From: Candidatus Anstonella stagnisolia
Lineage (GTDB): Archaea; Micrarchaeota; Micrarchaeia; Anstonellales; Anstonellaceae
Assembly (NCBI GenBank): GCA_902384585.1
Contig: CABMCJ010000001.1
Coordinates: 671-64,670 of the forward strand
Direction: 5' to 3'
Length of the DNA stretch: 64,000 nt
The translations under genes were made by a program, and so were the position numbers. Within the stretch, counting starts at the first letter, position 1. The number at the start of each line of letters is the position of its first letter. Shown piece after piece: positions 1-64,000 of this stretch. The notes below the pieces were generated by a model. The model was not told where the DNA came from and did no database searches. It saw only the letters and a list, made by a program, of their open reading frames with translations.

Positions 1-1692
1 TACTTTGAATTCCTCTTTCAAAATCCACGCTGCCCTCATTGCTTCTGCAACTTCAGGACCGCACGCAATTATCGCAATATCCTCACGTTCGTTTTTCGCA
101 TCCTTTGAAAGAACAGTTTCAAACGCATCCGTAAATTGCGCCTGCTCCCCCCTATAATGCACCACTGTCGCGCTCCCAAACTTGTAAGGCGTAGAATCCT
201 TTGTAACAATGGGGGTTGCCTCCCTCGCAAACCTTACGTAGCACGGCCCGTCTATCTCATCTATCATCGCGTGCGTTGTTTTCTTTGTCTCAATGGAGTC
301 GCAGGGCACAAGCAAGTTCATGTTCGGCAGCCCTGCAATTTGGAATATCTCCTCAAGCGCCTGGTGCGTTGCCCCGTCAGGGCCTACGGAAACTCCCCCG
401 TGCGCCCCTACGATTTTCACGTTCCATCCCCCGTACGCAACAGTTGTCCTTAGCTGGTCAAGCGCGCGCCCAGCCGCGAACACCCCGTAAGTCCCAAAGA
501 AAGGAATTTTTCCCTCTTTCGCAAGCCCGGCAGCAACACAGGTGCCCGACTGCTCCGCAATCCCGACAGAGAAAAAGCGGCTTTTCCTCTCGGGCTTTTT
601 CTCATGGAACATGTTAATGCAAATTGAGCCTGAAATGTCAGCCCCAAGCGCAACAACGTTGGGGTTCTCGTTTTCGTGCAGCTCCTCCCCAAATCCCATC
701 CTTGTGGGCTTCATTTCCACCTTCATTTTTTCCTGTGCGTTCCACCAATAGTCCTTTGAGAATTTTGGCATGAGCGCATCAATTTCTCCATTCGCTTTTT
801 CCTGCCACTCCTTCGCAATTTTTATCATCTCGTCCTTTGGAAGGTATTCCACTTTCAGTTCCTTAAGCGCGGCATCAAGCTGCTCCCTGTTTGGCGCCCT
901 CCCGTGCCATCCTGCCTGGTTTTCCATAAACGATACTCCCTTTCCCTTCACTGTTTTCGCAATTATCACTGTGGGCTTCCCCTTTGTGCGCATTGCGCCT
1001 TCGAACGCTGCAAGCAGTTCTTTTACATCGTGCCCATTGCACACAATCACGTTCCACCCAAATGCGCGGTATTTCTCATCAATCGGGTCAATATCCATCA
1101 CATCTTTCACTTTCCCATCAATTTGCAGCTCGTTCTTGTCCACTATCCCAATAAGGTTGTCCAGCTTGTAATGCCCTGCCTCCATAGCAGCCTCCCATAT
1201 CTGCCCTTCCTGCTGCTCCCCATCGCCCATAAGGCAAAACACCCTGTACTCCTTCCCGTCCAATCTTGCAGCAAGCGCATCCCCTACCGCAACGCTCAAG
1301 CCCTGCCCAAGCGAGCCACACGAAAGCTCAATCCCTTCGCATTTTTTCCAGTCGGGGTGCCCCTGGAACGGGCTTCCCAATTTCCTAAGTGTTGCAACCT
1401 GCTTAACATCAAAATATCCGCAATATCCAAGGGGCACGTACCATGCGGGCGCCTTGTGCCCAACAGAGAAAAACAGCCTGTCACGCGCATCCCACTCCGG
1501 CTCGGATGGCTTGTGTTTCATCACGCGCAAAAATAGCACTGAAAGGACGTCCATTGAGGAAAGCACGCCTCCGCTGTGCCCGGAACCCGCGCAATATATG
1601 GATATCAGGGAATACCCTCGCATCTCGTTTGCCGCCTTTTGCATCTCCTCAATTGAATAATGCCTCTCTCCTTTTTCTTCTATTATGCCCAT
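1..1692 (-). CDS. tkt: Transketolase, fused TPP-binding and pyrimidine-binding halves; C-terminus runs off the left edge
   Basis: Absent from the ORF track because there is no stop in the window. My translation from the ATG at 1692-1690 reads MGIIEEKGERHYSIEEMQKAANEMRGYSLISIYCAGSGHSGG...CLMGDGEQQEGQIWEAAMEAGHYKLDNLIGIVDKN...FFSVGIAEQSGTCVAAGLA...GAHGGVSVGPDGATHQ. It is open and in frame to position 1 (564 codons). Confidence 0.85.
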   Translation of the reverse strand, partial: MGIIEEKGERHYSIEEMQKAANEMRGYSLISIYCAGSGHSGGVLSSMDVLSVLFLRVMKHKPSEPEWDARDRLFFSVGHKAPAWYVPLGYCGYFDVKQVATLRKLGSPFQGHPDWKKCEGIELSCGSLGQGLSVAVGDALAARLDGKEYRVFCLMGDGEQQEGQIWEAAMEAGHYKLDNLIGIVDKNELQIDGKVKDVMDIDPIDEKYRAFGWNVIVCNGHDVKELLAAFEGAMRTKGKPTVIIAKTVKGKGVSFMENQAGWHGRAPNREQLDAALKELKVEYLPKDEMIKIAKEWQEKANGEIDALMPKFSKDYWWNAQEKMKVEMKPTRMGFGEELHENENPNVVALGADISGSICINMFHEKKPERKSRFFSVGIAEQSGTCVAAGLAKEGKIPFFGTYGVFAAGRALDQLRTTVAYGGWNVKIVGAHGGVSVGPDGATHQALEEIFQIAGLPNMNLLVPCDSIETKKTTHAMIDEIDGPCYVRFAREATPIVTKDSTPYKFGSATVVHYRGEQAQFTDAFETVLSKDAKNEREDIAIIACGPEVAEAMRAAWILKEEFKV

Positions 1693-1714
1693 ATTCTCAC
1701 GCCCTAAGAAATAG

Positions 1715-2905
1715 TTATTTCCCCTCAACAACTTCCTTCATCCTCCTTATTCCCTCCACAATATTTTCCTTTGAGGTCGCATAGCTCAACCGCACGTGCT
1801 GCTCATTGTCCCCTTCATTCCTTTTCCCAAAGTGCCGATCAGACAAAACCGCAACGCCATTTTGCAAAAGCAGCCTTCGGAATTCTTCGGAATTTTTCAG
1901 GCCCAACTTTTCAACCGCCTTTGTAACGTTTGGGAAAGCGTAGAATGCGCCTCCGGGCATAAGGCAGCTCACACCCTCTATTTCATTCAGGAGTTTCACA
2001 GTAAGGTCCCTTCTCTCCCTAAAGCTCTCCACCATTTTGTGCGATTCGTCCTGCGGCCCCTCAAGCGCCTGCTTTATGGCATACTGCGAAATGTGGTTCG
2101 GGCAACTCTCAGTATTCGTAATCCAGCGCGCAAGGTGCGCGGCAAGCACGGGATTTGCAGCGTACCCCATCCTCCAGCCAGTCATTGCATACGCCTTTGA
2201 GGCGCCGTCGCACACTACGGTCCTTTCGTACATGCCGTCAATGGACGCGATGCTTGCAAAAGGCTTGTCGTACACAATCCTGCAATACACCTCGTCGGAA
2301 TACACCCAGAAGTCGTGCTTCTTTGCAAGCTCTGCAACCGCTTCCAAATCCTCCTGCTCTAGAATCCCGCCCGTTGGGTTGTGCGGCGAATTCAAAATTA
2401 GCAGCTTTGTCTTTTTCGTAATCCGCCTCTCAAGCTCCTCAATCTCAAAGCCGAATTTCTTTTTCTCGGAAAGCGGAAGCGCAACCGGCACCGCGCCCCT
2501 TGCAATTATCTGCGATTCGTAAATCGGGAACCCCGGGTTCGGGTAAATGACCTCGTCCCCCACCCCGTAATCCGTTGTGCATGCAATCGTGAACGCAATG
2601 AAATGCTTTGCCCCGTTTGCAATTGCAACGTGCTCCGGCTTGACGTCAATTTTCCTTGTTTGCGAAAGGTATTTTGCAACAACTTCGCGCACGTGCAGCA
2701 GTCCCACAGAATCCGTATACCCAGTCCTTCCTTCGTTAATCGCCTTTATCGCGGCATCCTTTATGTGCCGCGGCGTGTCAAAGTCCGGCTGCCCGATGCA
2801 GAAGCTTATCACGTGCTTTCCTTCCCTTGCCATCCTGTTGACTTCAGCGAGCACCTCAAAAGCAGTTTCAGTCCCAAGCGCAAGCGTCCTATTTGAAATT
2901 TTCAT
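1715..2905 (-). CDS. Class I/II PLP-dependent aminotransferase (aspartate aminotransferase-like)
   Basis: From ORF 1715..3001. Motifs LNSPHNPTG and SKAYAMTGWRMGY (PLP lysine). The internal start MKISNRTLALGTE at 2905 fits family N-termini better than the 32-codon upstream extension. Confidence 0.85.
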   Translation of the reverse strand: MKISNRTLALGTETAFEVLAEVNRMAREGKHVISFCIGQPDFDTPRHIKDAAIKAINEGRTGYTDSVGLLHVREVVAKYLSQTRKIDVKPEHVAIANGAKHFIAFTIACTTDYGVGDEVIYPNPGFPIYESQIIARGAVPVALPLSEKKKFGFEIEELERRITKKTKLLILNSPHNPTGGILEQEDLEAVAELAKKHDFWVYSDEVYCRIVYDKPFASIASIDGMYERTVVCDGASKAYAMTGWRMGYAANPVLAAHLARWITNTESCPNHISQYAIKQALEGPQDESHKMVESFRERRDLTVKLLNEIEGVSCLMPGGAFYAFPNVTKAVEKLGLKNSEEFRRLLLQNGVAVLSDRHFGKRNEGDNEQHVRLSYATSKENIVEGIRRMKEVVEGK

Positions 2906-3129
2906 AATTCCACCAACCATCCACGCCCGAAGCCCCTGCCTTGCGGCAGGGGTAAAGGCGTGGTCGTTATTTGCCAACCTAGTACACATCATCAAGCCCA
3001 CTCCTTTAGGCGTGGGTGGTTGACCCTCTATTTTCTCCCGTAATGCTTCCTCCCGCCACCTTATCTCACTGAAACTTAAATAATGTTATTACTGGCGCCC
3101 CTGCCCGCAGCATGCAATAATTTTTAAGC

Positions 3130-4260
3130 ATGCAATCCCAGAATTTTCCCATGCGCCTATTCCGCACGGCTGCACTCGCTGTTTTTCTCATCCTGCTCAC
3201 CTCATTTGTGCACGCGCAAAACTCGGACGCCCCACCTCCGGTTCCGACGGGGGATTACAAAATAACCTTCTACCTGACTGATTCCCAGGGCGCGAAAATA
3301 CCGGATTCGCAGGCATACTTTACCTTTACGAATGAAAAGGGCACAAGCGTGCAGGCCGCCTCCCCAGTGCGTTCAGGCATTGCATACGCATACCTTGACA
3401 GGGGTGACTGGGAGGGCATTGTTGAAGTGGACGACCCGCTCACGCCTGCATACGACTATGCGCTTGCCTTCAACACAAGCGTAAGTTCTGACGCAAACAC
3501 CACCCTTAGCCTGTATGAAATCTCAAGCACGAATTTGCGCATACACGACGAGGCAGGCCTGCTCGTCCCTTCCGTGAGCGTTTCCCTTGACTGCGTGCGT
3601 GTGCCGCCCTCGGAAAAAAACAAATTCCCAAAGGACGCATTAAGCGCAACAAGCTCCCCCGAAGGGACGCTGCTGCTTCGCCACGTCCCTATAGGCAACT
3701 GCTACATCTACGCGGCAAAGGACAACCGCGTTGGAATGATTTCAGTGAACTCCTCGCGCGGCGAAATAGTTGAGCGCACCGCGGTGCTCAAGGACAAGGT
3801 AAAAGACGACATGCTTTCCTCGCTCCCGTTTTTTGTTGTTCTCATAGCTGCACTCATAATAATGTATTTCATATTTGTGAAAAAGAAAGGCGATGAAAAC
3901 GGCGAAGCGCCCCAGCACGGAAAACCAATCCGCTCAGAAGGAACTGCTTCCCACGAAGAAAAGGCGCGCACCGCAAAACCGCACGAAGAAGGCAAGCAAA
4001 TCCCAGATAAACCCTCATCAGTTTCAGCAGAAAAGCTTTCCGGCATCCTCAACACGCTGGACGCGCGGGAGAAGAAAATCGTGGAGCTCGTGCGCAAGAA
4101 TGGCGGGCAGATGAAGCAGTCAAAAATATACCACACCCTCCTTTACCCCAAGGCATCGCTTTCCCGCATGCTGCGCTCCCTTGAGAGGAAAAACATCATC
4201 ACCCTCGAGCCGTTTGGGAACTCAAAATCCGTGCGCCTTTCAGACTGGCTGCAAAAGTAG
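3130..4260 (+). CDS. Membrane-tethered winged-helix transcription regulator (signal/TM, extracytoplasmic beta-rich domain, TM, linker, C-terminal wHTH)
   Basis: N-terminal hydrophobic signal LFRTAALAVFLILLTSFVHAQ. Second TM is LPFFVVLIAALIIMYFIFV. C-terminal LDAREKKIVELVRKNGGQMKQSKIYHTLLYPKASLSRMLRSLERKNIITLEPFGNSKSV is a MarR/TrmB-like wHTH, as in archaeal membrane-associated regulators. Confidence 0.6.
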   Translation: MQSQNFPMRLFRTAALAVFLILLTSFVHAQNSDAPPPVPTGDYKITFYLTDSQGAKIPDSQAYFTFTNEKGTSVQAASPVRSGIAYAYLDRGDWEGIVEVDDPLTPAYDYALAFNTSVSSDANTTLSLYEISSTNLRIHDEAGLLVPSVSVSLDCVRVPPSEKNKFPKDALSATSSPEGTLLLRHVPIGNCYIYAAKDNRVGMISVNSSRGEIVERTAVLKDKVKDDMLSSLPFFVVLIAALIIMYFIFVKKKGDENGEAPQHGKPIRSEGTASHEEKARTAKPHEEGKQIPDKPSSVSAEKLSGILNTLDAREKKIVELVRKNGGQMKQSKIYHTLLYPKASLSRMLRSLERKNIITLEPFGNSKSVRLSDWLQK

Positions 4261-4279
4261 CATTTCCTTCCAAAATATC

Positions 4280-4304
4280 GTTCCAAAAATAAGCCTTTTG
4301 GAAC
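4280..4304 (+). terminator. Hairpin GTTCCAAAA-N7-TTTTGGAAC downstream of the wHTH gene
   Basis: Perfect 9-bp inverted repeat 20 nt after the stop at 4260, lying in a T-rich context. Confidence 0.4.
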
Positions 4305-4373
4305 GTTTATTTGCCAAAATAAGCATTTTAGTGCCTTCTTTTCCAATGCCTTATTTTTTTGTTCCGCAAAACC

Positions 4374-4381
4374 TTTATAAA
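4374..4381 (+). promoter_or_regulatory. TATA box TTTATAAA (context ACCTTTATAAAG)
   Basis: Same CTTTATAAA core as upstream of secY (48064) and of the signalling island (40736). It lies about 180 nt upstream of the 4559 start. Confidence 0.4.
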
Positions 4382-4558
4382 GCCAGTAAAGTCCCAAAGA
4401 ACTTGCGCAGCAAAACATGCTTGCATCAATCGCAATAAAAAAGGAAAAACAAATTGAAAAAATAAAAAAGAAATCCAGAAAACTGAAAAAAGAAAAAGGA
4501 AAAACAAATCCGGCAAAAAAGAAAAACAAAAAAGAAAAATCTTGGAAAGGTGGTAAAA

Positions 4559-7081
4559 ATGAAAAACGCAAACGCAAAAATTCTCTTCATTGCACTGTTC
4601 GCATTCATACTTATGGCAGGCAGCATATCCGCAGCCTCGCTCACCCTATATCAAGGCTGGAACATGATAACGCCCGGCGATGACGGATTGACGGCATCCG
4701 CAATCTCAAACTCATGCTCGCAAACCGGCTCAATCTGGCATTACGACGGCAGCAACTACCAGCGCGCAAGCGGCACGCTTGAGGCAGGAAAAGGCTACTG
4801 GGTGCGCGTGAATTCCCAGTGCACAGTAAATACATATGGAAGCGCTTACACGGTTACCTCCCTTAGCATGAATTCAGGCTGGAACCAAATCGGCATCCCT
4901 TCTTCAACAGGCTCATACTCATCTTCAAGCACGTGCAGCATACAGGGCGGCCCGTGGTACTATGACACCTCTTCAAACTCCTACCAGAGAAGCGACATCT
5001 CATCCCTTATCGCTGGCAGGGGCTACTGGGTGAAAGCCTCGTCCTCATGCACCCTTTATTTTGGCGACACAAGCCCGCCCCAGCCGCCTTCTGAGGACAA
5101 CACAGGCGCGCTCAGCTACATTTCAACCTATGCCTCAAACTATTACCCATACAACGGCCAGGCGGTTTCCATTGACATTTATGCATACGACACCGACGGC
5201 TCATATGCAACTGCGCAGGAAGGCACGAGCGTTTCAGGCTCTGTTGACTCTTACGGCCGGCAGGGCTATTCGCTCTCAGGCTTCACGTACGGCTCCGGGC
5301 ATTTCTCCGCAACTTTCAGCGCATCCGAGGCAGGCAGCTACACGATAAACGTTGTTGCAGCCAAAAACGGCGTGCAAAAAACAAGGAGCATAACAATAAG
5401 CTATGCAGTGCAGCCGCCGCTGGGCTACATCTCATACTGGTACGGCAAGGTGAACATGCACAGGGAGCGCTACGGCAGCTGGCAAACGGATTCAGACCGC
5501 ACATCAGGTGCGGACATAAACCAGCTCACATACTGCCAGAAGTTCTTCCCAGGCTCCATCGGCGTGAACGAAACCAGCAGGGAATACATATCCAGCTGGA
5601 AGGACGTGAACGGCACTTCATACAGCGGCTATGGCATAACATACGCCTGCCTGGCTACAAACTACTACCGCGTGGTTACCGACCTCAAGGGCGATGACGA
5701 GGCGCAGAGAGGCACGGTGACTTTCACCTCTTCCCCCTCCTCGGCAAGCGTGGTTGTTAGCGACTACAACGGCAACGTGGTATCCCGAGGCACAACCCCA
5801 TACAGCGCGCAGCTGCAATACGGAAGCTACCGCGCGCTTTTCACCATGGACCACTTCGACAACTACACGTACTACCTGTATGTGAACGACCGCACGGAGA
5901 CGGCTAACGCCTATCTCTACCAGACAAGGCCGCTGGGCTACATCGCATACTGGCAGGGCAAGGTGAACATGCACACAAGCCAGCAATACTACAACGGGAA
6001 CAACTGGCTAAGCGACGATAACGCGGGTTACGGCGCGAACACGGACCAGCTTGACTACTGCAAGAGGTTCTACCCGCAAACGCAGGGCGTGAACGAGACA
6101 ACAGCATATTACATATACGGCTGGAGAAACGCGAACGGCAACACCGTTAACGGATACGGCATAGTGTATGCCTGCCTGCCTTACGAGTACAAGAACATAG
6201 TTACCGACCTCGCCCCGCACACGCAGGGCACGGCAATGCACATATACGACGAGCTTTCAACCGACCACTACAAGGCGGCCCTCTACGACGTATCAGCATA
6301 CCGCGGGGCATACGCCGCAAGCATAGACATATACGATTCGCTTGGCACGCGCCTCACGAGCGTTTACGTTGTTCCGGGCTCCAACTACACATACGCTGCA
6401 CGCAGGGCGAACTACTCCCTGGATATAAAAGTGTACAGCGTGGAACCGGCGGCAGGAAAAGGCATGGGCTACCGCTGGGCGGACGTGGCTGTATCAGAAT
6501 CGCAGGTCCAGCCGCCCCAGCCTAGCCTCGATTATGCGACAGTGGAAGGCAGCAATGGAGGCAGGGTAAACGCAGGCTCGCCCCTTGCAATACGCATAAA
6601 CCCGGTTGACACTGACGGCAGCATAGCAATCCCAGACGAGGGCACGGCTGTGAGCGCAACGGTTGGCGCAAACGGCATGGGAGGCTATTCGCTCGGGCAG
6701 TTCACATACAGCGAGGGATTGGGATATTTTGCTAATTTCCTTGCAAACCAGTCAGGCACATACACAATAAGCGCAACCGCGCGCAAGAACGGCGTGGAGC
6801 GCACCGCGCGCACCACAATTTACGTGCAGCCCGTAACGCTTGGGCAGATTGCATACTGGTACGGCAAAGTGAACCAGCACCGCACTCCAAACGGGCAGTG
6901 GCAGACTGACAATGACGGCGCCTCTGGCGCTGACCTTGCGACCCTCGGATACTGCCAGAAATTCTTCCCCCAAACCAATTACGCGAATAACATAGGTTCC
7001 GTGTACATAAACGGATGGAAGAACAACGGGAATGAGGGGTTTGCCAACGGCACCGGCACGCTGTACAACTGCGTGCAATAA
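4559..7081 (+). CDS. Large secreted modular repeat protein (2x N-terminal Cys module, 2x Ig-like module, 3x two-Cys YWYGKVN module)
   Basis: From ORF 4550..7081; the ATG at 4559 is preceded by GGTGG. Signal peptide is KILFIALFAFILMAGSISAAS. Internal repeats are visible by eye (see findings). Confidence 0.75.
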   Translation: MKNANAKILFIALFAFILMAGSISAASLTLYQGWNMITPGDDGLTASAISNSCSQTGSIWHYDGSNYQRASGTLEAGKGYWVRVNSQCTVNTYGSAYTVTSLSMNSGWNQIGIPSSTGSYSSSSTCSIQGGPWYYDTSSNSYQRSDISSLIAGRGYWVKASSSCTLYFGDTSPPQPPSEDNTGALSYISTYASNYYPYNGQAVSIDIYAYDTDGSYATAQEGTSVSGSVDSYGRQGYSLSGFTYGSGHFSATFSASEAGSYTINVVAAKNGVQKTRSITISYAVQPPLGYISYWYGKVNMHRERYGSWQTDSDRTSGADINQLTYCQKFFPGSIGVNETSREYISSWKDVNGTSYSGYGITYACLATNYYRVVTDLKGDDEAQRGTVTFTSSPSSASVVVSDYNGNVVSRGTTPYSAQLQYGSYRALFTMDHFDNYTYYLYVNDRTETANAYLYQTRPLGYIAYWQGKVNMHTSQQYYNGNNWLSDDNAGYGANTDQLDYCKRFYPQTQGVNETTAYYIYGWRNANGNTVNGYGIVYACLPYEYKNIVTDLAPHTQGTAMHIYDELSTDHYKAALYDVSAYRGAYAASIDIYDSLGTRLTSVYVVPGSNYTYAARRANYSLDIKVYSVEPAAGKGMGYRWADVAVSESQVQPPQPSLDYATVEGSNGGRVNAGSPLAIRINPVDTDGSIAIPDEGTAVSATVGANGMGGYSLGQFTYSEGLGYFANFLANQSGTYTISATARKNGVERTARTTIYVQPVTLGQIAYWYGKVNQHRTPNGQWQTDNDGASGADLATLGYCQKFFPQTNYANNIGSVYINGWKNNGNEGFANGTGTLYNCVQ

Positions 7082-7102
7082 GCGGCGCAAGGACGTGAAC
7101 AA

Positions 7103-7738
7103 ATGAAAAACTACACAATCGCCCTTGTGCTCGCGGTGCTGCTTTTCGGCTGCATCTCAGTGGCAACAAAGCAAAGCACGCCCGCATCCGGATGCAGCGG
7201 GCGCTTTGACGAGGAACTGAACAAGTGCGTGCAATACTCGGACAGCGTATTTTCCTCCGCATCGCTTTACGAAGGGAAATACGTGTGCTTCTGGGGCACG
7301 CTCGCAACGCAAAAGCTCCTCACAATGCCAAGCACCAAAAGCCCCCGCATTTCAGTGCACGTTTCATGGGGCGCGAATTCCCCCCCATCAATAGGCAACT
7401 GCACAAAGGCGCTTGCAAACGTGTGCGGCACTTTCTCATCCGCAAACTTCGAATACTACCAGCTGCTTGATGCGCAGGCAATAGGCCTTGACAAGGAGGG
7501 CTGCACCGCATCCCCCTCAGAACAAGCGCAGCAGCAATCCCCCCAAACCCAGCCTGCCCCGAATTCGCCCCCATCAGTTCCTTCTGATCCGCAAGGCAAC
7601 AACCCTCCCGCGCCTCCTGCAGGAAACTCAACTGCAACCAATTCCCCCTCAACTTCACCTGATCCAAACGCAGACATGCCGCCCCCGCTCCCAACGGATT
7701 CTTCAGGCGACATGCCGCCCCCGCCCCCTTCAAACTGA
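7103..7738 (+). CDS. Small exported lipoprotein-like protein with Pro-rich C-terminal tail
   Basis: Signal with a lipobox-like LLFGC. The C-terminus is rich in P/S/N (PAPNSPPSVPSDPQGNNPPAPPAG...MPPPPPSN). Confidence 0.6.
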   Translation: MKNYTIALVLAVLLFGCISVATKQSTPASGCSGRFDEELNKCVQYSDSVFSSASLYEGKYVCFWGTLATQKLLTMPSTKSPRISVHVSWGANSPPSIGNCTKALANVCGTFSSANFEYYQLLDAQAIGLDKEGCTASPSEQAQQQSPQTQPAPNSPPSVPSDPQGNNPPAPPAGNSTATNSPSTSPDPNADMPPPLPTDSSGDMPPPPPSN

Positions 7739-7784
7739 TGCTGAAAAACAAATTAAAATAACCTAAAACTACGAGGTGCATAAA

Positions 7785-10091
7785 ATGAAATCAGTGAACG
7801 TTAAAAAAATCTGCGTGCTCGCATGCGCTGCACTCATCGCAGGCTCAGGCATAGCGGCAGCAGCCCAATTCCCTTTCAGCACCCTCATAAGCGACTCGCT
7901 TGACAAAACTTTGCAGAACCGCGCATTTGCAGGCGATGCGGACATTTACCCAGCCTCTCTAGACCTTGCAGACACGCAGGCAGACCTCTCGCCGCTTCGC
8001 GGCGCAAACGACGTCTCAGTTGCAACCGCAACCCACCTCTACCGCATAGGGCCGGAGCAGTTTAGGCCATTTGCACAAAACGCGGTGCGTGACCCGGTTG
8101 CAAACGCCCAATACACACAAACGCAGAACTTTTGGGTGGGCTCACGCAACGCAAACAACGTCGCATACGATTCATCCGCAGCATTCCGCGACGTTATATC
8201 AAAATATTCCGTGATGGCTTACAATACAAAATTCGCAGGCAACGATTTCGGCATACCCAAGTGCAGCGCCCCAGGCGAGAATGGCAACTGGGCAGAGTGC
8301 CCCATGCCCGTTCTCACTGCAACGCACCGCACGCGCATAAAGTTCATGGGCAGCACATGGACAATAACTGAAATGAATGCCCCCGCAGCAGCGCTGCCTT
8401 CCCCGGATGCGGCAATAAACGGAGGCTCAGTGAAGCTTGCAAAGGAAGCGGCATATGGCGTGCTTCGCAACGGCGCAAGCCTCTCCAACGGGCAGCTGAG
8501 CGCAAGGCTTTCCAGCATAAGCCGTGAAGCGGACCACCCTGCAATAATTGACATCCTTGATGCAAACAACAACGTTGTCGGGCAGATTACGGTACGCCAG
8601 GGAACCACATACACATTTGTGCAAGCGAATGCAGGCACCACAATAAAAATCCACCTTTACGAAACAACGTATTCTGCGCGGGCAAACCAGCAGCGCGCAA
8701 AAATGTCCGTGCTTTCAGACGAAATAACCCTCCAGGACAATAGAAGGTACAACCTAGTTGCAGCAAACGACCCTAACCACAACTACATGGTTTCCCTCTT
8801 GTGGAAAAACCGCGACTATGTGCAGGGCGCAAGCACTGTTGCGGACTCGCTTCGCGAAATAGTGGTATACAACCAGGACGAGTTTGCCGGGGGGAAATAC
8901 GGGGCAGGGGACGCGGTCTCTTTCCCTGCGCAGGGCAGCGCATACACACTCACATTCAACGGCGTCCAGGCACCAGCGGCCCGCTACGAGCGGCTGCAGA
9001 TAAACGCACTCGCGCAAGACACATACCGCATAGCAGTTTCAGACAATCTCGCTTCATGCGCAGCGAATGCGCAAGGCGACCTCTCCTACACTGCGCGCCT
9101 TATTGAGCTGAGGACAACCTCAAACTCCTTTGGCGGCGCAGAAGACCTGCTTTCAATAGGGGGCAGGAACTACGCAGTAAATAAAATATATTACGACCCA
9201 TCGGGGATTGTGGGCAACGGCACAACGCTCAACGGCACCCAGAACCTCTCGGCAGACATGACGCAGGCACATCCGCGCATTTTCTTCAAGCGCCCCGGCA
9301 CCGACTGCTATGTCTACAAGAACGTAACTACGTTGCAGCCTGATGCGCAGGCAGTAGAACTCTCTCCCCTCTCTACAGTGCGCTTTGCGCCGGCAAGCGC
9401 GCGCGGGGGCGACGTGGACGGGCTCCTGTTCTTCACAACGCCCTCCCTGCAGCAGTTCACAAGATACTACTCAGGCATAGGTCTTCAGGAAGATGCGGGC
9501 GCATACCTTGGCGCGCAAAGCACCGCGGTAAAAACAATAGTGCCTTTGTGGATAACAAACACCTCGCTTCGCTTCAAGCTCTTTGACCGGGACGTGGGCA
9601 CAATGGACTACTCCGGCATAGCGGAGAATTTCCAGCAATCCCACTACGAATTGCCCTTTACAACCGAGCGCGGCAGCAAGGTGAACGAGGTCTCGACCTC
9701 GTTTGCCTCCATTGACGCGGCAAAGCAGGTGCTGCAGGCAAAATTCACCTTCTCCAACCGCAACAATTTTGACGACGCAGCACTGGATAACGCAGTTGAC
9801 GTTGTGAACGTGCCGCCTGAAATAATATTGCCAATCCAGCCCGCGCAAAACGTGCAGGCACAGGCAGTGGCGCAAAACGTGCAGCCAATCCCCCCTGCAC
9901 CGCCAATCCTTCCTGTGAAGCCCGTGCTTCCGGTGCAGCCAATATCCACCGTACAACCAGCGCAGCCAGTGGCGCCGGTGCAGCCAGTGCAACCGCTCAC
10001 CGTGCAGCAAACCGCAAACAAAATAACGATTGTTGCGCTGCCTTCTGGCACTTCGGGCGAAGGCGCGCAGGCTGCAATAAAGAGGCAGTAG
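7785..10091 (+). CDS. Large secreted surface (S-layer-like) protein with P/V/Q-rich C-terminal repeat region
   Basis: From ORF 7776..10091; the ATG at 7785 is preceded by GAGGTG. Signal is KKICVLACAALIAGSGIAAAAQ. There is no TM or enzymatic motif. The tail is PIQPAQNVQAQAVAQNVQPIPPAPPILPVKPVLPVQPISTVQPAQPVAPVQPVQP. Confidence 0.6.
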   Translation: MKSVNVKKICVLACAALIAGSGIAAAAQFPFSTLISDSLDKTLQNRAFAGDADIYPASLDLADTQADLSPLRGANDVSVATATHLYRIGPEQFRPFAQNAVRDPVANAQYTQTQNFWVGSRNANNVAYDSSAAFRDVISKYSVMAYNTKFAGNDFGIPKCSAPGENGNWAECPMPVLTATHRTRIKFMGSTWTITEMNAPAAALPSPDAAINGGSVKLAKEAAYGVLRNGASLSNGQLSARLSSISREADHPAIIDILDANNNVVGQITVRQGTTYTFVQANAGTTIKIHLYETTYSARANQQRAKMSVLSDEITLQDNRRYNLVAANDPNHNYMVSLLWKNRDYVQGASTVADSLREIVVYNQDEFAGGKYGAGDAVSFPAQGSAYTLTFNGVQAPAARYERLQINALAQDTYRIAVSDNLASCAANAQGDLSYTARLIELRTTSNSFGGAEDLLSIGGRNYAVNKIYYDPSGIVGNGTTLNGTQNLSADMTQAHPRIFFKRPGTDCYVYKNVTTLQPDAQAVELSPLSTVRFAPASARGGDVDGLLFFTTPSLQQFTRYYSGIGLQEDAGAYLGAQSTAVKTIVPLWITNTSLRFKLFDRDVGTMDYSGIAENFQQSHYELPFTTERGSKVNEVSTSFASIDAAKQVLQAKFTFSNRNNFDDAALDNAVDVVNVPPEIILPIQPAQNVQAQAVAQNVQPIPPAPPILPVKPVLPVQPISTVQPAQPVAPVQPVQPLTVQQTANKITIVALPSGTSGEGAQAAIKRQ

Positions 10092-10148
10092 GCGCGTTCA
10101 CTGCATCGCGCCTGCATTTCTTTTATTCTTTGTTATGCACAGCAACTG

Positions 10149-10850
10149 ATGGTGGTTTTGGTGAAATCCGGCTTGAAAATCCTGCTGTTTGCATTTGCAA
10201 TCCTCTCGCTTGCTTCTGTTGCATTCGCGGCAGACTATCCGGAGAGCTGCAAGCGCACATCAAGCAGCCGATACGGCAACCCCTACAACGACTACTGCCT
10301 TGCCCAGGGGGCCCGCACTGTTTCCGACTGCAGCCTAATTGAAAACAGCATTTACGCCCGCGACTGCTATGAAAATTTTGCAGCAACTGTTTCCGACTGC
10401 AATGAAATCCCAATCGCCTACCGCAAAACCTGCGTCGTAGTGCAAACATACCAGAAAAACCCGTCCGACATGCAAACCTGCCGCACATCCGCATACACGC
10501 AGGACTGCTACATATACTACGTGAAAACAAACAGCCCAAGAACGCTTGGCGCGTGCGACGAAGTGCCTGACCAGTACGTCCAGGAGTGCTATAGGCAGGT
10601 GATGCACCAGATACTTCCTATGGATGAGAAATATTGCGGCACAATAGACCCAAAATACTACGGCATATGCGTGAACGAGGTGGACCAGAACAAGCAGTTC
10701 CTCATGGTGGCTGCCGGCCTCACAGGGCTTTTTGGCGCCCTATGCCTCTCCCCTATCCTCTGCCCAGCCGCCTGCATACTCATAATAGTGGTAACCGCGA
10801 TTGTGGCTGCGGTTTTCTACACGAAGAGGAAAAAGCAGCAGAGAAAATAG
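10149..10850 (+). CDS. Cys-rich repeat exoprotein with C-terminal TM anchor
   Basis: Signal is LKILLFAFAILSLASVAFA. Repeated C-x(9-12)-C units follow (DCSLIENSIYARDCY, DCNEIPIAYRKTC, ACDEVPDQYVQECY). C-terminal TM plus KRKKQQRK. Same repeat logic as 60014..61168. Confidence 0.6.
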   Translation: MVVLVKSGLKILLFAFAILSLASVAFAADYPESCKRTSSSRYGNPYNDYCLAQGARTVSDCSLIENSIYARDCYENFAATVSDCNEIPIAYRKTCVVVQTYQKNPSDMQTCRTSAYTQDCYIYYVKTNSPRTLGACDEVPDQYVQECYRQVMHQILPMDEKYCGTIDPKYYGICVNEVDQNKQFLMVAAGLTGLFGALCLSPILCPAACILIIVVTAIVAAVFYTKRKKQQRK

Positions 10851-10911
10851 CCTTCCTGCCCAGCGCCTTCCCTATTATTTTTTAATCTCTTCTTGGCATT
10901 AAAATAGCCGG

Positions 10912-11071
10912 GCTCCCATAGTCTAGCCCGGTCAAGGACGGAGCCCTCTCACAACCCTTTTTTGCGCTCCAGATGGGAACGCGCAAAAAAGCGTTGACGG
11001 AAAACCAAAAAATCGTCGGCAAAAATGGTTGGAGCAAGGCTTTAACTCGGGTTCAAATCCCGATGGGAGCG
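10912..11071 (+). tRNA. tRNA-Glu (anticodon CTC) with 85-nt intron at 37/38 (10952..11036)
   Basis: Manual fold: acceptor GCTCCCA/TGGGAGC, D stem GTCT/GGAC, anticodon stem GAGCC/GGCTT, loop CT-CTC-A|A, T arm TCGGG-TTCAAAT-CCCGA, discriminator G. The intron forms a canonical bulge-helix-bulge: central helix CTCT/GGAG, 3-nt bulges CA|c and ca|A, outer helix AACC/GGTT. Confidence 0.8.
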
Positions 11072-11077
11072 CTTTAC

Positions 11078-11578
11078 ATGGAAAAAAGAACACAGTGGTT
11101 GGCTGCCTTTACCGTCCTTCTAGGCGCCTCCATTTATTTTTTCGGCTACATAGATGCGCTCTTTTTCCGCACGCCCGATTTCTCAATGCAAATACTCGGT
11201 GCAACGTTGACAAGGAAAGACCTGTATTTCGCATTCCTAACGCTCTTTTTTGCAGCGTTTTCCCTCTGCTGCGTTGCAGCCCTCAAGCTTGCGCAGGCAA
11301 TCCAGAAAGAAAAGAAAAATTTGAGCGCACCGCGCTTCCTCGCCTTTGTTCTCCTGAACGTTCTCCTCTTCTCAATCTGGCTCTGGGCGCTCTCCTGGAT
11401 GCAAATAAGCACTTTTTTTGATGCGCAAAGTGCAAAATCCCTTGACCTTTGGAAAGTAGGCATGCTTTCAATCTCCGTGAAAATGAGCGAGTTTTACTAT
11501 CTTGTAGCAATTGCATTCCTTGCGCATGCGGCACTCCTGTATTTCATCCTAAAAAAAGAATTCCTTTTCAGGGAGTGA
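11078..11578 (+). CDS. Polytopic membrane protein, function unknown
   Basis: From ORF 10973..11578. The first 35 codons overlap tRNA-Glu, so the start is placed at MEKRTQWLAAFTVLL (11078). Four to five hydrophobic segments. Confidence 0.55.
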   Translation: MEKRTQWLAAFTVLLGASIYFFGYIDALFFRTPDFSMQILGATLTRKDLYFAFLTLFFAAFSLCCVAALKLAQAIQKEKKNLSAPRFLAFVLLNVLLFSIWLWALSWMQISTFFDAQSAKSLDLWKVGMLSISVKMSEFYYLVAIAFLAHAALLYFILKKEFLFRE

Positions 11579-12860
11579 TTCTCACGCGGTCGCGCGGGAA
11601 CATAGTGCATTCTCGTATGTTCTGCTGCCCGCATATTTTCATTGTGAAACGCTCAAGCCCGATTGACCATCCCGCGTGCGGCGGAGCCCCAACCCTGAAT
11701 GCATTTATGTAAAACTCAAATTTCTCCGGATTTAGCTGCCTCCTGCGCAGCGCCTCCTCAAGAAGTTCCGGAATATGAATGCGCTGTGCGCCCGAAGAAA
11801 TCTCAAGCCCGCCGAACATAAGGTCAAATGCATTGCAAATTTTCGGGTCTTCCTTCGAGGGCATGGAATAGAATGCGCGCACAGCAGTGGGCCATTTCGT
11901 TACAAAATACGTGTCGTGCCCAAGAAGCGTAACAAGCTTTGCCTCGTGCTCCCTGCTGAAATCGTGCCCGAACTCAATCGCATCCCCTGCTTTCTGCAAT
12001 TTTTCAACAAGTTCCGTATAGGTGTGCCTTGGTATTTTCTTCGGTGCCTCAAGTTTTGCCCCAATTTCCTCAAGCTCATGCTCGCAGTGCTTTTTCACGT
12101 GCGAAAGGGTGTGCAGCACGACTTCCTCAAGCACGTCCATCGCATCCTCATGGTCCGCAAACCCCATTTCAATGTCCATTTGCAGCACCTCGTTCAGGTG
12201 CGTGTTTGTATTGTGCTTTTCAGCCCTAAAGACCGGTGTTGTCATGAACACCCTGTCCATCCCGCCTATGACCGCAAGCTGCTTGTAAAGCTGCGGGGAC
12301 TGCGCAAGGTATGCCTCTTTCTCAAAATACTGCACTTTGAACAAGTCCGTTCCGCCCTCAGTTGCTTCCGCAACAATGCACGTGGGATGTATCTCGTCAA
12401 ACAAAAGCTGGCGCAATTTTTCCCTAAACGCAAACGCAACTTCGCTCTTTATCCTGAAAATCGCAGCCGCTTTCTTCGTCCTCAAATCAACATAACGGTG
12501 GTCAAGGCGCACATCAAGCTCAACCGGCACTTTCCCCGTAACCTCAAACGGGACCTTTGCGGTTATTTTCCCAAGCACCTCTATTTTTGATGGGAATACT
12601 TCCGCGCCCGCGTTTGCGATTTTTGACTGCACAACTTTTCCCGTAACCGCAACAACGGTTTCCTTGGGGTGCTCCATGAGTGCGAATACTTCTTCGCCTT
12701 CGGCTTTTTTTGCAGTTACCTGGATTGTGCCCGTCTTGTCCCGAAGGATTAGGAAGCGCACTTTCCCAAGGTCCCTTACCTCATGCACCCAGCCCGCAAG
12801 CGTGACCTCTTTCCCGATTTCCTTTTTTGCATCCGCAATATAATGTGTCCTAAGAAGCAT
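11568..12860 (-). CDS. aspS: Aspartyl-tRNA synthetase, archaeal type
   Basis: MLLRTHYIADAKKEIGKEVTLAGWVHEVRDLGKVRFLILRDKTGTIQV (OB anticodon-binding domain). Class II motifs FRAEKHNTNTHLNE and GAPPHAGWSIGLERF. Confidence 0.9.
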   Translation of the reverse strand: MLLRTHYIADAKKEIGKEVTLAGWVHEVRDLGKVRFLILRDKTGTIQVTAKKAEGEEVFALMEHPKETVVAVTGKVVQSKIANAGAEVFPSKIEVLGKITAKVPFEVTGKVPVELDVRLDHRYVDLRTKKAAAIFRIKSEVAFAFREKLRQLLFDEIHPTCIVAEATEGGTDLFKVQYFEKEAYLAQSPQLYKQLAVIGGMDRVFMTTPVFRAEKHNTNTHLNEVLQMDIEMGFADHEDAMDVLEEVVLHTLSHVKKHCEHELEEIGAKLEAPKKIPRHTYTELVEKLQKAGDAIEFGHDFSREHEAKLVTLLGHDTYFVTKWPTAVRAFYSMPSKEDPKICNAFDLMFGGLEISSGAQRIHIPELLEEALRRRQLNPEKFEFYINAFRVGAPPHAGWSIGLERFTMKICGQQNIRECTMFPRDRVRITP

Positions 12861-12874
12861 TTTAGCACCCCGAA

Positions 12875-13372
12875 TCATTCAAATACAATCGTAACATCTT
12901 GCTTTAGCACTGTTTTTATCGCTTTGCCCAAAGTGTCCAAATCAGCAGGTAAGCTCTGTATGCTTCCCTTTTCAATCCTCACTTTCGTATTCTGCACGCC
13001 CTCATGGTACATGGTATTTATCCCAAGGATTTTCGCAGGCGCAAGCAAGTCCGCAATTGTTTTCCTTGCATCAGACGAGCTCTGAGCAATGCGCACCCTT
13101 TTGCCAAGCGCGTGCGAGAGCTCGCTCACAACCGTCCCGTTCCTTCCAATAAGCACGCCCGGCTCCCCTTCAGTGAATATCACGACCATCCTTCCAAGGT
13201 CAATGCACCGCGTGAAGCTCGCCGCAGTAAGGTTGCGCCGCTGGTTTATGCGGGCAAGCAGGCGTGCGACCTCAAAATCCAGCGCGCTCAGGTCCCCCTT
13301 GCTTATTTTCTTTTCGCATTCACTGCACAGCCTGCCTTCGCGTATATCTTCTTCGCATACGGGCGTTTTCAT
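12875..13372 (-). CDS. NusA-like KH-domain RNA-binding protein with N-terminal Cys cluster
   Basis: GXXG KH motif in VLIGRNGTVVSELSHALGKRVRI. The second half, IADLLAPAKILGIN, resembles NusA KH2. N-terminus is PVCEEDIREGRLCSEC. Confidence 0.6.
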   Translation of the reverse strand: MKTPVCEEDIREGRLCSECEKKISKGDLSALDFEVARLLARINQRRNLTAASFTRCIDLGRMVVIFTEGEPGVLIGRNGTVVSELSHALGKRVRIAQSSSDARKTIADLLAPAKILGINTMYHEGVQNTKVRIEKGSIQSLPADLDTLGKAIKTVLKQDVTIVFE

Positions 13373-13389
13373 GATATTTTCGCCTTGCC

Positions 13390-13803
13390 CTATTTTACAA
13401 GAGTGATTTCAATTGAGGACACTTTTGATTTTGTGCCGTCCTCGGAAAGAAGCTCCTCCGTGCTGATGGCAATCCCCTTCACAGCCGCGCTTGTGAGGAA
13501 GCGGTGCCTCACGATTTCCGCAACGTCCACTGCGCGGGAAATCATGTTGCCCCTTGCCTTTATCTTTACCTCGCTTGTGCCCGTGTTGTTGAACTGCGTT
13601 ACAACCGCAAGCACGTATCCCATCACTCCCTTCTTCCCTATGTATATCGTGTTCGGGTCTTTTCCCTCGTGCCTTGCCGCATCCGGGTAATTCCCTTCGC
13701 GCCTTGCCGGTGTTGCTTGTTCGTGCCGGGCTTGCGTGTGCTGTTCGTGCATTGCCGGCGTTTGCTGTGCCTGCTGCGTGCTTGTTGCTTGTATTTCGTC
13801 CAT
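13390..13803 (-). CDS. albA: Alba DNA/RNA-binding protein with about 50-aa Q/H/A-rich N-terminal extension
   Basis: Core is [52 protein letters not shown]...IEITLVK. SD GGGAGGTG lies upstream of the ATG. Confidence 0.85.
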
Positions 13804-13860
13804 TTACACACCTCCCGATTGTGTTTGAGTCGTAATTCGCTTTGCTCATTACGATAGCTG

Positions 13861-13882
13861 AAAAAATCCTTTCGGATTTTTT
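13861..13882 (-). terminator. Hairpin AAAAAATCC-TTTC-GGATTTTTT followed by a T-run on the minus strand
   Basis: Perfect 9-bp inverted repeat abutting the stop codon of the DUF460-like gene. Confidence 0.5.
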
Positions 13883-14862
13883 CATTGCCTTTTTTGGCGG
13901 TATTCGTTGATGAGCGCTTCTATATCTGTTTCCTGCCTTTCCTCCCTCTCCTGCTCCTCCTTCTCTTGCAACTTTTTTATTCCTTTGGACTGCGGATGCT
14001 GCAAATGCGCCTTCTCCCCTTTTTTGTCCGGGCTTTTCCTTTTCCCCCCGCGCATCCTCTGTATAATCTCCCCAAGCACCTTCACCTGGTATTTTAGGTT
14101 CCTCACTTCCCTCTCCTGCATCATTTTGGCATACGCGCCGTTTGCAAGCCGCTTCACCTGCATTGCAAGCGCCTGCTTCTCGTTCTCAAGGGTTTGCACG
14201 AGTTTTTTCAGGTGCGCATTTTCCCGCGAAAGGGACGCGACTTCGTACTGCAACTTTTGAGGGGAGCGAAGCTCCCCGAAAGCTGCAACCGTCAGGTTGC
14301 CCAATTGAGAAAACTTTGAATCAGAATTATGCCCCTCTTGCGCAGGCACAGTCCGCGCACGTTCCCCCTGTTCTTCATTTTTCCCTTCTTTTTGAGCACT
14401 CAACGAAAGAATCGCATTCTTTAGCGTGTACCCGTTTATTGTCAAATGCATCAGCTTCTCCTTCTCCTCCACTGAAAAATCCGGCAGCGCAGAAATCTGC
14501 CTCAGCTTGTTCGCGTGCGCCCTATAAGCAAGCACTGCGGCGCAATACGCATCCCTCTCATGCGCGTTTGATACGTTCGCATCCTTTGCGATTTCCCGCT
14601 TCATGTCCTCGCGCACGTTCCCGCGGGGCACAAAAAGCTTTGCATTAAATGAGGATGCGACCCTAAGCACGTTTTCCGGCGCAGGATACACATCCGTTGC
14701 AACAATGCTTGGCGTCCCGAGCTTCTCAACGGCCCCAATCGCCTCATCAATTCCGGCGCTTGTGCTCTGAAGCGAAATTTTCCGCCCATCCAGCCCAAGC
14801 ACCGCTATCCCAACAGTGTTTCCCGGGTCAATCCCCACAATCAAGTAGCGCACAAAATTCAC
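13882..14862 (-). CDS. DUF460-type predicted RNase H-fold nuclease with C-terminal coiled coil and basic tail
   Basis: N-terminus YLIVGIDPGNTVGIAVLGLDG...ATDV...ERDAYCAAVLAY is typical of the archaeal DUF460 family. The C-terminus is coiled-coil and K/E-rich. Confidence 0.6.
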   Translation of the reverse strand: MNFVRYLIVGIDPGNTVGIAVLGLDGRKISLQSTSAGIDEAIGAVEKLGTPSIVATDVYPAPENVLRVASSFNAKLFVPRGNVREDMKREIAKDANVSNAHERDAYCAAVLAYRAHANKLRQISALPDFSVEEKEKLMHLTINGYTLKNAILSLSAQKEGKNEEQGERARTVPAQEGHNSDSKFSQLGNLTVAAFGELRSPQKLQYEVASLSRENAHLKKLVQTLENEKQALAMQVKRLANGAYAKMMQEREVRNLKYQVKVLGEIIQRMRGGKRKSPDKKGEKAHLQHPQSKGIKKLQEKEEQEREERQETDIEALINEYRQKRQ

Positions 14863-14872
14863 TTTTCCCTTT

Positions 14873-16108
14873 TCATTCGCTTCTCTTCTTGAATTGCAAA
14901 TCCTGCTTCAGCAAAACGTGCACGTTCCTCTCAATGTTCTGCTCAACGACAACGCCTGCGCCCACCCAGCAGTTGTCCCCAACCATTTTCCCCGGCATTA
15001 TGCTGGAAAGCACGCCCGTCTTCACGTTGTCCCCTATAATCGCGCCCAGTTTCCTTCTTTTTGTGTCTATCACAACGTCGTTCACAATCGCCTTTATGGA
15101 AAGCGCGTCAAACCGGAAATTCGCAATCTGCGTTGCAGCCCCGAAGTTGCATCCAGACCCCACAATCGAGTCCCCGATATACGTAAGGTGCTTTGCATTC
15201 ACGTTGTCAAATATTATGCTGTTTTTTACAGTGCTGGAATCCCCAATGCCGCAATTCTCGCCGATTGAAGTAGTGCCGCGCACGTACGCATGCGGCCCTA
15301 CATAGGAGTTTGCGCCCACGTACACTGTCCCGTCAATGTATGAGTCATGTATCACTGCGCCCTCTTCCATGATGAGCTTTCCCTTCACAGTGGAGTTTTC
15401 CACCTTGCCCTGCTTCTGCGGCATTTTTGAAAGCAGGAATTCGTTCGCATCAAAGAGCTGCCAGGGCATGCCCATGTCCAGCCAGTATTCGCTTATCTCA
15501 ACCGCGTTTGCCCCGTGCAGCAAGTCCACGACCTCATACTCGCCCCTCTTTGACTGCTTGAGGCTCTTGAGCTTGCTGAAAATGCTTGGCTCAAACGCAT
15601 ACAAGGAGCAGTTCGCAAGGTTGCTTTTGGGATTTTTCACTTTTTCCTCAAACGAGCTTATCTTCCCTGCCTTGAGGACTGCAGTCCCGTATTCGCTTGC
15701 ATCCTCAACAGCCTTCAGGCATGCGGACACTTCCCCTTCGTGCCCCTGCTCAAGGCTCTTTAGCGCACTCGCCTCCGTAATGATGTCCCCTGCAACCCCG
15801 AAGAAAGTGTCGCTTACAAACCCTTCCCCGCACAAAAATGCCGCTGCAGTGCCGTATTTTTCCCCCTGCTCAACAAAGTTTATCTTAAGGCCGAGGTTCC
15901 TTTTTGAAAAATAGTCCACAATCGTCTCTTTCTTGTATTTCACTACAACGGTTGCTTCCTCTACCCCTGCGGCTTTCAGGTTCTCAAGCACATGCTGCAA
16001 AATCGGCTTTCCAGCGAGCTGTATCATGCACTTTGGGCGCGTGTACGTGAGGGGCCTAAGCCTCTTTCCCTCCCCTGCCGCAAGCACCACTGCCTGTTTT
16101 ATTGCCAT
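14873..16108 (-). CDS. Bifunctional sugar-1-phosphate nucleotidylyltransferase/acetyltransferase (GlmU-like)
   Basis: N-terminal VVLAAGEGKRLRPLTYTRPKCMIQLAGKPIL nucleotidyltransferase motif. C-terminal left-handed beta-helix hexapeptide repeats. Confidence 0.85.
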   Translation of the reverse strand: MAIKQAVVLAAGEGKRLRPLTYTRPKCMIQLAGKPILQHVLENLKAAGVEEATVVVKYKKETIVDYFSKRNLGLKINFVEQGEKYGTAAAFLCGEGFVSDTFFGVAGDIITEASALKSLEQGHEGEVSACLKAVEDASEYGTAVLKAGKISSFEEKVKNPKSNLANCSLYAFEPSIFSKLKSLKQSKRGEYEVVDLLHGANAVEISEYWLDMGMPWQLFDANEFLLSKMPQKQGKVENSTVKGKLIMEEGAVIHDSYIDGTVYVGANSYVGPHAYVRGTTSIGENCGIGDSSTVKNSIIFDNVNAKHLTYIGDSIVGSGCNFGAATQIANFRFDALSIKAIVNDVVIDTKRRKLGAIIGDNVKTGVLSSIMPGKMVGDNCWVGAGVVVEQNIERNVHVLLKQDLQFKKRSE

Positions 16109-16172
16109 AACAAGCTTTACCCCGCCAAGTTTAACTATTTAACTGCCTTTTCAATCGCCGCCCGCGCAATTC

Positions 16173-17495
16173 CTAAGCAACTGCTTTTTCTATTGCATCC
16201 TGCGCAGCCTTGCAAACTTCTTCAAGCCTCTTCTGCGTTTTGCATTCGCACGTGAGGCGCATAATCGGTTCAGTCCCAGAAGGGCGCACAAGGAGCCATC
16301 CATCTTCAAAATCAATGCGCAACCCGTCCATTCCGCTTTTCTTCCCAGAAATTTTATGCAATCCGGCTTTTATCTTTTCCAAAGCCCGCGCCTTTTCCTT
16401 GTTCTCACATGCAAATTTCTTCCTTGCAATCGGGTAACTTTTTACCTGCGCAGCAAGCGCGGACAACTTTCCCTTCTCGCACAAAATTTGCAGGAAATAA
16501 AGCGCGGCCAAAGGCCCGTCCGGGCAGGGCAGCCCATCCGAAAATACGTATTCCCCGCACGGCTCCCCGCCGAAAACCGCGTTTTTCTCCCCCACTAATT
16601 GCGCAACGTGCAGGCTTCCAACCGGCGTAATTTCAAGCGTGCTGCCATTCTGCTGCACAATTTCGCGCAAGGAAAGCGAACTCTCAACAGTGCTGATTAT
16701 TTTCCCCTTTTTCTTTTCAAGCATGTATTTCACAATTACTCCAAGCTGCGCATCAAGCCCAAGGAGCTTCCCGTTCTCATCAACAATAATCGCCCTGTCC
16801 GCATCCCCGTCGTGCGCAATCCCAATGTCCGCTTTTTTTTCCTTCACAATTTTGCAAAGCTCCTTCAAGTTCTCCTCGTTTGGCTCAAGCCCGCGCCCAG
16901 GCATTCCGGAAGGTTCGCAAAATAGCTCCACAACTTCGCATCCCGCATCGCGCAGCAATTTTGGCATAAACCCGCTTGCAGCTGCATTGCCGCAGTCCAC
17001 AACAACTTTAGGTTTTCGTTCCCGTATCCCATCCACGGCGACCTTTGAAAGCAAAAATTTTGAATAAGTGGAAAGCACTTCCATCTTTCCCGCCTGCCCT
17101 GCCTTATTCCATTCAACTCCCGCAATTCCAGCTTTCACTTTCCCCTCGATTCCCTTCTCCCACTCGCGCGGAAATTCCCTGCCTTCAAAAAACAATTTTA
17201 TCCCGTTGTACTCCGGAGGGTTGTGCGAGGCGGTTACCATCGCGCCTATGCATTTTTCCTTCATGCACGCAAAAGAGAGTGCAGGCGTTGGCACTATCCC
17301 GATATCAATAACGTCCGCGCCCGCATGCATTGCGCCTGCCATAAAAGAAAAAGCCAGCATCTGCCCGCTTGTGCGGCAGTCCCTTCCCACAATTATTTTT
17401 TTGCCCATTGCCCCTGCCGCGTTGCCTATTTTCATTGCAAGCGCACAGCTGACCTCTTCATTCACGATTCCCCGCACTCCCGATGTGCCGAACAT
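16173..17495 (-). CDS. glmM: Phosphoglucosamine mutase / phosphohexomutase
   Basis: MFGTSGVRGIVNEE, active-site TASHNPPEYNGIK, and metal-binding site GIAHDGDADR. Confidence 0.9.
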   Translation of the reverse strand: MFGTSGVRGIVNEEVSCALAMKIGNAAGAMGKKIIVGRDCRTSGQMLAFSFMAGAMHAGADVIDIGIVPTPALSFACMKEKCIGAMVTASHNPPEYNGIKLFFEGREFPREWEKGIEGKVKAGIAGVEWNKAGQAGKMEVLSTYSKFLLSKVAVDGIRERKPKVVVDCGNAAASGFMPKLLRDAGCEVVELFCEPSGMPGRGLEPNEENLKELCKIVKEKKADIGIAHDGDADRAIIVDENGKLLGLDAQLGVIVKYMLEKKKGKIISTVESSLSLREIVQQNGSTLEITPVGSLHVAQLVGEKNAVFGGEPCGEYVFSDGLPCPDGPLAALYFLQILCEKGKLSALAAQVKSYPIARKKFACENKEKARALEKIKAGLHKISGKKSGMDGLRIDFEDGWLLVRPSGTEPIMRLTCECKTQKRLEEVCKAAQDAIEKAVA

Positions 17496-17714
17496 GTCCT
17501 GGATTTCACAGTAAGCGTTAAAAAACCCATTCGCGTAAATCCCCGTATGAGCGTTGACCGATTAAGCGTTGCCTCGCCGCAAAGTTCAGCAGGCATTCTT
17601 GGGATAAGCCCAACCACAAACATGCACGGCTTCAAGATAGACCCCAAAGTGGCGGTCGTGTTCTTTGCCATCTTCATAGTGCTTGTGAAAATCGTGGACA
17701 TTCTCCTAAAATAG

Positions 17715-18851
17715 TTACAGCCTTCTTATTTCCCTTTCCGCGATTTTCCCGACTTTTTTCACGTCCTTTTTTTCAGAGCACACAATAAGCTTCATGCGCG
17801 CCCTGTGCGCATGCGTTAGCGACCTCACAAGCGCGCTCGCCTCCCCGATGGGCACGCTCCTTTTTCCCAAAAGCACCCTTATGGACGCCTCGCGCGCCTC
17901 CTGCGGTGGCACGTCCACAAGCACGCTGCATCCGCATTCCTGCGAAAGCACGGATTGCAGCCTTCCGCTTTTTGCAGCCAAAAGCGCTTCTTTGCCAAGC
18001 TCCCCCATCGGGACCGAATGCGCCCTCTTGTAAAGCCTCCTTGCATACAAGTCCCGCGCAAGCGTGCTTTTGTTTTCCACAAGGTGCGCAAGCAGCTGCC
18101 CATCGTCCATCTCAAGCAGCCCGTCTTCGGATATCCTGCCCTCCCCTATTTCCTCGGAGAGCGCCTGCTGCAGCATCCTGGAAGCAATCCTCACGGTATG
18201 GTGCAAATACACTGCCGCGAACATCATGAACCTCCCGACAAGAAGCGATTCGGCAGCCTCAAGCCCGCCGTGCCCAACTACGAATCTCTTTTTCTCAAGC
18301 GCGCACGTGTTGCAAATCCTCTGCGAATCTATCACGCCGTACGCAACGCCCGTATAATGTGAATCGCGCAGCAAATAGTCCATCCTGTCCGCCCCGATGT
18401 CCGAGCACACAACCTGCCCCATCCCCTTCCCCACAATGAGCTGCGCAATTTTTTTCGCAGAGAAATTCTCACCTAAAATGTCTGCAATCTCCCCCTTCAA
18501 AATCCTCCTCTGCCCTACCTGCTCGTGCGTGCCGAGGATTTCCCTTGTTACAACTTCCGCCTCGTGCGAGAATGCAACATGCCCCACGTCGTGCAGGAGC
18601 GCGGCAAGCCTAATCTGCGCAGCCTCGTCCTCGTCAAGCCCCAAATTCCTGCACATCTCCCCTGCAATGAAAAGCGTGCCTACAGAATGCTCAAAGCGGG
18701 TGTGGTTTGCCCCCGGATACACCAAATTCGCCATTGCAAGCTGGCGGATGTTGCGCAGCCTTTGCATAGGGGCGCTGTCCAGGACTTTTGCCTCAATGGA
18801 ATTCAGCCTCACGCTCCCGTGCACCGGATCCTTGATTACTATATTGTACAT
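17715..18851 (-). CDS. HD-domain phosphohydrolase (dNTP triphosphohydrolase-like)
   Basis: VIKDPVHGSVRL...QRLRNIRQL...HTRFEHSVGT...LLHDVGHVAFSH. Confidence 0.8.
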   Translation of the reverse strand: MYNIVIKDPVHGSVRLNSIEAKVLDSAPMQRLRNIRQLAMANLVYPGANHTRFEHSVGTLFIAGEMCRNLGLDEDEAAQIRLAALLHDVGHVAFSHEAEVVTREILGTHEQVGQRRILKGEIADILGENFSAKKIAQLIVGKGMGQVVCSDIGADRMDYLLRDSHYTGVAYGVIDSQRICNTCALEKKRFVVGHGGLEAAESLLVGRFMMFAAVYLHHTVRIASRMLQQALSEEIGEGRISEDGLLEMDDGQLLAHLVENKSTLARDLYARRLYKRAHSVPMGELGKEALLAAKSGRLQSVLSQECGCSVLVDVPPQEAREASIRVLLGKRSVPIGEASALVRSLTHAHRARMKLIVCSEKKDVKKVGKIAEREIRRL

Positions 18852-18867
18852 ATCCAGTCTCCTCTAC

Positions 18868-18945
18868 GCTCTCTCAAACAACCCTTTTGCTCGCTCCAGA
18901 TGGGCACGCTCGCAAAAGCGTTGACGGAAATTATGCTCTCTCAAA
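18868..18945 (+). mobile_element. Free-standing 56-nt copy of the tRNA-intron module (18879..18934) flanked by 11-bp direct repeats GCTCTCTCAAA
   Basis: CAACCCTTTTGCTCGCTCCAGATGGGCACGCTCGCAAAAGCGTTGACGGAAAT aligns almost base for base with the 5' parts of the tRNA-Glu and tRNA-Ser introns. Direct repeats lie at 18868-18878 and 18935-18945. Confidence 0.5.
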
Positions 18946-19608
18946 TACTCCCCTTCTTTTTTCTATTGCATCCCCTTTTTCGCACATGAGGTGCAGGACA
19001 ACCGTTGCGGCATCCAGCCCCAGTTTTGTTTCCCCTGCAACTTCCGAAACGCTCTTTGGCTTTGAAAGCGCACCTTCAGCCTTCTGCACGTTTTCCGAAT
19101 AGAATTTCCTTGTCGCAAGGTAATATCTCCTGTCAAATGCCCGCACCCCGAGCACGTCCCCGCTTGCAATTCTTGGTTGCAATACGCTCGCAACAAGGCG
19201 AGCCTGCAATTCGTTTTCAACAGTGCAAAAGCCGTTCTTCTCAAGTTCCGCAATAATCGGGATGTTCGGTACCTGCAAACTTTGAAAATTTGCATTCGAC
19301 CCCGCATTTTCCGCAGCCCGCATTTTTTCTTCCATTGGCACCTGCATTTTTCCATAACCCGCGGTCTTTCCCGCTTCAATTTTTGTAGCCTTCTGGAACG
19401 CATTCGTAGCTATGCTGTACACCCCTGTTTTCGCGTATTTTTTCCCGTAAAAAACGTTCACAAGCTTTTTCTTTATGAGGTTTGCAAGAATCGAAAGCTC
19501 GCCTGGCGTAAGCAACCTGTCCACTTTTTCCGGCGTCCTTTCCTCGAATTTTATTGCGGAAAGCTTTTTGAGGAGCGCGTTTTCTTCCGACACAAATTCC
19601 TGCTGCAA
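18931..19608 (-). CDS. Hypothetical protein (225 aa, TTG start as drawn)
   Basis: ORF track only; I see no recognisable motif. It is in frame with the upstream AbrB-like ORF across a single TAA. Confidence 0.5.
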   Translation of the reverse strand: MQQEFVSEENALLKKLSAIKFEERTPEKVDRLLTPGELSILANLIKKKLVNVFYGKKYAKTGVYSIATNAFQKATKIEAGKTAGYGKMQVPMEEKMRAAENAGSNANFQSLQVPNIPIIAELEKNGFCTVENELQARLVASVLQPRIASGDVLGVRAFDRRYYLATRKFYSENVQKAEGALSKPKSVSEVAGETKLGLDAATVVLHLMCEKGDAIEKRRGVFERA

Positions 19609-19650
19609 TCCGCGCTTTCCTTGTGCAAAAACCTGCGCACTTGCCCCGCT

Positions 19651-19782
19651 TTACTTTTGCGCAACAATAATGCACGCGCCGCTAACGCTCTCGAAAAGTT
19701 CCGCTTCCCCTTCCGCAAGCCCTGCCTCTGATGGCACCTCAATTGAAAACCCGTTTTGCGTCCTTGCAACTTTGCATTTCAT
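19651..19782 (-). CDS. Small AbrB/SpoVT-like swapped-hairpin domain protein (43 aa)
   Basis: MKCKVARTQNGFSIEVPSEAGLAEGEAELFESVSGACIIVAQK matches the AbrB-type pattern (V.r..g..i.iP.e.gl.eGe.el.....g..ii). Taken from ORF 19651..19833. Confidence 0.4.
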   Translation of the reverse strand: MKCKVARTQNGFSIEVPSEAGLAEGEAELFESVSGACIIVAQK

Positions 19783-19836
19783 AAAACCAATTCCCGTTTC
19801 CCAACCCTGTTTTCCCATCCTCTCGTTTTGCATTCA

Positions 19837-20481
19837 TCAACTTTCTTTCATAACTTTCCCGTTTGGCTTCTCCTCGGAAAATATGTGCGTTTGGAATTTG
19901 TAAACCTTCACATCCTGTGCAAGCCAGCAGTCCGCATCCGCCCCTGCCTTGCCGCACAGTTCGCACAGGTATTCCTCAACGTTCCACTTCTGCTCAACCG
20001 GCACCTGCGGGAGAAAAACGCCCCTATAATGCCCTGCCTCAAGCACAAGCCCGTCTTTCCCAATCTCTATTTTCTTCAAATACTCCTTCGGGCTTTTCAC
20101 TTCAATAATCTCAGGGAGCGTAAGCACGCTCACTTCAACAACGGTATTCGAAAGCTCGCTTTTTTCAAGCGGCATAAACCTCGAATCCCCAAACGCAGAG
20201 TGCAGCGCGCACTCGCGCACGGTTTTTTCAAGTGGCATAATTGGCTCAATATACCCTATGCAGCCGCGCAGCTCCCTTGGCTTGAAAGCGTGCAATGTGA
20301 CAAACGCGCCCATGTTTTTTTGCAGCAGCGAATCTTCGGGCTTTTTTGGGGGCGCAACTTTCTCCCCCAGCCTCTCTTCTATCTGCCACCTTGCAAGGCG
20401 AACCAGATACTCGCCGGTTTTGCCTGAAAAAGCCCCTCCCACAAGCCCACTTTCCAAGAGGAATTTTATAATGTTGCGCAT
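19837..20481 (-). CDS. AMMECR1-domain protein
   Basis: LRGCIGYIEPIMPLEKTVRECALHSAFGDSRFMPL...GVFLPQV. The start is placed at MRNIIKF (20481). Confidence 0.85.
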   Translation of the reverse strand: MRNIIKFLLESGLVGGAFSGKTGEYLVRLARWQIEERLGEKVAPPKKPEDSLLQKNMGAFVTLHAFKPRELRGCIGYIEPIMPLEKTVRECALHSAFGDSRFMPLEKSELSNTVVEVSVLTLPEIIEVKSPKEYLKKIEIGKDGLVLEAGHYRGVFLPQVPVEQKWNVEEYLCELCGKAGADADCWLAQDVKVYKFQTHIFSEEKPNGKVMKES

Positions 20482-20494
20482 CCAAACTCCCAAT

Positions 20495-21016
20495 ATGGAT
20501 TTCGTTGATCGTATAATGGCCGTAAAAAAGCCCGCAATAAACCTCATGAACGATTTGCTTTTCTCCTACACTCTCGTAGGGAGGGATTTCGGCTATGAGC
20601 CGCTCAAGGGGGAATGCATGCTCCTTCTCCACAAGCACGAGGGCACGGCGGCATTTGAAATCCAGTTCGGAAACCGCGCGGAATACATAAACAGCATGAG
20701 AAAGCTGCTCAACAACAAGGCTGACATCTGCTTTTTCGTTACAAGCGCGCGTGCGCACACAATGCGCTTGGAGGATGCGCGCTTTTTGCTCCTGAAGAAT
20801 TTCAACATCGGCAAGCAGAAATTCGTGCTCATAGACATAGAGACAAACCGTGCGCTAAAAGTGAATTTCGAGTGGGACAAATTCGCCTCAGGAATGGAGG
20901 GCAAGCAGCAGCAAAAGCAGGACACCCCGCTTTTCCGCGCACCCCAGCCGCAAAGGCAAAAGGGCAGGCACAAGCAGATTTTCGGCTACCGCGGCGAGCA
21001 CAAGGAACAGGATTAA
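20495..21016 (+). CDS. Hypothetical protein with basic/Q-rich tail
   Basis: From ORF 20258..21016. The first ~79 codons are antisense to AMMECR1, so the start is moved to MDFVDRIMAV (20495; 20516 is also possible). Confidence 0.45.
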   Translation: MDFVDRIMAVKKPAINLMNDLLFSYTLVGRDFGYEPLKGECMLLLHKHEGTAAFEIQFGNRAEYINSMRKLLNNKADICFFVTSARAHTMRLEDARFLLLKNFNIGKQKFVLIDIETNRALKVNFEWDKFASGMEGKQQQKQDTPLFRAPQPQRQKGRHKQIFGYRGEHKEQD

Positions 21017-21034
21017 GCAGGGAGCAGTGATTGC

Positions 21035-21451
21035 ATGGCAACAATTTCCAACATTGGCGAACTGCTGAAAAAAATGCAGCCAGAGCTGCGCGACGGGAAA
21101 TTTTACTTCTGCTCAGTCGAGCCTTCCCAGCTCATGTCCCTTGCAAGCCTTCTGGACTGCGTCCTGTGCATACAGAGGGAAAAAGAGGGGCTGAGCGTGG
21201 TATTCTCGGAAGATGCAAAAGAGAGCATGGAAACAATCTGCAGCAAAAAAATAATCGGCCCGTTTGCGCTCATCACCCTTAACGTTCATTCCGATTTGCT
21301 TGCAGTGGGCTTCCTCGCGAAAATAACTGCCGCGCTTGCAAAGGAGGGCATAAGCGCAAATGCAATGAGCGCATACCACCACGACCACCTTCTGGTGCCG
21401 TACGGGCTAAAAGGCGATGCAATGGGCGCGCTCAAGGCGCTGGGGAATTAG
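21035..21451 (+). CDS. ACT-domain-like small-molecule-binding protein
   Basis: GPFALITLNVHSDLLAVGFLAKITAALAKEGISANAMSAYHHDHLLVP resembles the ACT_7-type fold pattern. Confidence 0.5.
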   Translation: MATISNIGELLKKMQPELRDGKFYFCSVEPSQLMSLASLLDCVLCIQREKEGLSVVFSEDAKESMETICSKKIIGPFALITLNVHSDLLAVGFLAKITAALAKEGISANAMSAYHHDHLLVPYGLKGDAMGALKALGN

Positions 21452-21525
21452 CCCCGCCCACATTGCCCCATTAAATACGATAGATTTATATATGTTAGAC
21501 GGCAAAGTATAACGTGGTGGGAAGC

Positions 21526-22824
21526 ATGAAAACTATTCTAATAACCCTGGTATTCCTTTCGCTCTTCTGCGCATCTTTTGCGGCAGTGGACGTCTATTAT
21601 TCAAGCAAGGGGCTGCACATTACGCGCTCGCTTGACAACGTGAAAGTTGCAGCAATTTCAACAACTACCGACGCAGCGGCCTATTCCACAAAGGGAAACA
21701 TGGAAATAACCGTGAAAAATATCGGTACTGTTGAAAAGCGAGGCATAGTGCTTTCAGACGGGCTTTCTTACATCCCATCGGGCACGAAGGTCCTCTTTTC
21801 AAAAACCCCCTCCATTGAAGGGCAAGTTGCAACGTGGAACATCGACACCCTCGCGCCCTCGCAGGAGTACAAAATAAGCATGAACGTTTCAGGCGCAATA
21901 AGCGAGGAACTTTTCAAGCTCCTTGCCTCGCCGCAAATTTCATATTCACCCCTGGGCGCAACGCTTAGCGCACCAACAAGCGCAAAGGTGGGCGAAAGCG
22001 TGCGCCTCTCGCTTCTCTCGGAAGGCAAGCCGCTCGCAAACGCAACAATACTCGTGCTAGGCCCAGGGAACGAGCGCTTTTCGCTCCTGACTGATTCCGC
22101 AGGGCAGGCCGCATACATCGCCGGCAGCAGCGGCTTCTACACATATTCATCCGATGATGCAAACATCGCAATATTCTCAACCGAAATAAAGCCTGCAACC
22201 GCAGTGGAGGCGCCAACAGCAGGCGCGCTTCTCCCAAAGGAAAGCACACAGCCTTTTGACCTCCTTCCATTCGCGCTCGGGCTTGCAATGCTCGCGGCAG
22301 TCGCGATTGCGCTCTTCACCCTTTTCGGCTCACGCGCGCCAGATTCCGATTCTGCCTTTCCCCCCACATCAGGCTCCACGCCTCCGTCAGCTCCTTCATC
22401 CCCACAATTTGACAGGAGCGAAGAGCTTGCGGCCGGGCAGGGCTTGCAGACAAGGCCGCAGCCCTTAACCAGCATGCCTGAGGGGGGAAACTCCACTCTT
22501 CCCCTGCACGAGGAAAAGAAGATGCAGGAGGTTCTTTCGCAGGAAGCAAACGCGCAGCATGCAAAAGAGGGCACAAAATCCCTGTACGAGAAAAGGAAGC
22601 TTGAGCTTGCGCAAAAGCAGGCGGAGCTTTTGAAGAAAGCGCAGGCGCAGAAAAAAGCAATCGCAAGGGAAATGCCTTCCGCAAAGAAGCGCAGCGCCAT
22701 TCCGCCTGCATACGCATCAGGCACAGTGCGCGGCGAGTCCGCAGTAGAGGACAACTCAATAGAAAAAACAATCGCCGAACTTGAGAGGATACGCGCAAAG
22801 CTCAAGAAGAAGGGCGCAAAGTAA
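21526..22824 (+). CDS. Type I membrane protein: signal, beta-sandwich ectodomains, TM, disordered/coiled-coil cytoplasmic tail
   Basis: Signal is ILITLVFLSLFCASFAAV. TM is LLPFALGLAMLAAVAIALFTLF. K/E/A-rich tail. TATA-like ATTTATATAT lies about 40 nt upstream. Confidence 0.6.
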   Translation: MKTILITLVFLSLFCASFAAVDVYYSSKGLHITRSLDNVKVAAISTTTDAAAYSTKGNMEITVKNIGTVEKRGIVLSDGLSYIPSGTKVLFSKTPSIEGQVATWNIDTLAPSQEYKISMNVSGAISEELFKLLASPQISYSPLGATLSAPTSAKVGESVRLSLLSEGKPLANATILVLGPGNERFSLLTDSAGQAAYIAGSSGFYTYSSDDANIAIFSTEIKPATAVEAPTAGALLPKESTQPFDLLPFALGLAMLAAVAIALFTLFGSRAPDSDSAFPPTSGSTPPSAPSSPQFDRSEELAAGQGLQTRPQPLTSMPEGGNSTLPLHEEKKMQEVLSQEANAQHAKEGTKSLYEKRKLELAQKQAELLKKAQAQKKAIAREMPSAKKRSAIPPAYASGTVRGESAVEDNSIEKTIAELERIRAKLKKKGAK

Positions 22825-22871
22825 ATTCTTTTTTTCTTTTTTCTTGCCTTTATTTCCCCTAAGGTAACCTT

Positions 22872-24050
22872 ATGAATAAACAATTAGGCAGAAAAGATAG
22901 AATGCACCATGGGCGCGTGCTTGCAAAGGCAGCAAAGCACAAGCCAAAAAGCAGGTTTTGTGAAATTGCGCCTCTTGTTGGCGGGCTTGCGCTTCTTGGC
23001 TTTGCGGGCGTGTTTTATCCTGGCGCAAAGGCACATGCGCAGGAGAGCCGCAGCATTGTCCAACCACAACAAAACGCCCGGCTTATCGGGTGCATGACAA
23101 TTTCAACAGAAGCAGATGCGTTTGGTTTTGATCCCAAGACAACGCAGATTGTGTGCCAAAAATATTCCGACTTTATAAACATGATAATTTGGAACCTGCA
23201 GAGGATTGGCGTTCCCGGGCCAAAAGATTCAACGAGCACAATACAGCTTGCATTAAAAACCGCAAATCTTGTCTGGTGCGTTGCAAAACCAGCCCCACTG
23301 GCTACTGTGTTTGAAGCCTTTTATGCCTGGAACTACAATCCGGGTTCCAAATCCGACATGGAACGCGCCACGCCACCTACTGGCCTAGTGCTTGATTGCG
23401 ACCTTAGTTCGGCAGTAATAGCCGACGTTCTCCAATGCTTAGGGGTCAAATCAAGCATAGTTTTGGTAAAAGACCATGCCATACTTAAAATAATGCTGCC
23501 CAATGGCGGTTTTTTTTATATGGAAACAACGCCCCTCTCGGACAAGGGCGATACCTTCACGCTTTATTCTTCGGAGTCAGATGTCAAGGATACTTACAAG
23601 TCAATTATCTGGGAAGGCGAGCCATCCGCATCAAGCTGGTGGAATTTCGCCACTATCGCATACCGTTCTTATGCCTCAGGGCAATATGCGCGCGCAAAAT
23701 CATTCTATCTCAAGTGCCTGGGAATAATGCCGGGCGATGCCCCGGCATGGTGCGCGATTAGCAGATGCGAGATCAAGGCCGGGAACCGTGATGGCGCAAT
23801 CAACGCCGCAAGAAAAGCAGTTGAAATAGGGCCTCAAAATTACGAGTATCATCAAAATCTAGGGGTCATATATGGCGCAAGCGGCCTTTTTGCAGATGCA
23901 GAAAAAGAACTTAGGCAAGCCATAAAACTCAACCCGGATGATGGCCCGTCCTTCTATGCGCTTGGCCATGCCCTCCGCGGCCAGGGCAAAAACGCCGAAG
24001 CGGCAGTAATTTTCATGCGCGCACGCAAACTCGGATACACGGGCCAATAA
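22872..24050 (+). CDS. Membrane-anchored transglutaminase-like/TPR repeat protein
   Basis: N-terminal TM is IAPLVGGLALLGFAGVF. Central LVLDCDLSSAVIADVL...VKDHAILKI has a Cys/His pattern. The C-terminus has three or more TPR-like repeats (YARAKSFYLKCLGIMPGDAPAW..., EKELRQAIKLNPDD...). Confidence 0.55.
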   Translation: MNKQLGRKDRMHHGRVLAKAAKHKPKSRFCEIAPLVGGLALLGFAGVFYPGAKAHAQESRSIVQPQQNARLIGCMTISTEADAFGFDPKTTQIVCQKYSDFINMIIWNLQRIGVPGPKDSTSTIQLALKTANLVWCVAKPAPLATVFEAFYAWNYNPGSKSDMERATPPTGLVLDCDLSSAVIADVLQCLGVKSSIVLVKDHAILKIMLPNGGFFYMETTPLSDKGDTFTLYSSESDVKDTYKSIIWEGEPSASSWWNFATIAYRSYASGQYARAKSFYLKCLGIMPGDAPAWCAISRCEIKAGNRDGAINAARKAVEIGPQNYEYHQNLGVIYGASGLFADAEKELRQAIKLNPDDGPSFYALGHALRGQGKNAEAAVIFMRARKLGYTGQ

Positions 24051-24470
24051 TCACTGCTTTTCACATTTCTCATTGGCAGCGCATTCAACCAGCCCGCATT
24101 TCCCGTACCCGTTGCCGCAGGGGTCGCACAAAGCCTTCCCAAAGCGGCAATTGTCATACGAGCACGCAACAGTGGAGTTTGGCACGCACACTTTGGGAAG
24201 AAGCACGCACATGCTCCATTTCCCGCCTATGCAGATTTTTTCGCCCGCGCACGCATCCATTTTGCAGGGAGTTTTTGCGCCGTCAATGCATTCAGGAACC
24301 GCCGCACCGCTTTGAGAACCAGAAGCAACCGAACCGGTAACAACTGCGTTTGTTTTTTCTTTTTTTTCATAGTCCGCAGTCTTATTTGCATTAAGCGCAA
24401 AGAACGCAACCGCAAAAATAAGCGCAATCGCAACCATTGTAAAAGCAAGCATCCCATTGTCCTTTCGCAT
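24051..24470 (-). CDS. Small membrane-anchored Cys-rich exoprotein
   Basis: From ORF 24051..24554; the start is at MRKDNGMLAFTMVAIALIFAVAFFAL (24470). The ectodomain of ~80 residues has 14 Cys (CIDGAKTPCKMDACAGEKICIGGKWSMCVLLPKVCVPNSTVACSYDNCRFGKALCDPCGNGYGKCGLVECAANEKC). Confidence 0.55.
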   Translation of the reverse strand: MRKDNGMLAFTMVAIALIFAVAFFALNANKTADYEKKEKTNAVVTGSVASGSQSGAAVPECIDGAKTPCKMDACAGEKICIGGKWSMCVLLPKVCVPNSTVACSYDNCRFGKALCDPCGNGYGKCGLVECAANEKCEKQ

Positions 24471-24523
24471 GCGTTTTTTCTCGCCCTGAAAACTTAATAA
24501 GTATTCACGTGCCAATCTGCTCA

Positions 24524-25063
24524 ATGGGCGGCGAAATACTCGTTGAAATCGCAAAGCTTTTCCTCTTCATACTCCCGGCTTACTTTGCAAATTCCTCCCC
24601 CGTGCTCCTTGGCGGGGGCACCCCAATGGATTTTGGGAAAAATTTCATTGATGGAAAAAGAATTTTCGGCAATGGAAAAACGATACGCGGCTTTGTTGCA
24701 GGCGTTGCATGCGGCACCCTTGCAGGCATACTCCTCGCATACATCCTTCCCGGCACGCAGTTTGAACTGTACCCCTCGCAACTTGACTACGCGTGGGGCG
24801 GCTTCCTGCTCTCCTTAGGCACAATGCTTGGTGATTTGGCAGGCAGCTTTGCAAAAAGGCGCCTCTCAATGGGGCAGGGCAAGCCCTCGCTCGTGATGGA
24901 CCAGCTCTCATTTTTCCTTTTTGCAGTCGCGTTTTCCACGCTTGCGCACCCGCTCGTGCTCTCATGGTGGGGCGTGCTCTTCCTTGCAGTGGCGACTTAT
25001 TTTGTGCACCAGGGGGCAAACATTTTCGCAAACAAGGCAGGGCTAAAGAAAGTCCCCTGGTAA
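24524..25063 (+). CDS. carS: CDP-archaeol synthase
   Basis: LPAYFANSSPVLLGGGTPMDFGKNFIDGKRIFGNGKTIRGF...GDLAGSFAKRRL...DQL is typical of the DUF46/CarS family. Confidence 0.8.
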   Translation: MGGEILVEIAKLFLFILPAYFANSSPVLLGGGTPMDFGKNFIDGKRIFGNGKTIRGFVAGVACGTLAGILLAYILPGTQFELYPSQLDYAWGGFLLSLGTMLGDLAGSFAKRRLSMGQGKPSLVMDQLSFFLFAVAFSTLAHPLVLSWWGVLFLAVATYFVHQGANIFANKAGLKKVPW

Positions 25064-25067
25064 ATCG

Positions 25068-25159
25068 GCGCAAACTTGCGCAATGTGCGCTTGAAGAAAG
25101 CCCTGGCAAGCCGCGCGCAATCTTGCGCAGGCTGGCTTGAGAAAAAGCCCTGGCGAATT
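25068..25159. repeat. Two tandem ~46-bp units, each starting with the palindrome GCGCAA-NN-TTGCGC
   Basis: GCGCAAACTTGCGCAATGTGCGCTTGAAGAAAGCCCTGGCAAGCC versus GCGCAATCTTGCGCAGGCTGGCTTGAGAAAAAGCCCTGGCGAATT. They lie in the convergent spacer between carS and the 25159 ORF. Confidence 0.6.
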
Positions 25160-26097
25160 CAGGTATTGTCAACCGTGATTATGCCTGCAACGTCTGGCAT
25201 GTTGATTGGGCTTGCGCCCGTTGCACCGGGCCTGCCAAAAACTCCAAGCGCATGGGAGAGCCCATCAGCAAGCTTTTGCATCCCCTCAAGCCTTTTTTTC
25301 AGTTCAGCAAATATGCCCGTGTAAACGCTTCCTGCTCCGCTGTACAATGTTTCAAGCCTGCCTAAAATCGGCGAAGAGTTCCTCACTGCGGGGTCCGGAA
25401 TGAATTCCTGCCCGCTAAAATGCCCGTCGTCAAGCACAAACACCAAATCTCCCGACACGCTTAAGCTTGCAAAACCTGCTTTGCTTCTTGTCAAATTTAC
25501 TGCCCGCCCGCCAAAGTAAACGCCGCCTGCATGAAAGCTGAAATAAAGCTCGGTTCCACCCCTGCGTGCAATCACGGGGCGCGCAGCGCAGTGCGAATGC
25601 GCGTTTCTGTCCACCCACTCGTTCAGGTTTTCCACTTCGCTGCTTTTCTTCCCGCCAAGAACGCTTTCAAAAAGCAGCGGAACGTCCTCAAAACGCACAA
25701 GCAGCCGCGCAGCATAAGCCGCCCTTCTGGGGTCCCTGTTGATGCCCGCCCCGTACAAGCTGTCGGGGTTCCCGTATCCCACTACAAACGGGCCATAAGG
25801 CGGCACTTTTCCCGTGTTCAACGCAAGCCCATGGTCGGTATTGTTCAAGTCTTCTTTTCCAATGCCTTGTTTCCAGTCCTTCCCATCAGGCAGTGAACCC
25901 CACACAGTTGTGGCGGGTGCAGCAAGCCCCCTGCCTGCATCAAGTATGCACTGTGCCCTGTCCACAAACGAGCCTTTCTGCACAAGCTCCTGCCTGCTGG
26001 GCGCTAACTGCACTTTTTTCAAAATAGACGCATCAACTATTTTAGTTGCATTTGCCATATGCGGATATATGGCAGAAAAAGCGTTTAAACATGCCAC
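25159..26097 (-). CDS. Hypothetical protein (312 aa), no recognisable domain
   Basis: ORF track only. The start abuts the stop of the PAC2 gene, implying co-transcription with nop10-PAC2. No signal peptide or TM. Confidence 0.5.
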   Translation of the reverse strand: MACLNAFSAIYPHMANATKIVDASILKKVQLAPSRQELVQKGSFVDRAQCILDAGRGLAAPATTVWGSLPDGKDWKQGIGKEDLNNTDHGLALNTGKVPPYGPFVVGYGNPDSLYGAGINRDPRRAAYAARLLVRFEDVPLLFESVLGGKKSSEVENLNEWVDRNAHSHCAARPVIARRGGTELYFSFHAGGVYFGGRAVNLTRSKAGFASLSVSGDLVFVLDDGHFSGQEFIPDPAVRNSSPILGRLETLYSGAGSVYTGIFAELKKRLEGMQKLADGLSHALGVFGRPGATGASPINMPDVAGIITVDNT

Positions 26098-26856
26098 TTA
26101 TCGTATGTAAGTGAGGTCCTTGCTTGCGGGAGCGAGCATTTGCTGCTGCTTTGCAGCCTCGGTCTCAAGCTTTTTCATGAACTTCTCGCCCTCTTTTGCG
26201 CGCTCCTGCAGTTTCTTGGTGTCTATTTTTACGCCCAGCATTTTTGAGAGCACTCCAAGGACCGCCTGCGCGCTCTTTGCATCTACGTACGCGCCGTGCG
26301 TCTCGCCCATGAGGCACACTCCCTGCATGTCGCGCAGTTTCCCAAGCCCTAAAAGCATCCCTGCCGCGCCTATTATGGAGCCGCGCGTTTCCCCGAATAC
26401 GATTCCATACTTCTTGTATCCTGCAACGATTTTCTTGTGCGATGCGCTCCCGAAAACCTTTGGCTCGGTTGCGCTTTTTCCAAGCCCGTATCCGCCTAGC
26501 GTGATAATCTGCTTTCCCTTGTGCTTTGCAAAAAAGTCAAGCAATTTCCCCGTAACTTCGTATTGCGCTTCGGAAGTGACCGCCTGCACATCCCCCACCA
26601 AAATAAGAAGGTCGTTCTTTTTCCCCTTAATATAATAGATGCGGTTCTTGAGCATCCTAATCGCGCCGTTCTTCTGCATCACTACCTGGTGCGGGAAGTG
26701 CGGCGAATACACGTCCGCAATTTTTTCCGCCTTAAGTTCCCTCACCATATGGTCTGCCGCGAGTTTCCCCACAAGCCCGATTCCCGGCAGCCCCTCTATT
26801 AATATAGGGTTTTTTATCTTGGTTTTCTTGAGCATTACAATTGTTGTCTCTTCCAT
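26098..26856 (-). CDS. PAC2-family (proteasome assembly chaperone-like) protein
   Basis: NPILIEGLPGIGLVGKLAADHMVRELKAEKIADVYSPHFPHQV is typical of the archaeal PAC2/COG1938 family. Confidence 0.75.
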   Translation of the reverse strand: MEETTIVMLKKTKIKNPILIEGLPGIGLVGKLAADHMVRELKAEKIADVYSPHFPHQVVMQKNGAIRMLKNRIYYIKGKKNDLLILVGDVQAVTSEAQYEVTGKLLDFFAKHKGKQIITLGGYGLGKSATEPKVFGSASHKKIVAGYKKYGIVFGETRGSIIGAAGMLLGLGKLRDMQGVCLMGETHGAYVDAKSAQAVLGVLSKMLGVKIDTKKLQERAKEGEKFMKKLETEAAKQQQMLAPASKDLTYIR

Positions 26857-26869
26857 GTTCGCAACCTCT

Positions 26870-27019
26870 TTACTGTGGTGATTTCTCTCCCCTTCTTATA
26901 TAAGCATACTTGTCATGCGGATTGTAATGCGGCGGATGCACGCTTTTTGTCTGCGTGCCGCAGCATTTTTCCTCTAGCGTAAATTTTTTGCACACGCTGC
27001 ACTTGCGTATTTTCTTCAT
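26870..27019 (-). CDS. nop10: H/ACA RNP protein Nop10 (49 aa)
   Basis: Below the ORF-track size cutoff. My translation is MKKIRKCSVCKKFTLEEKCCGTQTKSVHPPHYNPHDKYAYIRRGEKSPQ*: a zinc ribbon plus the PHPP/YSP.DKY motif typical of Nop10. Confidence 0.8.
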   Translation of the reverse strand: MKKIRKCSVCKKFTLEEKCCGTQTKSVHPPHYNPHDKYAYIRRGEKSPQ

Positions 27020-27150
27020 CGCATAAATAAATACGGCAACCAATAAAAAGAAATCAGGTATTGAGCGGTTTCGGGAAACCTCTGCTTTTCCGATAGCTTT
27101 TTATATTGCTTTCACCAATAAACATAAATAAACACTTACTAGTGGTTCCC

Positions 27151-28311
27151 ATGCAAGAATCAGAAAAAACCATAAAATTATTTTATCCGCATCTCGATAA
27201 CGGTTTCTCCCTCACTTGCGTTCCAATACCTGCTTATCCTGTGCCAAAAGCGGTTGTTTCACTGCAATATGCTACGCCTCCGGGCATGATAGGGCAAAAA
27301 CTTAACGAGGAACGGGATTCCGTTGAGAGGGCATTGCGCCAAAACGGTTTTGAAATAACATATTCCTCTTATCGCTGGGCGCGCGACAATATTGTATATT
27401 TCAAGGGCAATGTGCTTGATTCATATATGTTCAGCACCCTCGGCACGGGCGGTTTGGTGGTGGGGGGAAAAAATTTCGTCCTTCTCTCCTCACACGTTAC
27501 TTCAACCCCGCTGCTCACAGTCTCAACGGCATTGCAACTTTTCAGCGTAATCGGGCCAGGGGGCAAAACAGTTTCGCAGGAGCTTTTTCCAAATGCGCAG
27601 CCATTTTTCCTTGAGCCCATGAAAACTGCTGACGGATCATTATACTCTCCAAACTTGCACATAGATTTATCCGTCGGCAGCATACCTCCGCTTAATTTGA
27701 TTACAGTTGATTACATGCACTACATGCAGCAGAGGGAAATTTTTAACGCATTGAAAAATAAAGGGGTGGAAGTCCGCGTAACAGAACCCAATAGTGACGA
27801 GCAGCGCCGCTTATACGGCAACAATTATTTTGTTGCATGGGAAGGAAGGGAAAAACCATTTGTGCTCGTAAACAAAGCTTCAACCGAAGTGCTTGCGGCG
27901 CTTGAAGATTTCAAGGATAAAATGGACATCACTACGACCGACAGGGACATTATAATCCATCCGTCAGGGCAAAATGGCGGCGTGGGCTGCATGACGAACC
28001 TATCTCATGCAGATGCAATTTCAGTATTTTTCAAGCGTATAGATTTTTTCGAGGAGGATGTAGAAGAAAGATTGTTCGAATCTGCCAGGTCAAGCGCAAA
28101 ATTGCCTGGCTTTGGTGCGCGAGAGTTTGCCAGCTTCAGGTTTATCCCTGCAATAGCCCAGGAAACTCCTGAACAAAGCCAAGCGCTGGAAGCAAAAATG
28201 CAAATACTGAAAGAGCATATGGGTGCGCTAATGAAGCGCAAAAAATCTCCAGTCGCCAAAATGTTCACATTTATCGGGAAAAAGCTCGGCGTAACAAAGC
28301 AACCTTTATAA
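27151..28311 (+). CDS. Guanidino-group-modifying enzyme (amidinotransferase/deiminase) superfamily-like protein
   Basis: From ORF 27106..28311; the start is at MQESEKTIKLFYP. NGGVGCMTNLSH resembles the C-terminal catalytic-Cys motif (GG..C.T) of this superfamily. It has a ~100-aa C-terminal extension. Confidence 0.45.
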   Translation: MQESEKTIKLFYPHLDNGFSLTCVPIPAYPVPKAVVSLQYATPPGMIGQKLNEERDSVERALRQNGFEITYSSYRWARDNIVYFKGNVLDSYMFSTLGTGGLVVGGKNFVLLSSHVTSTPLLTVSTALQLFSVIGPGGKTVSQELFPNAQPFFLEPMKTADGSLYSPNLHIDLSVGSIPPLNLITVDYMHYMQQREIFNALKNKGVEVRVTEPNSDEQRRLYGNNYFVAWEGREKPFVLVNKASTEVLAALEDFKDKMDITTTDRDIIIHPSGQNGGVGCMTNLSHADAISVFFKRIDFFEEDVEERLFESARSSAKLPGFGAREFASFRFIPAIAQETPEQSQALEAKMQILKEHMGALMKRKKSPVAKMFTFIGKKLGVTKQPL

Positions 28312-28475
28312 ATAGTTCCCATCTAAATAAAGTCCACTTCTTACTTAACTGTAAGATGACACTTCTGCACTTGCATTTTGCATGCGGCGGAAATCATTTG
28401 TGCTGCTAATACCGCGCCCGATGGGTGGCGGCTGGCATAAATGCAATCGGACATTTAGTTTAGAGGAGATGACAC

Positions 28476-29429
28476 ATGTCAAAGAGGCATTCACACCGAA
28501 GAGGCTCACTCGCGTTCAAGCCGAGGAAACGCGCGATTTCACAAATGCCTAGCATAAACTTTTGGCCGCAGAGTTCCGAGAAAAGATTGCTCGGATTTGC
28601 AGGCTACAAGGCAGGCATGACGCATATTGCATTTATAGAGGACGGGAATTCGCCAAACAAGGGCGTCGAAGTTTCCTCGCCCGTAACAATTATTGAAGTG
28701 CCGCCAATGTGCGTGTATGGCGTGCGCGGCTATAAAGCCGGAAACGTGCTCGCCGATGTCCTCTGTTCTGATATGAAATTGCTTGCCCCACTCGGCATAA
28801 AGAAACTTGCTTCTTCTGATTCATCCGTTCTCACATCCTCAACACCTGATTCTATTTTTGTGCTCGTATATGCGCAGCCGCAAAAAACAGGAATAGGAAA
28901 GAAATGCGTTGAGCGCATGGAAATCGCAGTGGGCGGAAAAGATTCAAAAGAGGCGCTCGAATACGCACTCACGCTCCTTGGAAAAGAAGTAAAGGCATCC
29001 GAAGTTTTCAAGCCCGGCGAATACGTTGACACAGTTTCAGTTACAATCGGAAAAGGCTGGCAGGGCGTTGTAAAGCGCCACGGCGTGCACAAGCAAAGGA
29101 GAAAGGCAACAGGGAAAGTAAGGCACGCAGGAACTCTCGGTCCCTGGCACCCCGGCTACGTCCAATACTCTGCCCCAATGGCAGGGCAAATGGGATACCA
29201 CCACCGCACAGAACTCAACAAGCGCGTTATGAAAACAGGCGCAGGCGCGGAGATAAACCCCAAGGGCGGTTTCCTGCACTACGGCATTATTTCAAATGAA
29301 TACGTTATGCTCGCAGGCTCAGTAGGCGGCCCAGTAAAGCGCCTTATTCGTATGCGAAAGGCAGTGCGCATGAGCGCGGCCCCTAAAGTTCCTGACATAA
29401 AGTACGTTTCAACAGACTCAAAGCAGTGA
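28476..29429 (+). CDS. rpl3: Ribosomal protein uL3
   Basis: HRRGSLAFKPRKRA...GFAGYKAGMTH. First gene of the conserved cluster. Confidence 0.95.
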   Translation: MSKRHSHRRGSLAFKPRKRAISQMPSINFWPQSSEKRLLGFAGYKAGMTHIAFIEDGNSPNKGVEVSSPVTIIEVPPMCVYGVRGYKAGNVLADVLCSDMKLLAPLGIKKLASSDSSVLTSSTPDSIFVLVYAQPQKTGIGKKCVERMEIAVGGKDSKEALEYALTLLGKEVKASEVFKPGEYVDTVSVTIGKGWQGVVKRHGVHKQRRKATGKVRHAGTLGPWHPGYVQYSAPMAGQMGYHHRTELNKRVMKTGAGAEINPKGGFLHYGIISNEYVMLAGSVGGPVKRLIRMRKAVRMSAAPKVPDIKYVSTDSKQ

Positions 29430-29433
29430 TTGA

Positions 29434-30225
29434 ATGAAAACACAAGTATACTCAGCAGAAGGGAAACAAGTGCGCGAGCTTACGCTGCCGGTGCAGTTTG
29501 AACAAAAGGTAAACGAGCAGCTCATTTACCGCGCAGTGCTTTCAGACTACAGCTCTCAATACCAGCCAAAGGGCTCTGACCCGTGGGCAGGCATGATGAC
29601 GTCCGCAAAGTACAAAGGAAGGAAAGAGGACTTTGGCTCTGCAAAGAACCACGGCATTGCAATGCTCCCGCGCGAAGTTCTCGCGAAAGGAAAATTCGGA
29701 AGGGTACGCAGGATTCCCTCTTCAGTAAAGGGGCGCCGCGCACACCCGCCAAAACCAGAAAAACAATTATACGAGGCAGTGAACAAGAAGGAATACGCAA
29801 AGGCAATAAAATGCGCGCTCTCGGCATGCGCACAAAAAGTGCTTGTGCAAAAAAGAGGCCACAAATTCGCAGACACGCTCGCACTCCCTCCAGTGCTTGA
29901 GAAAAAGTGCGAGGAAATCTCAAAAACAAAACAGATGCTCATGCTCCTGAAAGCCCTTGGCGTTTCAGCAGATTTGGAACGCGCCCGCGTTACAAAAATA
30001 CGCACAGGAATGGGAGGCACGCGAAGAGGCGGCGTACAGACGCCCCGCTCAGTTCTCATAGTTGCCCCACAGGGGAGCAAGATACTTCGCGCAGCAGAAA
30101 ACATCGCGGGCGTTGACGCAGTGAGCACAAAAAGGCTCTCGTGCTCCATGCTCGCGCCGGGAACGCACTGCGGAAGGCTCACGCTTTTCACAGAGGGCGC
30201 AATAGAGGAAATCGCAAAAATGTAA
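29434..30225 (+). CDS. rpl4: Ribosomal protein uL4
   Basis: Sequence pattern and position after uL3. Confidence 0.93.
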   Translation: MKTQVYSAEGKQVRELTLPVQFEQKVNEQLIYRAVLSDYSSQYQPKGSDPWAGMMTSAKYKGRKEDFGSAKNHGIAMLPREVLAKGKFGRVRRIPSSVKGRRAHPPKPEKQLYEAVNKKEYAKAIKCALSACAQKVLVQKRGHKFADTLALPPVLEKKCEEISKTKQMLMLLKALGVSADLERARVTKIRTGMGGTRRGGVQTPRSVLIVAPQGSKILRAAENIAGVDAVSTKRLSCSMLAPGTHCGRLTLFTEGAIEEIAKM

Positions 30226-30234
30226 GTGATATTC

Positions 30235-30483
30235 ATGGCAATACTTTACCCAATAACAACTGAAAAAGCCGTCGGCATGATTGAGCTTGAGAACAATCTC
30301 ATTTTCGTAGTTGAACTGAACGCAACAAAGAAAATGATAAAGGACGACGTTGAAAAGCAGTTCGCAGTAAAGGTTGCAAAAGTTACAACGCACATAACCC
30401 CAAAAGGGCAGAAGCGCGCGTTCGTAAAATTGCAGGAAGGCTTCAAGGCAGATGACCTTGCAGCTAAACTCAAGATAGTATAA
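30235..30483 (+). CDS. rpl23: Ribosomal protein uL23
   Basis: ILYPITTEKAVGMIE...FVVELNATKKMIKDDVEKQF. The ATG at 30235 is preceded by GTGAT. Confidence 0.93.
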   Translation: MAILYPITTEKAVGMIELENNLIFVVELNATKKMIKDDVEKQFAVKVAKVTTHITPKGQKRAFVKLQEGFKADDLAAKLKIV

Positions 30484-30492
30484 GGTGTGCTC

Positions 30493-31233
30493 ATGGGAAA
30501 ATTACTCAAACAACAGCGAAGAGGAAAAGGCAGCGGCGCATACCGCGCACCATCTCACCGCTACAAGGCAAACTTGCAATACCGCAAATACGACGAGGTT
30601 GAAAAGACCTCCTCGCTTCGCGGGCAAATCCTTGAGTTCATAGACGACCCTGCAAGGGGCGCACTCCTGATGAACGTTGCACTCCAGAACGGCGAGCGCT
30701 TAATGCTTCTTGCCCCTGAAGGCGCAGTAATAGGCGGCCATGTTGACCTTGGGGTTCAGGCTTCCTACACGCTCGGCGGCGTATACCCGCTCTCAAGGAT
30801 GCCGGATGGCGCAACAGTGTACAACATAGAGATGCAGCCTGGGGACGGCGGAAAGCTCGTGCGCGCACCAGGCTCATATGCAACAGTTGTTTCGCGCGAA
30901 AAGGATTACGTTTATGTAAAGCTTCCATCAAGAAAAGTGCTCTCGCTTCCGGCAACGTGCAGGGTGCAGTTTGGAATTGTGTGCGGAGGCGGAAGGCTCG
31001 AAATGCCCCTTATGAAAGCAGGCACGAACTTCTACAAGAAGCACGCACAGAACCGCCGCTGGCCAGTGAACAGGGGAGTAAAGATGTGCTCCTACACGCA
31101 TCCGTTTGGCGGAAAGCAGCACCACAAGGGAAGAAGCAGCACTACAAGCAGGGGCGCACCGCCTGGACGCAAAGTCGGGCACATTGCAGCACGCTCAACT
31201 GGGCGGCGCAAGGCGCGCACTGATGCACAATAA
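30493..31233 (+). CDS. rpl2: Ribosomal protein uL2
   Basis: GKLLKQQRRGKGSGAYRAPSHRYK...HPFGGKQHHKG. SD GGTG lies upstream. Confidence 0.95.
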   Translation: MGKLLKQQRRGKGSGAYRAPSHRYKANLQYRKYDEVEKTSSLRGQILEFIDDPARGALLMNVALQNGERLMLLAPEGAVIGGHVDLGVQASYTLGGVYPLSRMPDGATVYNIEMQPGDGGKLVRAPGSYATVVSREKDYVYVKLPSRKVLSLPATCRVQFGIVCGGGRLEMPLMKAGTNFYKKHAQNRRWPVNRGVKMCSYTHPFGGKQHHKGRSSTTSRGAPPGRKVGHIAARSTGRRKARTDAQ

Positions 31234-31241
31234 GTGATTTT

Positions 31242-31643
31242 ATGGCACGAGTAGAAAAAATGAGAGGCAAGGACAAGGCAGCCCTAGAGGGCATCACGCA
31301 CGAGCAAATGCTCGCGCTGCTCACTTCGCGTGCGCGCAGGAGCGTGCTTCGCGGCGCCTCAAAGTCCATGGTGTACAAGAAGTTCATGAAGAAAGTCGCG
31401 GCAATAAAGAAGGCAAACCCTGCGAAAGTGATAAAGACGCACGTGCGCGACGCAGTGGTCCTCCCGGACTGGGTGGGGCTCACGTTCGGCGTGCACAACG
31501 GAAAGGAATTCAAAAACGTGCAGATTACGGTTGACAAGATAGGATGCCGCCTCGGCGACTTTGCGCACACAACAGGAAGGGTGTTGCACTCAGGGCCCGG
31601 TGTAGGCGCAACGCGCGGGTCAAAGTTCATCCCGCTCAAGTAA
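31242..31643 (+). CDS. rps19: Ribosomal protein uS19
   Basis: Sequence pattern and conserved order. Confidence 0.93.
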   Translation: MARVEKMRGKDKAALEGITHEQMLALLTSRARRSVLRGASKSMVYKKFMKKVAAIKKANPAKVIKTHVRDAVVLPDWVGLTFGVHNGKEFKNVQITVDKIGCRLGDFAHTTGRVLHSGPGVGATRGSKFIPLK

Positions 31644-31652
31644 GTGAGATTT

Positions 31653-32354
31653 ATGTATTCGTACGAACCAAAAGGAAAAAACTTCGGCCGTGCATACGTG
31701 CAGGGCGTGAACGCATCGTTTAAGGACCTGTGCGCAGTGTGCGACTCAGTTCGCGGAAGGAACGCGCAGAGCGCAATTGAATTCCTCGCGGCAGCCGCAA
31801 AGGGAGAGAAGGCAATCGCATACCGCACGCACAACGCCGGAATGGGGCACCGCAAGGAGCTCGGCGGCAGGAAAGGCGGATACCCCAAGAAGGCGGCAGG
31901 CATAATACTTAAACTCGTGGAGAGCGCATACGCGAACGCGAGCATAAAGGGATTCACAAACCTCAAGGTAAAGCACATAAGCGCAAACAAGCAGAACTGC
32001 CTTCCGCGCATGTCCCCGAAGGGAAAGCGCATGAGGATGGACTACGAGACTGCGAATGCGCAGGTAGTGCTTGAGGAAATTTCCACTCCGGCATGGTCAA
32101 AGCCAAGGGCAAAGAAAAAGGCAGTGAAGGCACAGCCAAAAATGCCCGTAGCGAAAAAGGAAAAGCCAGCCGAAGCAAAACCAGCAGAAACAAAAACCGC
32201 AGTTGATGCAAAAACAACTCCAATAACAACGCCGGCAAAAACAGAAACAGTGAATGCTCAAAAATCAGCAACGCCAGCACAAACAACGCCGGCAAAAACA
32301 GAAACAGTGAATGCTCAAAAATCAGCAACGCCTGCAGCATCAAAACCGCAATAA
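31653..32354 (+). CDS. rpl22: Ribosomal protein uL22 with ~85-aa K/A/P/T-rich C-terminal extension
   Basis: YSYEPKGKNFGRAYVQGVNASFKDL...GMGHRKELGGRKGGYPKKAA. The tail contains a 19-aa tandem duplication. Confidence 0.93.
   Translation: MYSYEPKGKNFGRAYVQGVNASFKDLCAVCDSVRGRNAQSAIEFLAAAAKGEKAIAYRTHNAGMGHRKELGGRKGGYPKKAAGIILKLVESAYANASIKGFTNLKVKHISANKQNCLPRMSPKGKRMRMDYETANAQVVLEEISTPAWSKPRAKKKAVKAQPKMPVAKKEKPAEAKPAETKTAVDAKTTPITTPAKTETVNAQKSATPAQTTPAKTETVNAQKSATPAASKPQ
32226..32332 (+). repeat. Near-perfect 57-bp tandem duplication inside the uL22 tail
   Basis: ACAACGCCGGCAAAAACAGAAACAGTGAATGCTCAAAAATCAGCAACGCC occurs twice (starts 32226 and 32283). It encodes TTPAKTETVNAQKSATPA twice. Confidence 0.9.
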
Positions 32355-32365
32355 AAAGTGATTGA

Positions 32366-33100
32366 ATGGGAATAGAAAAGAAATTCATCGAGGATTCAAT
32401 AAGCCTGTACCGAGTTTCGCAGTTTTTGGAAACCGAGCTTGACAGGGCAGGATTCTCACGCGTGCTCATACAGCGCACACCAATGGTGACGCGCATAAAT
32501 GTAGAGGTAATGAACCCCGGAAAAGTTATCGGGAAAAAGGGAAAGAGCATACGCGATCTCACAGACGCGATTGCAAATGAGTTCGGCATAAAAGACCCGC
32601 AGATATCCGCGTCCGAGGTTGGAAACCCGTCGCTTGAACCAAGGCTCATGGCAAAGAAAGCATGCCGCTTCATTGAAATGGGAAAGAAAATCCGCCCAAT
32701 ATTGCATTCATTGCTCAGGGAGATAATGGAGAACGGCGCGCTTGGCGCAGAAATAATCGCAAGCGGCAAAATCGCAGCAAAGGGAGGCCGCTCAAAATCC
32801 TTCCGTGTGTTCGCAGGATACATTCCAAAGGCAGGAGAGCCCGCAAGGCTTGTGCTCCAAAACCACGTTACCGCTTACCCCAAGTCCGGCGCAATCGGCG
32901 TGCTTGTGCGCATAGTCGCGCCCAACACAGTGTTCCCGGACAAGGTCGGCAAGATGAAGAAGATTGAAATCCCCAAGATAATCGCATCCGCAGAGGATGT
33001 TGAGAACGTTGCAAAGCGCAACGAGGCGGACGAGGCAAAGGAAGAGGAGCGCAAGGCAATCGCTGAAAAGCAGAAGCGCCCGCACCCGCAGAAAAGATAA
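32366..33100 (+). CDS. rps3: Ribosomal protein uS3
   Basis: KH-domain N-terminus, conserved order, acidic/basic tail. Confidence 0.93.
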   Translation: MGIEKKFIEDSISLYRVSQFLETELDRAGFSRVLIQRTPMVTRINVEVMNPGKVIGKKGKSIRDLTDAIANEFGIKDPQISASEVGNPSLEPRLMAKKACRFIEMGKKIRPILHSLLREIMENGALGAEIIASGKIAAKGGRSKSFRVFAGYIPKAGEPARLVLQNHVTAYPKSGAIGVLVRIVAPNTVFPDKVGKMKKIEIPKIIASAEDVENVAKRNEADEAKEEERKAIAEKQKRPHPQKR

Positions 33101-33116
33101 ATGAAAAGTGATTCTC

Positions 33117-33413
33117 ATGGCAATAATGAAAAAAAAGGAAATGCGCGAGTCCTCGGACACAACTCTGCAGGAGAAGCTCACGACATACGTGCGCGAGCTG
33201 AACTTCGAGAAGGGCGTTGTGAAGAACGGCGGAAGGACGAGCAACCCTGGCAAAATAAAGGAGCTCCGCCACACGGTTGCGCGCATACTCACGATACTGC
33301 ATGAAAGGAAAGAAAGCAAAACCGTCGGCACAAAACTGCCGCCGGTCGCAGCAAAGCCTGCTGCAAAAAAAGATGCAAAAAAAGAGAAAGTTGAGGTGAA
33401 AAACGTTGCGTGA
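33117..33413 (+). CDS. rpl29: Ribosomal protein uL29 with K/A-rich tail
   Basis: MAIMKKKEMRESSDTTLQEKLTTYVRELNFEKG. The ATG is preceded by GTGAT. Confidence 0.9.
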   Translation: MAIMKKKEMRESSDTTLQEKLTTYVRELNFEKGVVKNGGRTSNPGKIKELRHTVARILTILHERKESKTVGTKLPPVAAKPAAKKDAKKEKVEVKNVA

Positions 33414-33723
33414 AACTTGCCCAAAGTGCGGACTGATGAAGGAAATATGCGCCTGCGACATCCTTGAAAAAGAGGAAGTGCAGACAATCCGCGTATATGC
33501 CACGAAGAAGAAATTCAAGAAACTCGTGACAGTCGTGGAAGGCATAACACCGGACAAAATAGAGGAAACCGCGCGCGAGCTCAAGACAAAACTCGCATGC
33601 GGTGGCACTGCAAAAGGCGGGCTCATCGTGCTCCAGGGGGACCACAAGCGCAAGGCAAAACCCTTGCTCGTGTCCATGGGGTACACAGAGTCCAGCATAA
33701 GGGTGCTTGAAGGCCTCCAATAA
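33406..33723 (+). CDS. sui1: Translation initiation factor aSUI1 (eIF1 homolog)
   Basis: CPKCG...CAC N-terminal Zn motif, then IRVYATKKKFKKLVTVVEGI...KLACGGTAKGGLIVLQGDHKRK. TTG start 8 nt after GAGGTGA. Confidence 0.9.
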   Translation: MRETCPKCGLMKEICACDILEKEEVQTIRVYATKKKFKKLVTVVEGITPDKIEETARELKTKLACGGTAKGGLIVLQGDHKRKAKPLLVSMGYTESSIRVLEGLQ

Positions 33724-33735
33724 TTCGGTGATGAA

Positions 33736-34011
33736 ATGCGCTGCGCACAAAACCTTCCGTTGCATGAGCTGCTGGGAACAACCGCGAAAGTCGTTGGTCC
33801 AAAAGGCAGCACATTCGCCGGATTGTCCGGCATGGTGGTGGATGAAAGCAAGCACACACTCGTGCTCGAGGGGAAAAAGCAGGTGCGCGTCCCGAAAAAG
33901 GGATGCACATTTGTGTTCGCATATGAGGGGAAAAAGACAAGGCTGGAAGGCAAGGAAATTGCATTCCGTGCCGAGGAGCGCATAAAGAAAGCGAAACCTC
34001 ATGTACAATAA
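33736..34011 (+). CDS. rnp1: RNase P protein component 1 (Rpp29/Pop4)
   Basis: HELLGTTAKVVGPKGSTFAGLSGMVVDESKHTLVLE. Canonical position between uL29 and uS17. Confidence 0.85.
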   Translation: MRCAQNLPLHELLGTTAKVVGPKGSTFAGLSGMVVDESKHTLVLEGKKQVRVPKKGCTFVFAYEGKKTRLEGKEIAFRAEERIKKAKPHVQ

Positions 34012-34083
34012 ACAGAAAAAATGGCGGAAAATCCGCGCAACGAAAAGAAAATGAAATGAACAGAAAACTCATGGTGATATGAA

Positions 34084-34473
34084 ATGGCATTAATCGCAAA
34101 CAACAAACCCGTTTCCACGCGCGGCTTCCAGAAGGAAGGCGTAGTGGTAAGCGACAAGGGCAAGCTCACAGTGATAGTGGAGCAGGACCTCACGCGCTAC
34201 ATTGCAAAATACAAAAGGTATGCAAGAAGCTCGTCTCGCATTCCGGCTCACAACCCCGTTGAAATGAACGCGAAAATGGGTGACTTGGTGCGCATCGCGC
34301 AATGCAGGAAAATCTCAAAGACAAAAGCATGGATAGTAACAGCGGTTCTCACACGCAGTGCAAAAGTCGTGCGCGAAAAGCACGAGGAAGTGCAAAGCGT
34401 GGAGAAATTACACGAAGAAAAGCGCGAACGCGCAGCAGCAAGGGCAGGAAAACCTGCAGAGACTGAACAATAG
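34084..34473 (+). CDS. rps17: Ribosomal protein uS17
   Basis: Sequence pattern and order. Confidence 0.92.
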   Translation: MALIANNKPVSTRGFQKEGVVVSDKGKLTVIVEQDLTRYIAKYKRYARSSSRIPAHNPVEMNAKMGDLVRIAQCRKISKTKAWIVTAVLTRSAKVVREKHEEVQSVEKLHEEKRERAAARAGKPAETEQ

Positions 34474-34481
34474 GTGTGCAC

Positions 34482-34880
34482 ATGAAAGGACTAGGATCAA
34501 ACGTAACAAAAGGCCTCTCAACAGGCTCAACAATACTGTGCAACGACAACTCAGGCGCAAAGATAGTGCAGATAATCGGGGTAAAGGGCACGCACGCGGT
34601 TCGCAACATGTACCCAAAGGTGGGCGTGGGCGATATCGTGACAGTTGCGGTGAAGAAAGGCTCGCTTGCAATGAAAAAGAAAATCCTCAAGGCTGTCGTA
34701 GTGCGCCAGAGAAAGGAGTTCAAGCGCCCAAACGGCATGCGCATACAATTCGAGGACAACGCAGTAGTGATAATTGATGACCAGGGATTGCCAGTCGGGA
34801 CAGAAATAAAGGGCGCAATAAGCCGCGAAGTCGCTGACCGCTTCCCAAAGGTAGCCGCAATTGCGGCAGCAGTAGTATGA
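34482..34880 (+). CDS. rpl14: Ribosomal protein uL14
   Basis: MKGLGSNVTKGLSTGSTILCNDNSGAK. The ATG follows GGTGTG. Confidence 0.95.
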   Translation: MKGLGSNVTKGLSTGSTILCNDNSGAKIVQIIGVKGTHAVRNMYPKVGVGDIVTVAVKKGSLAMKKKILKAVVVRQRKEFKRPNGMRIQFEDNAVVIIDDQGLPVGTEIKGAISREVADRFPKVAAIAAAVV

Positions 34881-34890
34881 GATGGTATTT

Positions 34891-35256
34891 ATGATGACAA
34901 CAAGCGCACAGCCAAGAAAACAGCGCAAGTTCCGCTACGAAGCACCAATGCACCTTCGCAGGAAATTCGTGCACGTGCACATTTCAAAGGAGCTTCGCGC
35001 AAAGCTTGGATTAATCGCCCGCAGCACGCTCGTGCACAAGGGCGACAAGGTGAAAATCCGAACAGGCGAGAAGAAAAAGCACGTCGGGAACGTAACCCGC
35101 GTGGACTATTCGCGCTCGCGCCTTTATGTTGAGGGAGTGGTTGCAAAGAACGCAAAGGGCGTTGAAAAGCCAATGGCAGTCCAGCCCTCCAACGTAGAGA
35201 TAATTGAAGGGGACTTCACAAAGGGAATAAGGGCGAAAATGCCCAGGAAAAAATAA
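34891..35256 (+). CDS. rpl24: Ribosomal protein uL24
   Basis: QPRKQRKFRYEAPMHLRRKF...KGDKVKIRTGEKKKHVG (KOW). The start could be 34882 or 34891. Confidence 0.92.
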   Translation: MMTTSAQPRKQRKFRYEAPMHLRRKFVHVHISKELRAKLGLIARSTLVHKGDKVKIRTGEKKKHVGNVTRVDYSRSRLYVEGVVAKNAKGVEKPMAVQPSNVEIIEGDFTKGIRAKMPRKK

Positions 35257-35281
35257 GTGAAAAATAAAATAGGTTGATACT

Positions 35282-35977
35282 ATGGCAAAAAAAGGAGGCT
35301 CACCGCATTACCTGCGCATACGCTCACCGTCTAACCTGCCAATCGCGGGGAAGAAGGAGGAAATGTGGCTGCTCTCATCCGCACCAGGCCCGCACGCAAA
35401 GAACTCAAGCATTTCTCTTGGCGTTCTTATGCGCGACGTGCTCAAGGTAGTTGCAACAGTGCGCGAGTGCAAGAAAATTCTCGGCGCAAAGCAGGTGCTC
35501 GTGAACGGCGTAGCTCAAAAGGAAACAAAGCTCCCAATCGGCCTCATGGACGTAATCGCACTCCCTTCCGCAGGAAAATACTACAGGATGGGAATACGCG
35601 CTTTCAGGCTCCAGCCGGTTGAGATAACAGCCGAAGAGGCAAAGAAGCAATTCCTCAAGGTCGTGAAAAAGCACACGATTGCAGGCGGAAAAGTATGCAT
35701 CACATTCCACAATGGAAGGAACCTCATTGCTGACAACGACCTCAAGGTCGGCGACACAGTGATATTCTCGGACAAGAAAATCCTCAAGGTGCTCAAGTTC
35801 AAGAGCGGCGCACGCTGCCTTGTCGTATCCGGAAAGCACGCAGGCGACATTGCGCAGTTTGAATCGCTCATAGAAAGGACCGGCAGCATGGATGCAGAAG
35901 CAAAGCTCAAGGGGGCAAACAGCGAATTCGTGACAGTCGCGAAATACCTCTTTGCAGTGGATGAAACGTTCAATTAG
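35282..35977 (+). CDS. rps4e: Ribosomal protein eS4
   Basis: KKGGSPHYLRIRSP...GPH, and order. Confidence 0.93.
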   Translation: MAKKGGSPHYLRIRSPSNLPIAGKKEEMWLLSSAPGPHAKNSSISLGVLMRDVLKVVATVRECKKILGAKQVLVNGVAQKETKLPIGLMDVIALPSAGKYYRMGIRAFRLQPVEITAEEAKKQFLKVVKKHTIAGGKVCITFHNGRNLIADNDLKVGDTVIFSDKKILKVLKFKSGARCLVVSGKHAGDIAQFESLIERTGSMDAEAKLKGANSEFVTVAKYLFAVDETFN

Positions 35978-35985
35978 GTGTTAAG

Positions 35986-36489
35986 ATGGAAATGAGAGAA
36001 CCAAAGGTTGACAAGGTGACCCTGAACATCGGCGTAGGCCACGCAGGGGCAGACCTTGAAAACGCAAAATCACTGCTCACGCGCCTTTCCGGCTGCAAGT
36101 CAGTTGCAACAACCGCGCACGTTCGCAACCCGGTCTTCAAGATAAAGAAGGGAGACCCGATTGGCGCAAAAACAACAATGCGCGGCAAGGTCGCACTTGA
36201 CTTCCTGAAGAAAGCGCTCGCAGTAAAGGCGAATTCGCTTCCTGCAAAATCATTTGACTCAAGAGGAAACTTCTCATTCGGCGTTCCCGAATACATTGAC
36301 ATACAGGGCGCAAAGTACGACCCGCAAATCGGAATCATTGGGTTTGACGTGTGCGTAACGCTCAAGAGAAACGGCTACAGGGTAGCAACAAGAAGGCGCG
36401 CATGCGCAAAAATCGGAAAGAAGCATCTGCTCACAAAGGAGGACGGGATTGAGTTCGCAAAAGCAGAACTTGGAATAACCGTCGTATAA
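35986..36489 (+). CDS. rpl5: Ribosomal protein uL5
   Basis: Sequence pattern and order. Confidence 0.93.
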   Translation: MEMREPKVDKVTLNIGVGHAGADLENAKSLLTRLSGCKSVATTAHVRNPVFKIKKGDPIGAKTTMRGKVALDFLKKALAVKANSLPAKSFDSRGNFSFGVPEYIDIQGAKYDPQIGIIGFDVCVTLKRNGYRVATRRRACAKIGKKHLLTKEDGIEFAKAELGITVV

Positions 36490-36500
36490 GAAATGGTGAT

Positions 36501-36683
36501 ATGTTGGTAGAAAAGAAAGCAAAAAGAAAATCCCTGGCACTCGAGTTCCGACAAAAGGGAAAGGGAAAGCGCAAATGCCGCTTCTGCGGAAATGCGCGCG
36601 GCATGATACGCAGCTTCGGGCTGCAGACTTGCCGCAGGTGCTTTAGGGAGGTAGCCGAAAACATCGGCTTCCGGAAATTTTAG
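36501..36683 (+). CDS. rps14: Ribosomal protein uS14 (zinc type)
   Basis: CRFCGNARGMIRSFGLQTCRRCFRE. Confidence 0.93.
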   Translation: MLVEKKAKRKSLALEFRQKGKGKRKCRFCGNARGMIRSFGLQTCRRCFREVAENIGFRKF

Positions 36684-36691
36684 GTGAAATT

Positions 36692-37078
36692 ATGGCAAAT
36701 GATTTGCTCGCAGACGCGCTCAACACGATAAAAACGCACGAACACTTTGGCAAGCCCACATGTGAGGTGAAACCAAGCAAGCTCGTGCGCGAAACGCTCA
36801 AGATACTCCAGGCACGCGGCTTCATAGGGGACTTTGAGTTCGTGGACGACGGCAAAAGCGGGCAGTTCAGGATTAAGCTTCTGGGGAAAGTGAACAAGTG
36901 CGGCGCAATAAAGCCCCGCTACCCCATAAAGGGCGTGCAGTGGAACGAATGGGAACAGAAATACATTCCCGGAGTAGGCTTCGGGCTTCTCATCGTATCC
37001 ACCTCAGCAGGCCTGATGACAAACGAGGAAGCAAAGCAAAAGGGAATGGGCGGCAGGCTCATAGCATTCATATACTAA
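36692..37078 (+). CDS. rps8: Ribosomal protein uS8
   Basis: DLLADALNTIKTHE, and order. Confidence 0.93.
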   Translation: MANDLLADALNTIKTHEHFGKPTCEVKPSKLVRETLKILQARGFIGDFEFVDDGKSGQFRIKLLGKVNKCGAIKPRYPIKGVQWNEWEQKYIPGVGFGLLIVSTSAGLMTNEEAKQKGMGGRLIAFIY

Positions 37079-37088
37079 AGTGATACAC

Positions 37089-37574
37089 ATGATAAAAGTA
37101 CCAGCAGGCGTAACAACAAAGCTCGAGGGATGCACCCTCACGCTCAAGGGGCCAAAGGGAGAAGTGAAATACACCTTCCCAAAGAGCGTGAAGCTCATCG
37201 TGCAGGCAGATTCCCTTGACGCAACAGGTCCCATCGCAATGCAGAACACGTCCCTGGCGCACATGCGCAACCTCGTGCACGGCGTTACAGCAGGGTATTC
37301 ACAAAAGCTCAAGGTAATTTTCGCTCACTTCCCAATGTCCCTTGAAACAAAGGGCACGAAATTCATGATAAAGAATTTCATTGGCGAGAAGCAGCCCAGA
37401 ATCGCAAACATAATCGGCAACACGAAAATAGAAGTAAAGGGGCAGGACCTCACAATAAGCGGCTGCTCAAAGGAGCACGTCGGGCAGACGATTGCGAACA
37501 TACGCAGCGCAACAAAAATACGCAACCGCGACAGCAGGGTTTTCCAGGATGGCATTTACCCAGTGAATGAATAA
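37089..37574 (+). CDS. rpl6: Ribosomal protein uL6
   Basis: Pattern and order. The ATG at 37089 follows GTGATAC. Confidence 0.92.
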   Translation: MIKVPAGVTTKLEGCTLTLKGPKGEVKYTFPKSVKLIVQADSLDATGPIAMQNTSLAHMRNLVHGVTAGYSQKLKVIFAHFPMSLETKGTKFMIKNFIGEKQPRIANIIGNTKIEVKGQDLTISGCSKEHVGQTIANIRSATKIRNRDSRVFQDGIYPVNE

Positions 37575-37583
37575 GTGATATTT

Positions 37584-37931
37584 ATGGCAGAGATAAAAAA
37601 GAAAAAGCACCCGCACTTCCACCGGCCCAACTACGGGAGAAAATCCCGAGAGAGAATAGGGCACGCATGGAGAACCTCAAGGGGAATTGACAACAAGAAG
37701 CGCCTCAAGCTAAAATACATGGGCGCATCCCCGTCAATCGGGCACCGCAATGCAAAGAGCGTGCGCAATTTGCACCCGCTGGGCCTGCCTGAGATTCTCG
37801 CTCACAATGCAAAAGAGCTTATAGGCGCGAAAAATGTGGTCGTGCGCATAGCAGGCGGAGTGGGCGTGCTAAAACGCGCGCTCATAATAAAGAAAGCGCA
37901 GGAGCTCAACCTCAAGGTTCTTAACAAGTGA
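37584..37931 (+). CDS. rpl32e: Ribosomal protein eL32
   Basis: HPHFHRPNYGRKSRERIGHAWRTSRGIDNKKR. Confidence 0.92.
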   Translation: MAEIKKKKHPHFHRPNYGRKSRERIGHAWRTSRGIDNKKRLKLKYMGASPSIGHRNAKSVRNLHPLGLPEILAHNAKELIGAKNVVVRIAGGVGVLKRALIIKKAQELNLKVLNK

Positions 37932-37936
37932 TTATT

Positions 37937-38434
37937 ATGGGAGTAAAAACAATACGCAGGATGGCTGCAGACATTCTCAAGGTCGGCGAGAACCGCATAA
38001 AGTTCGAGCCAACGCAGCTTCAAAAAATAGAAGAGGCGCTTACGCGCGAAGACGTGCGCAGCCTGATTGACAACGGCACAATAATAGTTCTTCCGAAACT
38101 CGGCGTAGGAAAGGGACGCGCACGAAAGCGCGCAGCGCAAAAGAGGAAAGGAAGAAGGCGCGGGTACGGAAGCCGCCGCGGCACAAAATCCGGCCGCTCC
38201 GACGCAAAGGAAGAGTGGATGGTGCGCGTGCGCTCGCTTCGCGTAACGCTTGGAAAGCTCAAGGACGACGGAAAAGTAAACTCCGCAAACGCACGCAAGC
38301 TTTATCTCATGATAAAGGGGCGCGCATTTAGGGGAATCGCAAACATGCTTGCATACATAAAGGAAAACAAGCTTGGGGACATTGAAGACAAGCCCAAGAA
38401 AGCCGCAAAGGCAAAGAAAGTTGAGAAACAATAA
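37937..38434 (+). CDS. rpl19e: Ribosomal protein eL19
   Basis: VKTIRRMAADILKVGENRIKF. Confidence 0.92.
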   Translation: MGVKTIRRMAADILKVGENRIKFEPTQLQKIEEALTREDVRSLIDNGTIIVLPKLGVGKGRARKRAAQKRKGRRRGYGSRRGTKSGRSDAKEEWMVRVRSLRVTLGKLKDDGKVNSANARKLYLMIKGRAFRGIANMLAYIKENKLGDIEDKPKKAAKAKKVEKQ

Positions 38435-38451
38435 GCTAGAATGGTGTAATT

Positions 38452-39021
38452 ATGTCAAAAGCAACAGGACCGGTATACAAAGTGGCATTCAGGCGCCGAA
38501 GGCAAAGCCTTACGAACTACGCAAAGCGCCTCGCACTCGTGAAGGCAGAGCTTCCACGCATGGTGGTGCGCAAATCCCGCAAGGGAGTGCTTGTGCAGTT
38601 CGTGCAGTTTTCCCCAGAGGGAGACAATGTGCTTGCGTGCGCAAAATCCTCGCAGCTCTCAAAGTTCGGCTGGTGCCCAAGGAGAAATACCCCAAGCGCA
38701 TACCTTACCGGAATGCTTGCGGCAAAGCTCGCAGCATCCAAAAAGGTTTCGGACTTTGTGCTTGACATCGGGCTTGCAACCCCCTCAAAGGGCGCAATAG
38801 TGTTCGCAGCAGCGCAGGGCGCGCTTGATGCCGGCTTGAAGACAAGCTTTGACTCCAAAATGATTGACGCTTCGCGCATAAAGGGCGAGCACATTGCAAA
38901 ATACGCAGGCTCCGCATCCGGAACGCAATTCGCCTCATACTCAAAGCAGAATTTCGACCCAAAGAAAATCGCAGAAGCGTTTGCGGCTGCAAAGCAGAAA
39001 ATAACTGACGGAAAATGGTGA
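38452..39021 (+). CDS. rpl18: Ribosomal protein uL18
   Basis: YKVAFRRRRQSLTNYAKRLALV...PRMVVRKSRKGVLVQF. Confidence 0.93.
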   Translation: MSKATGPVYKVAFRRRRQSLTNYAKRLALVKAELPRMVVRKSRKGVLVQFVQFSPEGDNVLACAKSSQLSKFGWCPRRNTPSAYLTGMLAAKLAASKKVSDFVLDIGLATPSKGAIVFAAAQGALDAGLKTSFDSKMIDASRIKGEHIAKYAGSASGTQFASYSKQNFDPKKIAEAFAAAKQKITDGKW

Positions 39022-39025
39022 TACT

Positions 39026-39736
39026 TTGTTCAATAGACGCGACAAACGAAACATGGGCCCGACCAAGGAAGAGATAGTAGCCGCATGGGTGCCAAAAAGC
39101 GACATCGGCAAAAAGGTAAAGGCAAAGCAAATCCTCTCCATAGAGGAAATTTACGACATGGGCGGCACAATCCTTGAGGCCGAAATCGCGGACGCGCTCC
39201 TTCCGAATTTGCAGGAAGAGACACTTGAAGTTTCAAGCACGCAGCGCATGACAGACTGCGGAAGGAAAATGCAGTTCCGCGCAATCGTGCTCGTAGGCGA
39301 CAAGAACGGGCATTTTGGAATCGGAAGCGGAAAGAGCGAGGAAGTAAAGCCCGCAATAGAGTCCGCAGTAAAGGACGCAAAGCGCAACATCGTATGCGTG
39401 CCACTCGGATGCGGCTCATGGGAATGCGGATGCAAGACAGCGCACTCAATCCCCATCAAGGTAATCGGAAAGCAGGGTTCAGTGGAAGTTACGCTCAAGC
39501 CAGCCCCGCGCGGGCTTGGCATTGCAGCAAACAAGATAGTAAAGAAAGTGCTCACATTTGCAGGCGTAAAAGACGTGTGGAGCTTCTCACGAGGGCACAC
39601 GGAAACAATATTCAACAATGCAATGGCAGTAAGGGCAGCATTGCAGGGCCTGAACACAATGCGCTTTGAGGGCGAATGGAAGGCAAAGCTCAAGAGCGTT
39701 GAAATGGCTGCACCAGCAGCAGAGGCAAGCGCTTAA
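39026..39736 (+). CDS. rps5: Ribosomal protein uS5
   Basis: FRAIVLVGDKNGHFGIGSGKSEEVKPAIESAVKDAKRN. TTG start after GGTGAT (the ATG at 39050 is possible). Confidence 0.92.
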   Translation: MFNRRDKRNMGPTKEEIVAAWVPKSDIGKKVKAKQILSIEEIYDMGGTILEAEIADALLPNLQEETLEVSSTQRMTDCGRKMQFRAIVLVGDKNGHFGIGSGKSEEVKPAIESAVKDAKRNIVCVPLGCGSWECGCKTAHSIPIKVIGKQGSVEVTLKPAPRGLGIAANKIVKKVLTFAGVKDVWSFSRGHTETIFNNAMAVRAALQGLNTMRFEGEWKAKLKSVEMAAPAAEASA

Positions 39737-39765
39737 ATTTGATGTTTAAATTGGAGGTTATGCTT

Positions 39766-40212
39766 ATGAAATGCATCGCAGTTGTCCGCGTGCGCGGATT
39801 GTTCTCAAACCCGCCTGACGTGCGAAAAACAATGGAATGCCTCAAGCTCAAGAAGGTGAACAGCTGCAACCTTTTTGCAGACACGCCCCAAAACCTTGGC
39901 ATGCTTAACCTTGTGCGCGACTTTGTTGCGTTCGGAGAGGTTTCAAAAGAAACAGTTACTGCTCTTCTCGCAAAAAGGGGCAAATCCGAAAAGGGCAAGC
40001 TTTCTCTAGTTTCTAACGAGAAAGAGATTGCGGCATTCGCTGCAAAGGCGCACGAGAACCCAAAAGCTCTCGTGGAACTTGGGATTTCAACCCCGTTCTT
40101 CCTCTCACCGCCCGCAGGCGGCTACGATGAGACAAAATTCAAGTACCCGAAAGGTGCTCTCGGAAGAAGGGCGGACATGGACAAGCTCCTGAAGGCAATG
40201 CTTAGGATTTAG
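39766..40212 (+). CDS. rpl30: Ribosomal protein uL30
   Basis: MKCIAVVRVRG...VRKTMECLKLKKVN. The ATG lies 8 nt after GGAGG. Confidence 0.9.
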   Translation: MKCIAVVRVRGLFSNPPDVRKTMECLKLKKVNSCNLFADTPQNLGMLNLVRDFVAFGEVSKETVTALLAKRGKSEKGKLSLVSNEKEIAAFAAKAHENPKALVELGISTPFFLSPPAGGYDETKFKYPKGALGRRADMDKLLKAMLRI

Positions 40213-40226
40213 ATTTAGGTGTGAAT

Positions 40227-40664
40227 ATGATTACAAAAAGAAAAACAAAAAGAAGGCGAAAATTCCTGGGCAGCGGCTCATACGGCAAGGGAAATGCCAA
40301 GAACAATCGAGGAAAGGGCAACAAGGGAGGCTGGGGACGCGCAGGAATGGGCAAGCACCGCATGACTTACATTACAAGCAAGGAGCCGGAGTTCCTCACA
40401 AGAGGAGGCTTCACAATGCCCCGCGCAATCACGCTCAAGTGCATAAACGTCTTTGAAATAGAACAAAAGGCAATGGCAGGCAAGCTCCAGAGCAAGGACG
40501 GAAAGCTCTTCTTTGAGTTCCCCGGAAAGGTTCTTGGAAGCGGCAAAATTTCCGCGGCAGTGCACGTGCGCGCAATCACATTTGCGGCAGGCGCAAAGGC
40601 GAAAATAGAAAAGGCAGGCGGAAAAGCCGAGAGCCTTGCGCAGCCTTCCAAGGAAAAGAAGTAG
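40227..40664 (+). CDS. rpl15: Ribosomal protein uL15
   Basis: MITKRKTKRRRKFLGSGSYGKGNAKNNRGKGNKGG. Confidence 0.93.
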   Translation: MITKRKTKRRRKFLGSGSYGKGNAKNNRGKGNKGGWGRAGMGKHRMTYITSKEPEFLTRGGFTMPRAITLKCINVFEIEQKAMAGKLQSKDGKLFFEFPGKVLGSGKISAAVHVRAITFAAGAKAKIEKAGGKAESLAQPSKEKK

Positions 40665-40702
40665 CTGCCCTCGTCCTTGAAGAAATAAGCGAATCCCTTC
40701 TC

Positions 40703-40726
40703 TTTAGTGGTAAAAAGCCCACTAAA
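40703..40726 (+). terminator. Hairpin TTTAGTGG-N8-CCACTAAA after uL15
   Basis: 8-bp inverted repeat 39 nt after the uL15 stop, immediately before a consensus TATA box. Confidence 0.4.
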
Positions 40727-40735
40727 AGGGATATC

Positions 40736-40743
40736 TTTATAAA
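40736..40743 (+). promoter_or_regulatory. TATA box TTTATAAA for the inserted island
   Basis: Context ATCTTTATAAAC. It lies 18-24 nt before the ATGs at 40761/40767, implying a leaderless or near-leaderless transcript. Confidence 0.5.
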
Positions 40744-40760
40744 CTTCAAATGCGCAATTT

Positions 40761-41957
40761 ATGCTTATGAAACAAACACTTAGCCCAGGTGCTACAAGCC
40801 CGGCTGCCAGGCGCGCTGCAAAAGATTTTGAGCTCGCGCGCATGGTGCACGAAATAAACACTATAATTGCAAGGAGCCTTGGCAAGCCGCTGCCGGAACC
40901 GCCGCAGCTTTCAGCTTTCGTTCCAAAAGAAACCCAAAGAAAAGCACGTGCAAAAAAAGAAACAATACAGGCTGTTAACGTGCAGGCAATGGACAAGGTT
41001 TCCCCTCTTATTGAAGCAAAGATGCAGACTGCCGAATCCTCAAGGAAACTGCGCGCCGCAATGGAACTGAGCAGGAAAAAGCCCAATATGCAGGCGCAAA
41101 TAGATTCCCTAATTGCAGAAGTTCGTGCAAACGAATCAAAAGTTGCTGCGCTTGAAGGCAGGGTCGCAGAGCTTGAAAGCAACCAGATTGGAAATTCTGC
41201 ATTTGTTCCTGCACACGTTGAAATTGTTCCTTCCCAAAACGAATCAACCGCAGCACTTAGCTCCAGCCAATGCCTGGTTGCGCTCCCAATAGAATTTGAT
41301 TTCCAGGGGCATCTGGACGCGGCAGGCATAAGCGACAACGTAAAAAGCGTCTACCTTCCCCTTTTGAAAGGCGTTGAAAAACCTTCGCAGATAACAAAGC
41401 TCAAGGCAATACAGTGGGCTCTCAAGAACGGCGTTTCCGATGAGCTCATACTGTCCGTATTCGAAGTCCTTGGCGCAAAGCAGGCATTTGAGCACGGTTA
41501 CGAATACTACAACCTGCAGTCGTTGCTCCTATCCGACATATCAAATTACCTAACGTTCCTTGAGCGCGCGCAGGTTGCACGCTCGTTTGGCAGGGCAGTC
41601 CAAATGAGCCACATAGAAGACGAATTGCGTGACAAGCACGGCGAGCGCATAAACGTGTCCAACATATTATTTGATTATCTTGTAAGGAAATGCGGAATGC
41701 CTGCGGGCAAAGTCGCTGCTTTCAACGTGGCGCTTATGCATGCGTGCTGCTCGGGCACAAAGCCCAAATTATCCATAAATGACTTCGTAGCAAACGGGCA
41801 TCATTTTTCCAACCTGAGCATGCTTGCGTCCCATGTGCGCGAAAATATGCCGGAAATAGCCCAGCACATAAGCCTTCTAGCTGAAATAGAACCCACAGAT
41901 GCGCATCTTCTTGTGCGCCAGGCAATCGGTCACATTGAGCGCAACAAGCCCAAGTAA
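40761..41957 (+). CDS. Hypothetical coiled-coil protein (398 aa)
   Basis: ORF track only. The N-terminal third is charged and coiled-coil (IDSLIAEVRANESKVAALEGRVAELES); the C-terminal globular part has no motif I recognise. Confidence 0.55.
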   Translation: MLMKQTLSPGATSPAARRAAKDFELARMVHEINTIIARSLGKPLPEPPQLSAFVPKETQRKARAKKETIQAVNVQAMDKVSPLIEAKMQTAESSRKLRAAMELSRKKPNMQAQIDSLIAEVRANESKVAALEGRVAELESNQIGNSAFVPAHVEIVPSQNESTAALSSSQCLVALPIEFDFQGHLDAAGISDNVKSVYLPLLKGVEKPSQITKLKAIQWALKNGVSDELILSVFEVLGAKQAFEHGYEYYNLQSLLLSDISNYLTFLERAQVARSFGRAVQMSHIEDELRDKHGERINVSNILFDYLVRKCGMPAGKVAAFNVALMHACCSGTKPKLSINDFVANGHHFSNLSMLASHVRENMPEIAQHISLLAEIEPTDAHLLVRQAIGHIERNKPK

Positions 41958-42037
41958 CCAGCGCTAAAATCCGCGCAGCCTTCTTACCAATACGAATATA
42001 AACCATCAATCCGTCTCTCTATAAAGAGGCGGTTGCG

Positions 42038-42388
42038 TTGGCGAAAAAAATCCTGGTTGTTGATGATGTTTTTGACGATTTGCACTCAATGAAAATACTT
42101 CTTGAAAAGGAGGGTTACACCGTGCTTAGCGCAACAAACGGCGCGCAGGCGCTCGACATTGCAAGGTCCATAAAACCCGACCTTATGCTTATTGACGTGC
42201 GCATGCCCACGCTCTCGGGCTACGACCTGCTCATGCTCATGCGCGAAAAATTCAACCACAACATAAAAATGCTCTACGTCTCCATACTGCCGCAAAAAGA
42301 AGTCATCCAAACCGATGCGGACGGCTTCATACAAAAGCCCTTTTCCCCTTCAGTTTTCATTTCCGCCGTGAAGAAGGCGCTCAAGTAA
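42038..42388 (+). CDS. Stand-alone response-regulator receiver (CheY-like) 1
   Basis: KILVVDDVFDD...PDLMLIDVRMPTLSGYDLL...KP; no output domain. TTG start as drawn. Confidence 0.8.
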   Translation: MAKKILVVDDVFDDLHSMKILLEKEGYTVLSATNGAQALDIARSIKPDLMLIDVRMPTLSGYDLLMLMREKFNHNIKMLYVSILPQKEVIQTDADGFIQKPFSPSVFISAVKKALK

Positions 42389-42408
42389 TTTCCCCGGAGG
42401 TGAGCAGC

Positions 42409-42759
42409 ATGGCAAAAACAATAATGGTTGTTGATGACGAGGAAGACATACGCTCAAGCGTGAAAACCGTGCTTGAGAAAAACGGCTTTTCCGTCATCAC
42501 AGCAATAAACGGCGACGACTGCCTTAAGCAGCTGAAAACAAAAAAGCCCGACCTTGTGCTCATGGACATCATGATGCCCGGAACCCCCGTGCGCGACGTC
42601 GTGCCGCAGATAAAGGGAAAAGTAATCTACTTAAGCGTGGTGCGCGTTTCAGAGGCGGAAAGGATAGACCTGCTCAAGTCCAAGAACGTGGTAGATTTCA
42701 TACAAAAGCCCTTTGACATAAACGAGCTTGTGAAGCGCGTGAAAAAGGCAACCGCATAG
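42409..42759 (+). CDS. Stand-alone response-regulator receiver (CheY-like) 2
   Basis: MAKTIMVVDDEEDIR...PDLVLMDIMMPG...KPF. The ATG follows GGAGGTGA. Confidence 0.85.
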   Translation: MAKTIMVVDDEEDIRSSVKTVLEKNGFSVITAINGDDCLKQLKTKKPDLVLMDIMMPGTPVRDVVPQIKGKVIYLSVVRVSEAERIDLLKSKNVVDFIQKPFDINELVKRVKKATA

Positions 42760-42767
42760 GGGTTTCC

Positions 42768-43292
42768 ATGAACATCGAATCCGAACTTTCCCAAAACCGC
42801 GCGGTTCTCCTGCTGCTCCCAAGCCTTGAGTACAACGACATAATAGTGGACGTTGCAAAAAAGCTCTCAAAGGAAAGCCTGTGTTACGTTACCCTTAACA
42901 AAACGCAATCGTCGCTTCGCGAAATGTTCCAGAAAAAGAAAGTGAACGTGAAAAACATCGTGTTCGTGGATGCCATAACAAAATCCATAAAAAACACGCC
43001 CGACCAGACGGACGGCTGCTATTTTGTGAGCTCTCCCAACGCCTTAACCGAAATTTCAATGGTGGTGAGCAAGATAAGCAGGCACAATTTCAAGTACCTC
43101 ATATTTGATTCGGTTTCAAACCTTCTTCCATACGAGAACAAGACCACAATAATAAAGTTCCTCTCAAGCACAATAAGCCGGCTCACAGAAGGCAACACGC
43201 GCTGCGTTTTCTACGCCCTTCGCGAGCAGGAGCAGGAGCAGCTCATAAAGGAATGCAGCATGTTCGTGAACAAGGTAATAGAGGTAAAATAA
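42768..43292 (+). CDS. KaiC/RecA-superfamily-like protein lacking a Walker A P-loop (predicted inactive)
   Basis: Length and strand pattern (VLLLLPS...CYVTLNK...IVFVDAIT...YLIFDSVSNLL...RCVFYAL) resemble single-domain KaiC-like/DUF835-type proteins. There is no GxxxxGK[ST]. Confidence 0.45.
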   Translation: MNIESELSQNRAVLLLLPSLEYNDIIVDVAKKLSKESLCYVTLNKTQSSLREMFQKKKVNVKNIVFVDAITKSIKNTPDQTDGCYFVSSPNALTEISMVVSKISRHNFKYLIFDSVSNLLPYENKTTIIKFLSSTISRLTEGNTRCVFYALREQEQEQLIKECSMFVNKVIEVK

Positions 43293-43301
43293 GGGGTTTG
43301 C

Positions 43302-45368
43302 ATGAAAACAAGCCTGAACCTGCGCATTTCAGCCGCAATGCTCGCGCTCATTTTCTTTTCCATACTCGCAATCTCTGCAATATCCATAAACGAGCTCAGT
43401 TCCAGCGCAAGGGCAAGCGTCTCAAGCACGATGCGCCAGGAGGCGCAGGCAAGGCTGAATATAGTCGACCGCCTTCTGTTTGAAAGGGTCGCAGACATAG
43501 AATCCCTCACAACCGGTTACAACACTGTGATGTCGCAAGGGAGCATAGGGGAAAAGCTGGACTACCTGCGGGCATTTGAGGACAGGAGGCAGGTTTACGG
43601 CTCATCCTCAATATACGACCTGAACGGCATAAAAATAGCCGACACGCGCGGGCTTCTTGTCGGGGTCGACCAGTCAATGGACCCGTTCTTTGCGCCTGCG
43701 GCGCGCGGCGAGATATACTCGGGCACAATACCTGTGAACTCAAGGGCGCTCGGGGTCCCAGTGCTGCATTTTTCAGGCCCGTTGCGCGATGCGAATGGCA
43801 CAATAACAAGCGTGGTGCTTGCGCGCTTTCCCATAAGCAAGCTGAACGAGCTTGTCGCAGCCGGCCTGGACGCATACGACGTTGACCTTGTTGCGCCCGA
43901 CGGCCTCATAATTTTCTCAAGCAAGGACACCGATGAAATCCTCAAGGAAAAATTCGACCCCCAGCTTCTGCAAAGGCTTGCGGCAGACAAGGGCGAAGGC
44001 GTGGTTTACACACGCCCAGGGACCCAGGAAATGCTCTACGTTTTTGCAACCGAGCAGGGTTTCCTTGATTACAAGGGGCATGGATGGAAGCTCATACTCG
44101 CAGCCCCGACCTCGCAGGTTTTCTCGCACGTGAATTCACTTGAGCTAAACCTCGTTCTCCTGAGCCTTCTCATACTCGCGATTTCCGTAGTGTTCGGCCT
44201 TTTCATCTCAGGCGAAATTTCCAAGCCCCTTATCCAGCTCCACAATGCAACAGAGGAGGTCGAGAAGGGCAACTACTCCGCGCGCGTGGACATCCGTACT
44301 GGAGACGAGATAGAGGACCTTGGCAACGCATTCAACCGCATGATTGGGCGGCTGGAGAAAGTTGAAATCGAGCACAAGCAGCTGGACAATGCAAAAACAG
44401 AGTTCATGTCCATCACCTCGCACGAGCTTCGCAGCCCGATTACCCCCATGCGCGCGCAGCTGCAAATGCTGCAGGCAAATTACTTTGGAAAACTTTCGCG
44501 CGCGCAGGCGGACTCAATCGACATAGTGCTGCGCAACACAGAGCGGCTTGACCGCATCATAATGGACTTCCTTGAAATCTCAAGGATAGAGGCCGCGCGC
44601 CTGAAATTCACTTTCGTGAAAACAAGCCTGCAGCCGCACATACTCCGCCTTGCAGAGGAAATGAAGGGCTTCATGCCGGAGAAAAAAGTGCGCATCGTTA
44701 CAAGGCTTGGGAAACTGCCCGCAATGGAAGTGGACCCTGACCGCGCAATGCAGGTGCTGCGCAACCTCACAAACAACGCGATAAAATTCTCGCCTGAAAA
44801 CGGCATTGTTGAAATAAGCGCAAAACAGGAAAGCGACTACATACTCTTTGGCGTAAAGGACAGCGGAACCGGGATTTCCATTGCAGACCAGCAAAAAATA
44901 TTCGAGCCTTTCTTCCAGGCGGAGTCCGCAATGTCGCGAAAGTTCGGCGGCACGGGCCTGGGGCTTGCAATCTGCAAGGGCATAGTGCTTTCCCAAAAGG
45001 GGAAAATCTGGTTTGAAAGCACGCCAGGGAAAGGCACAACGTTCCATTTCACCATCCCGCTCAAGCCCACAAGGAACATAGAGAAAGTGGTCGTGCTCTT
45101 CTCAAGGCGCCAGGACGTTGACGAGAAGCTGCGCGCGCTTTTCGTTGATATGCTCGGCCCCCTTGGCGAAAACGAGTTCAACACCCTCAAGGCGCAAAAA
45201 GGCATATCCTACGAATCGCTTGTGGACTACGTCGGCGGGCTTCGCGCAAAGAAAATACTCCCGCAGCGCTACGTATGGCTTTTTGCGCAGCAGATAGATT
45301 ACATACTTGAGAAAAGCGGCGGAAAAGCAGGCGGGGGCAACAGCCAAACACTTAAAAAACAAGCATAG
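43302..45368 (+). CDS. Sensor histidine kinase: TM, Cache-like ectodomain, TM, HAMP, HisKA, HATPase_c, ~100-aa C-terminal extension
   Basis: H-box FMSITSHELRSPITPM, N-box LRNLTNNAIKFSP, G-boxes VKDSGTGIS and FGGTGLGLAICK. Two TM segments bracket a ~260-aa ectodomain. Confidence 0.85.
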   Translation: MKTSLNLRISAAMLALIFFSILAISAISINELSSSARASVSSTMRQEAQARLNIVDRLLFERVADIESLTTGYNTVMSQGSIGEKLDYLRAFEDRRQVYGSSSIYDLNGIKIADTRGLLVGVDQSMDPFFAPAARGEIYSGTIPVNSRALGVPVLHFSGPLRDANGTITSVVLARFPISKLNELVAAGLDAYDVDLVAPDGLIIFSSKDTDEILKEKFDPQLLQRLAADKGEGVVYTRPGTQEMLYVFATEQGFLDYKGHGWKLILAAPTSQVFSHVNSLELNLVLLSLLILAISVVFGLFISGEISKPLIQLHNATEEVEKGNYSARVDIRTGDEIEDLGNAFNRMIGRLEKVEIEHKQLDNAKTEFMSITSHELRSPITPMRAQLQMLQANYFGKLSRAQADSIDIVLRNTERLDRIIMDFLEISRIEAARLKFTFVKTSLQPHILRLAEEMKGFMPEKKVRIVTRLGKLPAMEVDPDRAMQVLRNLTNNAIKFSPENGIVEISAKQESDYILFGVKDSGTGISIADQQKIFEPFFQAESAMSRKFGGTGLGLAICKGIVLSQKGKIWFESTPGKGTTFHFTIPLKPTRNIEKVVVLFSRRQDVDEKLRALFVDMLGPLGENEFNTLKAQKGISYESLVDYVGGLRAKKILPQRYVWLFAQQIDYILEKSGGKAGGGNSQTLKKQA

Positions 45369-45386
45369 GTATTAACGGATGGTGGC

Positions 45387-46037
45387 ATGATGAAGGACAG
45401 GAAAAAAATCGCGTTTGCCCTTCTGCTCATAATCGCAGTATCCTCGTCCCTCATCACAATAAGCTGGGTTTTGGGCGTCTCGCCCCTGCTTAATTTCACG
45501 CCAGGCACCCCAACGCGGCTCACAACCTCATTTTCATTCCTGCTCGCTTCCATCCTTCTTTATTTCATATTTGAACGCCAGGAAAAAAATACCGAGCTTA
45601 ACGAGTTTGCAATCCCGGTCATCACGACCGTACTTCTTATAATATTCTTCCCGCTTTTTGTGGCGCAGTTTTTCGGCATCAACATAGGCTTTGAGCAGCT
45701 CATCTCGGGCGTGTCCCCCATTTCCGGCATAAGCGCAAGCCCCAACGTTGTGACAATGTTCGCTTTTTTCATTGTAGTGTTCGCAGGCAGCGCGGTGTCC
45801 TTCAACCCGAACGAGCGTGAAATAACGAGAGTTTCGGGCGTTGCGCTCTGCCTTATAGGGCTTTGCGCCCTTGCCGGCTATGCGTTCGGAATCCCCATAA
45901 TGTACTATTCCTTTGACGGGCAGGGCGTTGAAATGGCATTGCAGACCGCGTTCGCATTCACGCTGCTTGGCGCCGCGTTCTTCCTTGCGGGCGGCGAGGG
46001 CGGCAAAACAAATGCAAAAAGAGGCGTGGCTACATGA
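45387..46037 (+). CDS. Polytopic membrane module (6 predicted TM), stop overlaps the next start (ATGA)
   Basis: Hydrophobic segments throughout. The 4-nt overlap with the 46034 start indicates translational coupling. Confidence 0.6.
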   Translation: MMKDRKKIAFALLLIIAVSSSLITISWVLGVSPLLNFTPGTPTRLTTSFSFLLASILLYFIFERQEKNTELNEFAIPVITTVLLIIFFPLFVAQFFGINIGFEQLISGVSPISGISASPNVVTMFAFFIVVFAGSAVSFNPNEREITRVSGVALCLIGLCALAGYAFGIPIMYYSFDGQGVEMALQTAFAFTLLGAAFFLAGGEGGKTNAKRGVAT

Positions 46038-48043
46038 AACTGCAAACAAGGGCATTGCTTTTCCTCATAATACCCCTCATCCTGCTTGCGCTCTACCAGT
46101 ACAACAGCTACAGCATCGTGATAGGGCAGGTGCAAGCGCAGGTGCAGCTTGCGGAGGCAAGGCAGCACAACACCGACCTTGCGATAAATGTGAGGTACCT
46201 CACGCTCCTTAATGCGCGAGGGAACAACCTTGCGGTCATTTACCTCGCATCAGGAAATTATACCAGCGCACAAAAGGAGATTTCAATCCTTTATGACCTC
46301 AAAAGGCAGCGCCTTGAGGCGTTTGCAACCCTCAAAAGCAACCTGCTCTCCCAAAACGATTCCGCAGAAACCGCGCAAATCCTCAAATTTGAAAAAACCC
46401 TCATGACTGCGGACGCAAAGGACACAGAAATACTCGCCCTGATAGCCGCCTTGCCCAAAACAGACGCAGAGCAGCAGCTTATTGTTGACAAAAAGACAGA
46501 GGAACTTGACCACCTTGAAGACAACCTGCTCGCAGACGTAAGCGGCATAATCTCCTCAAACTTTGCGGCTGCGCAGGCTGCAAACCAGCAAACATCAATA
46601 TCCCTGCAAAACGGCCTGAACGCCCTGCACGTATTTTCCATAACAACCTTCATTGTGGTGCTCATAATAGTGTTCTTCCTCAACTCCCTCACAATAAACT
46701 CAATAAGCAAAATCTCAAGCGCGGTTGAGGCCGTCACAAAGGGCAAATTCGACGTCGAACTCGAGCAATCCAACATTTACGAGATACAGGCGCTCACGAA
46801 CTCCTTCAACCGCGTGCTTGCAAGCATGAAGCTTGCGATACTGCGCACGGGAATGAGCAAGGAGGACATGGGGATAGGCGAGGCGCTGCGCGCAAAGAAG
46901 GAGGCGGAGGACAGATACCTTTCGCTTTTCAACAGCATAAACGAGGCAATAATGGTGAACAAGATGACCCCGAAGGGGCCCGGGAACTTCGTTGATGTGA
47001 ACGACTATGCGTGCCAGCTTTTCGGCTACAGCCGCGAGGAGATGCTCCAAATGGGGCCTGCGGACCTTGACAAATCCATAGGGCAAAATGAAAAAACAAA
47101 AGGCACAATAAAAGCCCTGCTCTCAGGCTCGCACGTGCTATACCAGATGCATCAGCAATCAAAAGACGGCAGGAAACTCCTGATGTCAATAAGCATGCGC
47201 ATGGTGGAAATCGGAGGGGAGAAATACATAATCAGCGCTGGCCGCGACATCAGCGGCGCAAAAGAGCTGGAGGACAAATACCGCGCGCTTTATGAGTCCT
47301 CAAGCGATGCAATAATGACCCTTGAGCCGCCAAGCTGGAATTTCACTGCCGGCAACCCCGCAACAATAAAGCTGTTTGGCACAAAGGACGAGAAAGAGTT
47401 CACTTCCCTTACCCCCGGCGACTTATCGCCGAAATACCAGCCAGACGGTCAGCTTTCCTCGGTGAAATCCAAGAAAATGATAGAAAAAGCAATGAAAGAA
47501 GGCAGCAATCTCTTTGAATGGACGCACAGAAAATACAAGGGCGAAAATTTCCCTGCCACCGTGCTTCTCACAAAAATGAGCATAGGCGGCAAGGACGTGC
47601 TGCAGGCAACCGTGCGGGAGATTTCTGACCTAAAGAAAAAAGAGGAAGAATTAAAATACCAAAAAGCGTTTTCCGAAACAATCCTGAACTCGCTCATTGA
47701 AGGCATAGACATAGTTGACGAAAAGCTCAGGATAGTGTACATGAACCCAGTCTTCATAAAGATTTTCGGCAGGCAGGCAATCGGAAAAAAATGCTATGCC
47801 GTTTACAAGGACAACAAGAGGCAATGCGAGGGCTGCCCGCTCAAAAAGCCCATAAAAATAGGGGAGACAAGGGCAATAACAACATCCGGCGTGGCGGGAG
47901 GCAATGCCTTTGAAATAACCCACACTGGCATAATGCTCCCCAATGGCAAAAAGGGCGTGCTTGAGGTCTTCCGCAACCTAGGCAAAAAAACGGAAGGGGC
48001 AGCGCACAAGAGCACGCCTTCGCATAAGAAAAAGGGGAAATAA
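46034..48043 (+). CDS. TM-HAMP-PAS(x3) sensor protein without transmitter/output domain; last PAS carries C-x10-C-x2-C
   Basis: N-terminal TM, ~170-aa ectodomain, TM, and HAMP (VEAVTKGKFDVELEQSNIYEIQALTNSFNRVL). PAS-like blocks are LFNSINEAIMVN, LYESSSDAIMTL and ILNSLIEGIDIVD. There is no H-box or ATPase motif. Confidence 0.75.
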   Translation: MKLQTRALLFLIIPLILLALYQYNSYSIVIGQVQAQVQLAEARQHNTDLAINVRYLTLLNARGNNLAVIYLASGNYTSAQKEISILYDLKRQRLEAFATLKSNLLSQNDSAETAQILKFEKTLMTADAKDTEILALIAALPKTDAEQQLIVDKKTEELDHLEDNLLADVSGIISSNFAAAQAANQQTSISLQNGLNALHVFSITTFIVVLIIVFFLNSLTINSISKISSAVEAVTKGKFDVELEQSNIYEIQALTNSFNRVLASMKLAILRTGMSKEDMGIGEALRAKKEAEDRYLSLFNSINEAIMVNKMTPKGPGNFVDVNDYACQLFGYSREEMLQMGPADLDKSIGQNEKTKGTIKALLSGSHVLYQMHQQSKDGRKLLMSISMRMVEIGGEKYIISAGRDISGAKELEDKYRALYESSSDAIMTLEPPSWNFTAGNPATIKLFGTKDEKEFTSLTPGDLSPKYQPDGQLSSVKSKKMIEKAMKEGSNLFEWTHRKYKGENFPATVLLTKMSIGGKDVLQATVREISDLKKKEEELKYQKAFSETILNSLIEGIDIVDEKLRIVYMNPVFIKIFGRQAIGKKCYAVYKDNKRQCEGCPLKKPIKIGETRAITTSGVAGGNAFEITHTGIMLPNGKKGVLEVFRNLGKKTEGAAHKSTPSHKKKGK

Positions 48044-48063
48044 CCGCCCCAAAATCTTAAACC

Positions 48064-48071
48064 TTTATAAA
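48064..48071 (+). promoter_or_regulatory. TATA box TTTATAAA upstream of secY
   Basis: Context AACCTTTATAAATAT, 45 nt before the secY ATG. Confidence 0.5.
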
Positions 48072-48115
48072 TATCTCATATATAATGAATAGACTTTTTG
48101 GGAGTGTGAATCTAA

Positions 48116-49603
48116 ATGGGCAGCCTTGATTTCCTAAAGCCGATATTGCACCTGCTACCGGAGATAAAAGTCCCGCAGTACCAGCCGGGCATACATGAGC
48201 GGCTCATGTGGACCCTTGTCGCGCTCCTTGCGTTCTTCGTAATGTACAACATACCGGCAGTGGGCGTGAACCCCGCGCGTTTTGCTTCAATTGATTTCCT
48301 GCAAGTCGTTACCGCAAGCAGGATGGGCTCGCTCCTCACAACTGGTATCGGGCCCATAGTGCTCGCAAGCATTTTCCTGCAGCTTTTCGCAGGCGCGAAA
48401 ATAATAAAAGTGGACATGAGCAACCCAGAGGAAAAGGCAACTTTCCAAGGGGCCCAGAAACTGCTCGCAATAATCCTCTGCTTTGTGGAGGCGGCAATAT
48501 ACATACTTGCAAGCAGCGCAAACAACAATGCTGCCCAGTTCCTCATAGAACCGCCGTTTTTCGGCAGCTTTGTTGCAATGCAGGCGCTTGTGATACTCCA
48601 AATCGCGCTCGGCTCCCTCATCCTTCTCTACCTTGACGAAATAGTTTCCAAGTACGGCATAGGCAGCGGAATCTCCCTCTTTATCGCAGCCGGTGTCTCG
48701 CTTTCCGTAGTGGGAGGCACAATAAGCCTGCTTACGGGCCAGAACGGCGTTGTGAGCGCGCTCCTCTCAGGGGGAGCAGAGGCAATCCCCAATGCAATCG
48801 TAGTGATGCTTCCGCTCTTTTTCACCGCCCTTGTGTTCCTTGTAGTCGTATATGCAGAGGGCATAAAAGTCGAAATCCCGCTTGCGTTTGAGCGCGCGCG
48901 CGGGCTTGGAAGCCGCTTCCCAATAAAGTTCCTCTACGTTTCAAACATCCCAGTCATACTTGCATCCGCGCTGCTGCTCAACATGTCTTTCATGGCGCCC
49001 GCGCTTGAGGGAAAGCACATGTGCATAGGCGGCTCGTACCTCGATGCGGCAGGCAAATGCTCCTCGGGCTTTGACCTGGTGCCCGTGATAGGCTTTTCTT
49101 CGGGCGGCAGGATGTACGACGGGCTTTTGTACTTCATCACCCCAATCTACCATCCCTCAAATTCAAATTTCGGCGCTTACATGAGTTATCTTGCGACTTC
49201 CAAGACGCCCATCTTCGGCATACCAGAATACGTGCACGTAATGACTTACATACTGTTCATGGTGGTGCTGTGCGTGCTCTTCGGCCAATTCTGGGTGGAA
49301 ACCGCGAACATGAGCGCAAAGGACGTTGCAGAGCAGCTTGACAATTCCGGCCTGCAGGTTCCAGGCTTTAGGCGCGACCCGCGCATAATAGAAAGGATAC
49401 TTGAACGGTACATCCCGACAATCACAATACTTGGCAGCGCATTCGTGGGGCTGCTTGCCTCAATGGCGGACATGACAGGCGCGCTTGGGACAGGGACCGG
49501 AATTCTCCTCACGGTGGGCATATTGCACAAATTCTACGAGGATTTGGAGGCAAGGCATGCGTTCGATTCCATACCCCTGATGGGCAGGCTGTTTGGCAAT
49601 TGA
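48116..49603 (+). CDS. secY: Preprotein translocase subunit SecY
   Basis: LPEIKVPQYQPGIHERLMWTLVALLAFFVMYNIP, 10-TM pattern, conserved neighbourhood. Confidence 0.95.
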   Translation: MGSLDFLKPILHLLPEIKVPQYQPGIHERLMWTLVALLAFFVMYNIPAVGVNPARFASIDFLQVVTASRMGSLLTTGIGPIVLASIFLQLFAGAKIIKVDMSNPEEKATFQGAQKLLAIILCFVEAAIYILASSANNNAAQFLIEPPFFGSFVAMQALVILQIALGSLILLYLDEIVSKYGIGSGISLFIAAGVSLSVVGGTISLLTGQNGVVSALLSGGAEAIPNAIVVMLPLFFTALVFLVVVYAEGIKVEIPLAFERARGLGSRFPIKFLYVSNIPVILASALLLNMSFMAPALEGKHMCIGGSYLDAAGKCSSGFDLVPVIGFSSGGRMYDGLLYFITPIYHPSNSNFGAYMSYLATSKTPIFGIPEYVHVMTYILFMVVLCVLFGQFWVETANMSAKDVAEQLDNSGLQVPGFRRDPRIIERILERYIPTITILGSAFVGLLASMADMTGALGTGTGILLTVGILHKFYEDLEARHAFDSIPLMGRLFGN

Positions 49604-49694
49604 GATTTGGAACACGCTGGGCAGGCTGTTTGGAAACGGGCGCCTTGGAATGCGCCGGGCAGTCTGTCCGGGAATTGGGCTTTTGAAAAGGTGA
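49582..49694 (+). repeat. Three decaying tandem copies (~37 bp) of the secY 3' end
   Basis: GGGCAGGCTGTTTGG starts at 49582 and 49619, and GGGCAGTCTGTCCGG at 49657. Copy 1 encodes the SecY C-terminus GRLFGN*. Confidence 0.7.
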
Positions 49695-49698
49695 TGAA

Positions 49699-50253
49699 AT
49701 GGGCATGATAATCGTAATGGGCGTCCCTGGCGCAGGCAAATCCACCGTCCTCAAAAATACTGCTGCAAAGGGCAGGCAAATCCTCAACTACGGGGACTTG
49801 ATGTTTGAAATCGCGCAAAAAAAATTCAACGTAAAACACCGCGACGAAATCCGCAAGCTTGACATAAAATCGCAGTCCCAGATACAATCCCTAGTTGCAA
49901 AAAAGCTCGCGGCCGAAAAGCGCAGCATAATCCTCGATACCCACTGTTCCGTGAACACCCCGCGCGGCTATCTCCCCGGGCTGCCTTTTTCGCTTCTCTC
50001 CAGGCTCAAGGTGGACGGGCTGGTCCTTATAACCGCCCCGATGGCGGAAATACTTGCGCGCAGGAGAAAGGACATGGAAGGAAGCGCGGGACGCGTGCGC
50101 GAGCTTGATGAGGAAGGGCTTGTTGCGCACGAGGGCATAAACCGCGCGTATCTGGCCGCATACTCCTCCTTTACTGGTGCGCCCGCATGCATAATAATAA
50201 ACCGCGACGGGGGGCTTTCGGCTGCATGCGAAAAGCTTTCTTCCCTTCTTTAA
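49699..50253 (+). CDS. adkA: Adenylate kinase, archaeal type
   Basis: IIVMGVPGAGKSTVL P-loop and canonical position after secY. Confidence 0.9.
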   Translation: MGMIIVMGVPGAGKSTVLKNTAAKGRQILNYGDLMFEIAQKKFNVKHRDEIRKLDIKSQSQIQSLVAKKLAAEKRSIILDTHCSVNTPRGYLPGLPFSLLSRLKVDGLVLITAPMAEILARRRKDMEGSAGRVRELDEEGLVAHEGINRAYLAAYSSFTGAPACIIINRDGGLSAACEKLSSLL

Positions 50254-50284
50254 GGCGCAGGATGGGGAACATCAAGGTGCTGCA

Positions 50285-51226
50285 ATGGATTTTTTTGACC
50301 AGAACTCATTCACCATTTTCCTTATGGCTTGCGCAGTCGTGTACGTGGTGCTTTCCAACTTCCTGCAAAAGAAATTCGGCAAGTCCGAGCGGCTCATGGA
50401 AATACAAAAAGAGCTGAACGCGATAAACAAGCAGGTGGGCGAGGCATCAAAGCGGAAAGACAACGCGGCAGTGGAGGAGCTCATGAAAAAGCAGTCCCCC
50501 CTCCTAAGCGAGCTCATGTCCCTGCAAATGCGCATGCTCCCAATCACGCTTGGGCTTTTCATCCCTGTGATAATGCTGCTTTCCGCAGTCGAGCCCTACA
50601 TGCTGGATGATTCCAAAATTGTCCTTTTTGACGACGGCCTGCTCTCGCATTGCGATGCAATCGCAAACGACCTCGTATACTCCAACTGCCTTCTGCTCAA
50701 CCCAACCTCGCACAAGGGCGCGTGGGTATTTTCCGCAGAGGCTTTCCAAAACAATGCCCAGGTCGCGCAGAATGCAACCGCCTTCTACGTGGAAAAAGGC
50801 AAGCCTGAAGACGTGTTCCTGCAGGCAAAGCAGCACAGCATAATTGACATCGTGCTTGGCGCAAAAACAATTTCCATTTCGCCCTACACGGACAAGGCAA
50901 ATTACACTATCGGCGAAACAGTCCAGCTTCACGCAAACGTGAGCGAGCAGGCAGATAAGGTTGATGCGAGCATAAACAACGGCACTTTCTATTTTGTTGA
51001 CCTGCCCGTCCCACTGCCACTCCTTAACATACGAAGGCTTGTTGGCACGACGGGCGTTTTCATACTCTTTTCCTTTGTGTTCAGCCTTCTCTTCTCGCTT
51101 GCAAAAGGCATCCTGAAGAAAATGAACATTTACCTCCCGCTTGTTTCCGACAAGACGGTTGAGCAAAAAGCCGCGGAGCAAAGGCAGGCGGAACAAAAAT
51201 CTTCTTCACAGGGAAAGCAGGCCTGA
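50285..51226 (+). CDS. EMC3/TMCO1/DUF106-like membrane insertase homolog with ~150-aa insertion
   Basis: TM1, then coiled coil (MEIQKELNAINKQVGEASKRKDNAAVEELMKKQSPLLSELMSLQMRM), then TM2 is the DUF106 signature. It has the canonical position after adk. A long extra segment precedes the last TM. Confidence 0.65.
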   Translation: MDFFDQNSFTIFLMACAVVYVVLSNFLQKKFGKSERLMEIQKELNAINKQVGEASKRKDNAAVEELMKKQSPLLSELMSLQMRMLPITLGLFIPVIMLLSAVEPYMLDDSKIVLFDDGLLSHCDAIANDLVYSNCLLLNPTSHKGAWVFSAEAFQNNAQVAQNATAFYVEKGKPEDVFLQAKQHSIIDIVLGAKTISISPYTDKANYTIGETVQLHANVSEQADKVDASINNGTFYFVDLPVPLPLLNIRRLVGTTGVFILFSFVFSLLFSLAKGILKKMNIYLPLVSDKTVEQKAAEQRQAEQKSSSQGKQA

Positions 51227-51230
51227 AGAA

Positions 51231-52205
51231 TTATTTCAGGAAAAGCCCTTCAAACGGCTTGTTTTTCAACTCTATAATCCTCAGCGCAGCCATTATGAAA
51301 ACAGTCAGCCGTATGCCAGAGTCGTCCCCTGCCAGGTCCAAATGCCCTTTTTCCAACGCAGTCTCGAATTGGCCGAACATCCATGTTTCCGTGCCGCTGA
51401 TTTTCACGCCTTTCCCAAGCTCTCCTTTCGCATATTCGCAAAACTGCGCCGCCACACTTATTTTTGCCTCTGGCGTAAGCACGTGCTTTTCAAGGATTTT
51501 TGCAAGCATTGCTATGCCCTCAAAACTAGCTATGCCCCTTGTATCCGCCGCCAAATATATGTTCGCCTTGTTTAGCAACCCTGCATTTCTCTCCGCGAAT
51601 TTTTGTATCGCATACACTTCGTGCTCTGCGAATTCCTCCCTAAACAGGGAATTAAGCAGCATGTGGGTCAGGGTCTCAAGCATTGCCTCATCTGCTTTCA
51701 TCCCATTGATCTCAGCCCGGGCACTCTCCATCTCGCGCTGCGCAGCGCGTGCCCTGGGGCCGCTGCCTTCCTTCCCTGCGGTTTCCAATTTTTCCCCTGC
51801 GCCCTTCAATTTTGCCCTTGCAGCCATAAGACCTGAAAAAGAGCCTGCGTTCAAATCAAGCACTATCCCGTAATCCGTGCTCCTGAATTCCCTTACGTAT
51901 TGTGCGGCTTGGCGCAGCGTGATTCCAATCGCCACAAGCTCCTGCAAAAAAACAATTGCCTCTGACTGGTATTTCACGTCCCTGCTTGATTCGGGTTTCT
52001 TCCAGTCGTCTTTTTCATAGAGTGCGTTCCAGCGCTGCACGCTGCCCCTCTTTTCTTCTTCCAGCCTAATCGTGCCCTCCACTCCCAGCTTCATGCAAGC
52101 CCAGCTGCGCACTGCTGGTGCGGGCGCAGCACTGCCCGCACTCTGCTCCCTGTTTATTTGCACCTGCAAGTCCTTTAGCCTTCTATTCATTTTTCCACCA
52201 TTCAA
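51231..52205 (-). CDS. Hypothetical protein (324 aa), opposite strand to the surrounding conserved cluster
   Basis: ORF track only. Alpha-helical and charged, with no motif I recognise. Confidence 0.5.
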   Translation of the reverse strand: MNGGKMNRRLKDLQVQINREQSAGSAAPAPAVRSWACMKLGVEGTIRLEEEKRGSVQRWNALYEKDDWKKPESSRDVKYQSEAIVFLQELVAIGITLRQAAQYVREFRSTDYGIVLDLNAGSFSGLMAARAKLKGAGEKLETAGKEGSGPRARAAQREMESARAEINGMKADEAMLETLTHMLLNSLFREEFAEHEVYAIQKFAERNAGLLNKANIYLAADTRGIASFEGIAMLAKILEKHVLTPEAKISVAAQFCEYAKGELGKGVKISGTETWMFGQFETALEKGHLDLAGDDSGIRLTVFIMAALRIIELKNKPFEGLFLK

Positions 52206-52389
52206 AAACCCAGAACCAAACGTATGTTTTATGCCGCAAACCTTATTTAAAGTTATTCTTAATTGAAATGCATGTTAATTTATGCGCAACGCTTTCAATG
52301 CAATAAGGCTTTTAAACATGTTCTGAGATAAAAATAAGCTTTTTAAGCAGGTAAGAACCGCTTAATTACGGGTAGAAAGAGGTATTTTT

Positions 52390-52713
52390 ATGACATCTCC
52401 AAAAAACAGGTCAAACTCAGTGCGCAAAGTGAAGAGGCGCACCCCGCAGGGGACAACGACTATTTACAAGAGGCGCGTGAAGGGAATGAAGCACGCGTGC
52501 GCAGTGTGCAAGGGAAACCTGCACGCAACGCACTCACTCCCCTCTCTTCCAAAGAGCGCGCGCCACCCGACACGCATTTACGGGGGCAACCTCTGCCACA
52601 TGTGCACCGGAAAGGCGATAATATACGCACAGAGGGTAAAGGACGGCTCAATGCAGGAAACAGAGGTTGAAATCCTCCTGCTCCCCTATGTAAAGCCTTT
52701 GCTGAAAAAATAA
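52390..52713 (+). CDS. rpl34e: Ribosomal protein eL34
   Basis: RSNSVRKVKRRTPQGTTTIYKRRVKGMKHACAVCKGNLH. Confidence 0.9.
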   Translation: MTSPKNRSNSVRKVKRRTPQGTTTIYKRRVKGMKHACAVCKGNLHATHSLPSLPKSARHPTRIYGGNLCHMCTGKAIIYAQRVKDGSMQETEVEILLLPYVKPLLKK

Positions 52714-52729
52714 GTTCTTCGTGAGCAAA

Positions 52730-53251
52730 ATGATAATTTGCGTGGGCGGATTTACTGCATGCGGCAAGAACACAGTGGGCAAATACGTTGCAGAAGCGCT
52801 CGGCTTGCGCATCGTGGACCCCACGTTCAAGGACCTGGCCGCATTGGAAGGAATCCCACTCATGGAATTCCAGAAGAAAGCCGCAGAAAGCAAGAACGGC
52901 GAAATAGACAGGAAATTCGACGATGAGCTGCGCAGGCAGGCATCTGCAGGCAACTGCGTTATAACTACCTGGCTTGCGCCCTGGATGGTAAAAAACGCGG
53001 ACTTTCGCGTATGGCTTGTGGCTTCTGAAAAGGTGCGCGCAAAGCGCCTCGCAGGAAGGGAAGGCATGAGTGAGGAAGAAGCGATTGCGCACATAAAAAA
53101 ACGCGATGCGGACAACATCGCCCGCTACAAGAAAGTGTACGGGATAGACATAACGAAACATGAAATTTTTGATTTGCAAATAAACGTGGAAAAAATAGGT
53201 GCAAAGGAAGTTGCGGAAAAAATTGTGAAAGCAATAAAGGAAAAACAGTGA
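52730..53251 (+). CDS. cmk: Cytidylate kinase, archaeal type
   Basis: MIICVGGFTACGKNTVGKYVAEALGL, and conserved position. Confidence 0.85.
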   Translation: MIICVGGFTACGKNTVGKYVAEALGLRIVDPTFKDLAALEGIPLMEFQKKAAESKNGEIDRKFDDELRRQASAGNCVITTWLAPWMVKNADFRVWLVASEKVRAKRLAGREGMSEEEAIAHIKKRDADNIARYKKVYGIDITKHEIFDLQINVEKIGAKEVAEKIVKAIKEKQ

Positions 53252-53272
53252 AGAAAAATAAAGGTGATTTGG

Positions 53273-53449
53273 ATGGTTGCAATAAAACAGGGAAGAATAT
53301 GCGTAATTACGGCGGGCCGCGACGCAGGCAAAAAGGCAATAGTGACAGGCGTTCTCGAGGGCAATTTTGTTGAAGTTTCAGTCGGAAACAAAAAAAGGCG
53401 CGCTTCAATTCGCCACCTCGAGCCCACAAAAGACGTAGCCTCAGTATAA
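53273..53449 (+). CDS. rpl14e: Ribosomal protein eL14 (short form)
   Basis: MVAIKQGRICVITAGRDAGKKAIV (KOW). The ATG follows GGTGAT. Confidence 0.85.
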   Translation: MVAIKQGRICVITAGRDAGKKAIVTGVLEGNFVEVSVGNKKRRASIRHLEPTKDVASV

Positions 53450-53459
53450 GGTGGCTGCC

Positions 53460-54410
53460 ATGCTCAAGCTGGCAGACTGCTCCACAGACGACAAATACGG
53501 AACCTACCCAGCGAAGCGCACAATCGAGCAAATTCTGTCTTCCTGCATCGTGATAGTGGACAAGCCCCAGGGACCCACCTCACACGAGGTTGATGCTATT
53601 GCAAAACGCCTATTGCATGCCTCAAAAAGCGGGCATGCGGGAACGCTTGACCCCCAAGTTTCCGGCGTGCTTCCAGTCGGAATAAACCGCGCAACCCCTC
53701 TTTTGCACTACCTTTCAGGCGAAAAGAAGGAATACGTGTGCCTTATGCGCTTTAAAAAGCCCCACGACGACAAATTCATCCTGAATTTGCTCAAATCGCA
53801 GGTTGGGGCCATCACACAAACCCCTCCAGCACTTTCCGCCGTGCGAAAGGTGCCCCGCAAGAGAAACATTTATTATATTGATGTGCACCAAATAAAGGAT
53901 ACCGACGTGCTTTTTAGCGTAGGATGTGAAGCAGGGACTTACATACGGACCCTTTGTTCCGACGTGGGAAAAAAATGTGGCGGAGCTTCAATGCTCGAGC
54001 TGCGTCGTATTTCCGTTGGGGGAATACGCGAGGAGACGGCGGTGAATTTGCAGGCGCTTTCGGATGCGGCATGGCTGCATTTTGAGCGCAAGGATGAGAC
54101 GAAGCTTCGTCCCCTCCTTAAACTGCCGGAGGATTTGATTACCCTCCCAAAGATGTTCATAAAAGACTCGGCGATAGAAGCAGTGTGCGCTGGCGCTCCC
54201 CTGAGCGCAAAAGGCATATGCTCGCTCTCCGAGGAAATAAGAAAGGGATTGAACTTTGCGGCATTCAGCCTCAAGGGCGAACTGGTTGCAATATGCAACT
54301 CCCTCGCCGATGCGGATGAAATCGCAAAGATGCAACAGGGCATTGTAGGGAAGCCCGTGCGCGTATGCATGCAGCGCGGCACTTACCCAAAATGCTGGCA
54401 AAAAAAGTGA
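53460..54410 (+). CDS. cbf5: tRNA/rRNA pseudouridine synthase Cbf5 (TruB family plus PUA)
   Basis: VDKPQGPTSHEV...GHAGTLDPQVSGVLPVGINRAT, with a C-terminal PUA-like region. Confidence 0.92.
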   Translation: MLKLADCSTDDKYGTYPAKRTIEQILSSCIVIVDKPQGPTSHEVDAIAKRLLHASKSGHAGTLDPQVSGVLPVGINRATPLLHYLSGEKKEYVCLMRFKKPHDDKFILNLLKSQVGAITQTPPALSAVRKVPRKRNIYYIDVHQIKDTDVLFSVGCEAGTYIRTLCSDVGKKCGGASMLELRRISVGGIREETAVNLQALSDAAWLHFERKDETKLRPLLKLPEDLITLPKMFIKDSAIEAVCAGAPLSAKGICSLSEEIRKGLNFAAFSLKGELVAICNSLADADEIAKMQQGIVGKPVRVCMQRGTYPKCWQKK

Positions 54411-54433
54411 AAAGTTCATGCGTAATGGCGAAT

Positions 54434-54683
54434 GCCGGGGTCGCATAACCTGGTAGTGCGCACGCCTGGAAGAACCCTTTTGCTCGCTCCAGATTGGAGT
54501 GCCCTAACGGGCACTGCTCTCGCGAACGTTCGCGTTCGCTCGATGGGGACGCGCAAAAGCGTTGACGGAAAATCGTCAGCGGATAAGATAATGATATCCA
54601 GCAAGCGTGTGGTCGCAAGGCCGTATGGGTTCAGCGCCCCTTTCGCATGGAAAATGGCGCGCCCAAAAATCCCATTCCCGGCG
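54434..54683 (+). tRNA. tRNA-Ser (anticodon GGA) with 132-nt intron at 37/38 (54472..54603) and a putative ~34-nt T-loop intron (about 54634..54667)
   Basis: Manual fold: acceptor GCCGGGG/TCCCGGC, D stem GCAT/GTGC, anticodon stem CACGC/GCGTG, loop CT-GGA-A|A. The long variable arm is GGTC-GCAA-GGCC. The T arm ATGGG-TTCA[...]AAT-CCCAT is assembled only after removing an insert. Discriminator G. Intron 1 has the central helix CTGG/CCAG and the ca|A bulge. Intron 2 boundaries and BHB are not resolved. Confidence 0.6.
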
Positions 54684-54752
54684 TCGCCCTTATGTTCAGG
54701 ATGAAATTATGATGGAATGTCCGGCAAAGAATAACAGAAATATCACGGTGAT

Positions 54753-55547
54753 ATGATGGAAAAAAATGAGAAGAAAGATTCGCAAATGCGCGATGACAAA
54801 AAAGACAAGGCAGCAGAAAAGGCAATCATAAAGAAGCCTTTCCAGCATCAGCAGGCTGCGCAGCAAATAATACGCGGTGCAGACGGAAAGGAAATCCGCG
54901 GCATTGTGCGCTTGGCCGGAAAGGACATCAAAGGGCAAGTTTCCCTTTCAAATTCCATCACGCGCGTGAAGGGCATTGGCACAAACCTTGCAAAAGCAAT
55001 TTCATCCATAGTTACAAAAGAGCTCGGCGTGCAGCCCAACACGATGGTGGGCGAACTCGACGAGAAGCAGGTAGGCAGGCTTGAGTACGTTCTCTCGCAC
55101 CCCTCAGAATTTGGAGTTCCTTCTTTCATGCTCAACCGCCAAAAAGACATTGAGACAGGCGAGGACATCCACCTCATAGGCACGGACCTTACATACCGCA
55201 CGCAGCAGGACGTCGGATTGCAGAGGGACATTTACACATGGCGCGGCTACCGCCATGCATACGGGCAAAAAGTTCGCGGACAGCGAACGCGCACAACCGG
55301 CAGGACCGGAATGACAGTCGGAGTTCTCAGGAAAAGCATTATGGCAAAGGCAGGCGGCGCGGCAGCCGCAACAACAGGTGCAGCAGCACAGGCAGCAGGC
55401 GCAGCTCCAGTCCCTGGGGCAAAGCCGGCAGCAGGTGCAGCTCCCAAGGCAGCAGCCCCTGCAGCAGGCGCAAAGCCGGCAGCAGGTGCAGCCCCCAAGG
55501 CAGCCGCAGCAGCAAAGCCAGCAGCAAAGCCTGCGGAGAAAAAATAA
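54753..55547 (+). CDS. rps13: Ribosomal protein uS13 with N-terminal (~45 aa) and A/K/P-rich C-terminal (~60 aa) extensions
   Basis: IVRLAGKDIKGQVSLSNSITRVKGIGTNLAKAI...YRHAYGQKVRGQRTRTTGR. The tail is AAGAAPVPGAKPAAGAAPKAAAPAAGAKPAAGAAPKAAAAAKPAAKPAEKK. Confidence 0.92.
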   Translation: MMEKNEKKDSQMRDDKKDKAAEKAIIKKPFQHQQAAQQIIRGADGKEIRGIVRLAGKDIKGQVSLSNSITRVKGIGTNLAKAISSIVTKELGVQPNTMVGELDEKQVGRLEYVLSHPSEFGVPSFMLNRQKDIETGEDIHLIGTDLTYRTQQDVGLQRDIYTWRGYRHAYGQKVRGQRTRTTGRTGMTVGVLRKSIMAKAGGAAAATTGAAAQAAGAAPVPGAKPAAGAAPKAAAPAAGAKPAAGAAPKAAAAAKPAAKPAEKK

Positions 55548-55564
55548 TTTTTTAGGTGATTTTA

Positions 55565-56125
55565 ATGGGTGACCCAAGAAGGCTGACAAAAAAGCACGAA
55601 ACCCCGAGAAAGGTTTTTGATGCGGAAAGGATTTCCACGGAAAGCGCGCTCAAGCGCGAATACGGCTTGAGGAACACGCGCGAGCTGTGGGTAACCCTCA
55701 AGGAGCTGAAGAAAATCCGCCGCGAGGCAAGAAGGCTTCTCTCCCTTGGCGAAAAAGGCAAGGAAGAGAGCACTAAAATACTTGCAAAGCTTTCCAAGCT
55801 TGGTGTAATAACAAAACAGGACGCAACGCTCGAGGATTTGCTCACAGTCACAGTGCGCGACTTTTTGGAGAGGCGCCTGCAGACGCGCGTGATGCGCCGC
55901 TCGCTTGCGCGCACAATGCGCCAGTCCCGCCAGCTCGTGACGCACGGTTTCATCTCGATAAACGGCAAGAAGGTGAACATCCCAAGCTACATGGTGAGCG
56001 TTTCCGAGGAACCTGCGGTTTCCTACTACAAGGCAATAGACGTTTCAGTCCCCGAGGTTGCGCAAAAGCCAAAGCGAAGCGCACACACGGAAGAGGCTGC
56101 CGAAGCGGCACCTGCAGCGGCATAA
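55565..56125 (+). CDS. rps4: Ribosomal protein uS4
   Basis: [16 protein letters not shown]...[24 protein letters not shown]. Confidence 0.93.
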
Positions 56126-56135
56126 GGTGATACTA

Positions 56136-56783
56136 ATGGCAGAGAACGAAGAAAAAAAACACGAGAAAAAAACACAAGTTGCAAAGGAAACAAAGCACGC
56201 TGAAAAAACCGCAGCCCATGCAACGCCGGCAAACGCACCGGCGCAAAATGCTCCGGCAGCAGCAGGCGCAGCACCCTCCGCTCCAACAGCAACACCTGCA
56301 ACTTCAACTTCTGCTCCGGCAGGCGCGGCCACAACTGCTGGTGCAGCAACGCCTGCAGCAGGCGCAGCACCCTCCACGATTCCACCATACAAGCGCGGCC
56401 CCCTGAAATGGGCAATTGCGCACGTGTATTCCTCAAAGAACGACACAATAATCACTATAACCGACCTCTCAGGCGCAGAGACAATCTCAAAGGCATCAGG
56501 CGGGATGATTGTGAAGGCTGACAGGGAGGAAGGAAAGCCCTATGCAGCAATGCAGGCTGCAATAAAGGCGGTCGAAGGCGCAAAGAACCGCGGCATAACC
56601 GGATTGCACATCCGCATACGCGCACCGGGCGGGCACGGCTCGCTCACTCCAGGCGCAGGCGCGCAATCAGTTGTGCGCACAACCGCGAGGATGGGAGTTC
56701 GCGTAGGAAAGATAGAGGACGTTACCCCGACGCCGACTGACACTACAAAGAGGCCAGGCGGCAGGCGCGGCAGGCGTGTATAA
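56136..56783 (+). CDS. rps11: Ribosomal protein uS11 with ~95-aa K/E then A/P/T-rich N-terminal extension
   Basis: Core is [33 protein letters not shown]...[11 protein letters not shown]. The ATG at 56136 follows AGGTGAT; the ORF-track start at 56058 overlaps uS4. Confidence 0.92.
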
Positions 56784-56795
56784 CGAGGTGAACGA

Positions 56796-57389
56796 ATGGC
56801 TATCAAGGTTGAAATTGAAAAGGAAAGCGGGAACAAGATGCGCTTTACTGCAAAGGGCATCCCCGTATCTTTCGCGAATTTGCTTCGCCGCTACTGCATG
56901 TCCCACGTGCCGGTGTTCGCAATAGACAAGGCGATGGTGTACGAGAACGGCTCCGCGCTTTTTGACGAGTACATTGCAAACCGCATAGGGCTCATACCGC
57001 TGCGCATGGCAAGCGGATACTCCGCGGAGGACGAAATCCTCTTCTCCCTTGATGCCCGCGGCCCCTGCCAGGTATATTCAGGCGATCTAAAGAGCATGGA
57101 CGCAAAAATAAAAGTCGCGCCAGGGTACGACGAAATACCAATCATAAAACTCCTTGAGAACCAGTCCCTTCGCCTTGAGGCAAAGGCAAAACTGGGCACG
57201 GGGAAAACGCACGCAAAATTCCAGACAGGGCTTTGCGGGTATGAAATAAAGGACGACGAATACCATTTTGTCCTTGAATCTTTCATGCAGCTTGAGCCGC
57301 GCGCGCTTCTGCTTGCGGCATCCTCGCTCCTTGAGGAACGCTGCGGCGAATTTGAAAAAGCACTGGAGGGAATCAAGAAGCACGCATGA
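56796..57389 (+). CDS. rpoD: DNA-directed RNA polymerase subunit D (Rpo3), short form
   Basis: FANLLRRYCMSHVPVFAIDKAMVYENGSALFDEYIANRIGLIPL. Only 197 aa, with no Cys cluster. Confidence 0.88.
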   Translation: MAIKVEIEKESGNKMRFTAKGIPVSFANLLRRYCMSHVPVFAIDKAMVYENGSALFDEYIANRIGLIPLRMASGYSAEDEILFSLDARGPCQVYSGDLKSMDAKIKVAPGYDEIPIIKLLENQSLRLEAKAKLGTGKTHAKFQTGLCGYEIKDDEYHFVLESFMQLEPRALLLAASSLLEERCGEFEKALEGIKKHA

Positions 57390-57407
57390 AGAACATCCGC
57401 TTAAGAA

Positions 57408-57492
57408 GTGGGGGTGGCAGAGCCTGGTCAAATGCGCTAGCTTGAGGGGCTAGTGACTTAGGTCTTCGAGGGTTCGAATCCCTTCCCCCACA
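57408..57492 (+). tRNA. tRNA-Leu (anticodon GAG), intron-less
   Basis: Acceptor GTGGGGG/CCCCCAC, anticodon stem CTAGC/GCTAG with loop TT-GAG-GG, variable arm GAC..GTC, T arm GAGGG-TTCGAAT-CCCTT, discriminator A. Confidence 0.85.
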
Positions 57493-57533
57493 TTGAACTA
57501 ATGAGAAAGAGTGACGAAGAATTTGGTGATAAC

Positions 57534-57851
57534 ATGAAAGAAAAGAAAGAGAACAAAAATTCAAAGAGCGCATTCTGGGAACGCGCATTTTCCCTTCTGC
57601 AAAAGCCGCGCAGGAGCAAGAAGGGAATGAACCTTTCCCGCCTCTCCAGCATTACAAAGGAGGGCGACACAGTGCTCGTTACAGACAAATTGCTGGGCAG
57701 TGGCAAAATGACGCATAAGCTCACGATTGCGTGCGACCGCTTTTCCGCATCCGCATCCGCTCTTTTGAAAAAAGCGGGCTGCAAGGTGCAAAGCATCGCG
57801 CAGCTTAGGAAAGAAAATCCGAAAGGGACAGGAGTAATGCTCGTAAAATAA
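57534..57851 (+). CDS. rpl18e: Ribosomal protein eL18
   Basis: NLSRLSSITKEGDTVLVTDKLLGSGKMTHKLTIACDRFSASASALLKKAG. The ATG at 57534 follows GGTGAT (the ORF-track start at 57501 is possible). Confidence 0.88.
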   Translation: MKEKKENKNSKSAFWERAFSLLQKPRRSKKGMNLSRLSSITKEGDTVLVTDKLLGSGKMTHKLTIACDRFSASASALLKKAGCKVQSIAQLRKENPKGTGVMLVK

Positions 57852-57883
57852 ACGAATAAATGCTTGTAAAAATAGGTGAGAGA

Positions 57884-58303
57884 ATGATTTATGTTGACGG
57901 GGAAAACGCCGTGTTCGGAAGGACCGGCACAAAAATTGCAAAAGCGCTTATAGCAGGAGAGAGCGTGCTGCTCTACAACTGCGAGAAAATGCGCCTCTCA
58001 GGCTCGCTTGAAGTGCAAAAGGCAAAGCTTGTTTCGCACCGCTCGCAGGTGAACAAGCGCGACCCCACAGAATCCCCGCACTGGCCGCGCGTCCCGAACC
58101 TCCTTGTGAGGCGCATGCTGCGCGGAATGCTCCCTTGGAGCTCCCAGCGCGGAAGGGACGCATACAAAAGATTGCACGTGCAAATCGGCGCGCCAGCTCA
58201 CATCCACGAGAAGATTACGAAGATGGAAGCAGCGAAAAAAGAGCTTGGGCAATCATTTACCATACTCCAGCTTTCGCAGGCGCTCGGATACCAGATGAGG
58301 TGA
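57884..58303 (+). CDS. rpl13: Ribosomal protein uL13
   Basis: MIYVDGENAVFGRTGTKIAKALIAGESVLLYNCEKMRLSG. The ATG follows GGTGAG. Confidence 0.92.
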   Translation: MIYVDGENAVFGRTGTKIAKALIAGESVLLYNCEKMRLSGSLEVQKAKLVSHRSQVNKRDPTESPHWPRVPNLLVRRMLRGMLPWSSQRGRDAYKRLHVQIGAPAHIHEKITKMEAAKKELGQSFTILQLSQALGYQMR

Positions 58304-58308
58304 ATTTG

Positions 58309-58749
58309 ATGGTTACAAAGAAAAAAGCAGCACCAAAGCACGCCAAAAAGGGCGGGCCAATAGTCGTTAGGGGCAAGAGGAAAGAAAGCGTTGCCCGCGC
58401 ATCCATAAAGAAGGGAAAGGGAAAAGTGCGCGTGAACCGCATGCTCCTCTCTGCACTTACAAACCCGTACGAGCGCGAAATAATAAACGAGCCGCTCACA
58501 ATGGCACCTGCAGTCGCATCCCAGATAGACGTGCAAATTGAAGTGCACGGCGGGGGCAGCATGGGGCAGGCGCAGGCAGCGCGCACAGCACTCGCCCGCG
58601 CGCTCGTAAAATTCACAGAGGATGCGGACCTCAAGTCCGCGTTCATGAAAAGGGACCGCTTCATAATGCTGGAGGATTCACGCCGCGTTGAGCCCAAGAA
58701 ATACAAGGGCCCCAAGGCGCGCGCGAGGTTCCAGAAATCTTACAGGTAA
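58309..58749 (+). CDS. rps9: Ribosomal protein uS9
   Basis: VVRGKRKESVARASIKKGKGKVRVN...GPKARARFQKSYR. The ATG follows GAGGTGA; the ORF-track start at 58135 overlaps uL13. Confidence 0.93.
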   Translation: MVTKKKAAPKHAKKGGPIVVRGKRKESVARASIKKGKGKVRVNRMLLSALTNPYEREIINEPLTMAPAVASQIDVQIEVHGGGSMGQAQAARTALARALVKFTEDADLKSAFMKRDRFIMLEDSRRVEPKKYKGPKARARFQKSYR

Positions 58750-58764
58750 ACACGAGGTGTATAT

Positions 58765-58962
58765 ATGTATTTTCCAATACGCTGTTTTACATGCGGCGCA
58801 GTGATAGGGCAGCAATACGCCGAGTATGAAAAGCGCGTGAAAGGCGGCGAGAACCCAGCGGAAGTGCTCACAGACATGGACGTTGAGCGCTACTGCTGCA
58901 GGCGCATGTTCCTCTCGCACGTGGAAGTAATGGACAAAGTAGTGAAATACGGAAAGCTTTAG
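58765..58962 (+). CDS. rpoN: DNA-directed RNA polymerase subunit N (Rpo10)
   Basis: MYFPIRCFTCGAVIGQQYAEY...YCCRRMFLSHVE. Confidence 0.93.
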   Translation: MYFPIRCFTCGAVIGQQYAEYEKRVKGGENPAEVLTDMDVERYCCRRMFLSHVEVMDKVVKYGKL

Positions 58963-58968
58963 ATTTAA

Positions 58969-59133
58969 GGGGTCATGGGGCAACCTGGCTAACCTACTGC
59001 CTTGGGGTGGCAGCGATCCGTGTTCAAACCTAGGGGGAACGTATGTGTTCCGAAAGTCCCCCTGAGGTCTCACCCCCTCTTCAAAACCGAAGAGGCGTGG
59101 TTGAAATCTCTGGTGAAAATCACGGTGACCCCA
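58969..59133 (+). tRNA. tRNA-Pro (anticodon GGG) with 91-nt intron in the T-loop at 59/60 (59029..59119)
   Basis: Acceptor GGGGTCA/TGACCCC, intact anticodon arm CTGCC-TTGGGGT-GGCAG, T stem CCGTG/CACGG, T-loop TTCAAA|...|T. BHB: central helix TTCA/TGAA, bulges AA|c and aa|T, outer helix CTAGGG/CTCTGG. Discriminator A. Confidence 0.75.
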
Positions 59134-59208
59134 TTTTTGTTAAAGGGTGATTCCGAAAGTGGTTTGCAGAAATGCAAAATTCTGCGGGACTCCCAAGAGG
59201 TTGAGAAT

Positions 59209-59964
59209 ATGAGCGAAAAAGAAAGCATGCTGATAAAGCAGGAAAAATACCTTGAAGCAGGCATCCACATCGGCACAAAGCTGAAAGTAGTGGACATGAA
59301 CCGCTTCATTTACCGCGCACGCAGCGACGGGCTGTTTGTGCTTGACCTTCGCAAGGTGGACGAGCGCATACGCATGGCAGGCAAAATGCTCTCCGCGTAC
59401 GACCCAAAAGACATCGTAATAGTCGCATCGCGCACATACTCCACAAACGCAGCCTCAAAGTTCGCGCAGGTTACAGGCGCGCGCCTCATGGCAGGCAGGG
59501 TTGTCCCAGGCACCTTCACAAACGTGCACCGCGACGACTTCACAGAGCCAAAACTCCTTTTCACGTGCGATCCAAAGGGCGAACGACAGGCAGTGCTTGA
59601 GGCAGGCAAGATGGGCATTCCCACAATCGGCCTTTGCGACACTGACAACTACACCTCTTACCTTGACTGGGTAATCCCGTGCAACAACAAGGGGCGCCGC
59701 TCGCTCGCTCTCATATTCTACCTTCTTGCGCGCGAAATGGCAATGAGCACAGGGAAAATCTCCTCATACGACGAGTTCAAGGCAACCCTTGAGGAATTCG
59801 AAACCCCAGAGAAAACAGAGGAGGAAAAGCAGGCAGCAGCAGCCGCGGCAGCAGAAGTTGCCGCAGCTTCAGCCGCCCCTGCAGCAGAAAGCCCTGCTGC
59901 TGACGAGGGAATCGAAATAAAGAACGAAAAGAAAGTTGAGGCAGAAGGGGAAGAAAAAGAATAA
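59209..59964 (+). CDS. rps2: Ribosomal protein uS2 with acidic/Ala-rich tail
   Basis: KYLEAGIHIGTKLKVVDMNRFIYRARSDGLFVLDLRK. The ATG at 59209 follows GAGGT; the ORF-track start at 59002 overlaps tRNA-Pro. Confidence 0.93.
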   Translation: MSEKESMLIKQEKYLEAGIHIGTKLKVVDMNRFIYRARSDGLFVLDLRKVDERIRMAGKMLSAYDPKDIVIVASRTYSTNAASKFAQVTGARLMAGRVVPGTFTNVHRDDFTEPKLLFTCDPKGERQAVLEAGKMGIPTIGLCDTDNYTSYLDWVIPCNNKGRRSLALIFYLLAREMAMSTGKISSYDEFKATLEEFETPEKTEEEKQAAAAAAAEVAAASAAPAAESPAADEGIEIKNEKKVEAEGEEKE

Positions 59965-60013
59965 GCCTGTTTTCCCTTATTCCTATTTTTTCCAAGCCAC
60001 TGGCTTTTTTCGC

Positions 60014-61168
60014 CTATGACTTGAAATTCGCAAGGCAGGCCTTCTTCTCATCATTCCCTATTATTTGTTGGCAAAGGGACTTGTCGTCGTACAGCGGTGC
60101 CATTTTCGAATAGCACTTGTCCTTCCAGATGGCATCGCCTATGTTTGCGCAGTATGCGACGTTTATCTTGTTTCCCGAGAGTATCACTCCGCCATAGCAG
60201 TCCCCTCTCTGCTTCCCGTCCCAAACGCCGCCGCATGCAAGGGGGTTGTTGTTCGCCTTTGCGCTCACAATGTAGCATCCTTGTAGGTTAAGGGTGTTCA
60301 CGATGCTGGCGCACGATTCAAATATCCCCGTGTTCTTTGCAAAGTCAAAATAGCACTGGTCCCGCGCAACTTCCGGATATGCAAATGCGCACAGGCTGTA
60401 GTTCTTCCCGTTCACCGCAAACTGCGTGTAGCACCCGTTCCTATAATCGCTTCCCTGCGTTGCCCTTGCGCACGTGTTTATGTTCCCTGTCTGGACTGCA
60501 ACCAGCTCCGTGCACAGGTCCTGCGCAGGCTCTGTCTTTGCATTGTCGCAAATTCCCGAATTATTCATCACAACTGCCTCGCAGGCGTATTTTTGCGCCC
60601 CTTCCGCTATCGCAAGGCAGGCGTTGTACGATCCCTTGTCGATGCCGAAGGAGTACCTGCATGCATCATCCGTGCAATATGAGAAATCGTTTTTTTCGTA
60701 TGCAAGGCACTCTCCCTTTGCAGCCAGGCCGGTTTCGGCAAGGCAGGGGGGCGTAAGTTCCTTTACGCACTGCTGCTGCACCTGGGCAGATGAAATAAGC
60801 GCGCATGGGAGGACTGAGTTGTCCCTTTTCGCAATCCCGTAATGGCACGAGTCCCTGTCAGCAGAAAGCAGCAGCTTGCTGCACGGCACCTCAGGTGCCA
60901 TCTTCATCATGCAGTCATCAACTTTTTGTGCTGAATATATCCTGCTGCACATGCTTGCATTTTTCCCGGCAAGCGCCAATGCCATGAAGCAGTCATCCCT
61001 CGCCTGCACGCCTACTGCATTTGCACAAAGCTCAATTGGCTTTTGCACCTGCACAGCAGGCGTTTGCGGCGCCGCAGTTGTTTCTTCCGGAGCAGCCTGC
61101 GCATTTTGCAGGCACCCAAAAGCGAAAAACAGCCCAAATACCATTGCAAGCAAAAGAATTTTCTTCAT
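60014..61168 (-). CDS. Cys-rich repeat exoprotein (lipobox-like signal, about 12 C-x(9-13)-C repeat units)
   Basis: MKKILLLAMVFGLFFAFGC, then repeats such as RDDCFMALALAGKNASMC, RDQCYFDFAKNTGIFESC and KDKCYSKMAPLYDDKSLC. About 38 Cys. Confidence 0.65.
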   Translation of the reverse strand: MKKILLLAMVFGLFFAFGCLQNAQAAPEETTAAPQTPAVQVQKPIELCANAVGVQARDDCFMALALAGKNASMCSRIYSAQKVDDCMMKMAPEVPCSKLLLSADRDSCHYGIAKRDNSVLPCALISSAQVQQQCVKELTPPCLAETGLAAKGECLAYEKNDFSYCTDDACRYSFGIDKGSYNACLAIAEGAQKYACEAVVMNNSGICDNAKTEPAQDLCTELVAVQTGNINTCARATQGSDYRNGCYTQFAVNGKNYSLCAFAYPEVARDQCYFDFAKNTGIFESCASIVNTLNLQGCYIVSAKANNNPLACGGVWDGKQRGDCYGGVILSGNKINVAYCANIGDAIWKDKCYSKMAPLYDDKSLCQQIIGNDEKKACLANFKS

Positions 61169-61228
61169 TAATACCACCGCATGGCATTCTACTCCCGCAC
61201 GCTTTTTTAACTTAACCCCTTTCTTCCC

Positions 61229-62410
61229 CTAGAAATCAAAAAGGTTCTTCTGCGCGGCATCCCAGGCACCCGCCAACTTGTTGCCCGCGCCATTCCGGTT
61301 TTTTGCAGCCCTGCCAGCCGAACCATTCCCCTCATTCGTTTTCTCCCCGGCGCCAGCTTTCCCTTTCTTTTGCAGCATCCCGATGCGCACCCCTGCGCGG
61401 CGCATCTTTTTCCCCCGCAGGTCAAATTCGCGCACAAGCTCCATTGCAGTTTTTTGCAGCACTTCAATCGAACTTTCATACTTCTCAAAAGTCCTGCTTT
61501 TTGTGTGCGCCTCAAGCCCCTCAAGTATTGCAGTGAAAGTGACCTGGCGGAATTCCATCCCTTCTTCCCCTGCCCTCTTAAAAACATCTTCCGCAAGCCT
61601 TGATACAAACCCTTCAATCTCCTTTTTGTCCTGCGTATCTTTTGGGAAGCTTGCAATCCTCGAAATCTGGCCCGCTTCTTCCCTTTCTTCCACAGGCTCA
61701 TCGTCTTTCCCTTTTGATGCATCAAAGAGATATTTGCCAAACGAATTCCCGAAATTCTCCGTAAGGAAAAGCAGGTCTTTTTGTGCAAGCTCCCCAATTG
61801 TTTTTACCCCAAGCGCATGCAATTTCCCCTCGGTTTTCTTCCCAACGCCAAAAAGCTTGCCGACTTCCATCCCATGCAAAAATTTTCCAATTTCCTGTGG
61901 CTTCACAACCGTAAGCCCGTTTGGCTTTTCCATTTCCGCAGCCATTTTCGCAATGAGCTTGTTTTCCCCAATCCCAACCGAGCACGTAAGTTTTTCCCTC
62001 TGCAAAATCTCATCCTTTATCTTCTGCGCAATTTCCGCAGCTTTTGAAAAATCCCCCTCGCTCTCCTCGCCCAGTTCCGCATACGCCTCGTCAATGCTCG
62101 CCTGCTCGGTTGTTTTTGCGTATTTTTTCACGATTTGCATTATCCTCTCAGATGCCCTTTCGTATTTCCCGAAATCCGCAGGCAAAAATGCGCCGTCTTT
62201 TGCTTTCTTTTTTGCAAACGCAATAGGCATGCCTGAACGCACGCCCAGTTTTCTCGCCTCGTAGTTGCACGTGCTCACAACTCCCCCGAATTCGCCCCTG
62301 CCAGAAAAAATGCACACTATGAGCGGCTTTCCTTTCAATCCCGGCTCTCCCCTCTCCTCCACCTGCGCAAAAAAATAATCCATGTCAAGGAGCATCACGA
62401 TGCGTTGCAT
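61229..62410 (-). CDS. dinB: Y-family DNA polymerase IV (Dpo4/DinB) with G/K-rich linker and C-terminal PIP-like motif
   Basis: [14 protein letters not shown]...[17 protein letters not shown]. The C-terminus ends AQKNLFDF. Start at MQRIV (62410) or MLLD (62395). Confidence 0.88.
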
Positions 62411-62536
62411 AAGGAGATACGGGCGCAAACGCATATTATCTTTTCTAAAGTGGCTTTCCACTGGCACGCCCCCCCGATTTCATCTATCTTTTTAAAGCTG
62501 AGGCGCGATTTTTACACACGCTTTCTAGTGGTTCTT

Positions 62537-64000
62537 ATGCGAGACTTCAAAACAACCGAAGAGATTCCAATCCCGCCCAAGCTCATAGACCAGGTAATAG
62601 GCCAGGAGGCATCAGTAAAAATAGTGAAAAAAGCGGCATCGCAAAAGCGCAACGTCCTCATGATAGGCCCCCCCGGCATAGGCAAAAGCATGCTTGCGCA
62701 GGCAATGGCAGAGCTCATGCCAGCGACCGACATGGAGGACGTGCTCGTATATCCCAATGAGCGCGACGAGAACAAGCCGCTTGTGAAAATACTCAAGACA
62801 TACCCCTCGCAGGACGAGATAAGGAAAAACCCGTATTTGCGCGCGCTCTATGCGCGCCTTGAGGAATTCAAGAAGCTCACCGCAACGCTTAGGGCGCAGC
62901 AGCCCCAAAAGGACGAAGAGACGCCGTTCCCCATAAGGAAGGAGGACAACGAGCCAGGGCTTGGAAGGCTCACAATAGACAGCAGCAGGGCGCGCCCCGT
63001 ATCCGCGATGGCAGGCGCCTCAAGCGGGCTTCTCTTCCTTCTCATGATAATGGCCGTGATAATTTTCCTCTATGCTACAAATTCCTTCAACAACGACAAC
63101 AAATGGTTCGTGCTCGCCGCAATACTTGGCGCGGGCGTCTTTTTCCTCTTGTGGCGCTTCACAAATACCGTCGGAAAGCGCATGGGCTTTTCCGCAGACA
63201 CAAACGAGCCCAAGCTCATAGTGGACAATACCGGAAGGAAAACCGCGCCCTTCATAGATGCAAGCGGCTCAAAGGCAGGGTCGCTTCTTGGCGACGTGAA
63301 GCACGACCCGCTCCAGTCCGGAGGCCTGGGCACGCCCGCGCACCTTCGCGTTGAAAGCGGCGCAATACACCGCGCAAACAAGGGGGTGCTTTTCATAGAC
63401 GAAATCGCGGCGCTCAAGATGCACTCCCAACAGGAGCTCCTTACCGCAATGCAGGAGAAAAAATACCCCATCACGGGCCAGTCCGAGATGAGCTCTGGCG
63501 CAATAGTGAAAACCGAGCCGGTTCCCTGCGACTTCGTGCTTGTTGCAGCAGGCAACATAGTGGACATGCCCCGCATGCACCCCGCGCTTCGCTCGCGCAT
63601 ACGGGGGAACGGATACGAAATATACATGGACGACACAATGCCCGACACGCCCGAGAACGAGGACAAGCTCGTGCAGTTTGTTGCTCAGGAAGTTGCAAAG
63701 GACAAGAAAATCCCGCATTTCACGCGCGAGGCAGTCCTCGCCCTCATAAACGATGCACGCCGCAAGGCAGGCAGGAAAAAGCGCCTCACCCTGAACCTGC
63801 GCGAGCTTGGAGGGCTTGTGCGCGCAGCAGGCGACGTTGCGCGCGAAGAGAATGCAAAATACGTTACTCCAGAGCACTTGCAAAAGGCGCGGTTGGTTTC
63901 CCAAACCCTTGAGCACCAGCTCAGCACAAAATACGTAGAGAACCGCAAGGATTACCGCATATTCTCCACAGAAGGATATGCAACAGGGAAAGTGAACGGG
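62537..64000 (+). CDS. lon: Membrane-bound archaeal Lon protease (LonB), C-terminus runs off the right edge
   Basis: Absent from the ORF track. My translation from the ATG at 62537 reads [63 protein letters not shown] membrane insert follows ([15 protein letters not shown]...[17 protein letters not shown]), then [13 protein letters not shown]. It is in frame to 64000 (488 codons). Confidence 0.88.

Follow-up and report, generated by a model that had tools for sequence, protein, structure and literature searches.

RESULTS

Organization of the locus

The window, by which we mean the whole 64-kb stretch of DNA that was analysed, carries on its minus strand a conserved gene of unknown function (a 225-aa ORF, 18931..19608) and, downstream of it in the same operon, a gene for a phosphohydrolase with HD and HD_assoc_2 domains (17715..18851), whose position is syntenic with that in the relatives L001 and L002. 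Directly upstream of the ATG of the HD gene lies the original 12-nt intergenic spacer (18852..18863, minus strand), which contains the Shine-Dalgarno-like motif AGGAGA. The spacer is adjoined by a vestigial copy of a duplicated target (18864..18878; minus strand TTTGAGAGAGCGTAG, read as F E R A stop), which matches the gene end of the empty-site orthologues and is in no ORF any longer. Next come an inserted 52-nt unit on the plus strand (18879..18930, CAACCC...GTTGACGGAAA), which runs antisense to both flanking genes and is absent from the orthologous loci, and the used copy of the target (18931..18945; minus strand TTTGAGAGAGCATAA), which provides the last four codons and the TAA of the 225-aa gene. 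The insertion duplicated the C-terminus of this gene, ...FERA. Read on the minus strand, the segment is ...GTA TTT GAG AGA GCA TAA / insert / TTT GAG AGA GCG TAG / AGGAGACTGGAT / ATG. The unit is composed of a 45-nt hairpin (closing pair C18879-G18923, loop TCCAGATGGGCAC) and a 7-nt tail, ACGGAAA.

The preliminary description, made from the sequence alone, had reported a perfect 11-bp direct repeat around a 56-nt insert (18879-18934). The repeat was confirmed: the 11-mer GCTCTCTCAAA has two exact matches in the 64-kb window (18868-18878 and 18935-18945), for which the chance expectation is 0.06, and none of 100 shuffles reached two matches. The insert had been quoted correctly, and its extent was only partly upheld. 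The four bases past each 11-mer are CTAC and TTAT, two transitions apart, and L001 and L002 have CTAT and CTAC there, respectively; the two 15-nt target copies are identical at 13/15 positions, and both transitions are synonymous (GCG->GCA, TAG->TAA). A random 4-nt filler would yield an in-frame stop at this exact spot with a chance of only about 1/20, and homology to the intron family described below stops at 18930. Because the 4-base flanks differ only by silent transitions and those of L001 and L002 are alike, the duplication is likely 15 bp with a perfect 11-bp core and the insert exactly 52 nt (18879-18930), the TTAT at 18931-18934 being better assigned to the duplicated target than to the insert. 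The claimed 11-bp target-site duplication thus held as a duplication, probably of 15 bp, and failed in the sense of a fixed-length transposase product, given lengths of about 0-36 bp across the family. It had also been stated that both repeats encode FERA and a stop on the minus strand, which held, and that the next ATG lies ~13 nt away with AGGAGA, which held in part, as AGGAGA is present and the spacer is 12 nt.

At its other end, the 225-aa gene is separated by a minus-strand in-frame TAA (19651-19653) from a ~55-aa N-terminal domain (ORF 19651-19833). The orthologues are continuous, with 253-282 aa, and L001 reads AAG GAA AAA AGC where the window reads AAG TAA AGC. A pseudogene, a two-piece gene and a sequencing error are each possible.

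Empty sites in relatives

Looking up the exact sequences of the two window proteins gave no match, whereas a homologue search with the 225-aa ORF returned eight homologues, and all close ones end in ...FERA. We compared the loci of three of them, L001, L003 and L002 (87%, 80% and 76% protein identity, respectively). The gene order AMMECR1, unknown gene, HD hydrolase, small ORF and phosphoglucomutase is common to the window, L001 and L002. In both of these relatives, FERA-stop is followed by 12 nt and ATG, exactly as in the window minus the insert and one repeat, and the alignment showed exactly 67 extra bases in the window; the expectation that deleting the insert and one repeat restores the gene end was therefore met. 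A covariance model search of the three loci detected no unit in L001, L002 or L003.

These results show that, in the lineage of the window, 67 bp were inserted into the 12-nt spacer of a conserved operon; the added sequence consists of the 52-nt unit and a second copy of the 11-15 bp gene end. Both genes are intact because the duplicate carries the last codons and the stop of the upstream gene. We infer that the window copy is a tolerated insertion, in which duplication restored a stop codon and did not displace the ribosome-binding site, and that it represents a by-product of the mobility of an intron family and not a working part of the operon.

In L003, an unrelated insert of ~58 nt (885-954) was observed at the identical post-stop position, and it may hold a degenerate repeat of the gene end (GTGTTTGAGCGGGC / GAGTTTTTGAAAGGGC). 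Judging from this different insert, the post-stop site might be a recurrent insertion spot.

The unit as the core of tRNA introns

No tRNA was detected at 18.8-19.0 kb by ARAGORN or Rfam, and the window copy is outside any tRNA. The preliminary description had regarded the insert as nearly identical to the 5' parts of introns in tRNA-Glu and tRNA-Ser. The relationship was confirmed; the wording overstated it, and the '5' part' is better described as a hairpin-defined module. The tRNA-Glu(CUC) gene (10912..11071, plus strand; Rfam tRNA 43.3 bits, fold z-score -4.2) has an 85-nt intron at position 37/38 (10952-11036), which comprises the unit (10952-11003, 80.5 bits with the covariance model) and a tail that closes a bulge-helix-bulge (BHB) motif; helices GAGCC/GGCUU, CUCU/GGAG and AACC/GGUU with two 3-nt bulges were read by hand from the fold. 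The window copy is 84% identical to 10946-11003 over 58 ungapped nt (18873-18930, repeat finder), and the covariance model scored 10953-11003 and 18880-18930 at 80 bits each.

The tRNA-Ser(GGA) gene (54434..54683, plus strand, coordinates read by hand) has two introns, the first of which starts near 54472. Its unit (54472-54571; covariance model matches 54473-54513 and 54525-54571) is broken after CCAGAT by about 48 nt, in which a 30-nt hairpin (GTGCCC-TAAC-GGGCAC) precedes a diverged copy of the first 22 nt of the unit, and this interruption is likely another insert-plus-duplication event with a different insert. The repeat finder paired 18880-18914 with 54473-54507; 22/23 positions of 18879-18901 match tRNA-Ser, with 18880-18901 identical to 54473-54494. 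The 3' block AAAAGCGTTGACGGAAA is common to the window copy, the tRNA-Glu intron and the tRNA-Ser intron. The second tRNA-Ser intron, in the T-loop (about 54633-54666), is unrelated to the unit and is common to the relative L076.

To the left of the insert, the preliminary description had noted that CTCTCAAA|CAACCC resembles the tRNA-Glu splice junction. The likeness is real (8/9 nt; p about 0.02 by a rough estimate), and no convincing repeat of it was found at other insertions.

We scanned one genome per species with the pattern AACCCTTTTNNNNGCTCCAGAT and obtained 44 matches, of which 28 were in Micrarchaeia or Micrarchaeota MAGs and all continued into the rest of the module; about 16 were bacterial, roughly the number expected by chance, and lacked the 3' block. 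A metagenome scan using a pattern from the module's other half gave 33 further matches, and about nine copies in all lie outside tRNAs. No unit was found in viral contigs. In anticodon loops, unit introns occur in tRNA-Glu, Ser, Ile, Gly, Gln, Arg, Leu, Ala, Lys, Tyr and Asp, and other sites are the D-loop of tRNA-Val and the T-loop of tRNA-Tyr and others. In these introns, the unit is typically followed by CGUNAA-AGGGUU and an exon-pairing segment, and tRNA-Gly and tRNA-Lys have one extra intron nucleotide before the first base of the unit (N), so that the hairpin base is not always the RNA splice site. The unit forms a conserved core in BHB tRNA introns across Micrarchaeia. The free copy in the window lacks the tail (..GGGUU and exon-pairing segment), and because this tail is missing it cannot form a BHB and cannot be spliced.

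The window copy is identical at 51/51 positions to a free copy in another MAG (L029) and at 50/51 to intron copies elsewhere, which were the closest tRNA-intron sequences; no identical tRNA-intron donor was found among the copies recovered, the rest of the source genome being outside the search.

Sequence and structure of the unit family

The family consensus is N-AACCC, a 10-bp stem, the loop UCCAGAUGGGNAC, GCGUU-N' and the tail ACGGAAA, where N pairs with N'. The window copy fits this intron-core hairpin family of Micrarchaeia (80.2 bits, E about 1e-21) with all invariant columns present, which amount to 33/52 when the preceding base N is counted. The core is exactly 51 nt in 22/30 genome copies, and the remaining copies have nested hairpin insertions. 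The 13-nt loop is near-invariant across genomes whose proteins share only 50-60% identity. The two ends of the unit are inverted repeats of each other, though imperfect ones (AACCCTTTT / AAAAGCGTT), and their closing pair N-N' covaries (CG 13, GC 11, AU 2, UA 2); this pair is Watson-Crick in 44/45 non-redundant copies. Throughout the stem, 93% of cells were paired, compared with 35-53% for slid-partner controls, and the score was above that of every shuffle. A tandem U.C/C.U mismatch interrupts the stem in half of the family; on the opposite strand, it would be a stable tandem G.A.

In the folds of 18860-18950, only the hairpin was formed on both strands, no better than in shuffles (z -1.1 and -1.7), and the isolated unit was likewise no more stable than its shuffles (z -1.0 to -1.7 for free copy and unit together). 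Structural support for the hairpin consequently rests on covariation, as thermodynamics alone gives none; in our analysis, the covariation means that the structure of the unit is under selection. No Rfam family matched the unit, either at the gathering score or at E up to 10, and no description of the family was found in the open-access literature searched.

Two readings of the unit as a known RNA were rejected. Intron-encoded box C/D sRNAs, such as those in euryarchaeal tRNA-Trp introns, have a C box RUGAUGA and a D box CUGA; by reading, neither box is in the 52-nt unit, and no Rfam snoRNA matched. A hammerhead-like ribozyme was also rejected.

A second conserved module of ~58 nt with two hairpins (..CTTTTTCGC-TCGG-GCGAAAAAG..GCCTTTTTGC..GCAAAAAG..) is nested at the same point of the unit in L014, L032 and L033. 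As it is found in different tRNAs and different MAGs, it is probably a nested repeat family.

Copies outside tRNA genes

The approximately nine copies outside tRNAs, the window copy included, show mixed orientation relative to their neighbours. We applied a uniform flanking-repeat test to 52 non-redundant copies with 200 shuffles. Significant repeats were found only at the window copy (0/200 shuffles), at L037, L065 and L075, and at the rearranged tRNA-Val loci L041 and L079; apart from these two loci, no tRNA-embedded copy in the test had one. The search for duplications at further free copies was positive in three cases, and empty sites were found for two more copies.

At L037, upstream of an aminoacyl-tRNA synthetase gene, the repeat is GTTTTAATCCTAG / GTTTTAATTCTAG, 13 nt with 1 mismatch (about 13-20 bp). 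At L075, a perfect 36-nt repeat spans the ribosome-binding site and the first nine codons of the downstream gene, and this segment is present once in the distant relatives L023 and L064. At L065, a diverged repeat of about 36 nt (27/37 identical) covers a gene end and its stop in the same architecture as in the window, the order being ...CDRYYAKYAT-stop, the unit (antisense), CDRYYTKYANS-stop, 9 nt and ATG. The metagenome contig L058 has no duplication (0-2 bp); there, the unit lies within the stop codon of a gene, and the unit's own AA completes the stop. Among the remaining free copies, the intergenic copy in L029 has a marginal repeat (7 nt, p about 0.06), and no significant repeat flanks the intergenic copies in L018 and L063 or the copy in L017, which lies two bases after tRNA-His. 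In the window, L065 and L075, the first base of the insert is N, with which the hairpin closes; in the window, L065 and L058, the last bases of the insert are ACGGAAA(A). An earlier idea that free copies are introns cut at random 3' points plus filler was dropped, as the filler of L065 is a diverged duplicate of the gene end and three inserts end at ACGGAAA(A).

The empty site corresponding to L058 is in the window itself, at the end of the window orthologue of the interrupted gene (about 33700-33760; CTCCAATAA + TTCGGTGATGAA (12 nt) + ATG). The unit of L065 (minus strand, oriented 3089-3140) has a 51-nt core identical to that of the tRNA-Leu(UAA) intron in L050. An intact unit beside a 27/37 duplicate argues against a dead insertion and suggests that some free copies, at least, are subject to selection or gene conversion.

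Two further observations concern tRNA loci. L018 615-881 is orthologous to L016 998-1754, and the two tRNA-Gln loci differ in the position of the unit: in one MAG, it is the 37/38 intron of tRNA-Gln, and in the other, it lies just past the stop of the upstream gene, before the promoter of an intronless tRNA-Gln, with large nested hairpin insertions. In L041 (4509-6368 and 7100-7500), a group II intron (Rfam RF01999, RF00029) encoding a protein with RVT_1 and GIIM domains lies ~800 nt from a cluster of three tRNA-Val 5' ends, each partial or complete, and one of the three has a unit.

DISCUSSION

Possible mechanism of insertion

The insertion, the discrete unit, its recurrence in independent genomes, the variable length of the duplication and the absence of an orientation preference are shown by the data above. 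The claim in the preliminary description that the intron family is mobile, or derived from something mobile, is supported by the empty sites, the many further copies and the other duplications; taken jointly, a real insertion and mobility of the family at the DNA level are likely.

How the unit moves can only be inferred. Because the duplications vary from about 0 to 36 bp, a classical fixed-stagger transposase is ruled out; the lack of a shared target motif disfavours IS200/IS605-like chemistry, and the discrete ends disfavour plain microhomology-driven template switching. The route we prefer is copy-and-insert via an RNA intermediate, although no such intermediate has been shown and we hold this view tentatively, short of regarding it as probable. 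Exonucleases would trim the excised intron to the stable hairpin and a short 3' tail; a reverse transcriptase or RNA-templated repair would then turn the trimmed RNA into DNA at a staggered break; and fill-in of the stagger would create a duplication of variable length. A reverse transcriptase was found in only one unit-bearing MAG, namely in the group II intron of L041 (RVT_1 and GIIM domains), which might lend indirect support only, as no enzyme is tied to the unit. A Pfam search of the 20 large ORFs in the window detected no reverse transcriptase, transposase or integrase; all are housekeeping genes. The argument from RNA ends is also weakened because the 5' end of the unit is the hairpin base and not always a splice site: in tRNA-Gly and tRNA-Lys, it lies one nucleotide inside the intron, and the reading of the insert 5' end as an RNA splice site loses force accordingly.

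A bolder reading, which we consider no more than possible, is that the unit is an active, structure-defined mobile element of an undescribed kind and the agent of tRNA-intron gain in Micrarchaeia. In such a case, it may survive in tRNA genes because the unit and a short complementary tail are spliced as a BHB intron; the 13-nt loop might be the handle for an undescribed protein or for a processing step of the RNA intermediate; and free copies such as 18879-18930 could be non-spliceable off-target insertions, some of which are perhaps kept by selection.

Alternative explanations

The alternative that survives best is DNA-level copying and insertion without RNA, which remains possible. In the course of replication or break repair, a nascent strand would switch to a unit hairpin located elsewhere, or a hairpin-ended DNA fragment would be captured at a staggered break, and synthesis might return upstream of its departure point, thereby duplicating the target. 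The variable length of the duplications (about 0 to 36 bp) is in favour of this route, as are the rearranged tRNA-Val loci with their repeated 5' fragments. The different 30-nt hairpin beside a diverged 22-nt duplicate inside the tRNA-Ser unit might even suggest a general replication or repair process that is not specific to the unit, and the U.C/C.U mismatch, a G.A pair on the other DNA strand, could point to a structure of that strand. However, microhomology-guided switching should scatter the end points, whereas the checkable inserts (window, L065 and L075) start at the hairpin closing base and three (window, L065 and L058) end at ACGGAAA(A), and no clear microhomology was seen at the junctions.

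It is unlikely that the unit is a miniature non-autonomous DNA transposon (MITE, REP or PATE) moved by a transposase or HUH-family nuclease from elsewhere. The unit does have two discrete ends and imperfect terminal inverted repeats (AACCCTTTT / AAAAGCGTT) whose closing pair covaries, and the siting is REP-like, in spacers just past stop codons and in both orientations. However, the duplication is not fixed (0-2 bp in L058, 11-15 in the window, 13-20 in L037, 36 in L075 and about 36 in L065), and nine left flanks (CAAA, CTA, ATTT, CTA, CAA, GATG, CGCA, TCCC and CCT) share no motif. Elements of the IS200/IS605 type insert without duplicating the target and require a fixed motif there. Furthermore, no transposase was seen in the 20 window ORFs, and the unit was not found in viral contigs.

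A similarly doubtful reading is that the free copy was recruited by the host as a working element, which could be a gene for a small RNA, a regulator acting antisense to the operon, or a hairpin that binds a protein or serves as a terminator. In its favour, the loop is almost invariant across genomes with 50-60% protein identity, free copies keep intact, compensated stems, and the unit of L065 is intact beside a diverged duplicate. Against it, close relatives lack the unit (two empty sites, and a different insert in L003), the orientation relative to neighbouring genes is mixed, unit and flanks fold no better than shuffled sequences (z -1.0 to -1.7), and there are no C/D or H/ACA boxes and no Rfam family.

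Finally, the remnant of a decayed intron-bearing tRNA, for which the unit-bearing decayed tRNA-Val fragments at L041 and L079 might speak, and an assembly chimera via the repeated unit, which is multi-copy and about as long as an assembler k-mer, are effectively refuted because empty sites exist: the 12-nt spacer of the relatives leaves no room for a tRNA, no exon-like sequence lies beside the unit, both flanks are syntenic with the relatives' locus, and the repeat duplicates local sequence, which is impossible for a chimeric join.

Relation to known systems

The way in which archaeal tRNA introns move from gene to gene has been unresolved since 2010. Transposition of BHB tRNA introns was inferred in Thermoproteales (Fujishima et al. 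2010, as cited in PMC3239211, PMC4090602 and PMC10714607), so that transposition among archaeal tRNAs is an accepted inference; reviews state that its mechanism is unknown (PMC4090602). As in Thermoproteales, the lineage has a broad-specificity splicing endonuclease, which in Micrarchaeum is of the epsilon2 type (PMC3239211), and intron gain by transposition is inferred. In contrast, the evidence there, according to the reviews, is the similarity among introns inside tRNAs, whereas here there are copies outside tRNAs, filled and empty sites and flanking duplications, and the moving piece is a hairpin module within the intron that an entire class has conserved. The open-access literature searched yielded no account of a BHB-intron copy that lies outside a tRNA gene, or of target duplications at such copies. 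What appears to be new is the free copies with filled and empty sites and duplications, the sub-intron hairpin as the moving part and the family in Micrarchaeia. The locus and its relatives thereby supply the usual evidence for a mobile element, namely filled and empty sites, duplications, defined ends and recurrence in independent genomes, and with the moving part identified as a 52-nt hairpin, which is conserved throughout one class of ultrasmall archaea, the mechanism becomes testable.

The preferred RNA route would resemble the retroposition of SINEs and LINEs by target-primed reverse transcription. Shared features are the discrete ends with an A-rich 3' end (GGAAAA), the variable target duplications with occasional insertion without one, and an origin in a small, structured, tRNA-linked RNA; the combination of variable-length duplication and a defined A-rich 3' end is indeed present here, as the unit ends in GGAAA(A). 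However, the unit is only 52 nt, it has no poly-A tail, no reverse transcriptase is tied to it, and an RNA intermediate is not shown. REP/BIME sequences with RAYT and the IS200/IS605-derived PATEs are likewise short imperfect palindromes with compensatory changes, located in intergenic spacers just past stop codons in both orientations. Unlike the unit, they are not spliceable introns, no long variable duplications are reported for them, and they use fixed target or flanking motifs and a dedicated HUH enzyme, neither of which was found for the unit. Intron gain linked to integration has been described once, in Caldiarchaeum subterraneum, where a mobile element integrated at a tRNA gene (PMC3293823). 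That case also rests on population or lineage comparison, direct repeats of tRNA sequence and a new intron, and it resembles the tRNA-Val loci of L041 and L079; it differs in that the element measures 1.9 kb, carries a putative recombinase and has att-like tRNA repeats, whereas the insert described here is 52 nt, geneless and located between protein genes.

In practical terms, unit-bearing introns hide tRNA genes from standard searches. ARAGORN in default mode reported only tRNA-Leu in the window and missed tRNA-Glu and tRNA-Ser, which a whole-window Rfam scan at the gathering score also missed; default tRNA finders thus overlook two of the three window tRNAs because of these introns. Apart from the unit, the repeat finder marked two other regions of the window (55344-56378 and 32172-33383), both of which are coding and contain long, low-complexity repeats rich in Ala, Pro and Lys (GCAGCnCC.. 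units).

Follow-up and report, generated by a model that had tools for sequence, protein, structure and literature searches.

In the window, by which we mean the whole 64,000-nt stretch of DNA analyzed here, two tRNA genes for different amino acids, tRNA-Glu(CUC) and tRNA-Ser(GGA), carry anticodon-loop introns with a core in common, made up of AACCC, a hairpin stem (stem A) and GCGTTNACGGAAA, and the intron starts with this core. Why should two different tRNA genes share an intron module? The first-pass annotation of the locus assumed that the introns of different tRNAs normally have nothing in common beyond the splice motif, a premise that is overstated, as near-identical introns are known from the Thermoproteales (extract of PMC4090602). 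We conclude that the module, of about 52 nt, is probably the conserved 5′ core of a repeated and apparently mobile element of intron type, specific to the Micrarchaeota (DPANN archaea).

Three copies of the module in the window

The two genes and their features are listed in Table 1. With introns allowed, ARAGORN finds the 85-nt intron of the tRNA-Glu gene and mislabels the gene as Ala(agc), and brute-force splicing of 10912–11071 yields tRNA-Glu(ctc). [quoted passage not shown] The splice motif of Glu is of the 3-4-3 type, with a central helix CUCU/GGAG, bulges CAC and CAA, and an outer helix AACC/GGUU; that of Ser, judged from sequence and fold, has a central helix CUGG/CCAG (4–5 bp) and a 3-nt 3′ bulge CAA, and is without an outer helix. 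The Glu intron folds at −28.2 kcal/mol (z = −3.0, and z = −3.9 with the anticodon stem) and Ser intron 1 at −56 kcal/mol (z = −4.25, and z = −5.0 in the pre-tRNA context). All the shared blocks described in the first-pass annotation are present in both introns, and its two hairpins, stem A (TTTTTTGCGC/GCGCAAAAAA in the Glu copy) and stem B (GTTGACG with CGTCGGC in Glu and CGTCAGC in Ser), both appear in the minimum-free-energy folds. That annotation was right that the Glu and Ser introns share the module and missed a third copy, at 18880–18931, which lies outside tRNA genes. For a 21-nt piece of the module, the window has three occurrences where 0.01 would be expected, and a covariance model of the core (R1), run with filters off, finds these three copies and no more.

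Table 1. Coordinates of the module copies, their host genes and flanking features in the window
Feature	Position	Strand	Evidence or remark
tRNA-Glu(CUC) gene, one intron	10912..11071	+	Rfam tRNA model 43.3 bits
Glu intron at 37/38, 85 nt	10952..11036	+	strict hBHBh′ motif, read from sequence
Module core copy 1	10953..11004	+	R1 80.7 bits; nhmmer E = 1.6e-16
Copy 1 stem A	10958-10967 / 10981-10990		
Copy 1 stem B	10993-10999 / 11014-11020		5′ strand 10993-10999
Left target duplication TACGCTCTCTCAAAC	18865..18879	.	11 nt exact; 13/15 identical to 18932-18946
Module core copy 2, intergenic	18880..18931	+	R1 78.6 bits; antisense to both flanking genes (ORF map)
Right target duplication TATGCTCTCTCAAAT	18932..18946	.	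now last codons of gene 18931-19608
tRNA-Ser(GGA) gene, two introns	54434..54683	+	ARAGORN tRNA-Ser(gga) once both introns are removed
Ser intron 1 at 37/38, 132 nt	54472..54603	+	relaxed hBH-type motif
Module core copy 3, 5′ half	54473..54497	+	AACCC, stem A 5′ strand 54478-54487, then TCCAGATTGG
Loop-A expansion, 44 nt	54498..54541	+	fold: hairpins AGTGCCC-TAAC-GGGCACT and GCGAACG-UUCG-CGUUCGC
Module core copy 3, 3′ half	54542..54580	+	GATGGGGAC, stem A 3′ strand 54551-54558, stem B
Copy 3 stem B	54561-54567 / 54574-54580		
Ser intron 1, 3′ remainder GGATAAGATAATGATATCCAGCA	54581..54603	+	layout like the 18-nt intron of L001
Second Ser intron, T-loop, ~34 nt	~54634..54667	+	unrelated to module; boundaries +/- 1-3 nt owing to an A run

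The tRNA-Ser gene lies just downstream of cbf5 (53451–54410) and upstream of rps13, and orthologues downstream of Cbf5 were found at five other loci (L001, L002, L021, L041, L065). The homologues of Cbf5 place the host in the Micrarchaeota. In the Ser intron, the 5′ half of the core corresponds to nhmmer profile positions 1–27 (repeat family D12), and the 3′ half to positions 11–51, with 25.4 bits for R1. Stem A is imperfect here, TTTTGC-TC-GC pairing with GC-GCAAAA to leave a 2-nt bulge, and its loop holds a 44-nt expansion. The earlier description of this expansion holds for its extent, its first hairpin and the GATTGG/GATGGG bracket around it, while the supposed 14-nt palindrome in its second half folds better as a hairpin with a UUCG tetraloop; at locus L067, a compensatory change (GCAAACG/CGTTTGC) preserves the UUCG hairpin and not the palindrome. 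The expansion had also been taken for an insertion nested inside the element. The same expanded variant is found in intergenic copies elsewhere (L073:958 and L050:4223, the latter from L050/L036), and a variant with GCAACC-UUCG-GGUUGC as first hairpin occurs in L042, L073:1680 and L067, so that the Ser-type expansion is a subfamily trait rather than an event private to this gene, and one of several hairpin-expanded subfamilies. In others, an insert of two hairpins interrupts the stem A 3′ strand (L008, L012, L020, L021), or the inserts follow the core (L029, L011, L006); UUCG-type loops cap many of the added hairpins. The second Ser intron is 97% identical in L065, and a different intron of ~95 nt is found at this position in L001.

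Distribution and conserved structure of the module

Two exact-match patterns served to collect the copies, and each of them fixes about half of the core. With one genome per GTDB species as the search set, the 5′-half pattern found 28 loci, 27 of them true (in 14 Micrarchaeota assemblies) and one a chance match; the 3′-half pattern gave 43 loci in JGI metagenomes, two of them chance matches and about 40 true; and a profile search over all fetched sequences added further copies. The chance matches (L013, L043 and L047), in which the other half of the module is absent, were discarded. Once duplicates were removed, these pattern scans and the profile search left 62 non-redundant copies. They are spread over 14 or more Micrarchaeota assemblies and numerous metagenome contigs, a collection which overlooks divergent members because of its exact patterns and which comes mostly from metagenome-assembled genomes or metagenome contigs. 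Such a distribution contradicts the possibility, raised beforehand, of a gene conversion private to two genes. ARMAN-2 was not among the matches of the exact-pattern scans. Neither pattern matched anything in the viral contig collection, and a viral origin was rejected on these grounds. The proposed comparison with Rfam was carried out, and no family of Rfam 15 matches the module at gathering thresholds; a search of the two intron regions at E up to 10 gave only noise, and one of the whole window at E up to 0.05 gave nothing relevant. A description of this module family was not found in the literature.

The 52-nt core is laid out as AACCC, a stem A of 10–11 bp capped by UCC-AGAU-GGG, and then GCGUUNACGGAAA, and by itself it folds into stem A. 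A gap-free alignment of the 37 distinct uninterrupted cores has 33 invariant columns out of 52, unpaired ones included, a degree of conservation that collection by exact patterns overstates. This invariance appears to extend to hosts with only about 50% identity in the orthologous HD-domain protein. In stem A and its UCC/GGG cap, 90.9% of cells are paired, and five pairs show double-sided changes, with 31 such cells. The covariation score of stem A is 0.160 against 0.045 in shuffles, none of 500 of which reach it, and slid-partner controls score 0.001–0.074, which bears out the view of the module as a conserved structured unit. Since the varying columns (10–13 and 31–34) were wildcards in both search patterns, this covariation is no ascertainment artefact. 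Stem A exists in at least 12 variants, the commonest with a symmetric UC/UC internal loop. An alternative fold, with an ACGCU/AGCGU hairpin and an extended terminal helix, was rejected: its columns are invariant and show no covariation, and the one informative sequence breaks it. For stem B, the partner strand is found in 15 of 61 copies, both window introns among them, and N44 is complementary in all 15; stem B as first described is correct but optional. A closing helix of AACCCUUU with AAAGGGUU, which is the outer helix of the BHB motif, reaches at least 8 bp in 17 of the 50 tRNA copies, in none of the 12 non-tRNA copies, and in 1.5% of shuffles. Three parts of the element tolerate large insertions, namely loop A, the stem A 3′ strand and the stretch that follows the core.

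Fifty of the 62 copies lie inside tRNA genes: 36 in the anticodon loop (37/38), 7 in the D-loop and 7 in the T-loop, with 12 outside tRNA genes. About 16 isoacceptors are represented, namely Leu CAG/TAA, Gln TTG/CTG, Gly TCC, Ala TGC/GGC, Arg CCT, Lys TTT, Glu CTC/TTC, Asp, Ile, Tyr, Ser and Val; the tRNA-Leu gene of L005 has two copies, and two tRNA-Tyr genes have one or two copies each. Near-identical intron sequence in this many isoacceptors, at three loop positions, is one pattern by which transposing introns of the Fujishima type are recognized, and presence or absence at orthologous tRNA genes of relatives, described below, is another. Without exception, the 50 tRNA copies have the sense orientation, and their AACCC starts 1–2 nt past the predicted 5′ splice site, at the point where the motif's outer helix begins. 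In addition, the 3′ part of the tRNA copies includes a segment that can pair with the exon upstream, as needed by the splice motif, and a simple insertion would not supply this segment. On inspection, target duplication was rejected as its origin, as this works only at near-palindromic targets (Leu(CAG) and the D-loop TCGA) and does not account for the segment in Glu, Ser, Gln or the T-loop.

Turnover among relatives and insertion footprints

The presence, absence or version of the module differs between close relatives. For example, the tRNA-Ser gene of L001, where the 3′ end of cbf5 is 78% identical to that of the window, has only an 18-nt intron, AGGAATTGCATTCCAGCA, without the module, in contrast to the orthologous genes of the window, L065, L041 and L021. 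This short intron is laid out like the final 23 nt of the window intron, and the comparison of these sequences suggests that at the Ser locus the module may have inserted at the 5′ end of a mini-intron that was already there. In L065, the Ser locus is close to that of the window (96% in the 3′ end of cbf5, 100% in the 5′ exon, and 97% in the 3′ exon and T-loop intron), yet its 37/38 intron of 85 nt has another stem A (GAGCGC/GCGCTC), is without the expansion, and has a different 3′ part. The orthologous tRNA-Glu(ctc) of L080 has a 63-nt intron in which stem A is compensatorily shifted to UGCGCC/GGCGCA and stem B is lacking, and tRNA-Gln(TTG) contains the module in L010, whereas it is intron-free in L011. 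These comparisons show gain, loss or replacement of copies among close relatives. The closest AspRS relatives (L077–L079) gave no syntenic information on the Glu locus, as the region there is rearranged and has no tRNA-Glu.

Copy 2 gives an insertion footprint in ordinary DNA. It lies in a 79-nt spacer between two minus-strand genes, one for an HD-domain protein (17715–18851) and one for a 225-aa protein (18931–19608), ends at ACGGAAAT, and is without a stem B partner and without the closing helix. Both copies of the flanking duplication encode the last codons and stop of the upstream gene, which now ends in a new TAA stop (18931–18933), and the left duplication is the relic of its original 3′ end and stop codon. 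Empty sites, located via homologues of the HD-domain protein, were found in L074 and L075 (88% amino acid identity) and in L076 (71%): copy 2 is absent there, the duplicated sequence is single, and in L074 and L076, where both flanking genes are called, they are 3–12 nt apart. The pair of filled and empty sites shows that the 52-nt module was inserted into DNA with duplication of about 15 bp. Direct repeats of 9–16 nt also flank L039, L073:1680, L023 and L017, so that clear flanking repeats are seen in only 5 of about 12 non-tRNA copies. These copies terminate at the A-rich GGAAA(A) loop, and the repeat usually begins directly past it; in three repeat-flanked copies, the target downstream of the repeat resembles the module start, AAC(C)C...TTTT. 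Some intergenic copies are truncated, and one is antisense to its neighbouring genes.

The nature of the element and its possible routes of movement

In our assessment, the most plausible reading, and a likely one, is that of a selfish, structured BHB intron element, which in the DPANN archaea would correspond to the "transposing tRNA introns" of Thermoproteales. The first-pass annotation had offered a stable RNA, a protein-binding site or a mobility determinant as possible functions. The last of these fits best, given the presence and absence of copies in relatives, the target duplication with its empty sites, and the copies in D-, anticodon and T-loops; the other two are without specific support, and a dedicated host function is hard to reconcile with copies that are truncated, heavily expanded or, in one intergenic case, antisense. 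It is nevertheless true that the near-invariant unpaired bases could equally reflect a function of the RNA, or of protein binding, at the level of the host. In that case the module would be a host-functional RNA domain, either a stable (possibly circular) intron RNA or a protein-binding platform in pre-tRNAs, with its spread secondary, an explanation that we find unlikely. It would account for the near-invariance of the unpaired UCCAGAUGGG and AAGCGUUNACGGAAA in distant hosts, for the covariation of stem A and for the RNA-type UUCG tetraloops in the expansions, and circularisation is known for excised archaeal introns. However, close relatives keep the same tRNA without the module in it, each genome has only a few copies, in shifting tRNAs and positions, and the large insertions at three places in and after the core and the truncated and antisense intergenic copies sit badly with such a role, as does the lack of box C/D motifs and of an Rfam match. 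A structured functional RNA in an anticodon-loop intron does have a precedent, in that the intron of archaeal pre-tRNA-Trp encodes a box C/D sRNA. The module differs from it in having no C/D boxes, no match to an snoRNA or sRNA family of Rfam, and several host tRNAs. Box C (RUGAUGA) and box D (CUGA) are absent from both introns, from copy 2 and from the family consensus, and with the boxes absent, identity as a box C/D or H/ACA guide RNA was rejected.

A classical DNA MITE, in which AACCCTTTTGC/GCAAAAGGGTT would be the terminal inverted repeats, a transposase would act in trans and copies would survive mainly in tRNA loops thanks to splicing, seems to us quite unlikely. Full-length copies do have inverted termini of 8–11 bp, target duplications and an empty site exist, and a close relative, L077, has a DDE transposase gene. 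Yet inverted repeats are far from being on every copy (at least 8 bp in 17 of 50 tRNA copies and in 0 of 12 non-tRNA copies), the copies with target duplications are without the right-hand repeat, and the length of the duplication is not fixed but ranges from 9 to 16 nt; the missing right-hand repeat and the variable duplication length argue against a classical MITE and a transposase. In addition, tRNA genes, at less than about 1% of a genome, hold 81% of the copies, and those copies are all sense and always at the 5′ splice site. As for the transposase itself, the one next to AspRS in L077 was rejected as a partner for want of convincing common termini, the ends of its insertion sequence having only one 8-mer in common with the module. 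No transposase-encoding element was seen among the ORFs neighbouring module copies, and the neighbours of the non-tRNA copies look like housekeeping genes, both as judged without a Pfam scan. At the other extreme, the module could be immobile, an ancient and vertically inherited intron sequence homogenised among a few tRNA genes by gene conversion. Its presence at orthologous tRNA-Ser, tRNA-Glu, tRNA-Leu(CAG) and tRNA-Tyr loci of several genomes fits this idea, which is made very improbable by the occurrence in three tRNA loops and about 16 isoacceptors without common flanking homology, by the intergenic copies, target duplication and empty sites in relatives, and by module versions that differ between near-identical loci.

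If the module is a selfish intron element, it would be transcribed as part of the pre-tRNA, its fold, being compact and self-contained, would not mask the splice motif, and the broad-specificity tRNA splicing endonuclease of these archaea, together with a ligase, would remove it. Being spliced out, it would cost the host little to carry, and the core may be nearly invariant because only intact copies propagate rather than because the host needs the RNA. Cleavage of module introns by the endonuclease and joining of the exons by RtcB are what we infer by analogy with the enzymology of ARMAN-2 (extract of PMC3239211). The candidate routes by which the element may move are insertion into pre-existing introns, microhomology-driven templated insertion, and an RNA-derived intermediate with its 5′ end at the splice site. 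Propagation through RNA, in which an excised BHB intron or single-stranded copy would be re-inserted by endonuclease and ligase or by target-primed copying, is a possible but doubtful route. The hints of it are a left boundary that in every case falls on the start of the intron RNA, the uniform sense orientation of the tRNA copies, the end of the non-tRNA copies at GGAAA(A), target duplications of variable length (9–16 bp), and duplicated copies without inverted termini and with no transposase in sight; the variable duplications, the boundary at an RNA end and the A-rich 3′ junction would also be compatible with a retroposon. Were this route true, the element would be an archaeal "introner" with a life cycle dependent on the tRNA-splicing machinery.

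Introners are short repeated elements that sit in many introns, are removed by host splicing and leave target duplications. In eukaryotes, introner elements are transposon-derived spliceosomal introns (PMC11282704). The module element would work in a similar manner, by analogy and not by membership, as it would be spliced by a protein endonuclease at a BHB motif, is far smaller, and has tRNA genes as hosts and no known link to a transposase. Nearer relatives are found among the Archaea. In Thermoproteales, near-identical introns occur in different tRNAs and positions (Fujishima 2010, via the extract of PMC4090602), which has been read as recent intron gain by transposition, by a mechanism that reviews call unknown (extracts of PMC4090602 and PMC10714607). 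[quoted passage not shown] Within the same phylum, non-canonical tRNA introns are numerous in Ca. Micrarchaeum acidiphilum ARMAN-2, whose epsilon2 endonuclease cleaves strict as well as relaxed BHB motifs, and the ARMAN-2 introns, at 37/38 and in the T-loop, have strict hBHBh′ and relaxed hBH motifs (extract of PMC3239211), which match the strict Glu and relaxed Ser motifs of the window. Those introns are short, 13–25 nt, and the extract mentions no intron sequence family common to several tRNAs. In Caldiarchaeum subterraneum, a tRNA-Thr intron was gained by a recombinase-encoding insertion of 1.8 kb (PMC3293823); there too, presence and absence of a tRNA intron is attributed to a mobile element, in that case at the population level, whereas the Micrarchaeota module is non-coding and only 52–110 nt.

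The detection of tRNA genes is affected as well. ARAGORN in its default mode misses both intron-bearing tRNA genes of the window, and because standard tRNA finders miss or mislabel such genes, the tRNA complements of DPANN metagenome-assembled genomes are likely under-called. More broadly, the module family bears on how archaeal tRNA genes gain introns, particularly at non-canonical positions. What is new relative to the Thermoproteales case is a sharply defined and structured core that can be modelled and searched for, many independent insertions in three tRNA loops, pairs of filled and empty sites, and insertion footprints in ordinary DNA. This makes the mechanism testable, with a DNA transposase, template switching and an RNA intermediate via the splicing endonuclease and ligase as the candidates.

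Introns in the T-loop and the module's AACCC

The window's tRNA-Ser carries a second intron in its T-loop. At the matching site in relatives lies a longer intron that differs from the window's, found in the tRNA-Ser of L001, the tRNA-Tyr of L028 and other tRNAs of L018 and L030 (all loci fetched from relative genomes or metagenomes, as are the other L-numbered loci below). Its conserved blocks run in the order …TAGGGGGAAC…TTCCCGAA…TCCCCCTAAG…CACCCCCTCTTCG…, and it appears to represent a second family of introns shared among Micrarchaeota.

Module copies also occur in T-loops and can be doubled within a gene. A single tRNA-Leu(UAA) gene (L005:5400-5620) holds one copy at 37/38 and another in the T-loop, and the tRNA-Tyr of L055 contains three introns: one at 37/38 with a divergent copy, one in the T-loop with a standard copy, and a further one. 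The T-stem and T-loop of the same tRNAs contain GGGTT, the complement of the invariant AACCC at the module's 5' end (10953-10957 and 54473-54477), and in copies that have no closing helix this GGGTT is, by complementarity, the best downstream partner for AACCC.

Coordinates of features in the window and in related loci
Feature	Location	Strand
T-arm GGGTT complementary to AACCC (examples)	window 11050-11054; 54627-54631	
Second tRNA-Ser intron, T-loop	window 54634-54667	
Longer conserved T-loop intron, tRNA-Ser	L001:2929-3024	
Longer conserved T-loop intron, tRNA-Tyr	L028, about 230-330	minus
Hairpin-bearing module copy	L029:6100-6200	minus
Hairpin-bearing module copy	L011:640-780	
Hairpin-bearing module copies	L008, L012, L020, L021	
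DDE transposase gene (Pfam DDE_Tnp_1, DDE_5, ISC1217-like), in rearranged region	L077:5618-6763	
Ribosomal protein S13 gene	window 54753-55547	
Repeats listed with the S13 gene	window 55344-55532; 56219-56378; 59833-59883	

Inserted hairpins and rearranged surroundings

Small perfect hairpins, often with UUCG or CUCG loops, interrupt module copies at varied points. The one in L029 has an 11-nt duplication (GTTCACGGAAA) at its flanks. These observations suggest a separate process that generates or inserts hairpins. The closest AspRS relatives (92% amino acid identity) show a rearrangement of the region where the window has tRNA-Glu; when the ends of the DDE transposase element in one of them, L077, were compared with the module, no convincing similarity was found.

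Elsewhere in the window, imperfect 51-nt repeats encode a long, low-complexity, Ala/Pro/Lys-rich C-terminal tail on ribosomal protein S13, and genes next to it contain Ala-rich repeats like these. A weak, sub-threshold Rfam match to RAGATH-21 (26125-26210, minus strand; E = 0.043, 32.6 bits where the gathering score is 70.3) is probably due to chance.

Irregular and overlooked tRNA genes

Some arrangements depart from an ordinary gene. At L046:1300-1480, a module-containing tRNA-Gln(CUG) has unrelated sequence in place of its 5' half, and at L027:7130-7260 the tRNA body after a D-loop module copy is truncated, with another tRNA beginning behind it. Possible explanations are pseudogenes, split tRNAs or assembly breaks at the repeat. 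Neither of the window's intron-containing tRNA genes (10912-11071 and 54434-54683) was found by default ARAGORN or by the Rfam scan at gathering thresholds, and with introns allowed ARAGORN mislabelled tRNA-Glu(CUC) as Ala(agc). It is likely that too few tRNA genes are called in genomes of this kind.

Follow-up and report, generated by a model that had tools for sequence, protein, structure and literature searches.

The tRNA-Pro(GGG) precursor of ARMAN-2 carries two introns bounded by strict BHB motifs, one at position 53/54 and one at 59/60, and the ε2 endonuclease of this organism cleaves a 59/60 intron in vitro (Fujishima et al., 2011; PMC3239211). Both 53/54 and 59/60 are listed among the known non-canonical intron positions in a review (PMC4090602). 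A second precedent is given by the transposed BHB intron groups of the Thermoproteales (Fujishima, Sugahara, Tomita and Kanai, 2010, Mol Biol Evol 27:2233; in the accounts of PMC4090602 and PMC3239211), in which, according to these accounts, closely similar introns are found in tRNAs of differing identity, are gained and lost between close relatives, and require nothing of the junction except a BHB. A third is given by small cassettes that lie beside tRNA 3' ends in duplicated gene ends, as remnants of integrase att sites.

The tRNA-Pro(GGG) gene described here resembles that of ARMAN-2 in phylum, tRNA species, the 59/60 position, the strict hBHBh' motif and the type of endonuclease. It differs in having a single intron, with none at 53/54, where ARMAN-2 has two; moreover, the intron is 91 nt long, structured and part of a multi-copy family, whereas the available part of the ARMAN-2 paper gives one intron length, 13 nt (PMC3239211), and the two are likened by position and motif, not by sequence. 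The Thermoproteales groups belong to another phylum and, in the accounts cited above, depend on an (αβ)2 endonuclease (ε2 here) and occupy canonical as well as assorted non-canonical positions, whereas the copies in the two congeneric genomes compared below are found only at 59/60, where the T-loop provides one side of the splice helix. As for the att-site cassettes, the same core is so placed in other Micrarchaeota, whereas the present copy lies within the gene, with a splice motif at its boundaries and no duplication of the tRNA end. A tRNA-Pro(GGG) split in the T arm is already known in the phylum, a precedent that the first-pass annotation of this DNA had missed, together with the membership of the intron in a repeated mobile family. 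What is added is the intron family, a set of filled and empty sites, and the replacement of a 53/54 intron by one at 59/60, the family and the replacement being proposed on comparative grounds.

The window, that is, the whole stretch of 64,000 nucleotides analysed, corresponds to G000:C1:671-64670, where G000 is a Micrarchaeota assembly of 1.33 Mb in six contigs, 89% complete. The features at and around the gene are listed below in window positions, with a slash marking each splice point.

58765-58962, + strand: rpoN, RNA polymerase subunit N (Rpb10-like), 65 aa, with a CC..C motif in the translation and a product taken to be of the RpoN family; upstream, ends 6 nt before the tRNA.
58969-59028, + strand: exon 1 of tRNA-Pro(GGG), single copy in the genome; acceptor 5' strand, D arm, anticodon arm (GGG), variable loop, T stem 5' strand and T-loop nucleotides 54-59 (TTCAAA).
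59018-59026, + strand: 5' side of the BHB; T stem CCGTG (helix h, 59018-59022, paired with 59121-59125), then TTCA (59023-59026, the central 4-bp helix with TGAA at 59114-59117).
59027-59029, + strand: 5' splice-site bulge AA/C, from the sequence and the pair list.
59029-59119, + strand: intron of tRNA-Pro(GGG), 91 nt, BHB, position 59/60; member of the T-loop intron family, scoring 104.8 bits with model R1 over 59018-59125.
59029-59077, + strand: conserved core module, CCTAGGGGG, about 20 variable nt, then CCCCCTGAGGTCTCACCCCC; contains hairpin P2 (59032-59063).
59064-59110, + strand: helix P3, GAGGT (59064-59068) with ATCTC (59106-59110), enclosing P4; supported by compensatory changes in the copies from Gly and Lys.
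59118-59120, + strand: 3' splice-site bulge AA/T, from the sequence and the pair list.
59120-59133, + strand: exon 2; U60, T stem 3' strand CACGG, acceptor 3' strand TGACCCC and discriminator A73, with CCA not encoded.
59134-59138, + strand: run of five T directly 3' of A73, a likely archaeal transcription stop and putative terminator.
59209-59964, + strand: ribosomal protein uS2 gene, with the start corrected to ATG 59209 from homologue alignments.

When 59029-59119 is cut out in silico, the 74-nt remainder is called tRNA-Pro(ggg) by ARAGORN, which bears out the first-pass proposal of a tRNA-Pro(GGG) with a 91-nt intron at 59/60, inside TTCAAA/T. The spliced molecule has a 7-bp acceptor stem (GGGGTCA/TGACCCC), the anticodon loop TTGGGGT, the T arm CCGTG-TTCAAAT-CACGG and A73. 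All the identity features of the tRNA are present (GGG in a 7-nt loop, U33, a purine at 37, A73, standard arms and a 5-bp T stem), and the D stem has three pairs only, one of them G-U. A73, G35 and G36 are identity elements of archaeal ProRS. The unspliced locus is missed both by ARAGORN (by default and with canonical introns of up to 200 nt) and by Rfam RF00005; over the whole window ARAGORN yields only a tRNA-Leu(GAG) at 57408-57492, and Rfam yields the same at the gathering threshold and at E values up to 5. As an archaeal BHB tRNA intron, the insert has the junction motif, and its removal restores a cloverleaf of which there is none in the unspliced locus.

The canonical BHB that had been drawn on top of the T stem was inspected base by base, and its pairs, bulges and helices all held: 15 of 15 pairs are standard, and the motif is a strict 3-4-3 hBHBh', with an outer helix formed by CTAGGG (59030-59035) and CTCTGG (59108-59113) that includes two G-U pairs. 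This geometry is that of a canonical 37/38 intron, with the T arm in place of the anticodon arm (5-bp stem, four paired loop nucleotides, bulge). Exon 1 ends in AAA and the intron in AAAA, which means that any splice point from 56/57 to 59/60 gives an identical mature sequence; the 59/60 placement is adopted because the 3-4-3 geometry alone fixes it among these equivalent points. The acceptor, anticodon and T stems all form in the unconstrained minimum free energy (MFE) fold (-65.8 kcal/mol, z = -2.3), from which the central TTCA/TGAA helix is absent. The cost of forcing the BHB over the MFE is 1.5 kcal/mol with a 2-nt 5' bulge, 4.0 kcal/mol with strict bulges and a 2-bp outer helix, and 6.0 kcal/mol with strict bulges and the 6-bp outer helix of the first-pass annotation; the latter helix competes with the conserved hairpins of the family, and the 2-bp version that keeps these hairpins is 2 kcal/mol better.

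The contribution of chance was evaluated by collecting strict BHBs around introns of 11-220 nt on both strands of the whole genome, splicing them in silico and submitting the products to ARAGORN. This yielded 18 tRNA calls spanning the junction among 41,343 candidates, the window locus included, while the same pipeline applied to the reversed genome yielded 0 among 40,961. The tRNA-Pro(GGG) gene at 58969-59133 (+ strand) is confirmed as real, and so is its BHB intron.

The gene content of the genome includes what BHB splicing requires, namely a homologue of a broad-position endonuclease and the RNA ligase RtcB (587 bits). The splicing endonuclease EndA, of 393 aa (coding region L029:889-2067, ε2-type), matches the ε2 enzyme of ARMAN-2 from end to end (PDB 4FZ2, 395 aa; E 2.7e-128) and contains Pfam domains PF01974 and PF02778. 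Beside it is a second homologue of splicing endonucleases, of 195 aa (G000:C4:793539-793772, - strand; ORF L030:1453-2040, - strand), with 34.5 bits for PF01974 and 29.2 bits for PF02778, which may be a partner subunit or a spare copy. In the primary transcript, the 91-nt intron would sit between T-loop nucleotides 59 and 60, and a standard BHB would be built from the T stem, the 4-bp helix between U54-A57 and UGAA at the 3' terminus of the intron, two 3-nt bulges and a helix internal to the intron. The ε2-type endonuclease of the host would cleave both bulges, after which the exons would be joined by RtcB and the intron probably circularised; this transcription, cleavage and ligation of pre-tRNA-Pro(GGG) are predicted from sequence. 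It is considered very probable that the locus is a single functional tRNA-Pro(GGG) gene whose 59/60 intron, a repeated element most likely copied from Pro(CGG) by gene conversion, is spliced by the ε2 endonuclease and RtcB.

The gene is judged to be needed, in use and under constraint because exon 1 occurs once in the genome, the commonest proline codon is CCC (in ORFs of at least 250 codons), the exons differ from those of the congener G001 by a compensatory pair in the anticodon stem (CTGCC/GGCAG vs. CCGCC/GGCGG), and synteny is conserved. A contrary proposal would be that tRNA-Pro(GGG) is a pseudogene, inactivated by the insertion of a small repeat, and that tRNA-Pro(UGG) reads both CCC and CCU; the element does occur outside tRNA genes, for example in the intergenic region G000:C4:382389-382459, and the locus is not recognised by standard tRNA finders. 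This proposal is scarcely credible in view of the perfect 3-4-3 BHB, the intact exons with their compensatory change, the broad-specificity endonuclease of the genome, and the fact that this is the sole Pro(GGG) gene while CCC is the most used proline codon. It would also need seven other tRNAs to be dead, with Pro(GGG) and Pro(CGG) both among the casualties.

The functional tRNA-Pro(GGG) gene lies in a conserved cluster of ribosomal and RNA polymerase genes, with the order tRNA-Leu(GAG) ... rpoN - tRNA-Pro(GGG) - uS2 found in 20 Micrarchaeota relatives. The tRNA-Pro(GGG) genes of these relatives are orthologous by position, between rpoN and uS2, and the two that have no intron are called Pro(ggg) by ARAGORN. 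All 20 relatives of uS2 belong to the Micrarchaeota/Micrarchaeia, the nearest being RIFCSPHIGHO2_02_FULL_50_12 with 91% amino-acid identity. The longest uS2 ORF opens at TTG 59002 and reads through the tRNA; that this start is wrong, as had been suspected, follows from the homologues, which align from residues 1-7 of the protein that begins at ATG 59209. The interval between the tRNA and the uS2 start (59139-59208) contains the motif TTCCGAAAGTGG followed by ...GCAG/CTGCGG..., conserved as YCCGARAGTRGC ... GCCTGCGG in most Micrarchaeota relatives, which may be a leader of the uS2 mRNA or a promoter-proximal element.

The architecture of the intron family consists of a 3-bp junction helix, a long hairpin P2 (TAGGGGG.../...CCCCCTG), the helix P3 (GAGGT/ACCTC) and an inner hairpin P4, formed in the window copy by CCTCTTC (59076-59082) and GAAGAGG (59089-59095) inside P3. 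In an alignment of 21 copies from several genomes, 91% of cells pair, vs. 80% when shuffled and 40-65% with slid partners; double-sided changes are found at 16 pairs, most P2 pairs are invariant, and the central BHB helix is paired in 98.7% of cells, all of these pairing and covariation figures leaning towards model R1, to which the alignment was fitted. The two hairpins reported at first pass are both present, and both are conserved and partly covarying across the 21 copies.

The intron was also compared with known classes of RNA. A search of Rfam with 58940-59160, at E values up to 10, returned no match for the intron except one chance match to a lncRNA, and none to a snoRNA or sRNA family. 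A box C/D sRNA, of the type found in Haloferax tRNA-Trp, was discarded: 59029-59119 contains no RUGAUGA, and its sole CUGA is internal (59062-59065). No k-turn consensus was seen, by eye, in the internal loop of P2. Self-splicing introns of group I and group II were discarded as well, given the lack of an Rfam match and a length of 91 nt, too short for either, and no coding potential is expected of an intron of this size. The notion that the intron is kept by selection as a stable circular or protein-binding RNA released by splicing, and not by recent copying, must be considered here. The core hardly varies at its ends from genus to genus while its apical loop is free to vary, the helices are preserved through compensatory changes, and excised archaeal tRNA introns are known to circularise. 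Nevertheless, invariant ends with a free middle are equally typical of mobile elements, and the notion is improbable for an intron with no Rfam family, no C box (RUGAUGA) and no k-turn consensus, whose copies are gained and lost between congeners, unlike an essential RNA, and whose core is absent from most of the phylum (present in 16 of 401 genomes).

The reading of the intron as a repeated element starts from G000 itself, where nhmmer and the covariance model identify nine copies of the homologous family, eight of them T-loop introns (91-135 nt) and one an intergenic core. A strict scan found family introns of 92-97 nt, aligned over their full length, in five further genes, those of Pro(CGG), Gly(GCC), Leu(CAA), Lys(CTT) and Ser(GCT), and the profile and covariance model R1 gave three additional copies (Met/Ile(CAT), a 135-nt version and the intergenic core). 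The hosts are Pro(GGG), these five tRNAs, Met/Ile(CAT) and one unassigned tRNA, with nhmmer E values from 1e-15 to 1e-23. The Ser(GCT) gene is the one that ARAGORN calls 'Cys(gca)' at C4:8595xx, and it has G73, a long variable arm and a second intron of 21 nt at 37/38. The 135-nt copy lies in the T-loop of a multi-intron tRNA at G000:C4:760267-760418 and has an extra insert after P4; for the anticodon of this tRNA, brute-force removal of single segments led ARAGORN to many calls that contradict one another. The candidate '100-nt T-loop intron' at G000:C4:7072-7171 was set aside as apparently spurious.

Taken as a whole, T-loop introns are present in about 13 of about 47 tRNA genes of G000, and the tRNA-Pro(GGG) of 17 of 19 relatives has a T-arm intron at 53/54 and/or 59/60, in agreement with the earlier suggestion that the lineage uses T-loop introns systematically. 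Eight of these approximately 13 introns belong to the 91-135-nt family and two to a family of 41-42 nt; the remaining ones occur once each, in Gly(CCC) (44 nt), Arg(UCG) (26 nt) and the Ser(GGA) of the window (approximately 34 nt).

Several observations were made on individual genes. The tRNA-Met/Ile(CAT) at G000:C4:874037-874340 (- strand) has two introns, one of the family (100 nt, at 59/60) and a canonical one of 70 nt; the latter contains a C-box-like GTGATGA and a second GATGA, and may include a box C/D guide. The multi-intron tRNA (G000:C4:760267-760550, - strand) has the acceptor stem GGGCCAG/CTGGCCC and approximately 68 further intervening nucleotides in the anticodon region. The intergenic core (- strand; L008:190-260) is truncated and free-standing, lies between two convergent ORFs, abuts one of the stop codons and has no tRNA near it. 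The 41-42-nt family is found in tRNA-Thr(TGT) (G000:C1:87317-87358, + strand) and tRNA-Leu(TAA) (G000:C4:861118-861158, + strand), with the form AGCTTT..CTGRCG..AAAATTTGYCAGCAA and a compensatory stem change, and both host genes have a canonical intron too. The tRNA-Ser(GGA) of the window (54434-54683) contains an intron of 132 nt in the canonical position as well as the T-loop intron of approximately 34 nt (TTCA/GCGCC...CCCAA/AAT), which forms no clean BHB at 59/60; ARAGORN reports a second Ser(GGA) at G000:C4:415811-415911. In ARAGORN output with long introns permitted, several genes have the wrong identity: the one called 'Ala(agc)' is Glu(CTC), the 'Trp(cca)' at C2:78942 is Gly(TCC), and the 'Stop(tta)' at C4:311091 is Lys(TTT).

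The comparison with the congener G001 provides evidence of turnover. In that genome at least eight T-loop copies of the family are found, in Gly(GCC), Pro(CGG), Lys(CTT), Ser(GGA), Leu(TAG), Lys(TTT), Ser(CGA) and probably Tyr, and only the first three of these hosts are common to both genomes. In pairwise alignments, the genes for Leu(TAG), Ser(CGA) and Lys(TTT) have the family intron in G001 and an exact empty site in G000, between near-identical exons, and the canonical introns of Ser(CGA) and Lys(TTT) are conserved between the two. In all, differences of presence and absence affect four orthologous genes between the two congeneric genomes. The tRNA-Ser(GGA) of G001 has a 95-nt family intron at 59/60, vs. 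the T-loop intron of approximately 34 nt in its G000 orthologue, and the tRNA-Pro(GGG) of G001 has an unrelated 30-nt strict-BHB intron at 53/54 and none at 59/60. Among 19 relatives, the tRNA-Pro(GGG) has a 53/54 intron (30-196 nt) in 13, a short T-loop intron (12-56 nt) in three, neither in two, and both in one (as judged by eye), which is the arrangement of ARMAN-2. The window intron family was found at tRNA-Pro(GGG) in 0 of the 19 relatives examined.

The window intron is nearest to the Pro(CGG) intron of its own genome, with 85% identity, and the two are mutual nearest relatives, whereas the orthologous Pro(CGG) introns of G000 and G001 have only 80% identity, in a comparison that rests on approximately 90 aligned positions. 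Both proline introns of G000 lack AA at the 5' end and T before TGAA, two junction deletions that they have in common. In addition, the Pro(GGG) and Pro(CGG) genes of G000 have the T arm and the whole acceptor stem in common, and the Pro(CGG) of G001 differs by an acceptor pair, and because of this difference an exchange between the two G000 genes is proposed. The simplest account that these comparisons suggest is a single event of gene conversion from Pro(CGG) into Pro(GGG) in G000, which would have covered the T arm, brought in the 59/60 intron and erased the ancestral 53/54 intron.

Another way of looking at the origin of this copy is to consider an independent insertion into Pro(GGG), by reverse splicing or DNA transposition, with the 53/54 intron lost separately. 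The tRNAs for Gly, Leu, Ser, Lys and Met/Ile, in which there is little flanking homology, have also gained copies, and a mechanism independent of homology must therefore exist; furthermore, one copy in another genome (L040) is flanked by a duplication of approximately 19 nt. For the window copy this origin is nonetheless unlikely, although it retains some weight: it needs two events instead of one, and the junction deletions and mutual nearest relationship (85%) of the two Pro copies, as well as the acceptor stem that they have in common, unlike that of the congener's Pro(CGG), point to exchange.

With respect to the wider distribution of the family, an exact match to the core pattern occurs in 16 of the 401 phylum genomes sampled, all 16 in the order to which the window belongs, and a control with the reversed pattern gave no matches. 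In its own family, G000 aside, the core is present in 12 of 29 genomes, with 1-13 copies each, and it was found in 0 of 94 and 0 of 83 genomes of the two largest other families. These counts are a lower bound, as the census included the exact pattern only, and R1 matches below approximately 30 bits outside the own family are partly generic to the T arm and BHB. The contexts of the core are also varied. In other genera it is found without P4; it occurs inside the 37/38 intron of a tRNA-Arg(TCT), and 2-3 nt past tRNA 3' ends, in some cases as tandem units in which the final 8 nt of the gene recur (L058, L055, L039, L043, L060). These contexts point to a mobility at the level of DNA, and the copies beside tRNA 3' ends with duplicated gene ends could be footprints of a recombinase instead of intron mobility. 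At L060:1470-1680 (G032:C2), two tandem core units of 81 nt lie just after the tRNA 3' end, each preceded by GCCCATTC, and at L040:1500-1620 (G042:C2) one copy of the core is reversed inside the T-loop, where the flanking direct repeat corresponds to the T arm.

The 16 tRNA-borne copies of the two congeners are all at 59/60, in sense orientation. The 3' end of the intron, GG(T)TGAAAA, contains the complement of the nearly universal T-loop sequence TTCA/TTCG, with G-U pairs tolerated where the T-loop is TTCG, and this pairing would explain why all the tRNA-borne copies in the genus lie at this position. The T-loop would act as one strand of the splice helix and the TGAA of the element as the other, and a valid BHB would be possible in almost any tRNA. 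In contrast, a canonical intron pairs with the anticodon and is specific to one tRNA, a limitation that the T-loop family would not have. Such a 'self-docking' mechanism was not found spelled out in the literature searched; no description of the present family was found in the literature on Micrarchaeota/DPANN tRNA-intron families, and a literature search on the core motif returned only unrelated primer matches. As a tentative proposal, given somewhat less than even weight, the family may be a mobile element without genes, specialised in T-loops and restricted to one family-level lineage of the Micrarchaeota, which would build its own splice site at 59/60, would do the tRNA no harm there and would spread by a DNA- or RNA-level route together with gene conversion between isoacceptors.

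The gene itself is ordinary biology for its phylum. It is a further example of how at least a quarter of Micrarchaeota tRNA genes escape the standard tRNA finders, and as a consequence neighbouring ORFs, such as that of uS2, are extended through tRNAs by gene callers. The exact filled and empty sites in two congeners, together with the proposed exchange of a 53/54 intron for one at 59/60, constitute rare direct material on the gain, loss and movement of archaeal tRNA introns.
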